Made by a program: the position numbers and the translations under genes
Shown here: positions 1-64,000 of the stretch, one piece after another
How positions within the stretch are numbered: the stretch's first letter is position 1
Layout: every line of letters begins with the position of its first letter
NCBI GenBank assembly: GCA_038207085.1
Contig: JBBRAE010000005.1
Location: forward strand, 91,347 to 155,346
DNA: 64,000 nt
Direction: 5' to 3'
Origin: Armatimonadota bacterium
Lineage (GTDB): Bacteria; Armatimonadota; UBA5829; DTLH01
The notes under the pieces: model-generated
Told to the model about the DNA's origin: nothing
Databases searched by the model: none
What the model saw: only the letters and a program-made list of their open reading frames with translations

Positions 1-1495
1 GCGCGGTCCCGACCGAGTAGCGGGCCACCGACTCGGAATGTCCGTGGGCGTACTGATCCTTCGCATCAACGGCCTTGGCAAGCGTGACTATCGCACCGAC
101 GGACGCGTTTCTAAGAAAAGAGTATACCCGGCAGGGGTCCATGTTGCTCCCCGCGCCTGGCACGTCGGTGTAAGAGCTAACCGCGTTGTGGGAAATGTGC
201 TTGGCATGATACATCGCGATATCGGCTGCGCTTACGAGCGCTTCGCCGTCCCGTGCGTTTGCCGGGCACTCTGCAACGCCTATGCTGAGCGACACCTTCC
301 AGGTGTTCGCCATTCCCGGGCGCGCGTCTTCGCCCATCACCGTCTCACCGGACATCTCGGAGTGTGAGTCGACAACGGCGCGGATGCGCTCGGCCATGCC
401 AAGCGCCTCTTCGGCGGAAGTCTCGGGCATGATCACCGCGAACTCGTCCCCACCATAGCGGGCGACGAGGTCTATCTCGCGGATCGCGCCCGCGAGTGTC
501 GCAGCAAAGTTCTTAAGCACAGCGTCGCCCGCGGTGTGACCAAGGTTATCGTTTACAGCCTTGAACCCGTCGAGGTCGATCATCAAAAGGGCAAGCGGCC
601 TGTTGTAGCGAAGCGAACGCTTCATCTCCTGGCCCAGCCTGTCGTGAAAATATCTGTGATTGTAAAGCCCGGTCAGCCCGTCGGTGTTGGCCCGGCGAAG
701 CATGTTCGCCTGGCGCTCCTTCAGGTTGGCGGCCATGTCATTTAGACTGGTCGCGATGGTCCCGAGCTCGTCTGAGCCGTTCACAGGGATAGAACAGTCG
801 AGGTTCCCCTCTGCAAGTCGCTCGGTTGCGTCGGTGATCCTGTTGATCGACCTGCTTACAGTAGAGCTTAACAGCAGACTGAGCGTTGTCGCAAGCGCGA
901 GCGCCGAAAGCAGCGCAAGACAAGTCGAAGTCTGAATGCTTTGCTGAGCCGCGGCAACCTCTGAAGCGGACATATCGAGTCCCACAAGCGCAATCGCCTT
1001 GCCGTCCGCATTTTTCACCGGCGCGTATCCGGAAATCCACGTGCCGTTTCCATCGGCGCGGACCCGCGGGTCAAAGACCGCGCAGCTAAACCCATACATC
1101 ACCTTGGAACTCTGAGGGATCTTCCAAAGCGTGCCGACATCGGCGCTATTTGAACCCTTTTGCCCCATGTCCATAATAACCCTAAGCTTGTCGCGCTTGA
1201 GCGACGGAACCAGGGTATATATACGGTGAATACTGGGGTTGGCGGCAAGAAATATCTGCATCTTCTCCGCGAGTTCCCGATACTGCGGGCCTCTGGAGTC
1301 ATCGGCGGACTTGATCTTTGAGTGAGCCAGCGGGTTGATCAGTCCCGAAGCCAAAAACGCCGAACGCGCGAGCTTGGTGCCCGCCTCTTTGTGCAGAGCA
1401 GCGGTGGATTCTCGGTAGAAGAACCCAATAGTAAGCAGGGATATGCCCATTGTGCATACCCAGAATAGCAGTGCCAGCTTGCTTCCGAACCGCAT
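1..1495 (-). CDS. Membrane sensor-HAMP-GGDEF-HD-GYP protein (runs off the window's left edge)
   Basis: Not in the ORF track. Read by hand from ATG 1495: MRFGSKLALLFWV (TM), sensor region, second TM, HAMP (DELGTIATSLNDM), DGLTGLYNHRYF, REIDLVARYGGDEF, then AKDQYAHGHSESVARY (start of an HD-GYP domain). Confidence 0.9.
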   Translation of the reverse strand, partial: MRFGSKLALLFWVCTMGISLLTIGFFYRESTAALHKEAGTKLARSAFLASGLINPLAHSKIKSADDSRGPQYRELAEKMQIFLAANPSIHRIYTLVPSLKRDKLRVIMDMGQKGSNSADVGTLWKIPQSSKVMYGFSCAVFDPRVRADGNGTWISGYAPVKNADGKAIALVGLDMSASEVAAAQQSIQTSTCLALLSALALATTLSLLLSSTVSRSINRITDATERLAEGNLDCSIPVNGSDELGTIATSLNDMAANLKERQANMLRRANTDGLTGLYNHRYFHDRLGQEMKRSLRYNRPLALLMIDLDGFKAVNDNLGHTAGDAVLKNFAATLAGAIREIDLVARYGGDEFAVIMPETSAEEALGMAERIRAVVDSHSEMSGETVMGEDARPGMANTWKVSLSIGVAECPANARDGEALVSAADIAMYHAKHISHNAVSSYTDVPGAGSNMDPCRVYSFLRNASVGAIVTLAKAVDAKDQYAHGHSESVARYSVGTA

Positions 1496-1681
1496 AATTC
1501 CATCCTGTCCAATAACGAAATGTAATATAGACCTTGCGCATCTCAATTATTGGAAGAAAGGCCCGGTTTCTTAATGACAACTTCTTAATAAACTTGATCA
1601 AATAGTCTGCACTTCATTGGCGAATTTTTCGCCGTTGATCTCCCGAAAAGATAGCAATTGAGTTGTGACCGTGACTACCCT

Positions 1682-1690
1682 GTGGTATAA
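1682..1690 (+). promoter_or_regulatory. Extended -10 promoter (TGGTATAAT) upstream of ftsH
   Basis: Consensus TGnTATAAT about 65 nt before the start; SD GGAGGT precedes the TTG start. Confidence 0.6.
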
Positions 1691-1756
1691 TACTGATAGC
1701 CCCGGGGCATGACGATCAAACTTACGTGTGTGCCGTGAGCTGGAGGTGCCGATATT

Positions 1757-3700
1757 TTGAATCGACATGTACGAAATATTATCATAATTGTGGCGATAGT
1801 AGCCTTCGCCCTGGTCCTGCGAGCTCCAAAGAGCCCGTTTGCCCTCGGAGAGACGACAAAAGAAGTCTCCTTCACGACCGCAAAGAAACTCCTCAACGAG
1901 GATAAAGTGGTCCGAGGAACGGTCAAGAAAGATATCTTCGAGGGTCAGCTGAAGGACAAGACCAAGTTCCAGGTCAGGCTTCCCGCCAACGATCAGCAGA
2001 CGAGCGAGTTCTTCGCGCTTCTGGAAAAGAACAACGCCGACGTCAAAGTCGAAAGCGCTGCCGGATCCGAGATGATCACGAGCCTGCTGCTTTCCATAGT
2101 GCTTCCGATCGGTATGGTCGTTGTAATCTGGCTGTTCCTGATGCGTCAGGCGCAGGCTGGTGGCAACCAGGCTATGTCGTTTGGTCGCGCCAAGGCAAAG
2201 CGCCTCGGGGAGAACGTCCCCAAGGTCACTTTTGACGATGTCGCTGGTGTTGAAGAGGCCAAGCAGGAGCTTGAGGAAGTAGTCGAGTTCCTGAAAAACG
2301 CCAAGAAGTTCCAGGCGCTTGGAGCCAAGATCCCCAAGGGGGTCCTGCTCCTTGGACCTCCAGGATGCGGCAAGACCCTTCTTGCCCGCGCAATCGCCGG
2401 TGAGGCCGGGGTGCCGTTCTTCCACATCAGTGGATCGGACTTTGTTGAGATGTTTGTGGGAGTCGGCGCATCACGCGTCCGGGACCTGTTCGACACGGCA
2501 AAAGCAAACAGGCCCAGCCTGATCTTTATCGACGAAATCGACGCAGTGGGCCGACAGCGAGGCGCTGGCCTCGGCGGCGGTCACGACGAGCGCGAGCAGA
2601 CCCTGAACCAGCTCCTGGTTGAGATGGACGGGTTCGACCCGAACGCAGGGGTCATCCTGATCGCCGCGACCAACAGACCCGACGTTCTTGACCCGGCGCT
2701 CCTTAGACCGGGACGCTTCGACAGAAGAGTCGTCGTCGACAACCCCGACGCAGTCGGACGCAAGGCGATCCTTGCCGTTCACACCAAGGGCAAGCCGATC
2801 GCAGACGACGTTAACATCGATACAATCGCCCGCCGGACCCCGGGCTTTAGCGGGGCGGATATCGCGAACATGGTCAACGAGGCCGCGCTTATGGCAGCGC
2901 GCCGCGAGAAGACCAAGATATTCATGGACGACTTCGAGATGGCGATCGACCGAGTCATCGCCGGTCCCGAGCGAAAGAGCCGGATCATCAGCGAAAAAGA
3001 GAAAGAAATGGTCGCCTACCACGAGGTCGGGCACGCCATCGTCTCTGAAATGCTGCCTTTGGCCGACCCTGTGCACAAGGTATCGATCCTGCCCAGAGGA
3101 ATGGCGCTTGGGTATACCATCTCGCTTCCGGGTCAGGACAAGTATCTGACCACCAAGAGCGAGCTTTTGGACGACCTTGCCGGTCTCCTTGGAGGCCGAG
3201 TCGCCGAGCAGGTAGTCTTTAACGAGATATCGACCGGTGCGAGCAACGACCTTGAGCGGGCGACTGAGGTCGCGCGGGCGATGGTCTGCGACTACGGAAT
3301 GAGTGAGGTCCTCGGGCCGCTCACTCTCGGCAAGCGCCACGGCAACCCGTTCCTTGGCCGGGACATAATGGAAGATCGCAACTACTCCGAGGAGATCGCA
3401 ATGTCGATCGACAAGGAGATCAGAAAGATCATCGAGAACTCCTACCTGCGCGCAAAGAGCATGCTCCTTGAGAACAGGGCCAAAATGGACGAGATCGTCA
3501 AGGTTCTGCTTGTGCGAGAGACGCTTGAACGCGAGGAGTTCGTGGGCCTGATGGCCGACGCCAAACACCCGGTGTACGACAAGCCCGCAACCGGCGGCAC
3601 GACGTTTGCCCCCGGCGAGGGTGAGGCATGCCCTGATGCGGCCCCGCGAAGGGCCCCCGAGGGCGGCGGACACCCCAGGCTAGAGCCTGGTATGGCCTAA
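1757..3700 (+). CDS. ftsH: ATP-dependent zinc metalloprotease FtsH
   Basis: Two TM segments, Walker [47 protein letters not shown] zinc motif. Confidence 0.98.
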
Positions 3701-3736
3701 CAGAGCAGATCATAAGTCAACGACAGTAAGAAAGTG

Positions 3737-3767
3737 GGGTCGCTCCTGTGTGGGGCGGCCCTTCTTT
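3737..3767 (+). terminator. Probable intrinsic terminator after ftsH
   Basis: GGGTCGCTCC/GGGGCGGCCC stem (with G-U pairs) followed by TTCTTT. Confidence 0.6.
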
Positions 3768-3787
3768 GCATGGGAGAAACCAATCAG

Positions 3788-4702
3788 ATGCCAAGAATCG
3801 TCCAGTGTGTGCCGAACTTCAGCGAGGGGAGACGCCCCGAGGTCGTCGCGGCGATCGCGCATGCGATGGGCTCGGCGGGATCGGCCAAGGTGGTCAATTA
3901 CTCGCTCGACTGCGACCACAACCGCTGCGTCATCACCCTAGTGGGCGAACCGGCCTCGGTCGCAGACGCTCTGCTTGCCGGAGCGAAAAAGGCCGTCGAG
4001 CTGATCGACATCACGCGGCACACGGGCGGGCACCCCAGAATCGGCGCGATCGACGTTGTGCCGGTCGTCCCGGTGATGGGGGTCGACATGAGCGACTGCG
4101 TCGCACTATCCTGCACGATCGGCGAACGGCTCGCCTGCGAGCTAGGTCTTCCGGTCTACTTCTATGAAGAAAGCGCAAACCTTTCCTGCCGCGCCAACCT
4201 CGCTGAGATCAGGCGCGGCGGCTACGAAGCCCTGATGGCGACGGGCCTCGCAGGCGAACGCGCACCCGACCTCGGACCGAGCAGGCTTCACCCGACCGCA
4301 GGCGCAACCGTAGTCGGCGCGCGCGGCCCCCTGATCGCCTACAACGTCAACCTCCAAACAGGCGATATATCCGTCGCCCGCTCTATCGCAAAAAGAATCC
4401 GTCAGCTTCGAGACTCGGGGCAGGGAATGGCCGGGGTCAAGGCGATCGGCGTGGAGCTCGCCTCCCGGGGTATCGTCCAGGTCTCGACCAACATCACCCA
4501 GCCGCACGCGACAGGGGTCTTTGAAGTCTACAAGTTCATCGAGGACGAAGCCGCCTCTTTGGGTATCGCGGTGCTTGAGTCAGAGCTTATCGGGGTGCTG
4601 CGCGAAGAGGCGATAGTCGACGCCTTCTGCGCCGCGATCAAACTGCCAACGCTTCACGAGTCAAGGGTCCTCGACAACTGGTTGCCGACGCGCGACAAGT
4701 AG
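3788..4702 (+). CDS. ftcD: Glutamate formimidoyltransferase
   Basis: VQCVPNFSEGRR, DCDHNRCVIT, HTGGHPRIGAIDVVP, GARGPLIAYNVNL; start placed at ATG 3788 after GGAGA. Confidence 0.93.
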   Translation: MPRIVQCVPNFSEGRRPEVVAAIAHAMGSAGSAKVVNYSLDCDHNRCVITLVGEPASVADALLAGAKKAVELIDITRHTGGHPRIGAIDVVPVVPVMGVDMSDCVALSCTIGERLACELGLPVYFYEESANLSCRANLAEIRRGGYEALMATGLAGERAPDLGPSRLHPTAGATVVGARGPLIAYNVNLQTGDISVARSIAKRIRQLRDSGQGMAGVKAIGVELASRGIVQVSTNITQPHATGVFEVYKFIEDEAASLGIAVLESELIGVLREEAIVDAFCAAIKLPTLHESRVLDNWLPTRDK

Positions 4703-4799
4703 TGGCTTGCGCGCCGGACACAGGGAGGAACTTCACGCCTCAGAAGCTAACTAAACTATAGTCGTCCGTGGAACGACGAGTTGTGTAAAGAGGTGTTTG

Positions 4800-6494
4800 A
4801 TGAACCACGCGGGTTCCTGTTTGGTCAGTCGTTTTGTCCCCAAGAGCGAGTTTTCCTCCTACGAGGAGTTCAAATCAGAGTTTCGGATAGATATCCCCGA
4901 GAACTTCAACTTCGCGTACGACGTAGTCGATCACTACGCCCTGACGCAACCTGAGAAGGTCGCGCTGGTGTGGCTCGACGACAAGGGCGACGAGCAGACC
5001 TTCACCTTCGCCGATCTTAAGCACTACAGCGACAAGACCGCGAACCTGCTCCAAACGCTCGGCATAGGCAAGGGCGACCCCGTGATGCTGATAGCCAAGC
5101 GCCGCTACGAGTTCTGGTTTATGCTGATCGCGCTGCACAAGCTCGGCGCAGTCGCTGTCCCCGCAAGCCACATGCTGACCGCTCGCGACATCAGCTACCG
5201 ATGCAACGCAGCCGACATTAGGGCCATTTTCGCCATCGCCGACGAGCGCATCGCGAGCGAGGTAGAAGAAGCCGAAAAAAGTTCGCCCACGCTCAATGTC
5301 AAGATCCTGATGCGCGGAACAAGAGAGGGCTGGCACAGCTTCGACGAGGAGCTTACCAAGTCCTCCGACAGTTTTGCGCGCCCCACCGGGGCCGACGCTA
5401 CCACAAACGACGACACCTCGGTGCTATTTTTCACCTCTGGCACGACGGGTCTGCCGAAGATGGTCGAGCACGACTTCACCTATCCCCTCGGACACATCAT
5501 CACTGCGGCCTACTGGCAGAACTGCGAGGACGGCGGCCTGCATCTCACCGTCGCCGACACCGGATGGGCCAAGTTCGCCTGGGGCAAGATTTACGGCCAG
5601 TGGATATCGGGCTGCGCGGTGTTTGTCTACGACTACGACCACAAGTTTGAGCCAAAGAAGCTTCTACAGGTGCTGGACGATTACCAGATCACATCTTTCT
5701 GCGCCCCCTCGACCATTTTTCGCATGATGCTGATGGAGGACTGCTCCAAGTACGACCTCAAGCACCTGAAAGACTGCGTCTGCGCCGGTGAGCCGCTCTA
5801 TCCCGAGGTCTACAACAAGATCCTCGAAGTGATGGGCCTACGGCTGCGCGAGGGTTTCGGGCAGTCGGAAACGGTCGTCGCGATCGCTAACTTCCCCTGG
5901 ATGGAGGGCAAACCCGGCTCAATGGGCAAGCCTTCCCCCACCTACGACATCGCGATCATCGACGACGAGGGCAACCTCTGCGGCGACGGTGAACAGGGCC
6001 ACGTCGTGTACAAGCTCGATGGCTCCCGCCCCGCGGGCATGTTCTGCCGCTACCACCGCAACCAGGAGCTGACCGACAAGGCGTTCCGCGACGGGCTCTA
6101 TTATACCGGCGACATCGCCTACCGTGACGAGGACGGCTACTACTGGTACGTCTGCCGAGCCGACGACACGATCAAAAGCTCCGGCTACAAGATCGGCCCC
6201 TTCGAGGTCGAAAGCGTGCTGCAGGAGCACCCCGCAGTCCACGAGTGCGCTGTTACAGGTGTCCCGGACCCCATTCGCGGCCAGATCGTCAAGGCGACGA
6301 TCGTCCTAGCCGCCGACTTCGAGCCCTCAGACGTGCTTGCCAAAGAGCTTCAGGACTTCGTAAAGCACAACACCGCGCCCTACAAATATCCGAGGCTCGT
6401 AGAGTTCGTCGATGCGCTCCCAAGGACCCACAGCGGCAAGGTCAGCCGAAACGTGATTCGCAAGACCGACCAGGAGAAAGTTGCAAAGCTGTAA
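4800..6494 (+). CDS. AMP-forming acyl-CoA synthetase (short/medium-chain acid--CoA ligase family)
   Basis: FFTSGTTGLPK, GFGQSE, YTGD, KSSGYKIGPFEVE, APYKYPR, SGK motifs. Confidence 0.93.
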   Translation: MNHAGSCLVSRFVPKSEFSSYEEFKSEFRIDIPENFNFAYDVVDHYALTQPEKVALVWLDDKGDEQTFTFADLKHYSDKTANLLQTLGIGKGDPVMLIAKRRYEFWFMLIALHKLGAVAVPASHMLTARDISYRCNAADIRAIFAIADERIASEVEEAEKSSPTLNVKILMRGTREGWHSFDEELTKSSDSFARPTGADATTNDDTSVLFFTSGTTGLPKMVEHDFTYPLGHIITAAYWQNCEDGGLHLTVADTGWAKFAWGKIYGQWISGCAVFVYDYDHKFEPKKLLQVLDDYQITSFCAPSTIFRMMLMEDCSKYDLKHLKDCVCAGEPLYPEVYNKILEVMGLRLREGFGQSETVVAIANFPWMEGKPGSMGKPSPTYDIAIIDDEGNLCGDGEQGHVVYKLDGSRPAGMFCRYHRNQELTDKAFRDGLYYTGDIAYRDEDGYYWYVCRADDTIKSSGYKIGPFEVESVLQEHPAVHECAVTGVPDPIRGQIVKATIVLAADFEPSDVLAKELQDFVKHNTAPYKYPRLVEFVDALPRTHSGKVSRNVIRKTDQEKVAKL

Positions 6495-6564
6495 ACCTTG
6501 ACGTTAGTCGAGAAAACCTGTCCCGCCAGCCAAGCGATATTCCCGCAAATACGCAAAACTCAGT

Positions 6565-6701
6565 TATAATATCTCAACATTTCGGTGCATGAGGGCAGTG
6601 GACGAACATACGTCTACGACCTGAGCAACGTAAAATAGACTATTACTGCGCCACGATTTCAGAACACTCCGGGGCAGGCACTCTTTGCCCCGGAGTGTTT
6701 T
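6565..6701 (+). ncRNA. Candidate ~125-nt small RNA between convergent genes
   Basis: TATAAT at 6565-6570, internal helices, ends at a 14-bp hairpin; no meaningful ORF; family not recognised. Confidence 0.3.
6663..6701. terminator. Strong, probably bidirectional intrinsic terminator
   Basis: Perfect 14-bp stem AACACTCCGGGGCA/TGCCCCGGAGTGTT with TTTT on the + side, between convergent genes. Confidence 0.85.
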
Positions 6702-6759
6702 CACATCTGACGCCTGCACTACATTTCCCAACCGGCACGGGATGAGGTAATCCTGCGCG

Positions 6760-9237
6760 CTATATGAACAGGTTCACATTCCCCGCTTCGGCCCGGTCAA
6801 GATAGGTTGCGACGCCGCCTTCTTCGACTCCGTCGATCAGCTCTTCGCGCTTGATCCCCATCAGGTCCATCGACATCGTGCAGACGACGAGCTTCACCCC
6901 TGACCTCATCGCCGACTCGATCAGCTCAGGCAGGCTCGGGACGTTTTTCTTCTTCATAATTCCCTTTATCATCGCAAGGCCCATCCCTCCCATGTTCATA
7001 TTTGAGAGCTTGAGCTTGTCGGCCCCACGGGGCATCATCCAGCCGAACATCTTCTCGATTGCGGTCTTGCGGACCGGCGCAGGGTCAGGCCGCCTGAGCG
7101 CGTTTATCCCCCAGAAGGTGAAGAACATCGTCACGTCGCTTCCCATCGAGGCCGCGCCGTTTGCGATGATGAATGCGGCCATCTGCTTGTCGAACTCGCC
7201 GCTAAAGACGACCATCGTCTTGTGCTTGGACAAGGGCACGGCGGTCGATGCCTGCGCCGAACCGCTACCCTTGGCGATCGTCGCCTTGAAGTGGCCGTTT
7301 TCGGGAGCGACCGAGATCAGGCGGTTCCCCGTCCCGTGGCACCAGGAACTGATGTCTCGGGCAAACGCGGGGTCGCTCGACGTTACGGCGATCGCTTCGC
7401 CCTCTTTGATCGCCTTCATCTCCTCGGATACGCGCATGATCGGTCCCGGACACTGTAGTCCGCAGGCGTCGACCTGCCTCACGACCGGCGCGGGCTGCGG
7501 GTTGCACTCCTGTGTGACATGGCAGCTGACCCCCGAGTCGTCGCAGACCTCACCCTTCGGCGGCTCGGGCCGCTTGTAGCCGTTTGACACGCTCTGCGAA
7601 TATGTCCTGATCCCGCCGGATAGGTTGCGGCACTTGAAGCCGTTCTGGGCAAGCACCCGGCAGGCGAGGTACCCCCGCAGCCCGACCGCACAGAAGACCA
7701 GTATCTCCCTGTCACGGGAGAGTTCGCCCAGCCTGTCCCGAAGCTCATCGAGCGGAATATTGACCGACCCCGGAATCGTCCCTGCGGCGACCTCGAAGGG
7801 CTTGCGCACGTCAAGAAGCACCTGGTCCTCGCGTGGGTCGACTACGTCCGGGACGTGGCAGAGCGACACGTCGCCCCGGATCACGTTTGAGGCGACAAAG
7901 CCCGCGTAGTTCACTGGGTCCTTGGCCGAGCCAAACGGAGGAGCGTAGGAAAGCTCTAGCTCTTCCAGGTCAAAGACGCTCATCCCGGCCCTCATCGCGA
8001 CCGCGAGCACGTCTATGCGCTTGTCGACCCCGTCCGCACCTACGGCCTGAGCGCCGAGAATTCGACCGTCCCCGGGGTCAAAAAGCAGCTTCAGCGTTAT
8101 CTGGCTTGCGCCGGGGTAGTAGCTCGCGTGGCTTGCGGGGTGCACATAGACCTTCTCGTACGCCCGACCGAGCCGCCTAAGCGTCTTCTCGTTCATCCCC
8201 GTCATCCCGACCGCCAGGTCAAAGACCTTGCAGATGCCGGTCCCCTGAGTGTCTTTATATACCGAATCGCGGCCAAAAGCGTTGTCCGCGGCGATCCTTC
8301 CCTGACGGTTCGCGGGTCCGGCGAGCGGAATCAGGGTCTGGAAACCACCGACAAAATCCCGCACCTCGACCGCGTCGCCGACGGCGAAGATATCCGGGTC
8401 GCTTGTCCTCATGTGCTCGTCGACGACGATTCCGCCGCGCTCGCCTATCGCCAGCCCGGCCCCCTTGGCAAGGGAGACTTCGGGGCGCACGCCGATCGCC
8501 ATTATAGCGATGCCGCACTCCACTGAGTCGCCGGTGCTGAGGTTCGCCCGAAGCGAGTCATCAAGCGCCACAAAGGAGGTCACGCTCGTCTCAAGGCGCA
8601 GGTCCACCCCGTTCATCCCCAAGTGCTGGTGCAGTGGGTGCGCGATCTCGGGGTCGACCGGAGCCATCACCTGTGGAGAAAGCTCGACGAGCGTCACGCC
8701 GACCCCTCGCTCCCGAAGCGCCTCTGCCATCTCAAGGCCGATGTACCCGCCGCCGATCACCACCGAGTTCTCGGGCTTGGTATCCTCAAGCACCCGGATG
8801 ATCGCGTCCATGTCGGCCATCGAGCGCAGGGTCAGGACTCGTGGGTCGTCACTTCCTGGTATCGGCACCCGAATCGGCTCTGCACCGGGGCTTAGCACAA
8901 GCTTGTCGTAGCAAAGCGTCTCGGCCTGCCCGGTCTCGACGTTTCTAAGGGTCACATTGCGCGCTCCTCTGTCAATTGCGACAACCTCGGTCCTTACGCG
9001 CACGTCGATTCGCAGGTTGCCGTAGAGCGTCTGCGGCGTCTGGACGAGGAGCCGCCCCCGGTCGGCGATCGTGCCCCCGATGTGATAGGGCAGGCCGCAG
9101 TTTGCAAACGAAACGTATTCTCCGCGCTCCACAAGCACGATCTCAGCGTCCTCTGAGAGCCTTCTGGCCCGCGCTGCGGCAGATGCGCCTCCGGCGACCC
9201 CTCCGACTATGACGATTCGAGTCTTTTCTTTTTTCAA
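6760..9237 (-). CDS. CoA-disulfide/persulfide reductase fused to rhodanese, TusA/SirA and DsrE-like domains
   Basis: GGVAGG FAD motif, SFANCGLPY, GGGYIGLE, SYAPPF; rhodanese CAVGLRG; TusA DACGLQCPGP; DsrE MFFTFWG...VCTMSMD. Confidence 0.93.
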   Translation of the reverse strand: MKKEKTRIVIVGGVAGGASAAARARRLSEDAEIVLVERGEYVSFANCGLPYHIGGTIADRGRLLVQTPQTLYGNLRIDVRVRTEVVAIDRGARNVTLRNVETGQAETLCYDKLVLSPGAEPIRVPIPGSDDPRVLTLRSMADMDAIIRVLEDTKPENSVVIGGGYIGLEMAEALRERGVGVTLVELSPQVMAPVDPEIAHPLHQHLGMNGVDLRLETSVTSFVALDDSLRANLSTGDSVECGIAIMAIGVRPEVSLAKGAGLAIGERGGIVVDEHMRTSDPDIFAVGDAVEVRDFVGGFQTLIPLAGPANRQGRIAADNAFGRDSVYKDTQGTGICKVFDLAVGMTGMNEKTLRRLGRAYEKVYVHPASHASYYPGASQITLKLLFDPGDGRILGAQAVGADGVDKRIDVLAVAMRAGMSVFDLEELELSYAPPFGSAKDPVNYAGFVASNVIRGDVSLCHVPDVVDPREDQVLLDVRKPFEVAAGTIPGSVNIPLDELRDRLGELSRDREILVFCAVGLRGYLACRVLAQNGFKCRNLSGGIRTYSQSVSNGYKRPEPPKGEVCDDSGVSCHVTQECNPQPAPVVRQVDACGLQCPGPIMRVSEEMKAIKEGEAIAVTSSDPAFARDISSWCHGTGNRLISVAPENGHFKATIAKGSGSAQASTAVPLSKHKTMVVFSGEFDKQMAAFIIANGAASMGSDVTMFFTFWGINALRRPDPAPVRKTAIEKMFGWMMPRGADKLKLSNMNMGGMGLAMIKGIMKKKNVPSLPELIESAMRSGVKLVVCTMSMDLMGIKREELIDGVEEGGVATYLDRAEAGNVNLFI

Positions 9238-9579
9238 CTATTCCTCCATACAATCATCAGGAAGCGCAGCATCCCCGCAGTGCGCCCGGACGCAGGACAG
9301 AAGCGCCGGAAGCTGCGGAGAGACAATTTTGTAGTGAACGGTGCGCCCGACCCGCACGCTCCCGAGCAGCCCACAGTTCTGCATAAGCCTGAGGTGTTCG
9401 CATATCTGGTTCTCCCTAACTTCACAGATCTCTGATATCTCGCGAACGGTGAAATCCCCCTGCATCAGCGCATCGACGATCCGCAGGCGCACGGGGTGAG
9501 CGAGCACCTTGAGGCACGCCGCCGCCTCCGAGAGCTTTTCCATAGGGAGCAGGTCGATCTTTGTCTTGGTCAGTTCCAT
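9238..9579 (-). CDS. ArsR/SmtB family repressor, 7 Cys
   Basis: LKVLAHPVRLRIV...HLRLM...GRTVHYKI winged HTH; abuts the reductase start. Confidence 0.9.
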   Translation of the reverse strand: MELTKTKIDLLPMEKLSEAAACLKVLAHPVRLRIVDALMQGDFTVREISEICEVRENQICEHLRLMQNCGLLGSVRVGRTVHYKIVSPQLPALLSCVRAHCGDAALPDDCMEE

Positions 9580-9598
9580 CTCACATGTCCTAATATCG

Positions 9599-9636
9599 AT
9601 ATATCGTGAGTCTACGATGTATTAATGGCATTATAC
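9599..9636 (-). promoter_or_regulatory. Extended -10 promoter plus inverted-repeat operator of the arsR-reductase operon
   Basis: Minus-strand TGGTATAAT near 9631-9639; ATATATCGTG-N4-TACGATGTAT (8/10 match) at 9599-9622 over the expected start site. Confidence 0.6.
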
Positions 9637-9799
9637 CACATTTTGGCTAATACAAACACAACGGGAGAAATAGTGTGGAGTGCACTATTCCCATATTCTG
9701 CGGGAACGTTTCGTTTAGTCCAACCTATCGAATCCGTAGAATCAAGTTCCCGCAGCATGCATCGGCGTACAAAGCGGCGTCAAGACGCCGCAATCCATA

Positions 9800-11233
9800 T
9801 CAGGGGTTCACCGCAAGCATCTTGATCTCGGTCATCTCTTCGATCGCGTAGCGGATTCCCTCGCGCCCGAACCCCGAGTCCTTGACTCCACCGTAGGGCA
9901 TGTTATCGATCCTGTAGCTCGATGCCTCGTTCACCACGACCTGACCCACCTCAAGCTCGCGAAACGCACGAAATACGTGTTCGAGGTTGTTCGAGAACAC
10001 CGATGCCTGCAGCCCGTAGCGCGAATTGTTCACCTTGGCGATCGCCTCGGAGAAGTCGTCAAACGGCTCGACGATCGCGACCGGGCCAAACACCTCAAGG
10101 CAGCTCACCTTCTCATCGGGGTCGACGCCCTCAAGCACCGTCGGCTCATAAAACGTGCCTCGGCGCTCGCCTCCGGTCAGAAGCTTCGCCCCGCCGTGCA
10201 CGGCTTCGCTCACCCACTCCTCGATTCGCTTCGCCGACGCCTCATCGATCACCGGCCCAACGTCGGTAGACTCGTCCATCGGGTCCCCGACGTGCTTCTT
10301 CTCCACCGCATCGACGAACTTGCGCACAAAGTCGTCGTAGATCCCGCGATGCACAAACATCCTCTGTACCGAGATGCAGCTCTGGCCCGAGTAGTAGAAG
10401 GCCCCGGCAGCGGAGCGCGAGACGGCATAGTCCACGTCCGCGTCCGCATCGATGATCTCCGCCGCGTTCCCTCCAAGCTCAAGGGTGACCCTCTTTTTCC
10501 CTGAAATAGATTTTAGAGCCCACCCCACCTCCGTGCTCCCGGTGAACGAAATCGCTTTTATACGATCGTCCTCGACCATCCTGCGGGTAAGCTCGGTCGA
10601 GCAGGGCACGATGTTTAGAGCGCCCGAAGGCGCGCCGGACTGCATCGCGATCTCACCCAAAATTAGCGCAGTAAGGGGCGTGCGCATTGAGGGCTTGATG
10701 ATGATCGAGTTCCCCGCCGCCAGCGCGGGGGCGATCTTGTGGGCGACGAGGTTAATCGGGAAGTTAAAGGGCGTGATCCCAAGCACAGGCCCGATCGGGA
10801 AGCGCTGGATGATCCCAATGCGCCCCTCAGACACTTGGTTTAAATCAAGCGGGATAGTGTCGCCGGGCAGGCGCTTTGCCTCCTCGCTCGCTATAGTAAA
10901 GGTCATAATCGCGCGGTCGACCTCGGCGCGGGAGTCTTTGATCGGTTTCCCGGCCTCAAGTGTGATCGTGCGGGCGATCTCTTCCTTGCGTTCCTTGATC
11001 TTTTCGGCCATACCTCGCAGAATATCGGCGCGCTTGTAGCTCGGGAGCGACCGCATCACTTCAAAACCCTTGATCGCAGTCGCAATCGCGTCCTCGACAT
11101 CGGCTTCACCCGCGACGAACACGACCCCAGCCACGCCACCCTGCGGGCTCTGGACGTTCTCCCGCTCCGAAGAACTCCTCCAGTCCCCGCCGATCAAAAA
11201 CTTATGCTCATGTGCCATAGTAGCTACTGACAT
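9800..11233 (-). CDS. NAD(P)-dependent aldehyde dehydrogenase
   Basis: ITPFNFP, FTGST, LELGGN, SGQSCIS, EVFGP, PYGGVKDSGFGREG. Confidence 0.95.
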   Translation of the reverse strand: MSVATMAHEHKFLIGGDWRSSSERENVQSPQGGVAGVVFVAGEADVEDAIATAIKGFEVMRSLPSYKRADILRGMAEKIKERKEEIARTITLEAGKPIKDSRAEVDRAIMTFTIASEEAKRLPGDTIPLDLNQVSEGRIGIIQRFPIGPVLGITPFNFPINLVAHKIAPALAAGNSIIIKPSMRTPLTALILGEIAMQSGAPSGALNIVPCSTELTRRMVEDDRIKAISFTGSTEVGWALKSISGKKRVTLELGGNAAEIIDADADVDYAVSRSAAGAFYYSGQSCISVQRMFVHRGIYDDFVRKFVDAVEKKHVGDPMDESTDVGPVIDEASAKRIEEWVSEAVHGGAKLLTGGERRGTFYEPTVLEGVDPDEKVSCLEVFGPVAIVEPFDDFSEAIAKVNNSRYGLQASVFSNNLEHVFRAFRELEVGQVVVNEASSYRIDNMPYGGVKDSGFGREGIRYAIEEMTEIKMLAVNP

Positions 11234-11306
11234 TTCACCCTCCGGGTGTGCAAATTGTAAAATGCAAAATTGGGGACTGGCGAGATTTGGGAGATTGATG
11301 GCCTAA

Positions 11307-11469
11307 GTTGGCCTGGATTTGCAATCCGGGCCCTCTTGGCAGTCAAGGGATCTGTGATCCCGTTCTTTCGACCGTGCCCAATCTACCGGCATCACAGATG
11401 CCTATTCTGCCAGATCGTCCCGGATCACAGATCCGGACGAACAGTTGGTACAGATCCGGACTAACGTAC
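11307..11469 (+). repeat. Palindromic element family C (GGATTTGCAATCC / GGATCACAGATCC hairpins), copy 1
   Basis: Aligns to the reverse complement of 50397-50536 over about 135 bp. Confidence 0.8.
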
Positions 11470-11504
11470 ACCAACCCCTATCCCCTATCCTCTAACCCCT
11501 ACCA

Positions 11505-13136
11505 TCACGTAGGGCAGATCATCTGCCCGAGTCTTTCACTTAGTTTCAGGTTCTCGCTGTAGTCCACCCGCACGTCGATCACAGCCGAGCTCGGCCCTTC
11601 AAAAGCTTGCTGGAGAACAGGCCCGAGCTCCGAGGCGTCCTCGACGCGGTAGCCCTTCGCACCAAAGGACTCAGCTAGCTTCACGAAGTCGGGATTCCCC
11701 AAATCCACCCCGAACCCTAGGTTGTATTTACCCATCTGCTTCCATTTAATGAGCCCATAGCCGTAATCGTTGAATATCAGATATACCACTTTGGTCCCAA
11801 GACGAAGCCCCGTCTCAAGCTCCTGAACGTTCATCAGGAACCCGCCGTCCCCGCATGCCGCGAGCACCCGCTTTTCCGGGTGGACGAGCTTTGCGGCGAT
11901 CGCCGCGGGGACTGCAAACCCCATCGATGCAAACCCGTTGGAGATAAGCACGGTGTTTGGCTCGAATGCCGGGTACATCCGGGCGATCCAGAGCTTGTGC
12001 GCGCCGACGTCGCTTATCAGGATGTCGTCGCGCCCAAGCGCCCTACGCATCTCGTAGATGATCTTCTGCGGCGTAATGTTCGGCCCGGAGTCCTGTGCAT
12101 GGCTTTCCCGCTCGGCAATGACGTAGTCTTTCAGTCGGCGATAGTAGTCCTGGTCTGGGCGCCTGTCGAGTAGCGGGGTGAGCAGCTTCAAGTTGACCGC
12201 GATACTGCCTATAAGCTGCGCCGCGGGAACATACTGTGCCTGAACGTCGGCGGGAGTAAAATCGATATGGACGATCGTCTTGTCGCCGTTTGGGTTCCAG
12301 CGCCGGGGCGAATATTCGACTATATCGTAGCCGACCGCGATCACGAGGTCTGCCCGGTCAAACCCGCAGCTTACGTGGTCGTGGGCCTGCAGGCCGATCG
12401 TCCCGGAGTGCAGGTCCGACTCAGCCGAGATCGCGCCTTTGCCCATAAACGTGGTCGAGCCCGGTATGTTCACCGCGCTCATCAACGCCCGAAGCTGCTC
12501 CGAGGCCCGCCCCCGGATCACCCCGTTGCCGGAGAGTATAATCGGGTGTTTAGCATTGTTGATCAGCTCCGCTGCAACTTTGAGCCCGCCATCGGCAATA
12601 GGCAGGTCCAAGTGCTCGCGAGGAAGCGGCGAGCCTTCAACATCGAGCGCGGAGATGTCCTCGGGCAGCTCGATGTGGGTCGCCCCTGGTTTTTCCAATT
12701 CAGCGTCGTGAAACGCCTTGCGGACGACCTCGGGGATGATCCTCGGCGTGTCGACTCGAGTGTTCCACTTGGTGACCGGCTCAAAGGTGCGCACGATGTC
12801 GATGTACTGGTGGTACTCCTTGTGGGTCGACTCAAGGCCGACCTGCCCGGTGATCGCCACAAGCGGCGCGTGGTCGAGGTTGGCGTCAGCGACGGCTGTG
12901 ATGAGATTAGTCGCCCCCGGCCCAAGCGTCGACGTGCAGACCGCCGCGCGCCCCGTCAGCCTGCCGTAGCCATCGGCCATAAACGCGGCCCCCTGCTCGT
13001 GCCGGGTCGATACAAACTTGATATTGGACCTCGAAAGCGAGTCGACAAGGCCAAGCATTTCTTCGCCCGGAACCCCGAAGACATACTCCACGCCCTCGTT
13101 TTCCAGGCATTTGACCAGAAGATCAGATACTTTCAT
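11505..13136 (-). CDS. Acetolactate synthase large subunit-like TPP enzyme
   Basis: VFGVPGEE, TRHEQGAAFMADGY, TLGPGATN, GFASMGFAVP, GDGGFLM...N TPP motif. Confidence 0.93.
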   Translation of the reverse strand: MKVSDLLVKCLENEGVEYVFGVPGEEMLGLVDSLSRSNIKFVSTRHEQGAAFMADGYGRLTGRAAVCTSTLGPGATNLITAVADANLDHAPLVAITGQVGLESTHKEYHQYIDIVRTFEPVTKWNTRVDTPRIIPEVVRKAFHDAELEKPGATHIELPEDISALDVEGSPLPREHLDLPIADGGLKVAAELINNAKHPIILSGNGVIRGRASEQLRALMSAVNIPGSTTFMGKGAISAESDLHSGTIGLQAHDHVSCGFDRADLVIAVGYDIVEYSPRRWNPNGDKTIVHIDFTPADVQAQYVPAAQLIGSIAVNLKLLTPLLDRRPDQDYYRRLKDYVIAERESHAQDSGPNITPQKIIYEMRRALGRDDILISDVGAHKLWIARMYPAFEPNTVLISNGFASMGFAVPAAIAAKLVHPEKRVLAACGDGGFLMNVQELETGLRLGTKVVYLIFNDYGYGLIKWKQMGKYNLGFGVDLGNPDFVKLAESFGAKGYRVEDASELGPVLQQAFEGPSSAVIDVRVDYSENLKLSERLGQMICPT

Positions 13137-13300
13137 GCCAGCGTTCCCCTATTACTCTACGATCACTTAAACCACAAAGTAATGAATTATCCCCCTTCAC
13201 ACTTGAGAATCAAACCCAACAGTTGAGATTGCTCCGAGGCCTTGGCAATCGGTGCTGAGAATGGACACATAACTCCAAAAAAACGCTCTCCTGCGATTCA

Positions 13301-13309
13301 TGGTATAAT
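13301..13309 (+). promoter_or_regulatory. Extended -10 promoter of the DEAD-box helicase, about 160-nt leader
   Basis: TGGTATAAT; the leader contains two hairpins. Confidence 0.55.
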
Positions 13310-13478
13310 GAGATCGATTGTTACGTGGCTTTGGCATTGGCTTGGTCGTTCACTGATGTTTTCGGACTGCTGGCCTGCTTTCTTCGCGACGCAAAGAAGG
13401 CTGCTGCTGGCGGAGCAATATTCACGTTTGTCGTGAATACTGCGGGCTAGTCTTTTCGCTTCAAGCTCCGAGACAACA

Positions 13479-14867
13479 GTGAAAAATCAGGAGAATGATC
13501 GTTTGACCCACAAAGAAAACACACCTACCGCCTCGGCGTTTGCCGACTTTAATCTGGACCAACTGCTCGTCAAAGCTATCAAAGACGCCGGTTACCAGGC
13601 GCCGACGCCCGTGCAGGCAGCCACTATCCCGATCGCGCTCGCAAGACGCGACATGATCGGCACCGCTCAGACCGGAACCGGCAAAACCGCCGCTTTTGTG
13701 CTGCCGATACTCCACCACCTGCTCACCAACCCGGTCAAGAAACCGTGCACGAGGGTAATCGTCCTCACACCGACGCGCGAGCTTGCCGAACAGGTCGCCG
13801 ACTGCTTCAGGCAGCTGGGCCGGTTCACCAAGATCAAGACCGCCACCGTATACGGCGGGGTCGGAATGCATCCCCAGGAGAAGGCGCTAAGAAGCGGCGC
13901 CGAAGTGATCGTTGCGTGCCCTGGACGGCTCATCGACCACATGGAGCGAGGCAACACCAATTTTGCGCATGTTGAAGAGGTTGTGCTGGACGAAGCCGAC
14001 CGGATGCTTGATATGGGCTTTTTGCCGCCGATCAAGCACATTTTGTCCACGCTCCCCCGAGATCGCCACACTATGCTTTTCTCGGCGACGTTCGCCCCTG
14101 AGCTGACAAAGCTTGCCGGCAACGCGATGAACAAGCCCGAGCGTGTCCAGGTGGACCTGTGCGCACCGGCAAAGACCGTCGCCCACGCGCTGTACCCTTG
14201 CGCCCAGCACCTGAAGTCGCTGCTTTTGCTTCGTCTGCTTGGAGAAACCGACACCAACTCGGTGTTGATCTTTACTCGCACCAAGCACCGCGCCGACCGA
14301 CTGGCCCGACAGATCGAGAACGCCGGGTATACGACGACGGTGCTGCACTCCAACAAGTCTCAGAACCAGAGGCAGAACGCGCTCGACCGCTTCAAGTCCG
14401 GCAAGTGCCAGATATTGGTCGCGACCGACATCGCCGCCCGCGGTCTTGACGTGGAGACGATCACCCACGTAGTCAACTACGACATTCCTGACACAGCGGA
14501 CGCCTACATCCACCGCATCGGCCGCACAGGTCGCGCCGAGCGCGAGGGTGACGCAATGACGCTTATCACCGGTGAAGACGCCGGGATAGTCTGGGACATC
14601 GAGCGAGCTCTGGGCTCTCGGATTGAGCGCAAGCAGCTTGCAGATTTCGATTACAAGGCCCGTCCCGCGCCCAGCGAGTTCAAGCCCGCTCCCGCATCGG
14701 ACCAAAAGCCGAAGTTCTCTGCGCCTAAATCGAACAAAGACGCAAGGCCCGCGCCCGCGCAGACCAAACCCGGCAACTTCGCACCGAAGTACCGCAGCAA
14801 GTCAAAGCGCAAGAAGGCCTCCGACGTTTTCGTCGAGAGGAACGTGCCAAGAGAAAGCGTCGCTTAA
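13479..14867 (+). CDS. DEAD-box RNA helicase (RhlE/CshA-like)
   Basis: Q motif, AQTGTGKT, PTRELA, PGRL, DEAD, SAT, ARGLD, HRIGRTGR; basic C-terminal tail. Confidence 0.97.
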   Translation: MKNQENDRLTHKENTPTASAFADFNLDQLLVKAIKDAGYQAPTPVQAATIPIALARRDMIGTAQTGTGKTAAFVLPILHHLLTNPVKKPCTRVIVLTPTRELAEQVADCFRQLGRFTKIKTATVYGGVGMHPQEKALRSGAEVIVACPGRLIDHMERGNTNFAHVEEVVLDEADRMLDMGFLPPIKHILSTLPRDRHTMLFSATFAPELTKLAGNAMNKPERVQVDLCAPAKTVAHALYPCAQHLKSLLLLRLLGETDTNSVLIFTRTKHRADRLARQIENAGYTTTVLHSNKSQNQRQNALDRFKSGKCQILVATDIAARGLDVETITHVVNYDIPDTADAYIHRIGRTGRAEREGDAMTLITGEDAGIVWDIERALGSRIERKQLADFDYKARPAPSEFKPAPASDQKPKFSAPKSNKDARPAPAQTKPGNFAPKYRSKSKRKKASDVFVERNVPRESVA

Positions 14868-14875
14868 GCTATAGC

Positions 14876-14902
14876 GTAGGGGCGGACCAACGTGTCCGCC
14901 CT
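14876..14902 (+). repeat. REP family B (GTAGGGGCGGACCAAYGTGTCCGCCCT)
   Basis: Near-identical at 40565, 60440, 60752 (reverse) and 60894. Confidence 0.85.
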
Positions 14903-15036
14903 TTCCGAGTTGGACGGCGATCTCCATATCGCCGTCCCAAAACCAATCCGGGATCTCCCTACCCCAATTCCCCCTCCTGTTTTCCTCCACAATCCCGATA
15001 ATATGATCAAGTACGTATCAGCATTAGGGGCAGACA

Positions 15037-15903
15037 ATGGCAAAACTTCGCATAGTGGAAGAAGGCATCAACAGCAAGACTCCAAAACTCGGACCGCCGA
15101 CTTGGCTTGAAAAGAAGCTTTACGAAAAGGAACTCCGACGCCTCCAGGCAGAGCTTGTGAAGCTGCAGTACTGGGTGAAGGAGCAGAAGCTTCGCGTCGT
15201 CCTTATCTTTGAGGGACGCGACGCGGCGGGTAAGGGCGGGGTCATCAAGCGCATCGCCGAACCGCTCAATCCCCGAGGTCTCCGGCTCGTCGCCCTTGGC
15301 ACGCCTTCTGACACGGAGCGCACGCAGTGGTATTTCCAGCGCTACGTCGCGCACCTGCCCGCCGCCGGTGAGATCGTGATATTCGACCGAAGCTGGTACA
15401 ACCGCGCTGGCGTTGAAAATGTTATGGGGTTCTGCACAGAGGACGAATATCAGGAGTTTTTGCGATCCTGCCCGGACTTTGAGCGTATGCTCGTGCATTC
15501 CGGGATCATTCTGCTCAAATACTGGCTCTCGGTGAGCGACTGCGAGCAGGAGCGCCGATTCCAGGAGCGCGCCGAAAACCCGCTCAAACGTTGGAAACTA
15601 AGCCCGATCGACATCGAGTCCCGCGAAAAGTGGGAAGAGTTCTCGACCGCCAAAGATGCAATGCTCGACCACACCGACATCCCCGAGGCCCCGTGGTATC
15701 AGGTCGACGGCGACGACAAACGCCGCGCCCGCCTGAACTGCGTCCACCACATCCTGGGCTCGATCCCCTACTCAAACGCCTTCCCGAAGCCGATCAAGCT
15801 CTCGAAACGACCCAATTATTGCGGCGGATACTCAAGGCCCCAGCGCACAAGCCACATCGTGGTGCCGGACAAGTATGACGAGGTGAAGAAAAAGGCGGCG
15901 TGA
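15037..15903 (+). CDS. ppk2: Polyphosphate kinase 2
   Basis: FEGRDAAGKGG, WYFQRY, FDRSWYNRAGVE, KWKLS-like LKRWKLSP, PEAPW, KRRARLN. Confidence 0.96.
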   Translation: MAKLRIVEEGINSKTPKLGPPTWLEKKLYEKELRRLQAELVKLQYWVKEQKLRVVLIFEGRDAAGKGGVIKRIAEPLNPRGLRLVALGTPSDTERTQWYFQRYVAHLPAAGEIVIFDRSWYNRAGVENVMGFCTEDEYQEFLRSCPDFERMLVHSGIILLKYWLSVSDCEQERRFQERAENPLKRWKLSPIDIESREKWEEFSTAKDAMLDHTDIPEAPWYQVDGDDKRRARLNCVHHILGSIPYSNAFPKPIKLSKRPNYCGGYSRPQRTSHIVVPDKYDEVKKKAA

Positions 15904-16076
15904 GGGGAGCTGTTAGCTAAAGAGGCAGTGTCCACGGGTCGGTTTTTGGCCCGGAGCTGTAGGCCCAGCCCCACAATTGTCCGGCAATGGACGGTCGCAC
16001 GGCATGTCCCACTGAGCGTCTTCAGAGATAGTGTCGAACCCAAAGACGAGAAGTTTCGGTTTCATATGTCCCCACA

Positions 16077-16466
16077 TTAACCTGCCATCACCAGCCCAAG
16101 ATGCTCAACGAACGGCTGAAAATGGTGATCCGAACTGAGCAGCCTGCTGCCGGAAATCAGGCAAAAGGTCGCAATCAGGCAGTCCACAGTGTTCACTTGA
16201 ACTCCGAGCTTTCGGAGAGCCCGCGTATTGTCCACCGCCTCCAGCGCCAGATCCCGACCAGCCATCGTAAACACCGAAAAACCGAGAAGATGTGCCTTCA
16301 CTTTCTCAAATTGATCAGGTGGGCTCACACCCCGCAGCACTTCGTAGAGTATCAGGTCGCCAAGAGCGATCTCTTTCTCTTTGGCAAGGCGCACAAAAGC
16401 ACGCACTTCTGAGGTTTCCCTGCCTTTGATCAGGTCGATCCAAACTGAGCTGTCAACGATTACCAC
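16077..16466 (-). CDS. vapC: PIN-domain toxin VapC
   Basis: IVDSSVWID, LYEVLRG, TVDCLIA, SSDHHF; overlaps the antitoxin stop. Confidence 0.92.
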   Translation of the reverse strand: MVIVDSSVWIDLIKGRETSEVRAFVRLAKEKEIALGDLILYEVLRGVSPPDQFEKVKAHLLGFSVFTMAGRDLALEAVDNTRALRKLGVQVNTVDCLIATFCLISGSRLLSSDHHFQPFVEHLGLVMAG

Positions 16467-16672
16467 TTGGCAGAGTCCCTGTCTTCGCGAAGAGACCTGA
16501 GGTCACCTTCCCAATCAGCCGAGCCCTTTAGCGCCATAACGGCCGCCACCTGACGTCCGTTGCGAACAAGTGCCTTGAGCCCCTCTTCCACTATCGCCTT
16601 CTTGGTTTTGAGCCCCGTCGCTTCCTGAGCGGCCTTGAGCAGTTCGTCATCAATCACTATGTTGGTACGCAT
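16460..16672 (-). CDS. vapB: VapB-type antitoxin (70 aa)
   Basis: MRTNIVIDDELL...GLKTKKAIVEEGL...WEGDL; true start 16672 after GGAGG, inside a longer spurious ORF. Confidence 0.9.
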   Translation of the reverse strand: MRTNIVIDDELLKAAQEATGLKTKKAIVEEGLKALVRNGRQVAAVMALKGSADWEGDLRSLREDRDSAKW

Positions 16673-16813
16673 ACCCGCCTCCAGAGGAGTTATTATAAGA
16701 GTATTATACCACATAATGTGTAAATATGAGCAAATCATACACATTGACACCCGCTCACCCCTCAAACTACCATGTCGTGTGCCGTTGGGCATAATCAGAC
16801 CGGTGGTGACTAG

Positions 16814-19257
<2,444 letters not shown>

Positions 19258-19269
19258 GGAGGCGTACAG

Positions 19270-19641
19270 ATGGAAGAACAAGGCTTTGAGGTCATAGACA
19301 AGCGGGTGAAGCTTGATGACACTCCAGCAGAAGAACCGAAGGCAGAAGAACAGGCCGGGGAGGAGACTCCTGAGGAGACTATGAACGTCCCGATTCAGGG
19401 GTTCTTGCAGTGGTTTGTCGAGATGCTGATCCCCGGCGCGTGGCAGCATATGGGGCTTCAGATGAACCCGGTGACTAAGAAAGTCGAGCGTGATCTGCTG
19501 CAGGCCAAGCTTGCAATCGACACGATCGCCTTTATGACCGACCAGCTTATGCCACACATCCCTGATGAGCAGAAGAAGGCCTATCGGGCGCTTGTGGGGG
19601 ATCTTCGGGTCAACTTCGTTCAGCAGTCACAGAAAGAGTAG
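19270..19641 (+). CDS. DUF1844-like protein
   Basis: AWQHMG..MNPVT...DL.QAKLAID...L..LRVNFV. Confidence 0.8.
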   Translation: MEEQGFEVIDKRVKLDDTPAEEPKAEEQAGEETPEETMNVPIQGFLQWFVEMLIPGAWQHMGLQMNPVTKKVERDLLQAKLAIDTIAFMTDQLMPHIPDEQKKAYRALVGDLRVNFVQQSQKE

Positions 19642-19646
19642 GTCAG

Positions 19647-19674
19647 GGTGGTCGGTCCAAGCGGGCCGACCACC
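19647..19674. terminator. Hairpin between convergent genes
   Basis: GGTGGTCGGTCC-AAGC-GGGCCGACCACC 12-bp stem. Confidence 0.6.
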
Positions 19675-19736
19675 ACAGTAAGAAATCAGTGTCTTGTTAC
19701 GGTAGAAGGTTCGGAGTCGAGCATCTCCGGCTCGAC

Positions 19737-20165
19737 TTAGCCTGATTTCACCATCTTGATCCTCGTGCCGAAGTTCGGCTTGGACCAGTAGTCGACGGAG
19801 TCCATCAGGTGTCGGATCAGAATAATGCCCAGTCCGCCCTCTCTGTTGACATCCGGGTTTGGCGCAGCGCCGTGTGCCGGGACCTCGAACCCTATCCCCT
19901 TGTCGATGATCTCAAGGGTCAGCCTGCCGCTTTCGCTGGAACACTTGATGACCACGGGGTTGTCCCCCGGGCATCCCCCGTAGGCGTGACGAACGATGTT
20001 CGCGACAGCCTCGGAGACGGCGACCTTGACCTCTTCGACAGCTTCAGGGGACAGCGGCACCGAATCGGCCATTTCCCCGACGAGCGTGCGCACGGTACGG
20101 ACGTATTCCGGTTTACAAGGCACTCTCAACTCCACGTTTTCGATATGTGATCGCAATCTAGCCAT
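19737..20165 (-). CDS. RsbW/SpoIIAB-like anti-sigma factor kinase (HATPase_c)
   Basis: AVSEAVANIVRHAY, IIDKGIGF, REGGLGIILIRHLMD, GTRIKM. Confidence 0.9.
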   Translation of the reverse strand: MARLRSHIENVELRVPCKPEYVRTVRTLVGEMADSVPLSPEAVEEVKVAVSEAVANIVRHAYGGCPGDNPVVIKCSSESGRLTLEIIDKGIGFEVPAHGAAPNPDVNREGGLGIILIRHLMDSVDYWSKPNFGTRIKMVKSG

Positions 20166-20492
20166 TTCTTTATCAGAGCCCTTCCCCCACCAGAGAACTG
20201 GCTTGGAACCCTATTACGGCTCAGCTGATATGGGTTCCTGTCAATGTTGTACCCGAGCACAATGTTGTTGCAAACCTTGTGGATAAGTGGGCGATGGATG
20301 AGTCTACCGACAGGCTGGGCTTGTGCCGGTTTGTTTTCAGTTCGTTTTCACGCTCTGTTTTTCTCTGTTGAGTTCGTTTTGTTGAGCGTGAGCTGAGCGT
20401 GAAATCAGTTCGTTTTATATGTTTTCTTGTTTTTGAACCACTGAGACTTGCTGTGAGAGAACTCTCTTCTCTTGCCGGTTTGTTGTATATTA

Positions 20493-20521
20493 ATAATATA
20501 CACTTTGATAGGATAAATCAA
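20493..20521 (-). promoter_or_regulatory. Sigma70-type promoter TTGATT-N17-TATTAT
   Basis: -35 at 20516-20521 and -10 at 20493-20498 on the minus strand; overlaps the near-palindrome GTATATTAATAATATAC. Confidence 0.55.
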
Positions 20522-20618
20522 GGAATATTGTGGGTTTTCTCTGGGAAATATTTGCGAATATGTGTGCGCCGTCGATGCGCGGTGCTGTTTATGCTCCGTA
20601 GGGAGGTGATGTACCACC

Positions 20619-21464
20619 TCAGGGCTGCGGGCTGACGTTGTACCAGTCCGACAGCCACTGGCTCAGCTGATTGATCTCCACAGTCTGTCCTGTCACGATG
20701 TTCGATGCCAGCGACTTTAGCTCCGGGTGAATGGCTTTCTGCTCAGCCATGCGAGCCATGTTTACTGCATCCTGGTGGTGGGTGATCATGGCCTGCATAT
20801 ATCGTATCTCAAGACCGCTGCCGCTTAAGGAGCGAAGCTCTATGGTGGTCTGCTCGCCCATTGGCATAGCCATCGCGGGCACGGAAGCGTTATACCAACT
20901 CTTTAGCCACCTGGACATCTCCTGGATCTCCTGCGACTGGGTGTCTATCACGCGCTGGGCGAACTGCCGAAGCTCGGGGTGCACAGCCTTCCGGACGACG
21001 ACTTCTGACATCGCGACAGCTCCGGCGTGGTGTCGGATCATATCTTTTAGGAATGCCTGCTCGAACTGGGGCGAGGGCATCTGCATCATCGCCTGCATTC
21101 CCGGACCACTGCCCACGCCGCCGACCATCGACCCATTCATGCCGCTCATCTGCATCGTGGGGAGCATAGTCCGCGAAACGACCTGAAGGGTATTCTTGTC
21201 GAGCTTGAGGAGTTCACTGCCGCGGATGATGTAAATAGAAGTGTCATCGACTGCTATCGCCGGATGCATCGTTCCCATCATCTTCATCATCTGGTCCATA
21301 GACATCCCGCCCATCATCCCGGCCCCGGCGGGCGGCTTGCTGGCCGTGGATTTGGGTGCAGTCTTTGTCACAGAGGGATGATGAGTTGCATTACCGGCTG
21401 CCCAGCTTGTCCCGCACAGGGCGAACGCCAGAAGTCCCGCAACGATTGAGAATGCTCTTTGCAT
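20619..21464 (-). CDS. Secreted tandem DUF305 (ferritin-like) protein with Met-rich region
   Basis: Signal peptide; two MI.HH..AV.M...HPEL..A..I...Q..EI..W repeats. Confidence 0.85.
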   Translation of the reverse strand: MQRAFSIVAGLLAFALCGTSWAAGNATHHPSVTKTAPKSTASKPPAGAGMMGGMSMDQMMKMMGTMHPAIAVDDTSIYIIRGSELLKLDKNTLQVVSRTMLPTMQMSGMNGSMVGGVGSGPGMQAMMQMPSPQFEQAFLKDMIRHHAGAVAMSEVVVRKAVHPELRQFAQRVIDTQSQEIQEMSRWLKSWYNASVPAMAMPMGEQTTIELRSLSGSGLEIRYMQAMITHHQDAVNMARMAEQKAIHPELKSLASNIVTGQTVEINQLSQWLSDWYNVSPQP

Positions 21465-21584
21465 GGCTATTACCTCCAGTAAGGTGCACAGATATTGCTC
21501 TCTCTATATTGCCCCAACGTCTGAGCGGCTAAACAATGGGAGCTTTGATACTTCGGCGCTCGGTCTGTTGAGCCGAAGCTCTAA

Positions 21585-21768
21585 GAGCGTGTCTGAGAAG
21601 TGTAGTGGCCGTCCGCCGTGACGGCCATCGGCTCCGAAGGAGCCGGAAAACGGTGGAATTTCGTGCCAATTGAGCGTTGATACGAGATTGCGCCGTAGGG
21701 CAGCGCCTACGGCGCTGATGGCCGGCACGGTGACCGGCCACTACAATTGGGATTTCTCAGACACGCTC
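21585..21768 (+). mobile_element. MITE family A, copy 1: GAGCGTGTCTGAGAA inverted repeats around a GTAG...CTAC hairpin core
   Basis: Perfect 15-bp TIRs flanked by TAA/TTA; related copies at 42389, 49450 and 52197. Confidence 0.85.
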
Positions 21769-21915
21769 TTAGCGACTGCACTCTCGACGGAGAGTGCGAT
21801 AGCCGCCGGGTGTAATGTACGCCCGGCACGACATACGCGACACTGCACGACAGCATTCGGACGATGTATCTGCTCTCCTATGATGGCGGCCACAGACAGG
21901 TTGTCCTTATGCTCA

Positions 21916-23052
21916 CTACCGGGCACGGACTTCGGCGTTGTAGTCATCCACAAGCTCACCCACAAACCGGATTCGCTCAATGTCACCCTGGCTCGACATT
22001 TCGTCCGATATTCCGAGGATCAGCTTGGGCGCGAAAAGAGAAATGGTTCTTTGGACGCACTCCCCGAGCACCTCAAGAGGAAACGTCTCGTCAAAGTAGA
22101 TCGCCGGGATGCCGTCGAGGAGCAATATATCGTCACCAAGCGCCTCCTTGACCTCCTCTATCGTCACATCACCCTGGGGTGCCGGGGTGATTGCCTCAAT
22201 GCCGTCGAGCCCAGAGACTCTTGCGTATTTCAGCAATGACTTAACGTCGCCGTCCCAGTGGGAGTGCACGAACTTTCCAGCCTTGTGAAGCTTCTCGCAG
22301 CGGTCAATATAGGCCGGGAGGACATACTCATCGTAGAGCATTGGGGAAAGCGTCGCGCAGTGCAGGTTGTCCCCGAAATTGATGATCTCAACCGGCGAAG
22401 AGTTGATCACCTCTATCAGCTTCAGGTGGTTTTCGTGCAGCACCTTGAAGTAGTCGTCGATAACACTTCCCCATTCGTAGATGGCGTAGACTCCTCGCTC
22501 GACGCCCATCGTGTCAATGTATAGGTTCTGTACGTTCACCCGCGGCATAAACATTGTCGGCGCTCCCAGATCGCCCACTTCCGCATGAAGGCATTCGTAT
22601 GAGTCCTTATCAAACCGCCAGTCCGAGTTCTCAAGGATCCATGTCGCTACCCGCATATCGTCCGGGGTCTCTATCCACTCCTTGTCGACAATCTGGGCCC
22701 AGCTGTTCTCGGTCCGCCTGACGACACGAGATATACTGCCCAAGGGAGTCTTCGCCTCGTAGGCAGTCCTAAACTCATCCAGTTCTCTGCTTGAGCAAAC
22801 TACTCCTGCCGATTCCTTCCCTTGAAAGCACGTATTGAACTGATACAGTCTGTCAGAGCATCCCAAGCTGCGGTACATGTCAGCCTGGGACGCACCCTCG
22901 TATCGTCCGACACCACGATTGTCCCATTTGCGGTCTTTCCACCAGCAGTCGACCCTCGGCTGCCAGATAATCATCCCATCAGAGCGTCCGTATGCTACAT
23001 CCAAATGTAGCTTCGCCAAATCCATGTTCTTGTGATCAGTATGCCGTTGCAA
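21916..23052 (-). CDS. Uroporphyrinogen decarboxylase (URO-D/MtaA)-like protein
   Basis: INFGDNL, LSP..Y.EY..P.Y, HSHWDG, GLDGIEAITPAPQGD, LLDGIP, ILGISDE. Confidence 0.8.
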   Translation of the reverse strand: MQRHTDHKNMDLAKLHLDVAYGRSDGMIIWQPRVDCWWKDRKWDNRGVGRYEGASQADMYRSLGCSDRLYQFNTCFQGKESAGVVCSSRELDEFRTAYEAKTPLGSISRVVRRTENSWAQIVDKEWIETPDDMRVATWILENSDWRFDKDSYECLHAEVGDLGAPTMFMPRVNVQNLYIDTMGVERGVYAIYEWGSVIDDYFKVLHENHLKLIEVINSSPVEIINFGDNLHCATLSPMLYDEYVLPAYIDRCEKLHKAGKFVHSHWDGDVKSLLKYARVSGLDGIEAITPAPQGDVTIEEVKEALGDDILLLDGIPAIYFDETFPLEVLGECVQRTISLFAPKLILGISDEMSSQGDIERIRFVGELVDDYNAEVRAR

Positions 23053-23307
23053 CGTTCATTCTCCTTATGGTCTGCATCGCAATTATCGCAGTCACGCAGA
23101 GGGCGTGACTAACTTACCTATGCCCACTATTCGGAGCGACCTGTCATCCTAAGGGGCAGTTTTCCACCCCGGTGCATATTAGCATATCAGTATATCGACT
23201 TTTCCTTAAGTATTGTTCACCGGTTGCATTGCGTATCGTCCGGGGTTCGACTCGTGATATACTTTACATCTTGGCGCTAGATCGCTATAAATTAGGTTGG
23301 AGGGAGA

Positions 23308-24198
23308 ATGAGCGAGCCGTTTGTTAGTGTAGTATTGCCTGTTTGGAATGGGGAAAGGTTCGTGCGCGAGGCGATCGATAGCCTCCTTGCGCAGACATAT
23401 ACCGAGTATGAGGCGATTCTGATCGATGACGCTTCTACAGACGCTACAGGGGAGATTCTGCAGTCGTACGCGTCCGATAGCAGGTTTCGCGTTATCCACA
23501 GAACCCAGAACGGTGGCTGCAGCGCGGGGCGCAACGATGCAATCGCCATCGCCCGGGGAGAGTGGATCGCGTTCATTGACGCCGACGATAAATGGATGCC
23601 TGACAAGCTCCAAAAACAGGTGGAGCTGATCAAGAGCGAGCCCAACGTTCGGCTGGTCTTCACAAACGGCCTCACCTGCCAGGAGTCGGGGGAGCTCGTG
23701 CCATTCTACAGCAGACCCAAGCGATTTCCCGACGGTGATGTGTTTTTGAAACTTCTGCGCAGCGACCGGTTTTTCACGAGTTCCGTGATGGTGCGGCGGC
23801 AGGATGTGATCGACTGCGGGTGGTTCCGGATTGATTTGGCGCGCGCAGAGGACTACGACCTGTGGATCCGACTCTTTGAAATTGGTGGCAAAGCCGCTGG
23901 GGTGTGGGACCGAGTGACATGGTTCCGCGAGCGACCCGACAGCATGAGCAAAAGCCGTGTGCTGGTGTGGGAATCGATTATCCGTATTTTTGAGGACGCG
24001 TTCGCCCGCTCCACAAGCCCGCGCGCCCGGTGGACCCTCCGCGGATCGCTCGCCGAGGTGAGGAGCAAGCGTCACTCGGCGCGGGCGGAGGCGATGCTAT
24101 CGGGTAGCATCGAGGGGTCGGCGCGGTGGGAATTTTTGCTGTCATGGTTGGCCTGCCCTCGGAGGTTGAGGGGGATTTGGAGGGCGATGTTTTTGTGA
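23308..24198 (+). CDS. Glycosyltransferase family 2
   Basis: VSVVLPVWN, IDDASTD, RNDAI, FIDADD, EDYDLW. Confidence 0.92.
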   Translation: MSEPFVSVVLPVWNGERFVREAIDSLLAQTYTEYEAILIDDASTDATGEILQSYASDSRFRVIHRTQNGGCSAGRNDAIAIARGEWIAFIDADDKWMPDKLQKQVELIKSEPNVRLVFTNGLTCQESGELVPFYSRPKRFPDGDVFLKLLRSDRFFTSSVMVRRQDVIDCGWFRIDLARAEDYDLWIRLFEIGGKAAGVWDRVTWFRERPDSMSKSRVLVWESIIRIFEDAFARSTSPRARWTLRGSLAEVRSKRHSARAEAMLSGSIEGSARWEFLLSWLACPRRLRGIWRAMFL

Positions 24199-24262
24199 GT
24201 GGTCGCGGGGTGCGATGTGCTTTGGGACGGAAAAGCGTGTCCCGAAGCATAGGAAATGCGTA

Positions 24263-24425
24263 TCGTTACTCCTGGCTGCATTATACCAGATCATCGGGCG
24301 GGTCACATCCCCTTCCTCTCTTGCAAAAATGGGGAATCCGAACCACAAGCGAGATAGACGACGAAAGGTGCGCACTTGCTCTTCATGCCAAAGAGCAGCA
24401 TTAGTACGAAACAGGGTCGTCGATA
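24263..24425 (-). repeat. Family E ~164-bp duplicated segment, copy 1
   Basis: About 90% identical by eye to 55227-55390; includes the GNAT gene's last codons. Confidence 0.85.
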
Positions 24426-24940
24426 AGCCCCAGTGCCTCAATATCTTTGATCGTCTTGTAAAGGTGCAGCGGGCCGGTGGTGAGTTCTTCGAAGTCGTAA
24501 TTTTGGTAGAAGGCGGCCGCCTGTTCGTCGAGAGCATCGACTACAAGCGCGTGGATACCGACTCTCTTAGACAGCAGGAGAGCGCTCCTTTGCGCGTGGA
24601 AGAGAAGTCGCAGGCCGATCTTCTGGCCCTTGTACCTGTTATCCACCGCAAGCCGTCCAAGCAAGACAACGGGGACCTTGTTTATCGACGGCTTGCCGGG
24701 CACATCCTCGGGTTGAAGAGCGCTCGTAGAGAGAGTGTAGTAGCCGATGATCTGCGGAGATCCCGGCTCGGAGACGGCTACCCAGACCTGTGCGTAGCCC
24801 TTTTCCATATGCTGCCGCGCTGTGAACTTGAGATAGTCGTTTAGGCTGGGCTCTCCGCAATCGAAGTTACGTCTGTCATGAACTGTCTTGTCCAGATGCT
24901 CGATAACGAGAGGTGTCGGAGCTATGGGCGTCTCTACCAT
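24401..24940 (-). CDS. GNAT acetyltransferase toxin (TacT/AtaT-like)
   Basis: FDCGEPSLNDYL, GYYTLS, LLGRLAVD..YKGQKIG, VDAL...A.AFY. Confidence 0.92.
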   Translation of the reverse strand: MVETPIAPTPLVIEHLDKTVHDRRNFDCGEPSLNDYLKFTARQHMEKGYAQVWVAVSEPGSPQIIGYYTLSTSALQPEDVPGKPSINKVPVVLLGRLAVDNRYKGQKIGLRLLFHAQRSALLLSKRVGIHALVVDALDEQAAAFYQNYDFEELTTGPLHLYKTIKDIEALGLIDDPVSY

Positions 24941-25236
24941 ACCTGCCTGTCGCCTTCATCGCGGCCCTGCTTGAACAGCTCAACTGCCTTCTTAGTGGCC
25001 TCGCTCGGTTCACGCGCGGGCCGGTCAAGGGACGCAGTGAAGTTATCCCACTCGCTCTTGGTGAGCCGGATGATCGGTTCCTCTCGCACCACTTCGGATG
25101 CGGCGGACACCAGGGCATGGACGATGAAATCGGACAGAGTGAACCCGGATGTCCTCGCAGCTTGTTCGATCAGCTGTTTGTGCTCAGGGGACACCCTGCA
25201 ACTCAAGCTCCCAGATTTTGTGCGTGCTACTGACAT
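24934..25236 (-). CDS. DUF1778 RHH antitoxin (TacA/AtaR-like)
   Basis: L..RVSPEHK.LIEQAA...G.TLSDFI...A; I.L....W..F...LD.P. Confidence 0.9.
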   Translation of the reverse strand: MSVARTKSGSLSCRVSPEHKQLIEQAARTSGFTLSDFIVHALVSAASEVVREEPIIRLTKSEWDNFTASLDRPAREPSEATKKAVELFKQGRDEGDRQVW

Positions 25237-25257
25237 TGCCTATTTCCCTCCATGCGT

Positions 25258-25275
25258 AGTATACCATGGTGTACT
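25258..25275 (-). promoter_or_regulatory. Palindromic operator over the -10 of the DUF1778-GNAT operon
   Basis: AGTATACCA/TGGTGTACT (8/9 match) containing minus-strand TATACT. Confidence 0.5.
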
Positions 25276-25632
25276 GCAGGTGTCACACATCATCGCGTGA
25301 CGAAGAAGCAATAAAGGATATTGGCCACTGTCACTGTTCACGGGGCTTTGGCGAAAAGGGCGACAAAGAATTCAAATAGCCCTGCGGATCATTCACGAAC
25401 CGAAACGACAAGTTACGCCGTCCTCAAACAAGACAGTCTGTACCTCGTCATGTGATGCCTTGGTGGGATCCTGTCCCAATAGTTGCACAGCGCATCCACG
25501 GGAGATTATATAGAATGTATACTGCCAGATTGCCATTAGTGGACTTTTAGAAAAAGGTGACAGACACCTTTTTGTAGAGCCGTCGATCTACCGTCTTAGA
25601 TTCTTAGTATCTCCATAGCCCAACATGCTCAG

Positions 25633-25681
25633 GCGGGTCACAGACCCGCAAAGACGGGACCTGGATTGCAAATCCAGGTCC
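25633..25681. repeat. Family C solo hairpins
   Basis: GCGGGTCACAGACCCGC and GGACCTGGATTGCAAATCCAGGTCC; same loop cores as 11307 and 50397. Confidence 0.6.
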
Positions 25682-25694
25682 ATCGTATCGTGTG

Positions 25695-26771
25695 TTACAC
25701 CTTAAACCGAACGTACATAATATCGCCGTCCTGCACGATGTAGTCTTTCATATAGAGCTCGACTTTGTTTGCGCGCTTGGCTTCGTCCCAGCCTCCGGTG
25801 GCTTTTACGTCGGCGAAGTGGCCGATCTCGGCGCGGATGAAGCCTCGGGCGAGGTCGCTGTGGATCTTACCTGCGGCGTCTACTACAATCGTGCCGTCGG
25901 GGATGCTGTAGGCCTTTACCTCAGGCTCGCCTGCGGTGTAGAAGCTGATCAAGCCCAGGCGGCGGTAGGTCTCCCGGACCAGAAGGTCGCGTGCGGGGAC
26001 CTCAAGGCCGAGAGCTTCCAAATACTCTTTCTGCTCCGCTTCGGGGAGTTCGCCTACTTCGGCCTCAACTCTGGCCGACAGAACCGTCATCGAGAGCCCG
26101 GCATCCTCGCAGTAGGCTCGCAGTTCGGCGAGGGCGGGGGTGTCGGAGCCGATCGTGTCCTCGGTGATGTTGGCGACGATGATCTGGGGCTTCATGCTCA
26201 TAAAATCATAGCCGTGGACGAGCTTATCCTGGTCGGGAGTCAGGCTCAAGGTCTGGGGGAGCAGGCCGTTTTCGAACGTGTCACGCAGCGCAGTAAGCAG
26301 GTCGCGCTCCATCGTCTGAGGAGTGCTTGCGTCCTTCTTGGTGCCGTGAAGCGACTTTTCAATGCGAGTAATGCGGCTTTCGACAGACTGAAGGTCGGCG
26401 AGCATAAGCTCCTCGGTCAGGTCGCGGGCGTCCTTGGCCGGGGTCGGCGCGTCCCCTGAGAGGCTCTCAAAGGTGCGAACGATGTGAAGCAGGGCGTCAA
26501 CCTGGCGCACGTCCTCGAAGAAGTCCGAGCCGAACTTGCCGCGGGTGTCCGCGCCGATCTTTGCGCCGCCGTCGATGAACTCGATCGTCGCGGGGGTGAT
26601 CTTCTTTGGGTGGTTGGTCTCGATCAACCAGTCCATCCGCTCGTCAGGCACCGCGACGACCCCAATGTTCGCCTTGCCACCGTACTCGTCTATGGGGGCC
26701 TGGCCCTGAGTTATCGCCCGAAAAAGGGTCGTCTTACCGGACTGCTGGAGCCCGACTATTCCTACTTTCAC
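25695..26771 (-). CDS. ychF: Obg-family ATPase YchF
   Basis: KVGIVGL..SGKTT, PDERMD, G..F...R.VDA, LISFYTAGE.EV, AAGKIHSD..RGFIRAE, VQDGD. Confidence 0.93.
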   Translation of the reverse strand: MKVGIVGLQQSGKTTLFRAITQGQAPIDEYGGKANIGVVAVPDERMDWLIETNHPKKITPATIEFIDGGAKIGADTRGKFGSDFFEDVRQVDALLHIVRTFESLSGDAPTPAKDARDLTEELMLADLQSVESRITRIEKSLHGTKKDASTPQTMERDLLTALRDTFENGLLPQTLSLTPDQDKLVHGYDFMSMKPQIIVANITEDTIGSDTPALAELRAYCEDAGLSMTVLSARVEAEVGELPEAEQKEYLEALGLEVPARDLLVRETYRRLGLISFYTAGEPEVKAYSIPDGTIVVDAAGKIHSDLARGFIRAEIGHFADVKATGGWDEAKRANKVELYMKDYIVQDGDIMYVRFKV

Positions 26772-26809
26772 TTGTCCTCACCTCCTACGTGAACGGCGTC
26801 TTTTACCGT

Positions 26810-27661
26810 TTACGTTCCTATGTAAATAAGCATGTTGTCTATAAGTCTGGTTTTGCCGAACTTTACGGCAAGCGCGGCGAGTGCGCCGCCTTCGATTGTC
26901 TCAATCGGTTCGAGCGTCTCAGGGTGGACTACCGCCACATAGTCTATCACAGCCAAGTGTTCAGCCTCGATGCGATCTATCATCGCCTGGCGGATCGCCT
27001 CGGCGTCGGTCTCACCCGACCACGCCTGATCCCGAGCGTCCGAAAGCGCCTTGTAGAGCACGAGCGCGGCCTCCCTTTCCTCGGGGGACAGGTAGGCGTT
27101 GCGGCTCGACATCGCAAGTCCGCCATCTTCGCGCACGGTGGGAACCGGGACGATCTCAAGCTTGACGTTCATGTCCCGAACCATCTTCTCGATGACTTTC
27201 AGCTGCTGGTAGTCCTTCATCCCAAAGTAGGCCTGGTTCGGCTCGACTGCGGCGAAGAGCTTCAGGACGATTGTCGCGACGCCTCTGAAATGCCCCGGAC
27301 GAAACTCGCCTTCGAGCTTGTCTGTAAGCCCCTCAACATCCACAAACGTGCCGAAACCCTGGGGGTACATCACCTCGGGAGTCGGGGCGAAGATCATATC
27401 GACCTCAGCCGCGCGGCACTTCTCGATGTCGTCCTCAATCGGCCTCGGGTAACGTGTAAAGTCCTCCCCTGGGCCAAACTGCGTCGGGTTGACGAAGATG
27501 CTGACGACCACGAGGCCGTTTCGCTTCTTCGCCTCCCGGACGAGCGTGAGGTGCCCCTCGTGGAGCGCCCCCATCGTTGGGATAAGGCCGACGGTCTTGC
27601 CGTGTCGCTTTATCTGCGGGATCAGCATCCGCAGGTCTTCGATTGTCTCAACTATTTGCAC
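26810..27661 (-). CDS. panC: Pantoate--beta-alanine ligase
   Basis: PTMGALHEGH, SIFVNPTQF, RPGHFRGV, FGMKDYQQ, GLAMSSRN, RLIDN. Confidence 0.98.
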   Translation of the reverse strand: MQIVETIEDLRMLIPQIKRHGKTVGLIPTMGALHEGHLTLVREAKKRNGLVVVSIFVNPTQFGPGEDFTRYPRPIEDDIEKCRAAEVDMIFAPTPEVMYPQGFGTFVDVEGLTDKLEGEFRPGHFRGVATIVLKLFAAVEPNQAYFGMKDYQQLKVIEKMVRDMNVKLEIVPVPTVREDGGLAMSSRNAYLSPEEREAALVLYKALSDARDQAWSGETDAEAIRQAMIDRIEAEHLAVIDYVAVVHPETLEPIETIEGGALAALAVKFGKTRLIDNMLIYIGT

Positions 27662-28968
27662 GTGTTAATCAACTCTTTGTAGTAGTAGTAACTGTCCTTG
27701 GGGATCCGCCGACAGTCGTTATCGTAGTCCGTATATATGATTCCAAAGCGCTTGGAGTAACCAAACGCCCACTCGAAGTTGTCTAAAAGCGACCAGGCGA
27801 AGTAGCCCTTGATCGGGAGCCCATCGTCAGCGGCGCGCTCAAGCTCTGCGTGGTAGCGCTTCAGGAACGAGACTCGCTCTTTGTCGTGGACGAGTCCGTC
27901 GTCTGCGATCTTGTCGTCGTAGGCCGCGCCGTTTTCGGCGATGAAAACCTTTTTCGGCGAGTAAATGCGCGAAAGGCGTTCGATGGCGGAGTAGATCGCC
28001 TTCGGTCTTACGGGCCAGCCCATGAATGTGACTTCGGTGCTCTCGTCGTTTGGAACCTCAGTCTTATCGGCGCGGGTCAGCGCCGCTGAGTAGATGTTCA
28101 GTCCGATGAAATCGGTCGGGCTTGATATGATCTCCATGTCGCCGGGTTCGATGTCGGGCCGGGCGTCTTCAAGGTCGCTCCATGTTCCCTCGGGGTAGAC
28201 GGCTTTGTACATTGGGTCGAGCCACCAGCCGTTATCTTTGATGTAACGGGCGTGTGCGGCGGCCTCGTCCTCGGGGGAGTCAGTTGCGGGCAGGAAGGTG
28301 AAAGTGTTAAGCACTATTCCCACCTCAACGCCCGGTGCGCCGTTTGCCCGAACTGCCTGCACTCCAAGCCCGTGGGCGAGCAGGAGGTGATGGATGACCT
28401 GAGCGATGACCTTGGGGCTCTCCTTGCGGCCCGGCGCGAAGTAGCCGGTGTTGTAGCCCAAGAACGCCGTGCACCAGGGCTCGTTCAGGGTGAACCAGTT
28501 CTCGACCTGGTCGGACAATGCCGAGACGACCGTGTTCGCATACTCACCAAAGAGCATCGGAATCTCGCGCGACGCCCACCCGCCCCGCTCTTCCAAGACC
28601 TGAGGCAGGTCCCAGTGGTAAAGCGTCGGGAACGGCTTGATCCCGGCTGTGAGGAGTTCGTCGTTAAGTCTTCTATAAAAGTCGAGCCCGGCCTGGTTCA
28701 GCTTGCCGCCGCCTTCGGGAAAGATGCGCGGCCAGGCGACCGAGTAGCGATAGTACTCTATCCCAAGCTCTTTCATAAGCTGCACATCTTCTTTGTATTT
28801 ATGATAATGGTCGCACGCGACGTCGCCGGTGTGGCCTTCGAACACGCATCCCTCTGTGCGGCAGAAGCGGTCCCAGTTGGCCTCACCGCGCCCGTCTTCC
28901 CACGCGCCGCCTTCGATTTGATAGGACGCCGTGGCAGCGCCCCAGATAAAGTCTTTCGGAAATGGCAT
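27652..28968 (-). CDS. GH1 beta-glucosidase
   Basis: WGAATASYQIEG, TLNEP (acid/base), IAENG (nucleophile), WSLLDNFEWAFGY. Confidence 0.96.
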   Translation of the reverse strand: MPFPKDFIWGAATASYQIEGGAWEDGRGEANWDRFCRTEGCVFEGHTGDVACDHYHKYKEDVQLMKELGIEYYRYSVAWPRIFPEGGGKLNQAGLDFYRRLNDELLTAGIKPFPTLYHWDLPQVLEERGGWASREIPMLFGEYANTVVSALSDQVENWFTLNEPWCTAFLGYNTGYFAPGRKESPKVIAQVIHHLLLAHGLGVQAVRANGAPGVEVGIVLNTFTFLPATDSPEDEAAAHARYIKDNGWWLDPMYKAVYPEGTWSDLEDARPDIEPGDMEIISSPTDFIGLNIYSAALTRADKTEVPNDESTEVTFMGWPVRPKAIYSAIERLSRIYSPKKVFIAENGAAYDDKIADDGLVHDKERVSFLKRYHAELERAADDGLPIKGYFAWSLLDNFEWAFGYSKRFGIIYTDYDNDCRRIPKDSYYYYKELINTCK

Positions 28969-29067
28969 TTTCTTACTCCTTAGCCCGCTTTATTCGTGAA
29001 GCGAATAAAGCTTTCGCTAACAGAGCATTATTCACGCTACTCGTGAATAATGCCGGTTAGCTCTGAG

Positions 29068-30534
29068 TCATTTCTTCTTCTGCTCCGGAACGATCTTCGG
29101 CAGCTCCAGCGGCATTCGCAGGTCAAGCGGAGAGAGCGTTTCGATCGCTTTTGACCAGCCGTCTGAAGATTTTTCTACCCGCTTTGCCGTGTCCTCGCTG
29201 TAGAGCGTTACGGCCTCTATGTTGGTCTTGGCCTTCTTCGCGTCGCCTGTGACAGTGTAGGCCTGGGCGAGGACCAGATATGGGAGATAACCCTTGTATT
29301 TGGCGTCGATGGCCTTCTCGGCTGCGTCTATCGCGGCTTTTTGGTCGCCGAGACGAAGCTTTGCGAGCGACAGGCGGACCTGGGCTTCGGCGTAATTGGG
29401 CTGGGCCTTGGTGACCTTTTCAAAGTCTGCGGCGGCAGCCTTGTAGTCGCCCTGGAAGTAACGCATTGTCCCGGTTCCAGTATCGGCAAGCCACTGGGCG
29501 ACCTTGGCGAGGTCGCGGTAGTCTTTTTCGGCCCTGGCATAGTCACCCGATGCGGCAAGCGCGTGGGCTCGGTACATTTTCACTATCTGCTCGCCCGGGT
29601 AGTGCGCGAGGTACTCGTCGAACCGGCGCGCGGCAAGCGCGGGGTCGGGCCGGCCGTCGCGCTCGTAGGCCTGGAAACCCTGGTCGACGGGGGTGATCGG
29701 GTCATGGGCAAGCGTCCAGCTGGTGAAGAGGCTCATTCCGATGACACCGGCAACCGCGAGCACCACGAATACGCCACGAAGCGAGGGGAACTCGCCACGA
29801 GTGATCTTGGGCCAGAAGGCGGCAGCGCCGATGAGCGCGAGCACGGCCATCCAAGCGCCAGCGATGTTCACAGGCACAAACGTCGCCTGCAGGATGATCT
29901 CAGACGGGATGCTGGGGTGGCTCATCTGCACGTAGGTCTGCCCGGCCTTTAGCGCGATGATGTTCGGCGCAAACGGGGAGATTCCAGCCGTCACAAGCAC
30001 CGCTAGGACGTAGGTCGCCGCCGTGTTCATCGGGGTCAGCTTGTGGACGTGGCGCAGGCCCATTATCGCGATCACTGCACCAAGGAGCGGCCCCGAAATC
30101 GCGATCGGCCCAGCCTTGGGGAGGAACCCAATAAGCAGAAAGATCAGCACTATAACGTTAGACCATCCAAGCACCGTCAATGTATCGACAAACGAGCCTT
30201 CGGAGCGGGCGAACTTAACCGCCATCCACTGAAAGAGCATCGCCGTAAGCGTGACCGTGCCAATCGCCGTCACCATGTTGCTCGTCCCAAGCGTGAAACC
30301 GGCGTCGAGCGGGCTGGAACTGCGCATCAGGAGAGCGGCGACCATATACGCGAGGCCGAGAAGCGCAGTCACCAGCAGGCCCGAACCGAGCATTCTGCGG
30401 CGGGTGAGCTCCAGAAACGCGTGTTTCGGCGCGTAGATGGTGCCGAGCGCGAGCTGCCAGACGGGCGAATCGACCGTTTGGACCTCTACCGGCTCCGGTG
30501 TCTGAATTTCTTCGGGTTTCTTCTTTTTGCTCAA
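29068..30534 (-). CDS. YIP1-like multi-TM membrane protein with C-terminal TPR repeats
   Basis: Start TTG 30534 (MSKKKK) coupled to aroF; several TM helices, then TPR-like helices (GTMRYFQGDYKAAAADFEK). Confidence 0.75.
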   Translation of the reverse strand: MSKKKKPEEIQTPEPVEVQTVDSPVWQLALGTIYAPKHAFLELTRRRMLGSGLLVTALLGLAYMVAALLMRSSSPLDAGFTLGTSNMVTAIGTVTLTAMLFQWMAVKFARSEGSFVDTLTVLGWSNVIVLIFLLIGFLPKAGPIAISGPLLGAVIAIMGLRHVHKLTPMNTAATYVLAVLVTAGISPFAPNIIALKAGQTYVQMSHPSIPSEIILQATFVPVNIAGAWMAVLALIGAAAFWPKITRGEFPSLRGVFVVLAVAGVIGMSLFTSWTLAHDPITPVDQGFQAYERDGRPDPALAARRFDEYLAHYPGEQIVKMYRAHALAASGDYARAEKDYRDLAKVAQWLADTGTGTMRYFQGDYKAAAADFEKVTKAQPNYAEAQVRLSLAKLRLGDQKAAIDAAEKAIDAKYKGYLPYLVLAQAYTVTGDAKKAKTNIEAVTLYSEDTAKRVEKSSDGWSKAIETLSPLDLRMPLELPKIVPEQKKK

Positions 30535-30536
30535 AA

Positions 30537-31559
30537 CTAGGCCTTCCTGTCTACTGCTTCGGCGATGCGGCCGATCTGGGTCATCAGCTCGGCGAACTTG
30601 CCGGGCTTCAGTGACTGCGGGCCGTCGCTCATAGCATGTGCGGGGTCGTTGTGGACCTCGATCAACAGACCGTCGGCTCCGGCGGCGATTGCGGCGCGGG
30701 CTATCGCCCCAACATATCTCCAGTCGCCGGTCGCGTGGCTTGGATCGACGACGACGGGCAGGTGCGTCCACTGCTTGAGGACGGGGATCGCGTTGATGTC
30801 TGTAGTGTTGCGGCAGGAGTCTTCAAAAGTGGTGATTCCACGCTCGCAGAGAATGACGTCGGCGTTTCCTTCAGCCATGATATACTCAGCCGACATCAGC
30901 AGGTCACGGACCTTGCTTCCCAAGCCTCGCTTCAGGACGACGGGCTTTCCGGCGGCCCCGACGCGCTTCAGGAGCGCATAGTTCTGCATATTTCGCGTGC
31001 CGATCTGCAGCACGTCGGCGTAACTTGCGACGAGATCGACTTCGTGGGTATCCATAACTTCGGTGACGATCGGCAGGCCGGTCTTCTCTCGCACCTTGGC
31101 AAGGATCTTTAGTCCCTCCTCGCCGAGCCCCTGAAATGCGTAGGGCGAAGTGCGGGGTTTGAACGCTCCTCCCCGGAACAGGTCTGCGCCGGCGGGCTTC
31201 ACTTCTTCCGCGATCGCTATGGTCTGCGCCTCAGCCTCGACGCTGCAAGGGCCTGCGGCTACGACGATCTTTTTTCCGCCGATTTCAACGTCCCCGACGC
31301 GCACCACGCTGTTTTCGGGGTGATAGGACCGCGACGCAAGCTTCCAAAGCTCGGAAATGAGTTCGACACGGGAAACCCCGCGCATCGTCGCAAAGTGCTC
31401 GACGAGGTCCGCCTTGCGCACGTCCACTTCGCCCAGCACCGCGATGACTTTGCGCTCGACACCGGGATTAATAAACGGCCGAAGGCCAATTCGCTCGATT
31501 TCCTGCTCAACTTCGCGCACTTCTTCAGGCGCGGCATGGAGGTCCATGATAATAATCAA
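30537..31559 (-). CDS. aroF: DAHP synthase (type I-beta, N-terminal regulatory domain)
   Basis: [51 protein letters not shown]; start TTG 31559 after AAGGAG. Confidence 0.95.
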
Positions 31560-31964
31560 CTGCGTCGCTCCTTCGTAAACGGCGTTTTTCGCCATTTGCG
31601 TTCCCGTACTCTGTATAACCGAATGCAATTATATCATAGGTAAGAGGGAACAGGTAACTCGGCATGAAAACCGACCGTTACGGGAAAGCTAACAGCTGAT
31701 CGCCAAAGGCCCCAGGAAGGAGCTTTGCCCACCTGTGGGGAAGGTGTTAATGTCACTTTGGAGGAGTAGAGCTCCGACTCCGACGTTGATGTCACCGGTA
31801 TGAACCACCTAAGATCATCCAATTCACCCGGCGGTCATATTTCTGACTAATTCGATTAATGTGCTTGCAAATTTTGCTCGGAAATGGTATTCTCATTAAG
31901 CGCTGTACCGGCAATTGTGGGCCGGCAGTTTGTTGCTCAGTATGAGAGAAGGAGCGAAGTTGTA

Positions 31965-33767
31965 ATGCTGCAAAAAGACCCAAAAACGGGATTGCTGAAA
32001 GAGTATACGAGATACGAAGTCGAGCACGCGGACAAACCGGATCTGCTGCGCGATCTCTTCCCTTATACGGAAGTGCCGCGGACGGTCTTTGACGGGACTA
32101 CCGTGCCGATGGAGCCTGCAAAAGAGTTCTTCATTACGGACACTACGTTCCGAGACGGCCAGCAGGCAAGGCCTCCTTACACCGTCGACCAGATCGTCGA
32201 CCTCTATGACATGCTCCACAGGCTGGGCGGGCCAAACGGCATCATCCGGGCAAGTGAGTTCTTCCTTTACACCGACAAGGACAAAGACGCGGTTCGCAAG
32301 TGTCTGGAGCGAGGCTATAAGTTCCCTGAGGTCACGGGGTGGATCCGCGCGACCAAGGGAGACTTCCAGCTCGTCAAGAACATGGGGCTCCAGGAGACTG
32401 GTATTCTCACGTCCGCATCGGACTATCACATATTTAACAAGCTAAAGAAGACACGCGAACAGGCGATGGAGGGCTACCTCGACCTCGTGCGCACCGCGCT
32501 TGAGTCGGGACTGCGCTCCGTGCGCTGCCACCTCGAAGATATCACCCGCGCGGACTTCTACGGGTTCATTATCCCCTTTGTCCAGAAGCTGATGGATATC
32601 GCTCACGAGTCGCAGAAGATGGTCAAGATCAGGCTCTGCGACACGATGGGCTACGGCCTGCCCTACGCTGAGGCGTCTGTCCCGCGCGGCGTGCCGAAGA
32701 TGATCCACGCGATGATCCACGAGGCCGGAGTCCCCGGCGAATGGCTGGAGTGGCACGGGCACAACGATTTTCACAAGGTGCTCATAAACGCCCAGGCCGC
32801 GTGGCTTTACGGCTGCGCCAACGCAAACGGGACGCTCCTCGGGTTCGGCGAACGCACCGGCAACCCGCCGATTGAGGGCCTCTGCATCGAGTACGCCGGA
32901 CTTATGGGAAGCACAAACGGGATGGACCTTTCGGTCATCACCGATATCGGCGAGTACTTCAAGAAGGTCATCAAGGCCGAGGTGCCGTCGGCTTATCCGT
33001 TTGTCGGAGACAACTTCAACACCACAAGCGCGGGGATTCACGCCGACGGCGTTATGAAGGACGAAGAGATATACAACATCTTCGACACAACTGCCATCTT
33101 GAAGCGCCCGATCGGAGTCAACGTGACCGACAAGTCGGGGCTTGCGGGTGTTGCCCACTGGGTCAACAGCAACCTCGGCCTCAAAGGCGAGAATATGGTC
33201 GACAAGAAGCATCACGGGCTGCAGTCGATCCAGGACTGGGTCGAGGAGCAGTACGCGCTGGGGCGCGTCACGAGCATTTCGAACGAAGAGATGCTTCACC
33301 AGGCGCGTGTCTTCCTGCCCGACTACTTCAAGAGCGAGTTTGACGTGCTAAAAGAGAAGGCGGAGTGCATAAGCACTCAGGTCGTCTTCGACCTGCTCGC
33401 CGACGCCGACGTGCGCACGCTCGACCCACTGCGCGCTGAGCCGGTGCTTGAGCGAGTCGTAAACGAGTTCAGGTTCATCCAGTTCGCCTACCTCACCGAC
33501 AGCACGGGCAAAAAGGTGACTAAGAACATCACTCACCCCGAGGACCAGGCGAAGTATGATACGTCGATGACCGACGAGGACTTCTCCAACCGCGACTGGT
33601 TCCGGGCCGCGATGAACAACGACCGCGTCTACGTGACCGACTTCTACAAGTCCAAGATCACCGGCGCGCTCTGCATCACGGTCTCCGCCCCGATCAAAGA
33701 GGCCGGACGGACCAAGGGCGTCCTCGGAGTCGACCTGCAGTTCGAGGAACTGGCGAGAATACAGTAA
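31965..33767 (+). CDS. Re-citrate synthase-like DRE-TIM enzyme with C-terminal Cache/PDC domain
   Basis: ITDTTFRDGQQ, CHLEDITR, EWHGHNDF, GERTGN, AGIHADG..K.EEIYNIFDT; tail FSNRDWF...YVTDFYKSKITG.LCITVSAPI...GVLGVD. Confidence 0.82.
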   Translation: MLQKDPKTGLLKEYTRYEVEHADKPDLLRDLFPYTEVPRTVFDGTTVPMEPAKEFFITDTTFRDGQQARPPYTVDQIVDLYDMLHRLGGPNGIIRASEFFLYTDKDKDAVRKCLERGYKFPEVTGWIRATKGDFQLVKNMGLQETGILTSASDYHIFNKLKKTREQAMEGYLDLVRTALESGLRSVRCHLEDITRADFYGFIIPFVQKLMDIAHESQKMVKIRLCDTMGYGLPYAEASVPRGVPKMIHAMIHEAGVPGEWLEWHGHNDFHKVLINAQAAWLYGCANANGTLLGFGERTGNPPIEGLCIEYAGLMGSTNGMDLSVITDIGEYFKKVIKAEVPSAYPFVGDNFNTTSAGIHADGVMKDEEIYNIFDTTAILKRPIGVNVTDKSGLAGVAHWVNSNLGLKGENMVDKKHHGLQSIQDWVEEQYALGRVTSISNEEMLHQARVFLPDYFKSEFDVLKEKAECISTQVVFDLLADADVRTLDPLRAEPVLERVVNEFRFIQFAYLTDSTGKKVTKNITHPEDQAKYDTSMTDEDFSNRDWFRAAMNNDRVYVTDFYKSKITGALCITVSAPIKEAGRTKGVLGVDLQFEELARIQ

Positions 33768-33800
33768 GAAGCTGTTAGCTTTTAGCAGTTAGCAATCAGG

Positions 33801-33836
33801 CGGGCGGCGATCATGTTGGATCGCCGCCCGTTTTTT
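33801..33836 (+). terminator. Intrinsic terminator
   Basis: 12-bp stem CGGGCGGCGATC/GATCGCCGCCCG followed by T6. Confidence 0.88.
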
Positions 33837-33882
33837 GGTTGTTCTTGTATGATGTGGACAACACCGGCAGAAAATACTATCA

Positions 33883-33942
33883 TAGTAAAAGTTGGGGCAC
33901 TAAGTTTTACTATCACAATGGTGTAGTAAAATACTTTTACTT
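33883..33942. promoter_or_regulatory. Four alternating TAGTAAAA/TTTTACT(A/T) boxes upstream of fic
   Basis: Boxes at 33883, 33905, 33924 and 33935 in an AT-rich patch. Confidence 0.5.
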
Positions 33943-33975
33943 ACAGAGAACGTACGATAGCGAGGTAGCCGGCAA

Positions 33976-35149
33976 ATGCAAAGAGGATTACAAGGACAAT
34001 TTTTTCCAGTTAGTCTCAGCGGGATAGGCGAGTCTTACACTGGCGTTTATCCCAGATGACCTTCCACCCTCTCCATTGCTTATTCTTGATGAGGAGCTGA
34101 ATGACCTGTTGGAGCAAGCTAACCGAGCTATTGGGCGGCTCGACGGCATAGCGATGCTTCTGCCGGATGTGACGTTGTTTCTTTATTTCTACATTCGCAA
34201 GGAAGCTGTGCTCTCCTCACAGATTGAGGGCACACAATCGTCGCTTTCAGATCTGCTCCTTTTCGAAAGCAAGGATATGCCTGGGGTGCCTATGGACGAC
34301 GTCCAGGAGGTTTCCAACTACGTCGCCGCCATCAACTCCGGACTCGCTGCCCTGGAAAGCGGAGACCTTCTTACCATGCGCTTGATCAAGCGAATACACT
34401 CGGTATTGCTGAACGAGGGGCGAGGAAGTGAGAAGAGCCCCGGCGAGTTCCGAAGGTCGCAGAACTGGATACACGGTGCCAATCCCGGGGACGCTCTGTT
34501 CGTGCCGCCTCCATATTCTGAAGTTGACCGGCTCATGGCGCAACTTGAGCGCTTCATAAATGATGTGCCGGAACGGACTCCCACGCTAATAAAGGCGGCC
34601 CTTGCACATGTACAGTTTGAGACAATACATGCATTTCTCGACGGCAACGGCAGGCTCGGGCGACTGCTGATCACACTGATTCTCTGCAGCGAAAAGGCGC
34701 TCGAAAGGCCGTTGCTCTACCTTAGTCTGTATTTCAAGGCCAACAGGGAGAAGTATTACGAACTCCTGCAAGAAACGCGGACATCCGGTGACTGGGAAGC
34801 GTGGCTCAGGTTCTTTCTCCGGGGAGTAAGAGACACGGCAGACCAGGCGGTATCAGCTGCTCGGCGCATACTCCGCATGTTCGACGAGGATCATCAAAGA
34901 ATAGAAATGCTGGGAAAAGCAGCTAATTCGGCACTTAGGGTGCATCGTGTTCTGCAGCGCACTCCGCTGATTTCAGTGCCGCACGCAGCCATTTCCGCAG
35001 GTGTGACCAAACCCACGGCTGAAAGTGCAGTGAGGCGACTGACAGAACTGGGAATTGTTCGTCAAGTCACACAACGCAAGAAAGATAGGTTGTTCGCTTA
35101 TGATGCGTACCTTGCTATTCTAAATGAAGGTACCGAGCCCATCAGATGA
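33976..35149 (+). pseudogene. Fic family protein with a +1 frameshift near codon 22 (or expressed from TTG 34076)
   Basis: ATG 33976 gives MQRGLQGQFFPVSLSGIGESY; one extra base at about 34039; then LAFIPDDLPP...SSQIEG...HAFLDGNGRLGR and a C-terminal HTH-like region. Confidence 0.75.
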
Positions 35150-35244
35150 TGCGTTTGCCTAGTCCAAATCTTCTTGCTCTAGCCCCGGTTTATCGGTTAT
35201 AATACTTTGACTAGAAAACGATTGTTCGGATGTGGAGGCTGATT

Positions 35245-36492
35245 TTGCGCGCCGAGGTTATTTCGGTTGGAACTGAGCTGCTTTTGGGGCAGATTGTGGA
35301 TACCGATGCGGCGTACATTTCGCGGCTACTTCCCGATTTCGGGATCGATATGCACTTCCGAAGCACCGTCGGAGACAACTTCGGCAGGGTCGTTGAGGCG
35401 ATAAGGCTTGCGCTTTCTCGCGCTGACATCGTTTTTACCATAGGTGGGCTTGGGCCTACTGAGGACGATCTTACCAAAGAGGCTGTCGCTGAGGCGATTG
35501 GAGTCGAGCTTGAGCTTGATGAGCCGTCCGCCGAGCATATCAGGGGGTTTTTCGCCGCACGGGGAATCCCGATGCCGGAGCGGAACCTGAAACAGGCGAT
35601 GAAGCCCAAAGAAGGCCGCGCACTTCCCAATCCCGTCGGGACCGCGCCGGGGTCCGTCTTTGAGAAGGGTGGCAAGGTCGTCATCACGCTTCCGGGGCCG
35701 CCAAACGAGTTCACGGAGATGGTCGAGCATGGGGTGCTCCCGTATCTGCGCGAGATGGTCGGTGAAGCGCCCGCGCTTATAAGATCGAAGAATTTGAAGA
35801 TTGTTGGGCTTGGTGAGTCGTCGGTCGAAGAGATCGTGCGCGATCTGGTTCACGGAACCAACCCATCGGTTGCGCCGTATGCGAGCCCGGGCGAGGTGAG
35901 GCTCAGGATCACCGCCAAATCGGAAGATGATGAGCAGGCCTGGGAGATGATCGCCGGGGTCGAACGTGAGATCCGCGCGAGGCTCGGCGACAGGGTGTTC
36001 GGAGTCGACGAAGAGACGCTTGAAAGCGTCGTCGTCGGGATGATGGCCGAGCGTGGAGTGACCCTCGGGATCGCCGAATCGTGCACGGGCGGGCTTCTCG
36101 GACACAGAATTACCAACGTTCCCGGCAGCTCTGAAGTTTTTCTCGCCGGAATTGTCAGTTATAGCAACGATTCGAAGGTAAAGCTCCTCGGTGTGCCGAA
36201 GGAGTTAATTGAGCGCTGTGGCGCAGTCAGCCGCGAAGTGGCCGAAGAGATGGCCCGCGGCGTGCGCGAGGCAAGCGGTGCTCGTATTGGTATGGGGATA
36301 ACAGGAATCGCCGGGCCGGGTGGTGGCACTGCCACAAAACCAGTCGGGCTTGTGTATATTGCTCTCAGCACGGAAGCTGATACGCTTTCCGAAGAAAACC
36401 GATTCGTCGGCAATCGCGCCGACGTCAAAGCGCGTAGCGCCCAGTCCGCGCTGGTTATGCTGAGGCAGCACCTCCTCGATCTCCCCCTATAA
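35245..36492 (+). CDS. cinA: Competence/damage-inducible protein A (MoCF-like + NMN deamidase)
   Basis: AEVISVGTELL.G...DT, GGLGPT.DDLT, LPGPP.E, AESCTGG, ITGIAGPGGG...KPVGLV. Confidence 0.96.
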   Translation: MRAEVISVGTELLLGQIVDTDAAYISRLLPDFGIDMHFRSTVGDNFGRVVEAIRLALSRADIVFTIGGLGPTEDDLTKEAVAEAIGVELELDEPSAEHIRGFFAARGIPMPERNLKQAMKPKEGRALPNPVGTAPGSVFEKGGKVVITLPGPPNEFTEMVEHGVLPYLREMVGEAPALIRSKNLKIVGLGESSVEEIVRDLVHGTNPSVAPYASPGEVRLRITAKSEDDEQAWEMIAGVEREIRARLGDRVFGVDEETLESVVVGMMAERGVTLGIAESCTGGLLGHRITNVPGSSEVFLAGIVSYSNDSKVKLLGVPKELIERCGAVSREVAEEMARGVREASGARIGMGITGIAGPGGGTATKPVGLVYIALSTEADTLSEENRFVGNRADVKARSAQSALVMLRQHLLDLPL

Positions 36493-36509
36493 ATAAACTC
36501 ACGGGTCGT

Positions 36510-37103
36510 ATGAAATTGAGCGACGTTTTACGCACATTTGTGGCCGTCTTGATTCCAAGTGAACTTAAGCGTACAATAGCTGTGGTTCAAAAAGATTTAA
36601 AGAAGGCGGCGCCCGGCATCAAATGGGTGGAGCCTGAGAACTTCCATATCACATTGGAGTTTCTTGGCGACACCAAACTCGATGCGGTCGACGAGATCGC
36701 TGGGGCGATTGCGGGCGCATGTCGGGATCTTGATCCGTTTATTGTCGAGTTCGGCGGCGTGGGGGCGTTTCCAAGTGCGCGCAGGCCTCGGGTGGTCTGG
36801 GCCGGGGTGACTTCTGGGAAGCGCGAGCTTACTGAGCTTGCCGGGCGCGTCGAAGACGCCCTTGCCCCACTCGGATTTGCAAAAGAAGACAAGCCCTTTC
36901 GGGCTCACATAACCCTTGGCAGGGTGAGATATGGACGGGGTGTCGATGATCTCAGCTCTGCTTTGGAAGAAACGGCGGCGGACAGGCTCGGGAGTTTTCG
37001 GGTCGCATCGGTCGCGCTTATGAAAAGCGAACTTAGGAGAGAATGCCCAATATACTCCGTTCTTGCTCGGGTGTCACTCGGTGAGACGGAAGGGGGAGTG
37101 TAA
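36510..37103 (+). CDS. thpR: RNA 2',3'-cyclic phosphodiesterase (2H family)
   Basis: FHITLEFLG and HITLGR HxT motifs; PRVVWAG. Confidence 0.93.
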
Positions 37104-37107
37104 ACAT

Positions 37108-38127
37108 ATGGATAAACAAAAGGCGCTTGAGATGGCGCTTTCCCAGATTGAAAAGCAGTTTGGCCGAGGATCGGTGATCCGGCTTGGCGAGAAGCCGAAG
37201 TTTGACTCGGACGTGATTTCGACCGGCTCTATCGCGCTTGACATCGCCCTTGGCATCGGAGGCATCCCGCGCGGGCGAGTCACTGAGATATACGGGCAGG
37301 AGTCTTCAGGAAAGACGACCCTCGCCTACCATATCGTCGCAGAAGCTCAGAAAGCGGGCGGAACGGCGGCGTTTGTCGACGCCGAGCACTCTGTTGACGC
37401 GGCTTACGCCAAAAGCCTTGGAGTCGATATCGACAGCCTGCTCGTCTCCCAGCCCGACACGGGTGAAGAGGCGCTTGAGATCGTCGACGCGTTGATTCGA
37501 AGCGGCGCGGTGGACGTGGTCGTTCTTGACTCGGTCGCGGCGCTTGTCCCCAAGGCGGAAATCGAAGGCGATATGGGCGACAGCCACGTCGGCATGCAGG
37601 CCCGGCTTATGAGCCAGGCACTGCGTAAGATCGGCGGGTCTATCTCAAAATCCAACTGCGCGGCAATATTTATCAACCAGATCCGCGAAAAGATCGGCGT
37701 GATGTTCGGAAACCCCGAGGTTACTCCGGGCGGACGCGCCCTCAAGTTCTGGTCGAGCGTGCGCCTTGAAGTGCGAAGGATCGAAACGCTCAAGGTCGGA
37801 AGCGAAGCAGTCGGGACACGGGTGCGTGTCAAGGTTCAGAAGAACAAGGTCGCCCCGCCGTTTCGGCAGGCCGAGTTCGATATCACGTTCAGCAAGGGAA
37901 TCTCACGCAGCGGCGGACTTCTTGATCTTGCGACCGAGCTTGGTTTCGTCGGCAAGACGGGAACGTGGTTCAGCTACGGAGACCAAAGGCTCGGACAGGG
38001 CCGCGAGAACGCCAAGTCGTTCCTTGAGGAGCATCCTGCAGTGATGGATGAACTTGAGGCAAAGATAAGAACCAACGGCGAGGATGAAGCGGTCGAGGAG
38101 ACAGTGGCTGTCAAGGCTGCTGAGTAG
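37108..38127 (+). CDS. recA: Recombinase A
   Basis: [48 protein letters not shown]. Confidence 0.99.
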
Positions 38128-38157
38128 ATTCTTCGTTGATAAGTGGGTTTCGGGGAT

Positions 38158-38790
38158 ATGGACACTATCACCGCAATCGAGCCTCAAAAGAGGCGCGGAA
38201 ACCGGAGATCGATATCTGTAAACGGTGAGTTCTTTGCCGGGGTCGATGAGGAAGTAGTTTTTGACCTCAGGCTCAAGGTGGGGCAGCCGGTCGATGCCGA
38301 AAGGCTCGCCCAGGTGCTTCAGACCGAAGAGATCCGGCGGGCAAGGGAGTCGGCTCTGACGCTCCTTGACTACCGGGCAAGGACTAGCAGGGAAATAGAG
38401 CAGCGGCTCGCTCTGAAGGGTTATCCTGAAGAGACGATAGCCGCGGTGATTACGCAACTTGAGAGACTGGACCTCGTAAACGACGAGCGTTTTGCTTCTG
38501 ACTGGGTCGCAAGCCGCCTGAACTACAAACCGCAGGGGCGGACGCGCATCGGCTGGGAGCTGAAGCGTAAAGGGGTTTCACCCGATATAGTGGATGAGGC
38601 TCTTGCGCAGGTGGACGAGGTCGCTGAGTTTGATATGGCTTTGGAGCTGGCCGAGAGGAAACTCGGTGGGGCGAGAATCGAGGACCAAGACGCCCGGCGC
38701 AAGCTTGCAGGTCTGCTGCAACGGCGTGGGTTTCGCTGGGACATTGTCTCAAGGGTGCTCGACAAGCTCGGGTCCGAAGAAGATGATTAG
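38158..38790 (+). CDS. recX: Regulatory protein RecX
   Basis: Directly after recA; AL.LL.YRART..EI..RL, ND.RFA..W, ELKRKG, L.RRGF. Confidence 0.92.
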   Translation: MDTITAIEPQKRRGNRRSISVNGEFFAGVDEEVVFDLRLKVGQPVDAERLAQVLQTEEIRRARESALTLLDYRARTSREIEQRLALKGYPEETIAAVITQLERLDLVNDERFASDWVASRLNYKPQGRTRIGWELKRKGVSPDIVDEALAQVDEVAEFDMALELAERKLGGARIEDQDARRKLAGLLQRRGFRWDIVSRVLDKLGSEEDD

Positions 38791-38984
38791 CCCGCTCCTA
38801 CTCTAGCAGGAGGAACCCAAGGCAGTCTGTTTATATCTAAAAAGACGGTGTTATCTGCGCCGTCTCTTAAAGGCTGGCGCTATGCGCCACCGGTAAGGTT
38901 GATGGATTCGGGATTGAAAAATAGTCCGGGAAGACGCATCTTTCGCTCAACCTCATTGGTCCCCAATAATCGGGAGGTGAGGCT

Positions 38985-40532
38985 ATGATGACAAGTATAT
39001 TGATAGGAATAGTCTGCGGGCTCGCCGCCGCTGTGGTCGGCGGGTACGTGGCTTTTTCAACGTACGTCCGACCTAATCAACTCAAGGCCAAAGCCGGAAT
39101 GGCTGAGGTCGAAGAGCGCGCAATGCGCTTAGAGAAAGATATCGAGGCGAAACGCAAAGAGGCCAAGATAGAAGCCAAAGAAGAGGCTTTCCGTCTGAAG
39201 TCTGAAATCGAAAAAGAACACAAAGAGCAACGAGCGGAGATTCAGAGGTTAGAGCGAAGGCTTACCCAAAAGGAAGAAACGTTAGACCGGAGACTGGATA
39301 ATCTCGATAGAAAAGAGCGTTCCCTTGCTCAAAAAGAGCAGGACGCAACGACTAAAATCGCTGAGATCGACACAATAGCCGAAGCTCAGCGCACCGAGCT
39401 TCAAAGGGTCGCGAGAATGTCGAACGAAGAGGCACGCGACATGCTGCTTAGACAGGTCGAGCGCGAGTGCGAACGGGATGCGGCGCGGCTTATTCGTGAA
39501 AGCGAAGAGCGCGCGAAAGATGAAGCAGACCGCCGTGCGCGAGACATCGTCACGATCGCGATTCAGAAGTGCGCGGTCGACCAGGCCGCGGAAACGACCG
39601 TTTCGGTTGTCCCGCTTCCAGGCGACGACATGAAGGGCCGGATCATCGGCCGCGAAGGCCGCAACATTCGGGCCTTTGAGACCCTTACGGGAGTCGATCT
39701 TATTATTGACGACACCCCTGAGGCGGTTGTTATCTCTGGGTTTGACCCCGTTCGCCGAGAGGTTGCGCGTCTTGCGCTCTCAAACCTCATAGTCGACGGG
39801 CGAATCCACCCGGGCCGCATCGAAGAGACGATCAACAAGGCCCAGGAAGAAATCGAAAACAAGATGCGCGAAGCCGCTGAGCAGGCAATATTCGAGACCG
39901 GCGTGACCGGCCTCGACCCCGAGCTCACACGGCTTCTTGGGCGTTTGAGGTATAGGACGAGCTACGGGCAGAACGTGCTCGATCACTCCATCGAGGTCGC
40001 GCACCTCGCCGGAGTAATGGCGGCTGAGCTTGAAGTTAACAGCGCACTTGCCAAGCGTGCGGGACTCCTGCATGACCTCGGCAAGGCTGTAGACTTTGAG
40101 GTAGACGGCCCCCACGCGCTTATCGCGATGGATCTATTGAAGAAGCATCGCGAGCCCGCGGAAGTTGTTCACGCGGTCGGGGCGCACCACAACGACATCG
40201 AGGCTCACTCGGTCGAAGCGGTGTTGGTCCTTGCTGCCGACGCGATCTCAGCCGCAAGGCCGGGCGCGCGCCGCGAGACGCTTGAGACTTATGTCAAGCG
40301 ACTGCAAAAGCTTGAGACGATCGCTGACTCGTTCCCCGGCGTCGAGAAGACGTTCGCCGTTCAGGCCGGGCGCGAGATTCGGGTTGTCGTAAAGCCCGAG
40401 CAGGTAGACGACGATATGTCCTGCAAGCTCGCTCACGACGTCGCTCGAAAGATCGAGTCGGAGATGGAGTATCCGGGGCAGATCAAGGTGACCGTCATCC
40501 GGGAAGTCCGAGCGGTCGACCACGCGAAGTAA
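38985..40532 (+). CDS. rny: Ribonuclease Y
   Basis: N-terminal TM and coiled coil, KH ([13 protein letters not shown]), HD (GLLHDLGK), [14 protein letters not shown]. Confidence 0.98.
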
Positions 40533-40564
40533 GAGAGTTATTAGTCCAGATCGTGCCGCATCTG

Positions 40565-40591
40565 GTAGGGGCGGACCAATGTGTCCGCCCT
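40565..40591 (+). repeat. REP family B
   Basis: GTAGGGGCGGACCAATGTGTCCGCCCT. Confidence 0.85.
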
Positions 40592-40707
40592 TTCTCAGCT
40601 GTGGCGAATATGTCACCGACTAATCTTCTTCTGCGAGAACTACATGATCTGAAGCCCATGGTTTGGAGAATCGTTTTCGCAGCATACAGTCACATAACGA
40701 GGTAACG

Positions 40708-41496
40708 ATGAAGATTCTGATGCTTGGAGATATCGTCGGCAAGCCGGGAAGGCACGCGGTTTCTGAGCATCTGCCCGGGCTTCTTGATGAGCTTGGGCCC
40801 GATATTACAATCGCAAACGCAGAAAATGCGGCGGGAGGGTCCGGTATCACGCCTGATACCGCCCTTCCGCTTTTTGACGCCGGGGTGGACGTGATGACGC
40901 TCGGAAACCACGCGTTCACTCAGCGCGATGGCGAAAAGTTCATCGACTCCGAGCCCCGCGTAATCCGTCCCGCCAACTACCCCACAGGCGTTCCCGGACG
41001 AGGTTACGGCGTCTTTGACACTCGCAACGGCTCCAAGCTCGGCGTCGTGAACCTCCTTGGGCGCACGTTTATGCTGCCGCTTGATAACCCCTTTAGTGTT
41101 GCCGACGCAGCTCTCTCTGAGATCAACAAAGCTACTCCCCTCGTGCTGGTAGACTTCCACGCCGAGGCCACAAGTGAGAAGGGCGCGTTCGCCTGGAACT
41201 TTGACGGCCGGGTGAGCGCGGTGGTCGGCACTCACACCCATGTGCCGACCTGTGACGAGCGGGTGCTTCCCAAGGGGACCGCGTTTATCACCGACGTTGG
41301 AATGGTCGGGCCGCGGGACTCGATCCTCGGGGTAAAGCCCGAGCTAGTGATCGAGCACTTCCGAAGGCAGCTGAAACTCCGTGCCGAAGTCGCGCACGGC
41401 CCGGCGGTGCTAAACGCAGTAATGATTGAGGTGGACGACCAGAGCGGACACGCAAGCTCGATCAAGCGCGTGACCATCGACCCCGGGGTTGGGTAG
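40708..41496 (+). CDS. TIGR00282/YmdB-family metallophosphoesterase
   Basis: GDIVGKPGR, NAENAAGG, TLGNH, DFHAEATSEK, VGTHTHV, TDVGM.GP; follows rny. Confidence 0.95.
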   Translation: MKILMLGDIVGKPGRHAVSEHLPGLLDELGPDITIANAENAAGGSGITPDTALPLFDAGVDVMTLGNHAFTQRDGEKFIDSEPRVIRPANYPTGVPGRGYGVFDTRNGSKLGVVNLLGRTFMLPLDNPFSVADAALSEINKATPLVLVDFHAEATSEKGAFAWNFDGRVSAVVGTHTHVPTCDERVLPKGTAFITDVGMVGPRDSILGVKPELVIEHFRRQLKLRAEVAHGPAVLNAVMIEVDDQSGHASSIKRVTIDPGVG

Positions 41497-41505
41497 AAAG
41501 CACAC

Positions 41506-42360
41506 ATGCAGACGATACAGAACGAACTAAGAAGTGCGATAACGGCCTTTGCGCGGGCGGGGATCGACACCCCGCAGCTCGACGCCGAAGTGCTGATGGC
41601 CCACATCGTCGCAAGCGACCGTATGCACGTCATCACCCATCCCGAACGCGAGCTTGGAAAGGACGAGGTCACCCGGTACAGAGAGCTGGTCGCCCGGCGC
41701 GTGAAACGTGTGCCGCTGCCGCATCTCACGGGCAAGAAAGAGTTTTGGGGGTTGGAGTTTGAGGTGAGCCCCGCAGTTCTCATACCAAGACCCGAGACCG
41801 AAACGCTCGTTGAATCGGCGATCGCGCACCTCGCGGGGGTAGAAAACCCGATCGTGGTCGACATCGGCGCCGGCACGGGCTGCGTCGCCATCGCCATCGC
41901 AAGTGAGCTCCAAGACGCCGTCGTCTATTCGACCGATATCTCTCACGAAGCGGTCGAGATCGCGAAGCGCAACGCCCAGCGGCACGATCTGCAGCTGCGC
42001 GTGGTGGTGCTTGACGGGAACCTGTTTGACCCCCTGCCCCGTGAGGTGATCGGCAAAGTCGACGTGGTGGTCTCGAACCCTCCCTACATTCCAACCGATG
42101 AGATCGACCGACTTCAGCCCGAAGTCGCCTGCTACGAGGCGCGTGGGGCGCTTGACGGCGGGCCTGATGGGATGAAGTATCACAAAGAGATTTTAGAAGC
42201 CGCACGCCACGCCTTGAAGCCTGGGGGCTGGGTGCATCAGGAGGTCGGGATATATCAGGCCGGAGACGTCGCATGCTTCGCCCGCGAATCTGGTTACAGC
42301 GATACCCTGATCACCGAAGACCTCGCCGGTATAGGAAGAATCGTAAGCGCCCGGCTGTGA
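41506..42360 (+). CDS. prmC: Release factor glutamine methyltransferase
   Basis: VLIPRPETE, DIGAGTG, VSNPPY, ALDGG.DG. Confidence 0.96.
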   Translation: MQTIQNELRSAITAFARAGIDTPQLDAEVLMAHIVASDRMHVITHPERELGKDEVTRYRELVARRVKRVPLPHLTGKKEFWGLEFEVSPAVLIPRPETETLVESAIAHLAGVENPIVVDIGAGTGCVAIAIASELQDAVVYSTDISHEAVEIAKRNAQRHDLQLRVVVLDGNLFDPLPREVIGKVDVVVSNPPYIPTDEIDRLQPEVACYEARGALDGGPDGMKYHKEILEAARHALKPGGWVHQEVGIYQAGDVACFARESGYSDTLITEDLAGIGRIVSARL

Positions 42361-42388
42361 TTCCCACAATCCATCAAGTCCCCGCTTA

Positions 42389-42645
42389 GAGCGTGTCTGA
42401 GAAGTGTAGTGGCCGGTCGCTGTGCCGGCCATCAACGCCTGCGAAATCCCGATTGTAGTGGACGGTCGCCGTGCCGGCCATCAGCGCCGTAGGCGCTGCC
42501 CTACGGCGCAATCTCTTATCAATGCTCAATGGGCACGAAATTCCACCGTTTTCCGGCTCCTTCGGAGCCGATGGCCGTCACGGCGGACGGCCACTACACT
42601 TTTCAGATGGCAGTCCGCCGTGACGGCCACTACACTTCTCAGACA
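42389..42645 (-). mobile_element. MITE family A, copy 2 (both REP ends duplicated, one TIR truncated)
   Basis: Core is the reverse complement of copy 1; extra hairpin units at both ends. Confidence 0.8.
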
Positions 42646-42840
42646 ATATGTTCCCCAAGAGTTATAAGAAGCCCCTCCCAAACAGCGCGCGACTTTGCGT
42701 GGAGCGGCGAGCCACTGCGGAACGATCATAGCCCGATTTTCGTCTCCAATTGTGGGATGATTGTGCTTCTGCCGAGGGTGCTTAGTGGGTAAGAGAGAAT
42801 TGGGCCAAGGGGCCGATACAAAATATTGGAAGGTGACGAG

Positions 42841-43917
42841 ATGATTACACGACACATGCGTATTCTCTACGTGCTCGTGTTAGGTAGCCTGTTAGGAGCG
42901 GGTGTAGCTCCCGTGCAGGCCAAGACGAGCGTCAAACAAGAAATTGAGATAGGTCAGAAGGTTGCAAAGGATGTTGAACAAAAGTTTCCGGTTACCGATA
43001 ACAAGGAATGGCTGGCGGAGATCGATCGCCTGGGCAAGATGCTGATCGTCAACGTCAAGCGCAAGGAGCTGCCATATTCGTTCAAGATCGTCAAGGAACA
43101 GGTCGGTGGCAAGAACGAGATCGACGCCTTCTCGCTTCCGGGTGGGCCGGTATACTTTTCCGAACGAATGTGGCGGATACTCTCGCGCGATGAGCGAATC
43201 GGGGTGCTCGCCCACGAAATCGCCCACGTCGACAAGCGCCACGCGATCGACACCATGAGCGAGATGCAGAAGCGGAGTATGATCGCAACGGCGCTTTTGA
43301 TCATCACCGGCGCGGGGGGCGGCTGGTGGGACGCGGCCGACGTCGGAAACTCGCTCTATACCCTGAAATACTCCAGACAACGCGAGCGCGAAGCGGATAT
43401 GATGGGGGTCGACCTGGTCGTCGCCGCCAAGCAGAACCCAGTCGGGCTCCTGACCTCGATGAAGAAGATCCAGAGGCTGGAGCAGGAGACCGGCGGAACC
43501 CGCACCAAGATGCTCTCCACCCACCCGCCGACCAAGGAGAGGGTCAACTACCTCACCCAGCGCATGATCGAGCTTGGCGCAAAGCCCGCGGACCTTGAGC
43601 CGAAGTTCGTCGACAGCCCGGGCCGCATCGGAAGTATCGTCGAGAAGGACCCCAAGAAGAAGACCGTCGCAGTGAACACAACCACCGCGCTCTCCGACGG
43701 GCAGTTGATAGCGATCAAAAAGCCGCTCTGGGATGACAAAGTAAACGCGATGGTACCAACGGCAATCGCCAAAGGCACAGTGAAACTCGCAGGCACGCAA
43801 GGTCAGGTGTCAGTCTTGATGGAGCCCGGTTTCGAGTTTGAAGACATCGAAGCGGGGGATGCTGTCTACACGACGCCGACTCCCGCGCCTCCTGTTGGCT
43901 CAGCGGCTGGGAATTAG
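42841..43917 (+). CDS. Exported M48-family zinc metalloprotease
   Basis: Signal peptide; AFSLPGG, LAHEIAHV, YSRQREREAD, STHPPT.ER. Confidence 0.9.
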   Translation: MITRHMRILYVLVLGSLLGAGVAPVQAKTSVKQEIEIGQKVAKDVEQKFPVTDNKEWLAEIDRLGKMLIVNVKRKELPYSFKIVKEQVGGKNEIDAFSLPGGPVYFSERMWRILSRDERIGVLAHEIAHVDKRHAIDTMSEMQKRSMIATALLIITGAGGGWWDAADVGNSLYTLKYSRQREREADMMGVDLVVAAKQNPVGLLTSMKKIQRLEQETGGTRTKMLSTHPPTKERVNYLTQRMIELGAKPADLEPKFVDSPGRIGSIVEKDPKKKTVAVNTTTALSDGQLIAIKKPLWDDKVNAMVPTAIAKGTVKLAGTQGQVSVLMEPGFEFEDIEAGDAVYTTPTPAPPVGSAAGN

Positions 43918-44166
43918 CTTCGGGGGATTGGCCTGTGTCGAGCGTTTGGGTGGAGCGCACGTTTCGAGAGCCTCAACGTGATATAGTTTGGATCGATCAA
44001 ATATGAGAGATTGGTGGTCGCTCACTCTTCGTGCTTCGAGAGTCTCTGCATGACGCTTCGCTGCTCAGGGTGGCGGTTGTGCAGGCTTAGGGTAGAGGCA
44101 CGATCTCTCATATATCCACCCAAGCCAATACCCCTCACCCTGAGGCTCTCGAAGGGTGCGCTCCAC
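43914..44166. repeat. Palindromic element family D, copy 1 (includes an inverted arm)
   Basis: GGTGGAGCGCACGTTTCGAGAGCCTCAACGTGA identical at about 53707; inverted arm at 44135-44166. Confidence 0.75.
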
Positions 44167-44197
44167 AAATCTATCAACGTGCAACATCAAATGGTAG

Positions 44198-44869
44198 CTA
44201 GCAAAGTCCCCCACCCCCCATATACGCCATCCCGCCCCGTACAATCGGGGTCCACGCCGGGAGGCGGATTTCGTCCTTGAACTGCGGACCGCCCAGGGTC
44301 ATTGTGTGAAACTCGCCGTTTTCGCCGCAGGGGTCGATTCCGTTGGTCTTGTTCAGCGCCTCAAGCTCCTCAAGCACCTCGGGGGTGATCTCGCGCCCCA
44401 GCCACTCCGGGCCAAGCCACGGCGACTTCACGCAGGAGAAGACGATCTTGAACCTGTTCTCGATAAGCTCTCTCAGAATCCCAGTGCGGCTTCTGTCCCA
44501 AAGCGGGAGGACCACCTCTACCCCGGTGCCTGCGGCGCACTCGCTGGGCCAGTTGGGGAAGCCATCTACCAGGTCTATGTCGCCGGTCACGAGCCTGCGC
44601 ACCCCATACTCGTCCCGGAGCCGCTCGATCCCCGCGATGTAGGACTCACGGTAAGGCTCGGAGGTCTCGATGATAACGTGCGGCACGCCCAAGGCTTCGG
44701 CCTGGAGTTTCATAATCGGGATTGGGTGGGCGAGAAACTTGGCGTCTGGTGGGGCGAAGGTGACAAGGTATGAGACGCGCATCCCCGATGCTACGGCCAG
44801 GTGATGGGCGAGCGAACAGTCCTTGCCCCCCGACCACAGGATCGCGGTGTCAGCTGCGGAGTCGTGCAT
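44198..44869 (-). CDS. Diphthine--ammonia ligase (Dph6)-like PP-loop ATPase
   Basis: WSGGKDC, GDID, PLW, DPCGENGEFHT. Confidence 0.88.
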   Translation of the reverse strand: MHDSAADTAILWSGGKDCSLAHHLAVASGMRVSYLVTFAPPDAKFLAHPIPIMKLQAEALGVPHVIIETSEPYRESYIAGIERLRDEYGVRRLVTGDIDLVDGFPNWPSECAAGTGVEVVLPLWDRSRTGILRELIENRFKIVFSCVKSPWLGPEWLGREITPEVLEELEALNKTNGIDPCGENGEFHTMTLGGPQFKDEIRLPAWTPIVRGGMAYMGGGGLC

Positions 44870-44967
44870 GGGCGAGTGTTCCTTTCGGAGGACAGACACC
44901 CTGGCCTGTCCCTACAATACTGATAGACGGGTTGGCGCCCGTCTACGGGGTATTATAGCACCCCTGC

Positions 44968-45378
44968 CTATGCAGCGAGGGGCAATTCGTCGAATGTGCT
45001 CTTTTTTGGGACGAAACGGGAGGAGTAATACTCGGCTGGACGCCTCGGGCTATTGACCTCTTCAGGAGTGCGGACGACGATTTCCGGGCCAAGGTTCGCC
45101 TGCTGAAGTATCGCCGCAGTCGAGTCCCCGGCCACAAGCGCCAGACGCATGTCGCATGACGCGATGCGGATCGATCTGATCAGGCTTGAAATGCTCTCGA
45201 TGCCGGAGAACCTCGCCTCTGAGATGTCGATAGAGATCGCCTCAGCCTCCTGCTCAATGAAGCTTTCGACCACGTCCTCCAGCGTCTGCGCGTGCCACGA
45301 ATCTACATAGCCTTCAACAATCACGTGCGGGAGACCTTGCTGCGGGGTTACGGTGATCGATAGTTCTCTTTTCTTCAT
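44968..45378 (-). CDS. Atypical STAS-like (anti-anti-sigma) protein ending in LAA
   Basis: V.VEGYVD, ISIDISEARF; the canonical DSS/T phosphosite is not evident. Confidence 0.6.
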   Translation of the reverse strand: MKKRELSITVTPQQGLPHVIVEGYVDSWHAQTLEDVVESFIEQEAEAISIDISEARFSGIESISSLIRSIRIASCDMRLALVAGDSTAAILQQANLGPEIVVRTPEEVNSPRRPAEYYSSRFVPKKSTFDELPLAA

Positions 45379-45511
45379 TGGAATCGTTTGTCCTCTCTGT
45401 TTTGACCAGGGTATTTTTTTCTTTCTGTTACATTATCGGACGATTTGGGGCGGGACTGGAGAACGGGCCGCAGTGGGAGATTACTCCCCCCACGGCGGCT
45501 GGTCTTGTATG

Positions 45512-45901
45512 TTACTTAGGTGGAGATGGGACGGTCGTAGGAGTAAATGTCGGGAACAGCGCCACGCCTGTGTTTGAGCGCAGGGCGATGGTGTGCTCGC
45601 TTTCCTCCACGGTTGTCGCTACGATGGTTAGGTTTCCACCGATGTTGACCTTGCTCCCATGGACGTACAGTGTGTCACCAGGCTGCACGCTCGGGACGTT
45701 GTCCTCCGGGGAGTTCATCATGGACTCCGGGGCGGTGGAAGGGTTGCCTGGATCGTAGGTTACGGTTGTCAGCACAGTGCCGGAAAGAGTTACGACGGAA
45801 CTAGTGTCGTATCTGAGGTCGAAGGTCGACTGGGCAAACACCGCAACCGAGAAAAGCATCAAGGCAACCGATGCAACTGTAGCAACAGTTTTCTTGTTCA
45901 C
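45512..45901 (-). CDS. Small secreted protein, possible OB-fold
   Basis: Signal peptide (..AVFA); GDTLYVHGSKV...LR..TG..LF pattern. Confidence 0.55.
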   Translation of the reverse strand: MNKKTVATVASVALMLFSVAVFAQSTFDLRYDTSSVVTLSGTVLTTVTYDPGNPSTAPESMMNSPEDNVPSVQPGDTLYVHGSKVNIGGNLTIVATTVEESEHTIALRSNTGVALFPTFTPTTVPSPPK

Positions 45902-45972
45902 AGCCTTTTGCCCCTTTCGCGAGACTATTGCCGGCGATGTGTCAAGACTGGCAGCGACAAACGGCCTTTATG

Positions 45973-46088
45973 TGGAGTGCGGCGGGCAATCGCCGCTTTG
46001 TTCTCTCGCCGACAGCAAGGCGCGCAAGCGCCACATTATCGCCATGCGGGAGATTCGTGAAAGCGGCTCTCGCAAGCCGCACTCCAAA
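45973..46088. repeat. REP doublet family F (TGGAGTGCGGC...GCCGCACTCCA)
   Basis: Two inverted hairpin units bounding about 115 bp. Confidence 0.6.
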
Positions 46089-46135
46089 TATAGCGAAGCT
46101 TCGGGCTTTGACATGCGCTCCCAATCGCTCTGAGC

Positions 46136-46445
46136 CTATCCGTCGTCTATGTCGGCGACCCGCTCGAAACGTGGGTCGCGGGCGGCGACGGCCATTATCT
46201 TCTGGTCCTCGCCGTTGTAGTCGAGCATGTTCAGCACGCCGATGGGGATCGCCGTCTTCTGCGAGAGTATTGTGGACGAAGCCATAGTCGGTGGGGTAGT
46301 GGACAGAGGCGTAGAGCACGCGGTCGAGCCGGATCAGCCCGCGCGTTTCATCGTATTCATATTTATTGCGCGAGCCGCGGGGGATCTCGATCACAGCTAC
46401 GATCGGTTCCCCCCGCGGCGTCTGCGAACTAGCGCCATCCGGCAT
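46136..46445 (-). pseudogene. ppa: Inorganic pyrophosphatase, internally deleted, frameshifted and 3'-truncated
   Basis: [14 protein letters not shown]...LDRVLY...YPTDYGF...EDGDP joins out of frame to IGVLNMLD...EDQKIMAV...DPRF and stops at 46136. Confidence 0.88.
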
Positions 46446-46619
46446 CCTGGGCTCACCCCCGCGCAGGTTTGGTATACTACGCGGCCAGCTTACCCACTCT
46501 GCCCTAAGCGCAACACCGCTGTGCTGCGGCCAGCTGCATGGAATCTCCCGTATCCGGTCCGGCTCCGCGGAGGCATCCCCCCAAGGGACCCGGGCCCTCT
46601 CCGGATGTGGTTGGAGACC

Positions 46620-47054
46620 CTATGCAGCCAGCTGCACGTCGTAGGCGCTCATTTGCGCCATTTTCGACTTTAGCGCGGTGCAAGCTTGCCAGGCAAGAGT
46701 ATAAGACGGGTCAAGGCGAAGCGCTCTGCAGTACTCGTGGTACGCTTCCTGCGGCACGTCGGCGACTTCATAGGCCTGACCGAGGTTGTAGTGCATCCGT
46801 GCTTCCATCGGTCTAAGCTCAGTCGCGCGCTTGAACGCGCCGATCGCGGCGTTGTACCGCTCCACTGCAGTGTACGCGGCTCCGAGGTGGATAAATGCCT
46901 GATCGTCCGTTGGGTCGGCCATGCTCGCCTCCTCAAACTCCGTAACCGCCGTCTGATAATCCTGTCTGCTGAAAGCCTCTATACCTCTTTCGAGGAAAAC
47001 TTTGCTTTCGTCCATAGTCCCGGTTCCCTCCCAAGTAAATGGCGTTTTCGCCAT
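46620..47054 (-). CDS. TPR-repeat protein ending in YDVQLAA
   Basis: Three TPR-like units (AFIHLGAAY, MHYNLGQAYE...A...P). Confidence 0.85.
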   Translation of the reverse strand: MAKTPFTWEGTGTMDESKVFLERGIEAFSRQDYQTAVTEFEEASMADPTDDQAFIHLGAAYTAVERYNAAIGAFKRATELRPMEARMHYNLGQAYEVADVPQEAYHEYCRALRLDPSYTLAWQACTALKSKMAQMSAYDVQLAA

Positions 47055-47136
47055 CTACACTATCGTCCCACAATAATGTTTCGGAAGATGCAGGGGTGGC
47101 TTTAACCGAGAAGATTACCAGATTGTCATAATGAGG

Positions 47137-48165
47137 CTAGTCGTCTTCAAAGGGGTCATACTCGCTGAAGAGCGATTCAAGGGAGACCGGAGCAGCTTCT
47201 GCGGGGTTGAGCTGCTGGGGGAGGCCGCGGAAGAGTGGTCTGTCAAAGACCCAGTGGCGCTCGGTCCAGTGACCAGCGTCTTCTTCGGGCTTCGGCTTGA
47301 CTGCGCCGGTGAAGGTGTTGATTTTCGCGTCGAGGTCGTCCACAAAGTGCAGGATTACCCCTTCAAGCGACTTAGGCCGCTTGGGAGAGCCGTATTCTTT
47401 TTGCCCGTGGTGTGAGACTATCAGGTGCTCTATAACGAGCTTCAGCAGCGGGTCAAATCCGGGGATATTCTCGATCGCCCGATCGAGCATCATCGTCCCT
47501 GAAACAATATGGCCGAGAAAGTGCCCGCTGTCGGTATATTTGATAGATGCGTTCCAGCTGAACTCATCTGTCTTGCCGATGTCGTGGAGCAGCGCGCCGG
47601 TCACGAGCAGGTCGCGCTCAACTCCCGGGTACTGCGCGCAGATCGCCTCGCACATCTTTGCCACGGTAAGCGAGTGCTCAAGCAGCCCGCCGATGTAGGC
47701 GTGGTGGATCTTCATCGCGGCAGGCGCGTTTGAGAACTTCGTGAGAAAATCTTTGTCTTTAAAGATCGATTCAAGCAGCGCCCGAAGCTGCGGGTGTTGT
47801 GTGGCATCGATCAGCAGGCGCATCTCAGCGAGCATCTCGTCCACGTCGCGGGCGCACCTTGGGAGAAAATCGGCGGCGTCAACTTTCACACTTGAGGCCC
47901 GGAAGCTGTCTATATCGATCTGCAGCTTGCCGTTGTAGCCCCGGACCGCGCCTCTGACCTGGATGAAATCGTCGCGTTTGAGCTTGCCGTAGAGGTCGTC
48001 GCTTGCGTCCCACTTGAAGGCGTCGATCGCCCCCGTGCGGTCGGAGAGCTGCAGGCGGATGTACATCGACCCGTTGCGCGCCTCCGCAAGTGACTTGCTC
48101 GTCACCAGGAACACGTCGTCGATGCGCGCTCCTTCACAGAGTTCCGAGATATAACAGTTCTTCAT
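47137..48165 (-). CDS. YhaM/CBF1-like 3'-5' exoribonuclease (OB + HD)
   Basis: L.DRTG.I, PAAMKIHHAY.GGLLEH, LLHDIGK, HHG..EYGSP, DDLDAK. Confidence 0.92.
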   Translation of the reverse strand: MKNCYISELCEGARIDDVFLVTSKSLAEARNGSMYIRLQLSDRTGAIDAFKWDASDDLYGKLKRDDFIQVRGAVRGYNGKLQIDIDSFRASSVKVDAADFLPRCARDVDEMLAEMRLLIDATQHPQLRALLESIFKDKDFLTKFSNAPAAMKIHHAYIGGLLEHSLTVAKMCEAICAQYPGVERDLLVTGALLHDIGKTDEFSWNASIKYTDSGHFLGHIVSGTMMLDRAIENIPGFDPLLKLVIEHLIVSHHGQKEYGSPKRPKSLEGVILHFVDDLDAKINTFTGAVKPKPEEDAGHWTERHWVFDRPLFRGLPQQLNPAEAAPVSLESLFSEYDPFEDD

Positions 48166-48282
48166 GCGGCCTTTATTCTCCACGGGCATGATAGCCTGAC
48201 GGAGGGGTAGTGTCAAGAGAAAGTGCAGAGTTGGGGGCGAAGGTCAGCCGCCGGACCTTGTCTGACGGCTGACTTTGGGGGA

Positions 48283-49023
48283 TCAGTGAGAAAATCTACG
48301 TGCGCCTGCGTATTTTGAGGAGTAGTAGGAGTCGCTGAGGTTGCTTGTGATCACTCCCCGGCGGGGGTTGGCGGCGTGGATGAACCTGCCGTTGCCGATA
48401 TACATCCCCACGTGCGTGATAGGCCCGCGTGGGGTGTTGAAGAACACCAGGTCGCCGTTCGAGAGCTCATCGCGACTGACTCTCGACCCCATCCCAAACT
48501 GTATCTTGGCCGAATGGGGGAGCTTTATGCCCTTTTTGGCATACAGATACTGTGTGAATCCTGAGCAGTCGAAGACCCCTCGCCGCCCGTCGCCTCCCCA
48601 GACATAGGGAGCGCCCCTGTAGGCGAGGGCGTCCTGGGCGATGCGGACGGCGCGTCCGAGCTGGGCTGGGGTGAGAACCTTGGGTGAATCGTCTGCTGAT
48701 TTCGTGACTCTTTTAATTGCCCGTTTGGGCCTCTTGCTCATCTTGACTCCGGGGTCGCCGAGCTTGACGCTGATCTCCGGGGCGTCGTCTTTGTCGTCGG
48801 ATGTCGCCGGTGCGGCGATGGCGGGGTCGGCGGGCTGGCTTTCAGTGTCCGAGAAGAGGTCAGAGTCGGGTGAGCCGGGGTCGACCGCTTCGGGCGCGGT
48901 CATTCGGGCCTCTGTCGGCTGGTCGGCTGGTCGGTCCTTGGCATGTCGGGCTACAGCCGGAAGGGCAGCCAGGCATAGCACGATGGGCGTCACGGCGATC
49001 AGTCTATGTAACATACAATGCAT
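48283..49023 (-). CDS. Secreted NlpC/P60 (C40) cell-wall peptidase
   Basis: Signal peptide; GAPYVWGG, FDCSG, GDLVFF, HVGMYIG, FIHA. Confidence 0.93.
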   Translation of the reverse strand: MHCMLHRLIAVTPIVLCLAALPAVARHAKDRPADQPTEARMTAPEAVDPGSPDSDLFSDTESQPADPAIAAPATSDDKDDAPEISVKLGDPGVKMSKRPKRAIKRVTKSADDSPKVLTPAQLGRAVRIAQDALAYRGAPYVWGGDGRRGVFDCSGFTQYLYAKKGIKLPHSAKIQFGMGSRVSRDELSNGDLVFFNTPRGPITHVGMYIGNGRFIHAANPRRGVITSNLSDSYYSSKYAGARRFSH

Positions 49024-49117
49024 CCTTGCTTGATAATCAGTCGGGATCGCACAAGGTGGGGGAGGGCGCAGATGTGTCGAGGGGCAGACGCGTATGCGCC
49101 TGACCGTTCAGTTTCTC

Positions 49118-49252
49118 TTCACTCCGCGCCTACGGGGTTAGCTGACGGACTCGGACCGGAAGAGTGGTCCTTCCCGAATCATTCGGGATTCGCCCCAACT
49201 AACAAGCTTGGGTCCCCCGTTTGCTCCAGACGGAGCAACTCGGCGATCTGTT
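49118..49252 (-). ncRNA. c-di-AMP (ydaO/yuaA) riboswitch
   Basis: Minus strand: ATCGCCGA...GGGGGACCCA...TGGGGCGAATC...CCGAGTCCGTCAGCTAACCCCGTAGGC, directly upstream of an NlpC/P60 gene, a typical context. Confidence 0.9.
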
Positions 49253-49449
49253 ATTAAAGTATATTGCTGGGTCAATAGTAACAGGCTCGACGGGTATTGT
49301 CAAGCTGTGTTACACGTTATAGGTAGTATTCGTTCACAAAGCAAGCAGGCTGGGCATATTATGGCCGCGCCGCAGTGATTCAATTATTTTGTCGCAGATG
49401 GGCTTGCTTGTGATCCATTGTTTGGGCCTGTTTTTTGCAGATTTTCTAA

Positions 49450-49520
49450 AAGCGTGTCTGAAAAGTGTAGTGGCCGGTCGCCGTGCCGGCCACTACAATC
49501 GGGATTTCTCAGACACGCTC
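49450..49520 (+). mobile_element. MITE family A, minimal 71-bp copy with TAA target duplication
   Basis: TAA-AAGCGTGTCTGAAAA...TTCTCAGACACGCTC-TAA around one GTAG...CTAC hairpin. Confidence 0.85.
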
Positions 49521-49641
49521 TAAGAGGTAGAAGATGAGGTGCCTGTAAACAAGGTCGCCTTTGGTGTCTGCGCCATCCCACTTGCCGGGCTTGCCGCCGT
49601 CGTCCTTCGTAACGGCGATGGTTTTGCGATTGAACACGTGT

Positions 49642-50364
49642 TTACCCCCTCAGGTCGATAAGTTCTGCCTTTGTATTCTCTCCCGGCGCGATTTCCACCT
49701 TCCCCACGTAATGCGCAAACCACCCCGCCTGCACAATCGCCGTCGCCCCGACCATTTCAGCCGATTCAAGCACCGCATGCGTGTGGCCGCCGATTATCAG
49801 GTCGATGCCGGGGACGGTTTCGGCGAGCTTGCGATCAAGCGCAAGGCCGATGTGGTTCAGTGAGACGAGCAGATCGCAGTCGCGACGAAGTTCCGGCACC
49901 AGTCGAGCGGCGACTTCGAGGGGATCGTCAAAGACGTAGGCGGAGATATTCTTTACAGCCATGCGCTCGGTGATCATCGGGACAGTGAGTCCGAGGATCG
50001 TCACCCGCAGGCCGTTTCGCTCAAAGGTGATGTGCGGCAGGACAGGCAGGTCCGCGCCGTTTCGCGCTCGGATGTTTGCCGAGAGCACGGGGAAGTTCGC
50101 CCAGCCGATCTTTTGTCTGAGGCCCGTCGCAAGGAAGTGGAACTCGCGGTTCCCCATGCACATCGCGTCATAGCCCGCATGGTTCATCATTCGAAGCACC
50201 GGCTCGCCGCCGGGACGGAAGAAGACATTCCCGGCCCAGATCGCGTCGCCGCAGTCGAGCAGCAAGCTCCCCGGCGTGCCAGTTTTGAGATCCCGAAGGC
50301 GCTCGGCCTGGGGCTCGGTAAGCTTGTTATGAAAATCGTTGGTGTGGAAGATTGTGATTGGCAT
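49642..50364 (-). CDS. Metallophosphoesterase (N-terminal domain of 5'-nucleotidase family)
   Basis: HTNDFH, DCGD, GNREF, LNHIG, IIGGHTH; start ATG 50364 (the longer ORF reads through a repeat). Confidence 0.88.
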   Translation of the reverse strand: MPITIFHTNDFHNKLTEPQAERLRDLKTGTPGSLLLDCGDAIWAGNVFFRPGGEPVLRMMNHAGYDAMCMGNREFHFLATGLRQKIGWANFPVLSANIRARNGADLPVLPHITFERNGLRVTILGLTVPMITERMAVKNISAYVFDDPLEVAARLVPELRRDCDLLVSLNHIGLALDRKLAETVPGIDLIIGGHTHAVLESAEMVGATAIVQAGWFAHYVGKVEIAPGENTKAELIDLRG

Positions 50365-50396
50365 CTTTATTATTGGGGCTAGGGGATGGGGGCAGA

Positions 50397-50536
50397 GTAC
50401 GTTCGTCCGGATTTGCAATCCGAGACGCATGGGCCGGATAGGCATCTGTGATGCCGGTTGATTGGACACAGCCGAATGATCGGGATCACAGATCCCTCTC
50501 TTGCCTTTGGGCCCCGGATTGCAAATCCGGGCCAAC
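50397..50536 (-). repeat. Palindromic element family C, copy 2
   Basis: Reverse-complement match to 11307-11442; flanked on both sides by CCCCTA-type short repeats. Confidence 0.8.
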
Positions 50537-50568
50537 GTGCTCCAACCCCTAGCCCCTAACCCCTATCA

Positions 50569-51126
50569 TCAAGTAACCTGTCCCGGCGCTTCGCCTCGTT
50601 CCTGTTCGGACTTCAGGCGGGCGAGGAAGACCTGCACACCTTCTTCCCACTTGCCCTGGGTTCTTAAAATCTTTTCGATGACCTCGCGCACAGCGCCCCG
50701 GCCGCCGGGTTTGTCGGTGATGAAGTCGACCGCGTCTTTCACGTCGTCGCTTGCGTTTGGGACGGTAAAGCTGACGCCTGCGAGCTCTATTGCCGGAATG
50801 TCGTTTAGGTCGTCGCCGATGTAGGCGATCTCTTCAAACGATAGACCACGTTTTTCCGCGATACTTCTTAGGGCGACCGATTTCAGCCGCGCCCCCTGAT
50901 GCAGTTCGGTCACTCCAAGCACCCGTGCGCGGTCTGCGACGGCCTGGGAGACGTTGCCGGTGATCCAGGCGACCTCAAGGCCGATTGAGATGGCGAGGTT
51001 GATCCCGAGCCCGTCGAGCACATTGAAAAGCTTGATGTCACCGATCGGCCCAAGCACCATCGAGCCGTCGGTTAGTACGCCGTCGACGTCCATTGCGAGG
51101 AGTTTGATCTTTGCGAGCCGCTCCAT
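50569..51126 (-). CDS. kdsC: KDO-8-phosphate phosphatase (HAD)
   Basis: DVDGVLTDG, FNVLDG.GI, YIGDDLND, GGRGAVREV. Confidence 0.92.
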   Translation of the reverse strand: MERLAKIKLLAMDVDGVLTDGSMVLGPIGDIKLFNVLDGLGINLAISIGLEVAWITGNVSQAVADRARVLGVTELHQGARLKSVALRSIAEKRGLSFEEIAYIGDDLNDIPAIELAGVSFTVPNASDDVKDAVDFITDKPGGRGAVREVIEKILRTQGKWEEGVQVFLARLKSEQERGEAPGQVT

Positions 51127-51127
51127 A

Positions 51128-52123
51128 CTAGAAAATCCCCGCTTTCAGGAGGTCCTTCAGCATCAAGACGCCGATGGGGTGGCCATGCTCGTCAACGACC
51201 GGAATTTCACCGATCTGCCGCTCTCCATTGTCCATCATCCCCAGCCCTTCGGCTGCCAGGCGCTCGGAGTCGACCGTCATCGGCGCTCGGTTCATCGCGT
51301 CCGAGGCCCTGCTCTTAAGCGCCCCTTCGTCTTTCAAAAGCGAACGCCGGATGTCGCCGTCGGTGATGAACCCCGCGAGCTTGCCGGTGCCGTCGATGAT
51401 ACACGCCGAGCCTGCGCCCGCGCGCGTGATGCCGAAAAGCACGTCGTGGAGGGTCGCGTCCTCACCCACAATCGCAAGCGCGTCGCCGGTGCGCATAACG
51501 TCCGAAACCCGAAGCAAGAGCCGCCGACCAAGCGACCCTGCGGGGTGTATCCTCGCGTAATCTTCCTTGGTGAAACGGCGGACCTGCATCACGGCGATCG
51601 CCAGGGTGTCGCCCATGGCAAGCTGCGCGGTGGTGCTCGCGGTCGGAGCGAGGTTCATCGGGCACGCCTCGCGCTCGACCTCGACGTCCAGCACCGATTC
51701 GGAGTATCGCGCGAGAGTCGAGCTCTTGTTGCCGACGATAGAAATAATCTTTGCGCCGATCCGTGCGATCACGGGCAGAATCGACGTCATCTCGTCGGAC
51801 TCGCCGCTGTAGGAGAGTGCGAGAAGCACATCGTCGCCTGTGACCATCCCAAGGTCGCCGTGGACCCCTTCAGCCGGGTGGAGGAACAGCGACGGCGTCC
51901 CGGTGCTCGAAAAAGTCCCCGCGAGCTTGCGCCCGATCGCGCCCGACTTGCCCATCCCGGTGATGACGAGCCTGCCCTTGCACTCAAGTATCAACTCGAC
52001 TGCTCGGACAAAATCGTCGCCGAGGCGGGCCGAAAGCGCGGCAACTGCGGCGGCCTCAATATCAAGCACCTCGCGCGCGCGAAATAAAATGCTAAGCTTA
52101 TCTATGTTTGGCAAGGTATCCAT
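51128..52123 (-). CDS. kdsD: Arabinose-5-phosphate isomerase (KpsF/GutQ; SIS + CBS)
   Basis: GMGKSG.IGRK.A.T.SSTG, HPAEG.HGDLG, EACP.NLAPT.ST, HPAGSLG. Confidence 0.95.
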   Translation of the reverse strand: MDTLPNIDKLSILFRAREVLDIEAAAVAALSARLGDDFVRAVELILECKGRLVITGMGKSGAIGRKLAGTFSSTGTPSLFLHPAEGVHGDLGMVTGDDVLLALSYSGESDEMTSILPVIARIGAKIISIVGNKSSTLARYSESVLDVEVEREACPMNLAPTASTTAQLAMGDTLAIAVMQVRRFTKEDYARIHPAGSLGRRLLLRVSDVMRTGDALAIVGEDATLHDVLFGITRAGAGSACIIDGTGKLAGFITDGDIRRSLLKDEGALKSRASDAMNRAPMTVDSERLAAEGLGMMDNGERQIGEIPVVDEHGHPIGVLMLKDLLKAGIF

Positions 52124-52196
52124 CGCGAGAATTATAACATAAAAATGAGTCGTCAGTCGCCAGTTGTAGGGTTAACGCATCTTGACAGGCAACCGA

Positions 52197-52342
52197 CGTA
52201 GTGGCCGTCCCGCCGCGGCGGCCATCGGCGCGGAACGCGCCGAACAAACAATGGAATTTCGTAGAGTTGCTCATTTGGAGCGCATTACACAGTTGGCGCA
52301 GCACCTTTGGTGCTGATGGCGGGCGCAGCGACCCGCCACTAC
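52197..52342 (+). repeat. Diverged family A core without family A TIRs
   Basis: GTAGTGGCC...TGGAATTTCGT...GCCACTAC with the same hairpin order as 21602-21744. Confidence 0.75.
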
Positions 52343-52512
52343 GGGCGTTCGGTGCTGCCCGACAGCTAAGATGCGTTCGCCCTGTCGCCAGTTGATAGTA
52401 GGTGAACTGCGGGACTTTGAGGAATAAAGAAAGAGCTATTAGCAATTAGCTCTTAGCAATCGATAGCTAACGGCTAAAAGCTAATAGCTAACTGCACTCC
52501 CAGGAGGTTAGG

Positions 52513-53622
52513 ATGAAAGACGGCAAGTTCGGTCTTGGAATAGTTGGAATGGGCGGCTTCGGCTTGTTTTTGCTTCGCGAATGGGCCAAGCTCAGTGATA
52601 TAGAGGTCGTCGCGGTGAGCGATGAGGACCCATCGCGCGCGCCTGAGGGGCCAAGCGACCTCAAGTTCTATCAGAGTTATTCGGATATGCTCGACGACCC
52701 CGAAGTCGATATCGTCTCGATATCGACTCCACCTTCAACGCACGTGCCTATGGCCTTGGAGGGGATCGCGAAGGGCAAGCATCTCCTGATCGAAAAACCG
52801 CTCGCGCTCTCGGTAGAGGACGGGCGTCGCATCGCCGAGGCTGCCCGTGAGGCCGGTGTCGTCGCGACCGTGAACTTTATGCTGCGTTTCGACCCGCTTG
52901 TGGAGGGAATGAAGCGAGTGATCGAGGCCGGAGTCTTCGGCAAACCCAGGCGCGTCGACCTGCGCAACTACGCAACCCAGGAGACGGTGCCGCCGGGCCA
53001 CTGGTTCTGGAACCAGAGCATCTCCGGCGGGATAATGATCGAGCACGGCGTGCATTTCTTCGATATGACAAGCTACATGACCGGCCTGCGCGCAACAAAC
53101 GTCGTTGGGGTGTCTTCGTGGCGCAACGACGAGCAGGAAGATAGAGTTTTCGCCGCAGTCAAGTTCGAAGAAGGGATGATCGGCACCTACTGGCACTCGT
53201 TCACGAGGCCCTTGCCGCTTGAGACGACGACTTTTCACATCGCGTTTGACCTGGGCGACGTGGAGATCGACGGCTGGATTCCGCTCACGGCCACGTTCAA
53301 GGGTTGGACCGACGAAGCAGGTGTCGCCGCCTTGCGCGAGCACCTCCCGGGTGTCGAACTCTCGATCGAGGACTTCACCCCGAGCACGGCTGGTTCGTCT
53401 GGTTTGACTTACCCGGTCTCAAAGAGCGTCCGAGGCCGCGCCCAGGTGGAGCAGCCCAAGCTCGAAGTCTACGGCAACCTGGTCCGAGCAAACCTGATGG
53501 ATGTAGTCGCCAAGATCAAAGACCCCACGCACAAGCTCAGGGTGAGCCTGGAAGACGGAATCGCTGCGGTCGGAATTGCTGAAAAGGCTACGGAGGCGAT
53601 CAAAGAAGGGGCAGAGCCGTAG
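52513..53622 (+). CDS. Gfo/Idh/MocA oxidoreductase
   Basis: GIVGMGGFG, VDIVSISTPP..H, KHLLIEKP, GGIMIEHGVHFFD. Confidence 0.92.
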   Translation: MKDGKFGLGIVGMGGFGLFLLREWAKLSDIEVVAVSDEDPSRAPEGPSDLKFYQSYSDMLDDPEVDIVSISTPPSTHVPMALEGIAKGKHLLIEKPLALSVEDGRRIAEAAREAGVVATVNFMLRFDPLVEGMKRVIEAGVFGKPRRVDLRNYATQETVPPGHWFWNQSISGGIMIEHGVHFFDMTSYMTGLRATNVVGVSSWRNDEQEDRVFAAVKFEEGMIGTYWHSFTRPLPLETTTFHIAFDLGDVEIDGWIPLTATFKGWTDEAGVAALREHLPGVELSIEDFTPSTAGSSGLTYPVSKSVRGRAQVEQPKLEVYGNLVRANLMDVVAKIKDPTHKLRVSLEDGIAAVGIAEKATEAIKEGAEP

Positions 53623-53670
53623 GGGGATTGGTGTGCCCGCCCTTTTCCCGATTGCGGTGGATGCTTGGGT

Positions 53671-53800
53671 TTAGCTTCCAGGGATTGGCCCGTATTGAGG
53701 GTTTGGGTGGAGCGCACGTTTCGAGAGCCTCAACGTGATTGGCTTTAGATGGATCAAATATAGGAGATGGTGGTCGCTCACCCTACTCTCGAAGAGTGCG
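53671..53800 (+). repeat. Palindromic element family D, copy 2
   Basis: Aligns with 43914-44040. Confidence 0.75.
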
Positions 53801-53901
53801 ATAGACAAATCAAAGGGCGTAATACAGATAATCACACTTGGTTACCTACACATACGATTCTGTTGTTTCCTGTTCATCGTTTCCTACTGTATAATATCCC
53901 C

Positions 53902-54576
53902 ATGCGAAAACCTATTGTTGCAATCGACGGCCCCGCTGGGTCTGGGAAAAGCACTGTCGCCAAACTCGTCGCTGAGAGGCTTGGCTATACCTATATCGAC
54001 ACCGGGGCGATGTACCGCGCTGTCGCGGTCAAGTCCATCGAGGCGGGGATTTCGGTTGACGAACCCGAAAAAGTCGTCGAGCTTGCGAGCTCGCTTGATA
54101 TCTCGTTTCAACACGTCGAGGGCAAGCGCCGCATCATCGTGGACGGCGACGACCTGACCGACGCCATCCGAACCCCTGAGGCCACGCAGCTTTCGAGCCC
54201 GGTTTCGGCGATTCCGGGAGTGCGCCACAGGCTCGTTGAACTCCAGCGGGCGATGGGCGATGGCGGCGGGGTTGTGATGGAGGGTCGCGACATCGGCACG
54301 TTCGTCTTCCCGCTGGCCGAGGTCAAGGTATTTCTCACCGCAAGTCCCGGGGAGCGCGCGCGGCGTCGTCTGAAAGATCTGGAGCGCGCTGGGGTGCAGT
54401 CCGACCTCGCGAAAGTGGAAGCAGACATCCGCGAGCGCGACGAACGCGACAGCTCGCGGGCGATGGCCCCGCTCAAGCAGGCCGATGACGCCGAACTCGT
54501 GCTTACCGACGGGATAACGATAGAACAGGTCGTCGACGCGGTGATCGCGGTTCACAACGGGAGGGTCAAGTGGTGA
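53902..54576 (+). CDS. cmk: Cytidylate kinase
   Basis: IAIDGPAGSGKST-like VAIDGPAGSGKST, DTGAMYR, EGRDIG, RD..D..R..APL. Confidence 0.97.
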   Translation: MRKPIVAIDGPAGSGKSTVAKLVAERLGYTYIDTGAMYRAVAVKSIEAGISVDEPEKVVELASSLDISFQHVEGKRRIIVDGDDLTDAIRTPEATQLSSPVSAIPGVRHRLVELQRAMGDGGGVVMEGRDIGTFVFPLAEVKVFLTASPGERARRRLKDLERAGVQSDLAKVEADIRERDERDSSRAMAPLKQADDAELVLTDGITIEQVVDAVIAVHNGRVKW

Positions 54577-55184
54577 TGTACCGAGTTTGCCGATTCCTAA
54601 GCCTTGTGACTTACAAAATTTTCGGACATTTCACCGTAGTTGGGGCTGAGAACGTGCCCAAGAGCGGCGGTGTGATTTTCACTCCGAACCATGTCAGCTT
54701 TGCCGACCCGCCCACCGTCGGCGCGGGGTGCCACAGGCAGGTCCACTACATGGCGAAATTGGAGCTGTTCAAGATCCCCGTGCTTGGGTTATTGATCAAA
54801 AGCCTCGGCGCGTACCCCGTCAAGCGCGGGACTGCTGACCGGACGGCGATCCGCAAGTCTATCGAGATCGTCGAGGGCGGCGGCTGCATCTGCATCTTCC
54901 CCGAGGGGACCCGCAGCAAGGATGGCAACCTCCAGCCCGCCGAGTCCGGCATCGGGATGATCGCGCTCAAGTCCCGCGGCACGGTAGTGCCGGTCGCCCT
55001 GATCGGCACCGACAATATGCTCCCCCCCCACTCGTTCTTCTTCCACTTCGCGAGGGTCAAGATCGTCTACGGCAAGCCGATCAGGTTCGAGGACCTCTAC
55101 GAAAAGGGCGGCCGCGAGGCAATAGACGAAGTAGGCAGACGCGTAATGGCCGCAATCGCTGAGCTCAAAGCCGCGCACGGTTAG
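54570..55184 (+). CDS. plsC: 1-acyl-sn-glycerol-3-phosphate acyltransferase
   Basis: NHVSFAD (HX4D), MAKLELF, FPEGTRS. Confidence 0.93.
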   Translation: MVMYRVCRFLSLVTYKIFGHFTVVGAENVPKSGGVIFTPNHVSFADPPTVGAGCHRQVHYMAKLELFKIPVLGLLIKSLGAYPVKRGTADRTAIRKSIEIVEGGGCICIFPEGTRSKDGNLQPAESGIGMIALKSRGTVVPVALIGTDNMLPPHSFFFHFARVKIVYGKPIRFEDLYEKGGREAIDEVGRRVMAAIAELKAAHG

Positions 55185-55194
55185 GCTATGATCG

Positions 55195-55214
55195 CGGGGG
55201 AGATTCCTCCCCCG
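55195..55214 (+). terminator. GC hairpin after plsC
   Basis: CGGGGGAG-ATTC-CTCCCCCG; no good T-tail. Confidence 0.4.
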
Positions 55215-55226
55215 AAAACCTGCCAC

Positions 55227-55390
55227 TATTGATGACCCTGTTTCGTGCTAATGCTGCTCTTTGGCATGAAGAGCAAGTGCGCACCTTTCGTCGTCTATCT
55301 CGCTTGTGGTTCGGACTCCCCATTTTCGCAAGAAACGAAGGGGGATGTGACCCGGCCGGTGATCTGGTATAATGCAGCCAGGAGTAACGA
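55227..55390 (+). repeat. Family E, copy 2, carrying TGGTATAAT and AGGAG upstream of dinB
   Basis: About 90% identical by eye to the reverse complement of 24263-24425. Confidence 0.85.
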
Positions 55391-55396
55391 GCGAAC

Positions 55397-56596
55397 TTGA
55401 ACACCCCCGAGAAAACTATCTTTCTTCTGGATATGGATGCGTTCTTCGCAAGCGTGGAAGAGCGTGAGAACCCTGACCTTGTGGGAAAGCCCGTCATCGT
55501 CGTCGGAAGCGCGAGCCCTCGCTCAGTGGTCTGCGCGGCGAACTATGCGGTGAGGAAGTTTGGGGTGCATTCGGCTATGTCGGTCAGCTTGGCGAAACGA
55601 CTATGTCCCCACGCCGAGGTCGTCACGGCGCGACCGAGCCTCTACCGTCAAGCATCAAAAAACGTATTCTCCATCTGCGAGACGTTCACCGACCTGCTTG
55701 AGATATCGTCGATCGATGAGTGCTATATGGATATGACACCCACCGAGGAGCGGTTCGGCGGAGCGCTTGAGGCAGCCCGGATGCTCAAAGAAAAGATACA
55801 AAAGACCGAGCGCCTGACCTGCACAATAGGCGTCGCTCCAAACAAGCTCCTTGCCAAGCTCGCCGCAGGGATGAACAAACCAAACGGACTGTTTCGTATA
55901 CTGCCCGCCGACATTCAGGGGATCCTTGCGACACTTCCACTTTCGGCGCTCCACGGAATCGGCAAGAAGACCGAGAGCAGGCTTATGTCTATGGGGTTCA
56001 CGAGCGCCGCTGACCTTGGACGGGCGGACAGAGTTCGGCTTCGCAGGGAGATCGGGGTCACGGGAGACCGACTCGTCGACATGGGGCAGGGTGTGGACGA
56101 TTCGCCGGTTGTCCCCTACTACGAACGGCCACCGGCTAAGTCGATCAGCCACGAGAGCACACTCTCAGAGGACACCGTGGACATCGAGCTGCTGAAGCGC
56201 AACCTCTACTATCTGTCGGAACGTGTGGCTCACAGGCTGAGAAAGCAGGGAGTTGCGGCAGGGACTCTCGGCCTTGTGCTGCGGTTTGGCGACCTGCGGA
56301 GGATCACACGAAGCCGCACCATCTCCGAGCCGACCGACGACGGGCTCGTGATCTATCAAAGCGTCCTGCCGCTCCTGGAGGAAGTACTAAAAACGCCAAT
56401 GCCGATCCGTCTGATCGGCGTCTCAGCGTCAAGTCTTGCCGGTGGCGTAACCCAACTGGGATTGTTTGAAGACTCCAAGCGGAGCTGCCTTATGGAAGTG
56501 GTGGATGAGGTAAACGAGAAGTTCGGCAAGACGGCGATCCGTCCGGCATCGCTCCTGAACGCAGATAAACGCGACCACATCACCTTCAAGGGGTGA
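55397..56596 (+). CDS. dinB: DNA polymerase IV
   Basis: DMDAFFASVE, CAANY..R.FGV.SAM, SIDE, NKLLAKLA, GIGKKT. Confidence 0.96.
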   Translation: MNTPEKTIFLLDMDAFFASVEERENPDLVGKPVIVVGSASPRSVVCAANYAVRKFGVHSAMSVSLAKRLCPHAEVVTARPSLYRQASKNVFSICETFTDLLEISSIDECYMDMTPTEERFGGALEAARMLKEKIQKTERLTCTIGVAPNKLLAKLAAGMNKPNGLFRILPADIQGILATLPLSALHGIGKKTESRLMSMGFTSAADLGRADRVRLRREIGVTGDRLVDMGQGVDDSPVVPYYERPPAKSISHESTLSEDTVDIELLKRNLYYLSERVAHRLRKQGVAAGTLGLVLRFGDLRRITRSRTISEPTDDGLVIYQSVLPLLEEVLKTPMPIRLIGVSASSLAGGVTQLGLFEDSKRSCLMEVVDEVNEKFGKTAIRPASLLNADKRDHITFKG

Positions 56597-56655
56597 ACAA
56601 CAGCCCTTCGTTCCAATCTTCCAGACATTCCTGCTTGGGTGTCTGTAATCATGGT

Positions 56656-56667
56656 ATCATATATGAT
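56656..56667. promoter_or_regulatory. Perfect palindrome ATCATATATGAT, probable RHH antitoxin operator
   Basis: About 27 nt upstream of the antitoxin ATG. Confidence 0.5.
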
Positions 56668-56693
56668 GTAACGCGTAATCCTGAGGCTAAGCA

Positions 56694-56942
56694 ATGGTAA
56701 GAACCCAGATACAACTGACCGAACGCCAATCCGAAGAACTGAAAAGACTCGCTACCGAGAACAAAGTGTCGGTAGCGGAGATCATCCGCAGCGCAGTCGA
56801 TGATGTGCTGGCCCACAGGCTGGCATCCGACAGGAACAAAATCAGACGTCGTGCAATGTCCGTAGTTGGCGCATTTACCTCTAAAGAAACTGACGTCTCG
56901 GAAAACCACGACAAGTATCTGTTGGAGGCCTACGAGCGTTGA
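56694..56942 (+). CDS. CopG/RHH antitoxin
   Basis: MVRTQIQLT..Q...LK..A......VAEIIR.AV; VSENHD.YL tail typical of antitoxins paired with PIN toxins. Confidence 0.85.
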   Translation: MVRTQIQLTERQSEELKRLATENKVSVAEIIRSAVDDVLAHRLASDRNKIRRRAMSVVGAFTSKETDVSENHDKYLLEAYER

Positions 56943-57114
56943 CGAGACGCTTCATAACACGGGGCTGATAGCAACACTTGCTTCCGGGCGCGGCAGCCCA
57001 AGCCTTGTCGACTGTGTAAGTTTCGCCGCAATGCGACGCCTCCACATCCGTGAGACCTTCGCCCTCGACAAACACTTCCAAGACCAGGGATTTGAATGTG
57101 CGCCTCTTCCCTAA
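56938..57114 (+). pseudogene. C-terminal half of a PIN/VapC toxin
   Basis: VDETLH...SLVDCVSFAAMRRLHIRETFALDKHF; no N-terminal half and no start codon. Confidence 0.8.
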
Positions 57115-57165
57115 ACCCAGCACAACCGCTATCATATACAAAAACTAACCAAAGAGGCTTTATCC

Positions 57166-60100
57166 GTGCTACATGACGATATTCAGAAGATGACGCTCCA
57201 CAAGCTCAAAAGCAGACACGCGGAGCTTGGAGCTGGCTCCATGTCTGGAGCGACCGGCGCCAAATGCATCCAGATGAGCAAGAACCTAAAGCGCCCCTGC
57301 TTCATCTACTCCAACATCACCCTGATCGAAGACATTCTGATCCGTGAGACAGAGGGCTTCGAGGACTACGCGGCCGGCGTTTCAGCAGCCGATTTTCGTC
57401 CGATCAAAACAGGAGATACCTGGGGCGCGGGGGTCGTGACCGGCTGGCTCAAGCTCCGGTTCACCCTACCCGAGTCGTTTGCCGGCAAACCCGCCGCCGC
57501 GCTTTTGAACCTCGGTTTGGAGGGCTGCGTATTCGAAAACGGCACGCCCGCGCAGGGGATCGACGTATTCCACGAAGAATTTCTCCTTGCCGAAAACGCC
57601 GAGGCAGGCAAGACCTATGAGTTTGTGGTCGAGGGCAGGCCTGGCGCGTTCTGGCTGGGTGATATGAACCCTGCGACCATCAAACGAGCCGAAATCGCGA
57701 CGATCAACCGCAAGGTCGAGCAGTATTGGTACGCTCTCGGGTTTCTGATCATGCTCGCCGAGCAGCTTCCCGAAACAAGCGTGCGCCGGGCAAAGCTGAT
57801 CCGTGGTATGGACGAGTCGGTCAAGCTGTTTGATTTTTCGAACCTCGACGAGTCAGCCCTAAGAGAGTCTGCGACCCGGGCATACTCGGCTCTCGCGCCG
57901 CTGCTCGACAAACCCGCCGATGCTAGCGCGCTTGAGTTCACCTGCTGCGGCCACTCGCACATAGACACCGCATGGCTTTGGCCCTATGCTGAGACGGTGC
58001 GAAAGTGCTCGCGAACGTTCTCGACCGTTGATCGGCTGATGGACCAGTTCCCAAACTACATCTTCAGCCAGAGCCAGCCCCAGCTCTACGAGTTCACCAA
58101 AGATGCATGGCCCGAGCTTTACGAGCGAATCAAGGCGCGCGTCGCAGAAGGCCGCTGGGAGCCGATCGGGGCGATGTGGGTCGAGCCCGACACCAACGTC
58201 ACAAGCGGCGAGTCGCTGGTTCGCCAGTGTCTGTTCGGCAAACGGTTCTTTGAGTCTGAGTTCGGGGTCGACACAAACGTGCTCTGGCTCCCGGACGTAT
58301 TCGGCTACTCGGCAGCGCTCCCTCAGATCCTGAAGAAAGCGGGCGTAGACTACTTTACGACGATCAAGCTCTCTTGGAGCCAGTTCAACAAGTTCCCGTA
58401 TTCGAGCTTCTGGTGGCAGGGGATCGACGGCACAAAGATTCTCACCCACTGCCCGCCAAACGGCGACTACAACAGCGAGATAATCCCGGTTCAGCTTCTC
58501 AAAAGCCAATCCGAGTACCGTGAAAAGGACCGCTCATCAATCGCTATGTTGCAGTACGGCTGGGGCGACGGCGGAGGCGGGGCGAACAAAGACCACCTGA
58601 CCCATCTCGATCTCGCCCGTGACCTTGAGGGGCTCCCGAAGCTCACGCCCGGGCGCGGACACGACTTTTTCGAGAAGCTCGACGCCGAGTCGGACACTTT
58701 CCCGACCTGGCAGGGCGAGCTCTATCTTGAGCTGCACCGGGGCACCTACACCACACAGGCGCGCACCAAGTATAACAACCGCAAGTGCGAGTTTATGCTC
58801 CGGGACGCGGAGATGCTCTCCTCGGTCGCGATGCTCCTTGGGCGCGACTACCCCCAGGACGATCTGAACCAGGCTTGGAAGATTCTTCTCAAGAACCAGT
58901 TCCACGACGTAATCCCCGGAAGCTCGGTCGCCGCAGTCTACAAGGACGCCGACGTCGACTACGCTGAGGTCAAGTCCCTTGCCGGAGCGGCGATAGAGCA
59001 GGCCGCCTCGTTCCTGATTGAGAACATCGACACCACAGGCGAGGGCCACCCGATCGTAGTCTTCAACACGCTTTCGGTTCCCAGAATGTCCGTCACATCG
59101 GTCGAACTCCCAGACGAAGGCGACTACGCGGTGGTCGACGGAGAAGGCGACCTCGTTCCCTCTCAAATCTCCACTGACGGCAAGCGAATCGGCTTTCTGG
59201 CATGCGCGCCGGGCTGCGGCTACATCACCTACCGCCTGATCGACGCTGACTTGATCGACACCGAAGAAGAAGACGTTGAAGTGGTCGAAGAAGAGGAGCA
59301 GGACGACTCCTGCGGGTGCGGCAGCGAATGCGGCTGTGGCCACCATCACGACGAGGAGCCCGAGCGTGAAGGTCTGTTGATCGTCACCCCGACCATCCTT
59401 GAAAACGACTTTTTCACCGTCGAGCTTGATGAGTCGGGTATGATCATCTCGATCTTCGACAAGGCAGCCGAGCGTGAGATCGTCCCCGAGGGAGCGAGAG
59501 CAAACGAGCTTCAACTGATGGAAGACAAACCGATCTACTACGAAGCTTGGGACGTTGACTTCTTCTTCGACGAGAAGACCCAGGTTCTCTCAGAGCTTGA
59601 GTCGATCGAAGTCGCAGAAGAAGGCCCGCTATTCGGATCACTCAGAGTCGTCCGCCGCTTCGGAGGCTCGCGAATCGAGCAAAAGATCGTGATCTACGCA
59701 GATATCCCAAGGCTCGACTTTGTGACCGAAGTGGACTGGCAGGAGCGCAAGATGATGCTCAAAGTCGCCTTCCCGGTCGATATCAATGCAGACAAGGCCC
59801 GCTACGAGATACAGTTCGGCAACGTGGAGCGCCCAACGCATGCGTCCACGAGCTGGGACTTCGCCAAGTTTGAGGTCTGCGGCCACAGGTGGGCTGACCT
59901 AAGTGAAGGCAACTACGGAGTGAGCCTGCTAAACGACTGCAAATACGGCCACGACATAAGGGACGGCGTAATGCGACTGACGCTGCTGCGCGGACCGGTC
60001 GACCCGGACCCGACAGCCGACCTCGGCCACCACAGGATGATCTACTCGATCTACCCGCACGCGGGCGACTATGCCGCAGGCGATACGATGTGGATGGCCT

Positions 60101-60426
60101 ACGACCTGAACGTGCCAATGCATGCCTTCCTGACCAGCCCGCACGAGGGGAAACTCCCGACTGAGGCGAGTTGGTTCACCGTAGACACCGACCACGTGGT
60201 CCTCGACACAATAAAAAAGGCAGAAGACGACAATGCAATCGTCATCCGCCTGTATGAAGCCTACAACCGCCGAGGCCCGGTGGGTATCAGAGCCGGTTTC
60301 CCGATTCAGTCCGCCGCCGAGTGCGATCTAATGGAGAAAAACCCAACCGAGCTCAACCTCGAAGAAAACGAGATGCGAATGGAGATGGCCCCATTCGAGA
60401 TTAAGACGGTGAAGATAAGTTACTAA
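57166..60426 (+). CDS. GH38 alpha-mannosidase
   Basis: GHSHIDTAWLWP, FSQSQ, GAMWVE, WLPDVFGY, GWGDGGGG, GELYLE.HRGT.T, NQFHDVIPGSS. Confidence 0.96.
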   Translation: MLHDDIQKMTLHKLKSRHAELGAGSMSGATGAKCIQMSKNLKRPCFIYSNITLIEDILIRETEGFEDYAAGVSAADFRPIKTGDTWGAGVVTGWLKLRFTLPESFAGKPAAALLNLGLEGCVFENGTPAQGIDVFHEEFLLAENAEAGKTYEFVVEGRPGAFWLGDMNPATIKRAEIATINRKVEQYWYALGFLIMLAEQLPETSVRRAKLIRGMDESVKLFDFSNLDESALRESATRAYSALAPLLDKPADASALEFTCCGHSHIDTAWLWPYAETVRKCSRTFSTVDRLMDQFPNYIFSQSQPQLYEFTKDAWPELYERIKARVAEGRWEPIGAMWVEPDTNVTSGESLVRQCLFGKRFFESEFGVDTNVLWLPDVFGYSAALPQILKKAGVDYFTTIKLSWSQFNKFPYSSFWWQGIDGTKILTHCPPNGDYNSEIIPVQLLKSQSEYREKDRSSIAMLQYGWGDGGGGANKDHLTHLDLARDLEGLPKLTPGRGHDFFEKLDAESDTFPTWQGELYLELHRGTYTTQARTKYNNRKCEFMLRDAEMLSSVAMLLGRDYPQDDLNQAWKILLKNQFHDVIPGSSVAAVYKDADVDYAEVKSLAGAAIEQAASFLIENIDTTGEGHPIVVFNTLSVPRMSVTSVELPDEGDYAVVDGEGDLVPSQISTDGKRIGFLACAPGCGYITYRLIDADLIDTEEEDVEVVEEEEQDDSCGCGSECGCGHHHDEEPEREGLLIVTPTILENDFFTVELDESGMIISIFDKAAEREIVPEGARANELQLMEDKPIYYEAWDVDFFFDEKTQVLSELESIEVAEEGPLFGSLRVVRRFGGSRIEQKIVIYADIPRLDFVTEVDWQERKMMLKVAFPVDINADKARYEIQFGNVERPTHASTSWDFAKFEVCGHRWADLSEGNYGVSLLNDCKYGHDIRDGVMRLTLLRGPVDPDPTADLGHHRMIYSIYPHAGDYAAGDTMWMAYDLNVPMHAFLTSPHEGKLPTEASWFTVDTDHVVLDTIKKAEDDNAIVIRLYEAYNRRGPVGIRAGFPIQSAAECDLMEKNPTELNLEENEMRMEMAPFEIKTVKISY

Positions 60427-60439
60427 CTGCCGGTATTGC

Positions 60440-60920
60440 GTAGGGGCAGACCAATGTGTCTGCCCTCTCCCGGCCACCGAAAATCTACGGGCAAGTGGTC
60501 AGATGCTCCGTGCAATAAGAGAGCCCGCCTTGGAACAATACAACCCAGACATTCACCACAGGCGCTCCATCCGGCTGAAGGAGTTCGATTACAGAACGAC
60601 CGGCGGATGATAACAGAGTGGTGGGATAACCTCAACATTGCTTTCACGCCTGTTGAGACCGATGAGTTTGTGGTAATGCCGAACCACATCCACGGGATCA
60701 TCTCTCTCCGGCTTGGCGTGGCTCAATCTGAAGCTGTACGTGCCCCGAAAGAGGGCGGACACATTGGTCCGCCCCTACCCAGTGTGGTCGAGATTCGACG
60801 GCAAGCTTTGGCAGCGCGACTACTATGAGCGAGTAGTTCAAGATCAGAACGAACTCGACGATATCAGGCTTGGGACAAAGATCCCGAACACCCGTAGGGG
60901 CGGACCAATGTGTCCGCCCT
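60440..60920 (+). mobile_element. Decayed REP-associated tyrosine transposase (RAYT) with three family B REPs
   Basis: Fragments in different frames: YNPDIHHRRSIRLKEFDY (from 60530), FVVMPNHIHGII, KLWQRDYYE; REPs at 60440, 60752 and 60894. Confidence 0.85.
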
Positions 60921-60923
60921 CTC

Positions 60924-61658
60924 TTACTCCGCCGCGATCACCCACTCGTCAAACGTCTCAACTACCTTCTGTCCCGGCTCAACCACGAGAAAATCCCCGC
61001 CTGTAAAGTCCGCTGCGGCGATTCGGTCGATAAGCGAGGCGTCGCCAGGCATCTCCTGATACTCCCAGCTGTGGGCCGCAGCGATTCTCTGGGTGAACTC
61101 GCGGTAGTCGTCGATACATCCGACGCCGGTATCTATCAGGCTCGCCTGGGAGTAGTGAGAGAGCCACGTCTGCTCCTGCTCTAGCAGGAACCGCGCGTTG
61201 TCCTCGCCGTACTTCTCTACGTACTCCTTGTAACGCTCCTCGGCGGCCTTCTCTTTCTGATCTGCGATGTACCCCTGCTCGATCTCCCCTTCACTTCGCT
61301 CGATCCAGCCCGCGCTATAGTAGTAGGTGCCGGGGTTATCGATAAACTCCCGGTTATACCGCTCGCGGGAGCCCAAAAAGAGCGTGATGCAGTCGTGGGC
61401 TCTGGGGATCACTACGGGCACGTTTTGGGCGACAAGCTCCGCCGTTCCCCTGCTGCACAGGCCGTACCCAAGGACGATTGTGTCAAACCCTTCGGCGCTC
61501 GCCGAGTCGATCTCAGCCTGGAGCCTTTCCCGAAGCTTGTCGGGGGTGCCGTGGAGCCCAAAGGGCATAAACGCAAGAGAAAACACGTGCCTGCTCCCGG
61601 ATGCAGCCAGGCAGATCTCGCGGGTAAGAACTTCGCATGCAATAATCTTGATCTTCAT
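60924..61658 (-). CDS. DUF1638-like protein
   Basis: IACEVL.RE, GLH..PDKLR..LQ, LGYGLC..G, PRAHDCITLFLGS. Confidence 0.82.
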   Translation of the reverse strand: MKIKIIACEVLTREICLAASGSRHVFSLAFMPFGLHGTPDKLRERLQAEIDSASAEGFDTIVLGYGLCSRGTAELVAQNVPVVIPRAHDCITLFLGSRERYNREFIDNPGTYYYSAGWIERSEGEIEQGYIADQKEKAAEERYKEYVEKYGEDNARFLLEQEQTWLSHYSQASLIDTGVGCIDDYREFTQRIAAAHSWEYQEMPGDASLIDRIAAADFTGGDFLVVEPGQKVVETFDEWVIAAE

Positions 61659-61709
61659 AAAAACGAACCTCTGCCGTAATTCTAGCGACAGCGTGCTCCC
61701 TCGTCAATG

Positions 61710-62204
61710 CTAAAGATAGCGAATCTTCGACACGGCGCAGGCAGTCGAGATCACCACAGCAAGGATAAACCACGGATCAAAGAGCCGCAAAAGAGCAAAC
61801 CCGTCGGCAACGGTCGGTCCGAGCTTAAAGGCAAGCGCCCCGAGGACCATCCCGAGCCCTGCTGTGATCTCCATCTTGACCCCGCGCTTCATCCCAGCAG
61901 CCTTCATAATAACCGTTCCTGCGAAGTACCCGTAGGCGGTCCCGATGAAAATCACCAGAAAGCCGATCCTCCCAAGCATCCCCGCGACTAGCCCTGCCAC
62001 AATCGCGACCAGAAAGGCGAGAGCAAGCCTCGCGGGTTTGACTTTAAAGAGCGTCCCGCCCCGCTGCAGCCCACACTCCCGGCACTTCATACCAACGGGT
62101 GTCACCACCATACAATCCGGACAAATCGCCACCCCGCAAGTTGGGCAAGTGATAGCCGTCTCCACCTTGGGGTGTTTCGCGCAGTATTTAACATCAGTAG
62201 ACAA
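61710..62204 (-). CDS. Membrane protein with N-terminal B-box-like zinc finger
   Basis: CAKHP....ITCPTCGVAICPDC....VGMKCREC, then about 4 TM helices; start TTG 62204 after GGAGGAG. Confidence 0.75.
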   Translation of the reverse strand: MSTDVKYCAKHPKVETAITCPTCGVAICPDCMVVTPVGMKCRECGLQRGGTLFKVKPARLALAFLVAIVAGLVAGMLGRIGFLVIFIGTAYGYFAGTVIMKAAGMKRGVKMEITAGLGMVLGALAFKLGPTVADGFALLRLFDPWFILAVVISTACAVSKIRYL

Positions 62205-62355
62205 TTGATTGCACTCCTCCAACTAACCAATTCATGATACAATCCATCACGTAAGCCGTCAAACTGACACTTGGTCACATCCCGAACAGCAGACCATTGA
62301 TAATCCGCACTTTTGTCGTATAATACAGTGGAAGACAATGAGAGGTGCAAAGACA

Positions 62356-62562
62356 GTGTTGAGACCAAACGAAAAATATCTTGTAGACGACAGAGGACGA
62401 AAGACCGCCGTAGTCCTTGATATCAAAGCCTATAACCGTCTGATCGCCCATCTTGAGGACCTAGAGGACGCGCTCGCACTTGACACTGCCATCCGAGAGG
62501 AAAAGGACTTTCGTCCTTATGAACAGATCAGAGCAGAACTCAAACAGTCCGGTCAGCTATGA
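62356..62562 (+). CDS. Putative antitoxin of a RelE/ParE-family toxin
   Basis: Short, acidic (LEDLEDALAL...YEQIRAEL); ATGA overlap with the toxin. Confidence 0.78.
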   Translation: MLRPNEKYLVDDRGRKTAVVLDIKAYNRLIAHLEDLEDALALDTAIREEKDFRPYEQIRAELKQSGQL

Positions 62563-62822
62563 CGTACCCGGTCATCCTATCTAGCGCCGCGGAGCGGGAA
62601 CTGCTAAAGCTTGCGCCGGACGTGCTGCGCAGAATAGACACCAAACTGACGGCACTATCGATTGACCCTCGTCCAAAAGGCGCTCTCAAGCTTGAGGGGA
62701 AAGAGGGGCAGGGATGGCGAATAAGAGTCGGCGACTACCGGGTTCTCTATGTGATCGACGACGACTCACGCACCGTAAGAGTTTATAAAATCGGCCCAAG
62801 ATCGGATGTGTATCGCCGCTGA
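62559..62822 (+). CDS. RelE/ParE-family toxin
   Basis: L..DPRP.G..KL.G, WRIRVGDYRVLY.IDD, R.DVYR. Confidence 0.92.
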   Translation: MTYPVILSSAAERELLKLAPDVLRRIDTKLTALSIDPRPKGALKLEGKEGQGWRIRVGDYRVLYVIDDDSRTVRVYKIGPRSDVYRR

Positions 62823-64000
62823 TGACCACCTTCGACATCCTATCAAGAAAACGCCGAGGGGAGCGACACACCTCAGGCGAAATCCGTCGCCTGATCGAAG
62901 GCTTCGTCGCGGGCGAGGTCGCCGACTACCAGATGTCGGCATGGCTTATGGCCGTGTGCATTAACGGGCTGGAGCCAGACGAAACGCTCGCGCTAACTGA
63001 GGCGATGGTCGCCTCGGGCGAGACGATCGACCTCCTAGGGCTCCCAGGCCCCACTGTCGACAAGCACAGCACGGGTGGCGTCGGCGACAAAACGACGCTG
63101 GTGATTGTCCCCCTGCTCGCATGCGCGGGCCTCACGGTCGCCAAGATGTCCGGGAGGGGACTTGGCCTGACGGGTGGGACGATCGACAAGCTCGAAGCGA
63201 TCCCCGGCTTCCGCACAAGCCTCACAAGGGAAGAGTTTCTCGACCAGGCGAAGCGGATCGGCTGCGCTCTCGCGGGCCAGACGGCGAACCTCGTTCCCGC
63301 CGACAAAAAGATCTATGCGCTTCGAGACGTCACCGCGACCGTCGACTGTGTCCCACTGATCGCCGCAAGCGTGATGAGCAAGAAGCTCGCATGCGGCGCG
63401 AGGACGATCATTTTGGATATAAAAGTCGGGCGTGGCGCGTTTGTCCACGATATCGAGAGCGCCAGAACGCTTGCTCAGACCATGATCGAGATCGGGCGTG
63501 CGGCAGGACGTCGCACCATCGCGGTGATCACGGGAATGGACGAGCCCCTCGGGCGCGCGGTGGGAAACGCAAACGAGGTCGCGGAGGCGATCGCGACGCT
63601 CCACGGCTCAGGCCCCACTGACCTTACTGATCTTTCGCTAGACCTTGCGGCTATGCTCCACTCCGCAGCGACAGCGAGCCCGCTCGACTCCTCGCGCGCC
63701 ACAATGTCCGAGATTCTACACTCGGGAGCGGCGATTGAGAAGCTTCGGCAGTGGATCAGGGCACAGGGAGGCGATGCGGGCGTGGTCGACGACTCGGGCA
63801 TGCTTCCCCAGCCGCTTGCGAGGCTTGAAGTCATCTGTCAGTCAACGGGAAACGTCCAATCCCTCGACGCCGAGTCGATTGCCCAGGCCGCCTCGCTTCT
63901 TGGCACGGGAAGGCTGCGCTTGGGCGACGTGATTGACCCAAGCGCCGGGGTTCTGCTCCACAAAAAGACCGGGGACCCCGTCCAAGCCGGGGAACCGCTT
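62822..64000 (+). CDS. pdp: Pyrimidine-nucleoside/thymidine phosphorylase (runs off the right edge)
   Basis: Not in the ORF track. ATG 62822: MTTFDILSRKR...DYQMSAWLMA, VDKHSTGGVGDKT, KMSGRGLG.TGGTIDKLE, PADKKIYALRDVT, SVMSKK. Confidence 0.96.
   Translation, partial: MTTFDILSRKRRGERHTSGEIRRLIEGFVAGEVADYQMSAWLMAVCINGLEPDETLALTEAMVASGETIDLLGLPGPTVDKHSTGGVGDKTTLVIVPLLACAGLTVAKMSGRGLGLTGGTIDKLEAIPGFRTSLTREEFLDQAKRIGCALAGQTANLVPADKKIYALRDVTATVDCVPLIAASVMSKKLACGARTIILDIKVGRGAFVHDIESARTLAQTMIEIGRAAGRRTIAVITGMDEPLGRAVGNANEVAEAIATLHGSGPTDLTDLSLDLAAMLHSAATASPLDSSRATMSEILHSGAAIEKLRQWIRAQGGDAGVVDDSGMLPQPLARLEVICQSTGNVQSLDAESIAQAASLLGTGRLRLGDVIDPSAGVLLHKKTGDPVQAGEPL

Follow-up and report, generated by a model that had tools for sequence, protein, structure and literature searches.

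A probable REPIN nested inside an IS5-family MITE shell in an Armatimonadota bacterium

Introduction

In the usual view, REPINs depend on one vertically inherited RAYT and MITEs on a DDE transposase. To which of the two classes does an element belong that carries the marks of both? The question is raised by a 184-bp unit at positions 21585–21768 of the 64-kb stretch of Armatimonadota DNA analysed here (hereafter the window), in which hairpins bounded by GTAG and CTAC lie between 15-bp terminal inverted repeats. The initial annotation of this locus had offered two answers: a structured module mobilised by two chemistries, or an unnamed structured RNA carried by a MITE. REPINs and REPtrons are REP doublets tied to RAYT (TnpAREP) genes (Bertels & Rainey 2011, PMC3116915; Ton-Hoang et al. 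2012, PMC3333891; Corneloup et al. 2021, PMC8266576), and in the RAYT systems that have been studied GTAG and the stem are the recognition determinants, with cleavage at a nearby CT (PMC8266576). We have compared the core of the unit with RAYT loci of related genomes and its shell with insertion sequences and MITEs of other phyla, and we weigh the ways in which the two could have come together.

Results

Anatomy of the element

The unit, which we call copy A, and its immediate flanks consist of the following parts (L217, L247, L315 and L317 are RAYT loci and L325 is an insertion sequence locus, all described below).

21582–21584, no strand: TAA, left flank of copy A, the reverse complement of the right flank TTA
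21585–21599, + strand: GAGCGTGTCTGAGAA, left 15-bp terminal inverted repeat of the putative IS5-type shell, identical at both ends of the L325 insertion sequence
21602–21627, + strand: REP h1, GTAG followed by TGGCCGTC/GACGGCCA with an 8-bp stem; the same module stands left of the L217 and L247 RAYT genes
21629–21645, + strand: hairpin h2, CGGCTCC GAA GGAGCCG; its stem covaries across RAYT flanks and window cores
21646–21700, + strand: central spacer, holding TGGAATTTCGT (21654–21664), which is invariant in three core copies
21701–21717, + strand: hairpin h3, CAGCGCC TAC GGCGCTG, with a homologue after the RAYT stop codon in L217, L247, L315 and L317
21719–21744, - strand: REP h4, an inverted REP copy ending in CTAC on the + strand; the same module stands right of RAYT genes
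21745–21753, + strand: subterminal shell segment AATTGGGAT, at the right end only, common to copy C and the inner copy of B
21754–21768, - strand: right terminal inverted repeat of the shell, the exact reverse complement of GAGCGTGTCTGAGAA
21769–21771, no strand: TTA, right flank of copy A

The terminal repeats, at 21585–21599 and 21754–21768, are as exact as the initial annotation had stated, and the 15-mer GAGCGTGTCTGAGAA has five exact occurrences in the window where chance predicts none. The flanking TAA and TTA are reverse complements of one another, lengthening the inverted repeat to 19 bp, and make no direct duplication. The core that had been described between the repeats is present as 143 bp (21602–21744) starting with GTAG and ending with CTAC, with four local hairpins: h1 (21606–21627), h2 (21629–21645), h3 (21701–21717) and h4 (21719–21740).

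Predicted folds of the core are more stable than those of shuffled sequences (RNA fold, z = -10.5), as are those of the whole element folded as DNA (z = -13.4). The ends of the core are mutual 26-nt inverted repeats, and in the minimum-energy fold h1 and h4 pair with one another as one long closing stem. The motif TGGAATTTCGT had been called unpaired and invariant. Its invariance holds in the three core copies; as to pairing, folding places it opposite ACGAGATT (21682–21689) in copies A and B and leaves it unpaired only in the diverged copy D. Elements in the window measure 71–184 bp between repeat ends, and a search of 5.8 billion proteins with a six-frame pseudo-protein of the element returned no relative.

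None of the bacterial families in Rfam match the core. At the Rfam E-value threshold the only model to match copy A was MIR8622, a plant microRNA precursor, at 65.6 bits against a cut-off of 197, which is a long-hairpin artefact, and nothing meaningful was returned for copy D. The sole match in the window at Rfam gathering thresholds is a c-di-AMP riboswitch at 49113–49255.

The core resembles the two ends of a RAYT gene unit

The nearest relatives of the proteins encoded in the window are in Armatimonadota MAGs, with an identity of 57% for a GH38-like protein and of 72–78% for KdsD. A scan for the REP pattern returned many environmental genomes, among which several Armatimonadota MAGs were prominent. 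Two of these loci, L217 and L247, contain an intact RAYT gene of about 160 codons between two REP modules, and the source MAG of L217 encodes a KdsD 74% identical to that of the window. To the left of the RAYT gene in both loci lie a GTAG-REP and then TCGG(C/T)TCCGCAGGAGCCG; to the right lie CCAGCACCTTCGGTGCTGA and then TGGCCGGCACGGAGACCGGCCACTAC. The layout is repeated in L315, L317 and L153, while at L316 both REPs are seen but no h3 hairpin. The same REP thus flanks a RAYT gene in six loci (L217, L247, L315, L317, L316 and L153), the RAYTs scoring above the cut-off of the Pfam model Y1_Tnp. The proposal that the GTAG hairpins are RAYT-type REPs is borne out by these intact genes.

The window cores can be aligned with the RAYT flanks over their left 48 nt and their right 47 nt, and the left arm, when reverse-complemented, has the architecture of the right arm. 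Because of these two correspondences we take the 143-bp core to be a REPIN with double hairpins as its repeat units and with a spacer of about 55 nt where the RAYT gene would stand. Cores A, B and D all have the REPIN layout of two inverted REPs around a spacer, with the ends paired in the minimum-energy fold. The genome of the window apparently also has a RAYT beside this REP, to judge from the protein P0129, which scores 102.6 bits against the NCBIfam model REP_Tyr_transpos (NF047646, cut-off 80). P0129 is recorded on a contig of 156,880 bp, equal in length to the contig that carries the window's KdsD, and its annotated N-terminus, MAGTATGHY, reads as a translation of the h4-type REP ATGGCCGGCACGGCGACCGGCCACTAC.

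We also considered TGGAATTTCGT as a homologue of the RAYT leader (GCAATTTTCGAC). The likeness is suggestive by eye and is unsupported by alignment, the similarity between spacer and leader being weak. For an empty-site comparison, the 14–21-kb loci of the nearest relatives, whose KdsD is 74–78% identical, hold neither the element nor alignable intergenic DNA.

The second hairpin of each arm covaries

The initial annotation had listed four compensatory changes between the core of copy A and the diverged core at 52198–52342. All are present: h2 has two of them, h3 and h4 one each. The larger alignment on which we rely (A3) has eight rows that were not picked for hairpins, namely three right arms (A, B and D), three right RAYT flanks (L217, L317 and L315) and two reversed left arms (A and D). 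In it 99% of the cells are paired and seven pairs have changed on both sides; none of 500 shuffles reached the observed values, and the signal was lost when the pairing partners were slid by 1–3 columns, so that the covariation persists beyond the pair of copies in which it was first noticed. An alignment of 12 left arms (A2) gives the same picture, with GTAG and six of the seven stem pairs invariant in all 12 sequences; we lean on A3 because six of the A2 rows (L133, L166, L169, L234, L240 and L300) had been picked for having the hairpin.

Across these alignments the REP stem and its GTAG are almost invariant in sequence, and the adjacent 7-bp hairpin conserves structure only. This pattern fits a RAYT that recognises the sequence of the first hairpin, with the second serving as structure alone. 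We asked whether the second hairpin is a general trait of REPs and rejected this: 13 of 191 unique REP contexts have one, compared with 2 and 6 in two controls. Since so few contexts carry it, the second hairpin is specific to the RAYT unit of this clade.

The shell matches the ends of an IS5-family insertion sequence

The 19-mer CTAAGAGCGTGTCTGAGAA occurs at 16 loci in at least eight phyla. In one of these, L325, from a Chloroflexia genome, positions 5954–6912 hold a 959-bp insertion sequence with the exact 15-mer GAGCGTGTCTGAGAA repeat at both ends. It contains two overlapping reading frames that match DUF4096 and DDE_Tnp_1 and that jointly cover the NCBIfam IS5 family transposase model NF033580 (positions 1–115 and 112–258) across a frameshift. 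The remaining paired matches to the 19-mer are MITEs of 107–263 bp with unrelated interiors, and six of eight independent MITE insertions carrying this repeat in other phyla are flanked by TAA/TAA or TTA/TTA. The suggestion that the terminal repeats point to an IS5-like DDE transposase is supported by L325. The TNA-type duplication that had accompanied this suggestion stands for the family, in these six MITEs and in copy C (TAA/TAA), and falls for copy A, whose flanks are TAA/TTA; the right end of copy B is truncated.

To judge from these ends, the shell is an IS5-family MITE. In the ISfinder classification the IS427/IS1031-type group of the IS5 family comprises elements of about 0.85–1 kb with ends starting GAG and a 3-bp target duplication, and we take the shell repeat to be IS427/IS1031-like. 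The 3-nt target and the frameshift are supported as IS5-type features (PMC2516522). Of the open reading frames near the four copies that were compared with Pfam or NCBIfam, none was identified as a transposase, and the one parent insertion sequence to be recovered belongs to another phylum. A shell of the IS630 or Tc1-mariner type, with a TA duplication in CTAG, was also tried. Copy A would fit it (C-TA...TA-G), but copies B and C do not, and we rejected it because the MITEs with the same repeat have TNA duplications and the full element belongs to the IS5 family.

Other copies in the window

REPs of this family occur at three further loci in the window, two of which (copies B and C) had been missed in the initial annotation.

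42385–42645, no strand: copy B, a rearranged composite, whose parts follow
42389–42403: copy B, full left repeat
42406–42431: copy B, REP
42455–42597: copy B, complete inner core, reversed, sharing 96.5% identity with A and having shell ends shortened to about 8 nt
42608–42633: copy B, extra REP
42636–42645: copy B, truncated repeat TTCTCAGACA
49447–49523, no strand: copy C, a minimal element with TAA/TAA, a direct 3-bp duplication
49450–49464: copy C, left repeat with two mismatches
49467–49496: copy C, single GTAG...CTAC REP
49506–49520: copy C, right repeat
52156–52394, no strand: unlike shell around copy D, with its own inverted repeats and a direct repeat
52198–52342, + strand: copy D, a diverged REPIN core, 74% identical to A

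The similarity between copy A and inner copy B runs to 95.8% over 165 nt and extends into the shell ends, and the tandem REP copies of copy B differ by inversion of the loop. The likeness of copy D to copy A ends exactly at GTAG and CTAC, and the D core is without the terminal repeats of the copy A type. Its shell has 16-nt inverted repeats (52168–52183 and 52368–52383, 88% complementary), directly bordered by a perfect 11-nt direct repeat GTCGCCAGTTG at 52156–52166 and 52384–52394; searches of the window and of 1.2 Mb of fetched loci turned up no further copy of the D-shell terminal repeat.

The three loci that combine the shell with REPs (A, B and C) have identical shell/REP junctions: the left junction, TGTCTGARAAGT followed by GTAGTGGCCG, occurs five times in the window, and the right junction, CCACTAC followed by AATYGGGATTTC, three times. 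There are ten REP units of this type at the four loci, two with one stem mismatch included. All four loci are intergenic (G+C of the window is about 58%) and every REP of the family that the window contains is enclosed by a larger inverted-repeat shell. The converse, an empty shell consisting of the repeat pair without a REP, was not found within the 64 kb. The same organism has been assembled independently from short reads (Logan SRR19962012), and there a 2.7-kb contig has its ends at the REPs of C and D or within them, which is the expected behaviour of multi-copy repeats. Among species-representative genomes, a collection that, like the metagenome collection, does not include the window itself, the junction 26-mer GAGCGTGTCTGAGAAGTGTAGTGGCC had no match, and the core pattern GGCCATCGGC N17–27 TGGAATTTCGT gave 17 scattered single matches with no further similarity, which we put down to chance.

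A different MITE family, of 122–151 bp, is present in the related MAGs. Its members hold a REP and a second hairpin between imperfect inverted repeats and are flanked by CTAAG on the left (8 of 9) and CTTAG on the right (6 of 6), which fits an IS630-like pattern.

Discussion

A nested element and how it would spread

The reading we favour, with a probability of about 0.62, is a nested non-autonomous mobile element in which a REPIN sits inside an IS5-family MITE shell. The inner REPIN would consist of the two ends of a RAYT unit and a spacer of about 55 nt, with the RAYT gene missing, each end being made up of a GTAG-headed REP hairpin and an adjoining 7-bp hairpin. As single strands, the REP hairpins would be the kind of substrate that is bound and cut by a REP-associated tyrosine (HUH/Y1) transposase. 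The 15-bp terminal repeats would make the 184-bp unit a MITE, open to an IS5-type DDE transposase acting in trans by cut-and-paste into TNA sites. Shell and REP content would be copied as one unit through the outer repeats, and the inner hairpins would still be substrates of the genome's RAYT on single-stranded DNA; we infer that either enzyme could mobilise the element. Copy C may have arisen when a deletion between the REP arms shortened an A-type element, and copy B from a nested insertion or a hairpin-driven rearrangement. Because the shell/REP junctions are identical in three window loci, spread of the composite as one unit appears most likely. Counted against the composite is that a clean TNA duplication is seen in the window only at copy C and that neither an IS5-family transposase nor an empty shell or empty site was seen in the 64 kb, and the model gives no account of the D core in its unrelated shell with the 11-nt direct repeat, nor of the central 55 nt of the core, including TGGAATTTCGT.

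Separate arrival of shell and REPs is the strongest of the alternatives, and a doubtful one in our estimate: a RAYT would have put a REP (as in C) or a REPIN (as in A) independently into the centre of pre-existing MITE copies, the outer palindrome extruding as a single-stranded DNA hairpin whose tip is the insertion site. It would explain why otherwise similar shells differ in content, with a single REP in C, the full core in A and a reversed core in B, why the D core occupies the middle of another palindromic shell, unrelated to the first, and why related Armatimonadota MAGs hold the REP module in yet another inverted-repeat shell. It would also account for the REP dimers reported within long palindromes of Anabaena variabilis and Halothiobacillus neapolitanus, palindromes that Di Nocera et al. 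(2013, PMC3733652) call targets. The identical junctions would likewise be produced by site-specific RAYT insertion into each shell. However, the window contains no REP-free shell, and the 96.5% identity of the A and inner B cores, with a likeness that continues into the shell ends, is what copying of the composite would give. Since the interiors of MITEs that bear this repeat in other phyla are arbitrary, the shell is a general cargo carrier and not specifically a REP target. Cleavage and strand transfer are the RAYT activities shown in the literature consulted (PMC8266576), and no RAYT is known to insert. Spread of the composite and targeted insertion are not mutually exclusive, and are not separable on 64 kb alone.

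That the core is instead a structured non-coding RNA carried by the MITE, its stems serving as functional RNA helices, is very improbable. The covariation is strong and the fold very stable, several stems contain T-G pairs on the GTAG strand that are A-C mismatches on the opposite strand, and roles of REPs in mRNA stability and termination are known (background in PMC3733652). Yet the first stem is invariant in sequence and tagged with GTAG, as expected of a protein recognition site, and the structure of the central region differs between A and D. The stems correspond to the two sides of a transposase gene, where they stand in inverted orientation, and the core lies on both strands relative to neighbouring genes; these observations, together with the lack of a bacterial Rfam match to the core, make a free-standing RNA unlikely. 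The unnamed RNA of the initial annotation is not needed, the hairpins being accounted for as the inverted arms of a RAYT unit with a single architecture.

We give scarcely any credence to a single chemistry, in which the outer repeats would belong to an extended hairpin for a tyrosine (HUH) transposase with no DDE enzyme involved: the whole element does fold as one long hairpin, the TAA/TTA of copy A extends the palindrome without forming a duplication, a MITE family of related MAGs has constant CTAAG...CTTAG ends, and tyrosine transposases associated with terminal inverted repeats are described by Di Nocera et al. (PMC3733652), but the identical 15-mer stands at the ends of a DDE-encoding IS5-family element, the MITEs with the same repeat have 3-bp TNA direct duplications, which are not made by HUH single-strand transposition, and the RAYT units of relatives (L217 and L247) are without this flanking repeat.

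Relation to known systems

Both parts of the nested element are known kinds of bacterial repeat and it is not a new RNA; what is uncommon is the nesting. Like other REPINs, the core has GTAG directly before a perfect GC-rich palindrome and two inverted REPs around a spacer, is intergenic and recurs within the window, and shares its REP with the flanks of a Y1/HUH RAYT gene in relatives and apparently also in the window's own genome. Unlike other REPINs, each arm is a double hairpin, an invariant REP joined to a 7-bp hairpin of free sequence, and in the window the REPs of the family sit inside a larger inverted-repeat shell. The shell in turn has the 15-bp terminal inverted repeats starting GAG of IS5-family MITEs, their lack of coding capacity and a size of 80–260 bp, with a full-length relative of 959 bp whose transposase is split by a frameshift. 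It differs from them in its interior, which is a REPIN of the host lineage and no remnant of an insertion sequence.

REP dimers within long palindromes have been described for GTAG-15 of Anabaena variabilis, CGTC-1 of Halothiobacillus neapolitanus and GTAG-23 of Thermomicrobium roseum (Di Nocera et al. 2013, PMC3733652, section 7). The likeness to the present element is close, in that the REP dimers are central in a longer conserved inverted repeat. In that work, however, the outer palindromes were neither investigated nor tied to a transposase, whereas here the outer repeat matches the end of an IS5-family insertion sequence and is accompanied by TNA duplications in copy C and in the MITEs of other phyla. 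REPs have also been presented as targets of insertion sequences by Tobes & Pareja (2006), as cited in PMC3733652. On that account the two cases share a physical association of REPs with DDE insertion sequences, with the topology reversed: there the insertion sequence is inside the REP cluster, and here the REPs are inside the terminal repeats of an insertion sequence.

Three points appear to be new. The repeat of the outer palindrome identifies it with the end of an IS5-family insertion sequence found in many phyla; the inner REPIN would derive from both ends of the RAYT unit of the lineage, a second, covarying hairpin being present in each; and REP-in-shell elements seem to recur in the clade with three different shells.

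Implications

We consider the significance of these findings to be moderate. A composite with substrates for both enzymes would have two independent amplification routes, and this could explain the occurrence of REP dimers in longer palindromes, a point left open in 2013. At the practical level, these repeats break the assemblies of a poorly sampled phylum, and gene callers may translate them as N-termini, P0129 being an example. The cores offer a concrete origin for a REPIN, namely the ends of a RAYT unit with the gene removed, in parallel to the derivation of MITEs from insertion sequences.

As a more speculative extension, which we would bet against as matters stand, the REPs and REPINs of this lineage's vertically inherited RAYT may be systematically housed in DDE-type MITE shells, perhaps more widely, either through RAYT insertion at the tip of an extruded MITE hairpin or through MITE-riding spread without a RAYT of their own. 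If a RAYT inserts at the MITE hairpin tip, this would be a REPIN target rule that is not yet described. If REPINs ride in the MITE, their spread would need no RAYT of their own, and a widely travelling IS5-family element might even take them from one genome to another.

Terminal repeats shared across phyla

Within the window, the GAGCGTGTCTGAGAA terminal repeats are confined to elements A, B and C, the three loci where REPs are enclosed by IS5-type ends. The 19-mer CTAAGAGCGTGTCTGAGAA recurs without a single change in 16 loci (L318-L333), where it bounds MITEs; these loci span at least eight phyla and come from Chloroflexota, Acidobacteriota, Gammaproteobacteria, Planctomycetota, Zixiibacteriota and Actinomycetota, among others. 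The interiors of these MITEs are unrelated to one another and often hairpin-rich. This combination of invariant ends and unrelated interiors suggests a single, very far-travelled IS5-family element. The interior of one of them, L319, also contains GTAG/CTAC-type palindromes, similar to the second REP family of the window.

A second REP family and a degraded RAYT

This second GTAG-headed family (GTAGGGGCGGACC...GTCCGCCC) both flanks and interrupts a degraded RAYT pseudogene (region 60440-60930), with further copies elsewhere in the window.

60440-60465, + strand: second-family REP (GTAGGGGCGGACCAATGTGTCCGCCC) at the pseudogene
~60503-60885, + strand: degraded RAYT pseudogene, recognisable pieces HHRRSIRLKEFDY, FVVMPNHIHGII, KLWQRDYYERVV and WDKDPEHP
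60753-60778, - strand: second-family REP (GTAGGGGCGGACCAATGTGTCCGCCC) at the pseudogene
60894-60919, + strand: second-family REP (GTAGGGGCGGACCAATGTGTCCGCCC) at the pseudogene
14876-14901, - strand: second-family REP
40565-40590, - strand: second-family REP
44890-44915, - strand: second-family REP

When conceptually joined, the pseudogene pieces score 20.2 bits, slightly below the Pfam Y1_Tnp cut-off of 23. None of the last three REPs listed lies within GAGCGTGTCTGAGAA terminal repeats, the sole inverted repeat examined.

REP arrays and REP-bearing elements

Two 36-nt units (REP-CTAC-AC-TTYTCAGA) stand in tandem in element B at 42570-42641. The main difference between them is that the loop of the hairpin is inverted, reading ACGGCG in one and CGCCGT in the other, a flip-flop pattern suggestive of hairpin-templated copying. 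Five tandem REPs with 38-nt spacing are found in an Armatimonadetes MAG (OY970325.1; L219, 7599-7777), directly upstream of the RAYT gene of the same genome (P0127). The deposited start of P0129, a RAYT homologue apparently encoded on the source contig beyond the window, falls within the upstream REP, which adds a spurious N-terminal extension of 22 residues (MAGTATGHYVSLWRYGVCWGLC); the true start is likely to be the MSETRERCYL that follows.

Armatimonadota MAGs also contain a separate MITE family of 122-151 bp, with imperfect inverted repeats CTAAGTAACATCCTGTCTTAATAG / CTAAGTAGTCTCCGTTTCTAGTAG, constant C-TA...TA-G flanks and a cargo comprising a single GTAG REP and the second hairpin (the 7-bp stem adjoining the REP in this clade's RAYT unit). 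Many copies are located at contig ends.

L248, 4808-4958: copy in MAG 6_bin.213
L262, 4607-4728: copy in MAG 6_bin.213
L300, 2533-2655: copy in an Armatimonadota MAG

Other non-coding features of the window

Two non-coding segments of ~110 nt (43906-44011 and 53663-53768), 84-86% identical to each other, lie just 3' of + strand genes, the first following an M48 protease gene and the second the gene for a Gfo/Idh-type oxidoreductase, and are candidates for a third repeat family or a small RNA. A c-di-AMP riboswitch precedes the gene for an NlpC/P60 cell-wall hydrolase (48283-49023, - strand).

49113-49255, - strand: c-di-AMP (ydaO-type) riboswitch, 94.9 bits

Since MITE copy C is positioned ~190 nt farther upstream than the riboswitch, it could affect the promoter region of the hydrolase gene.
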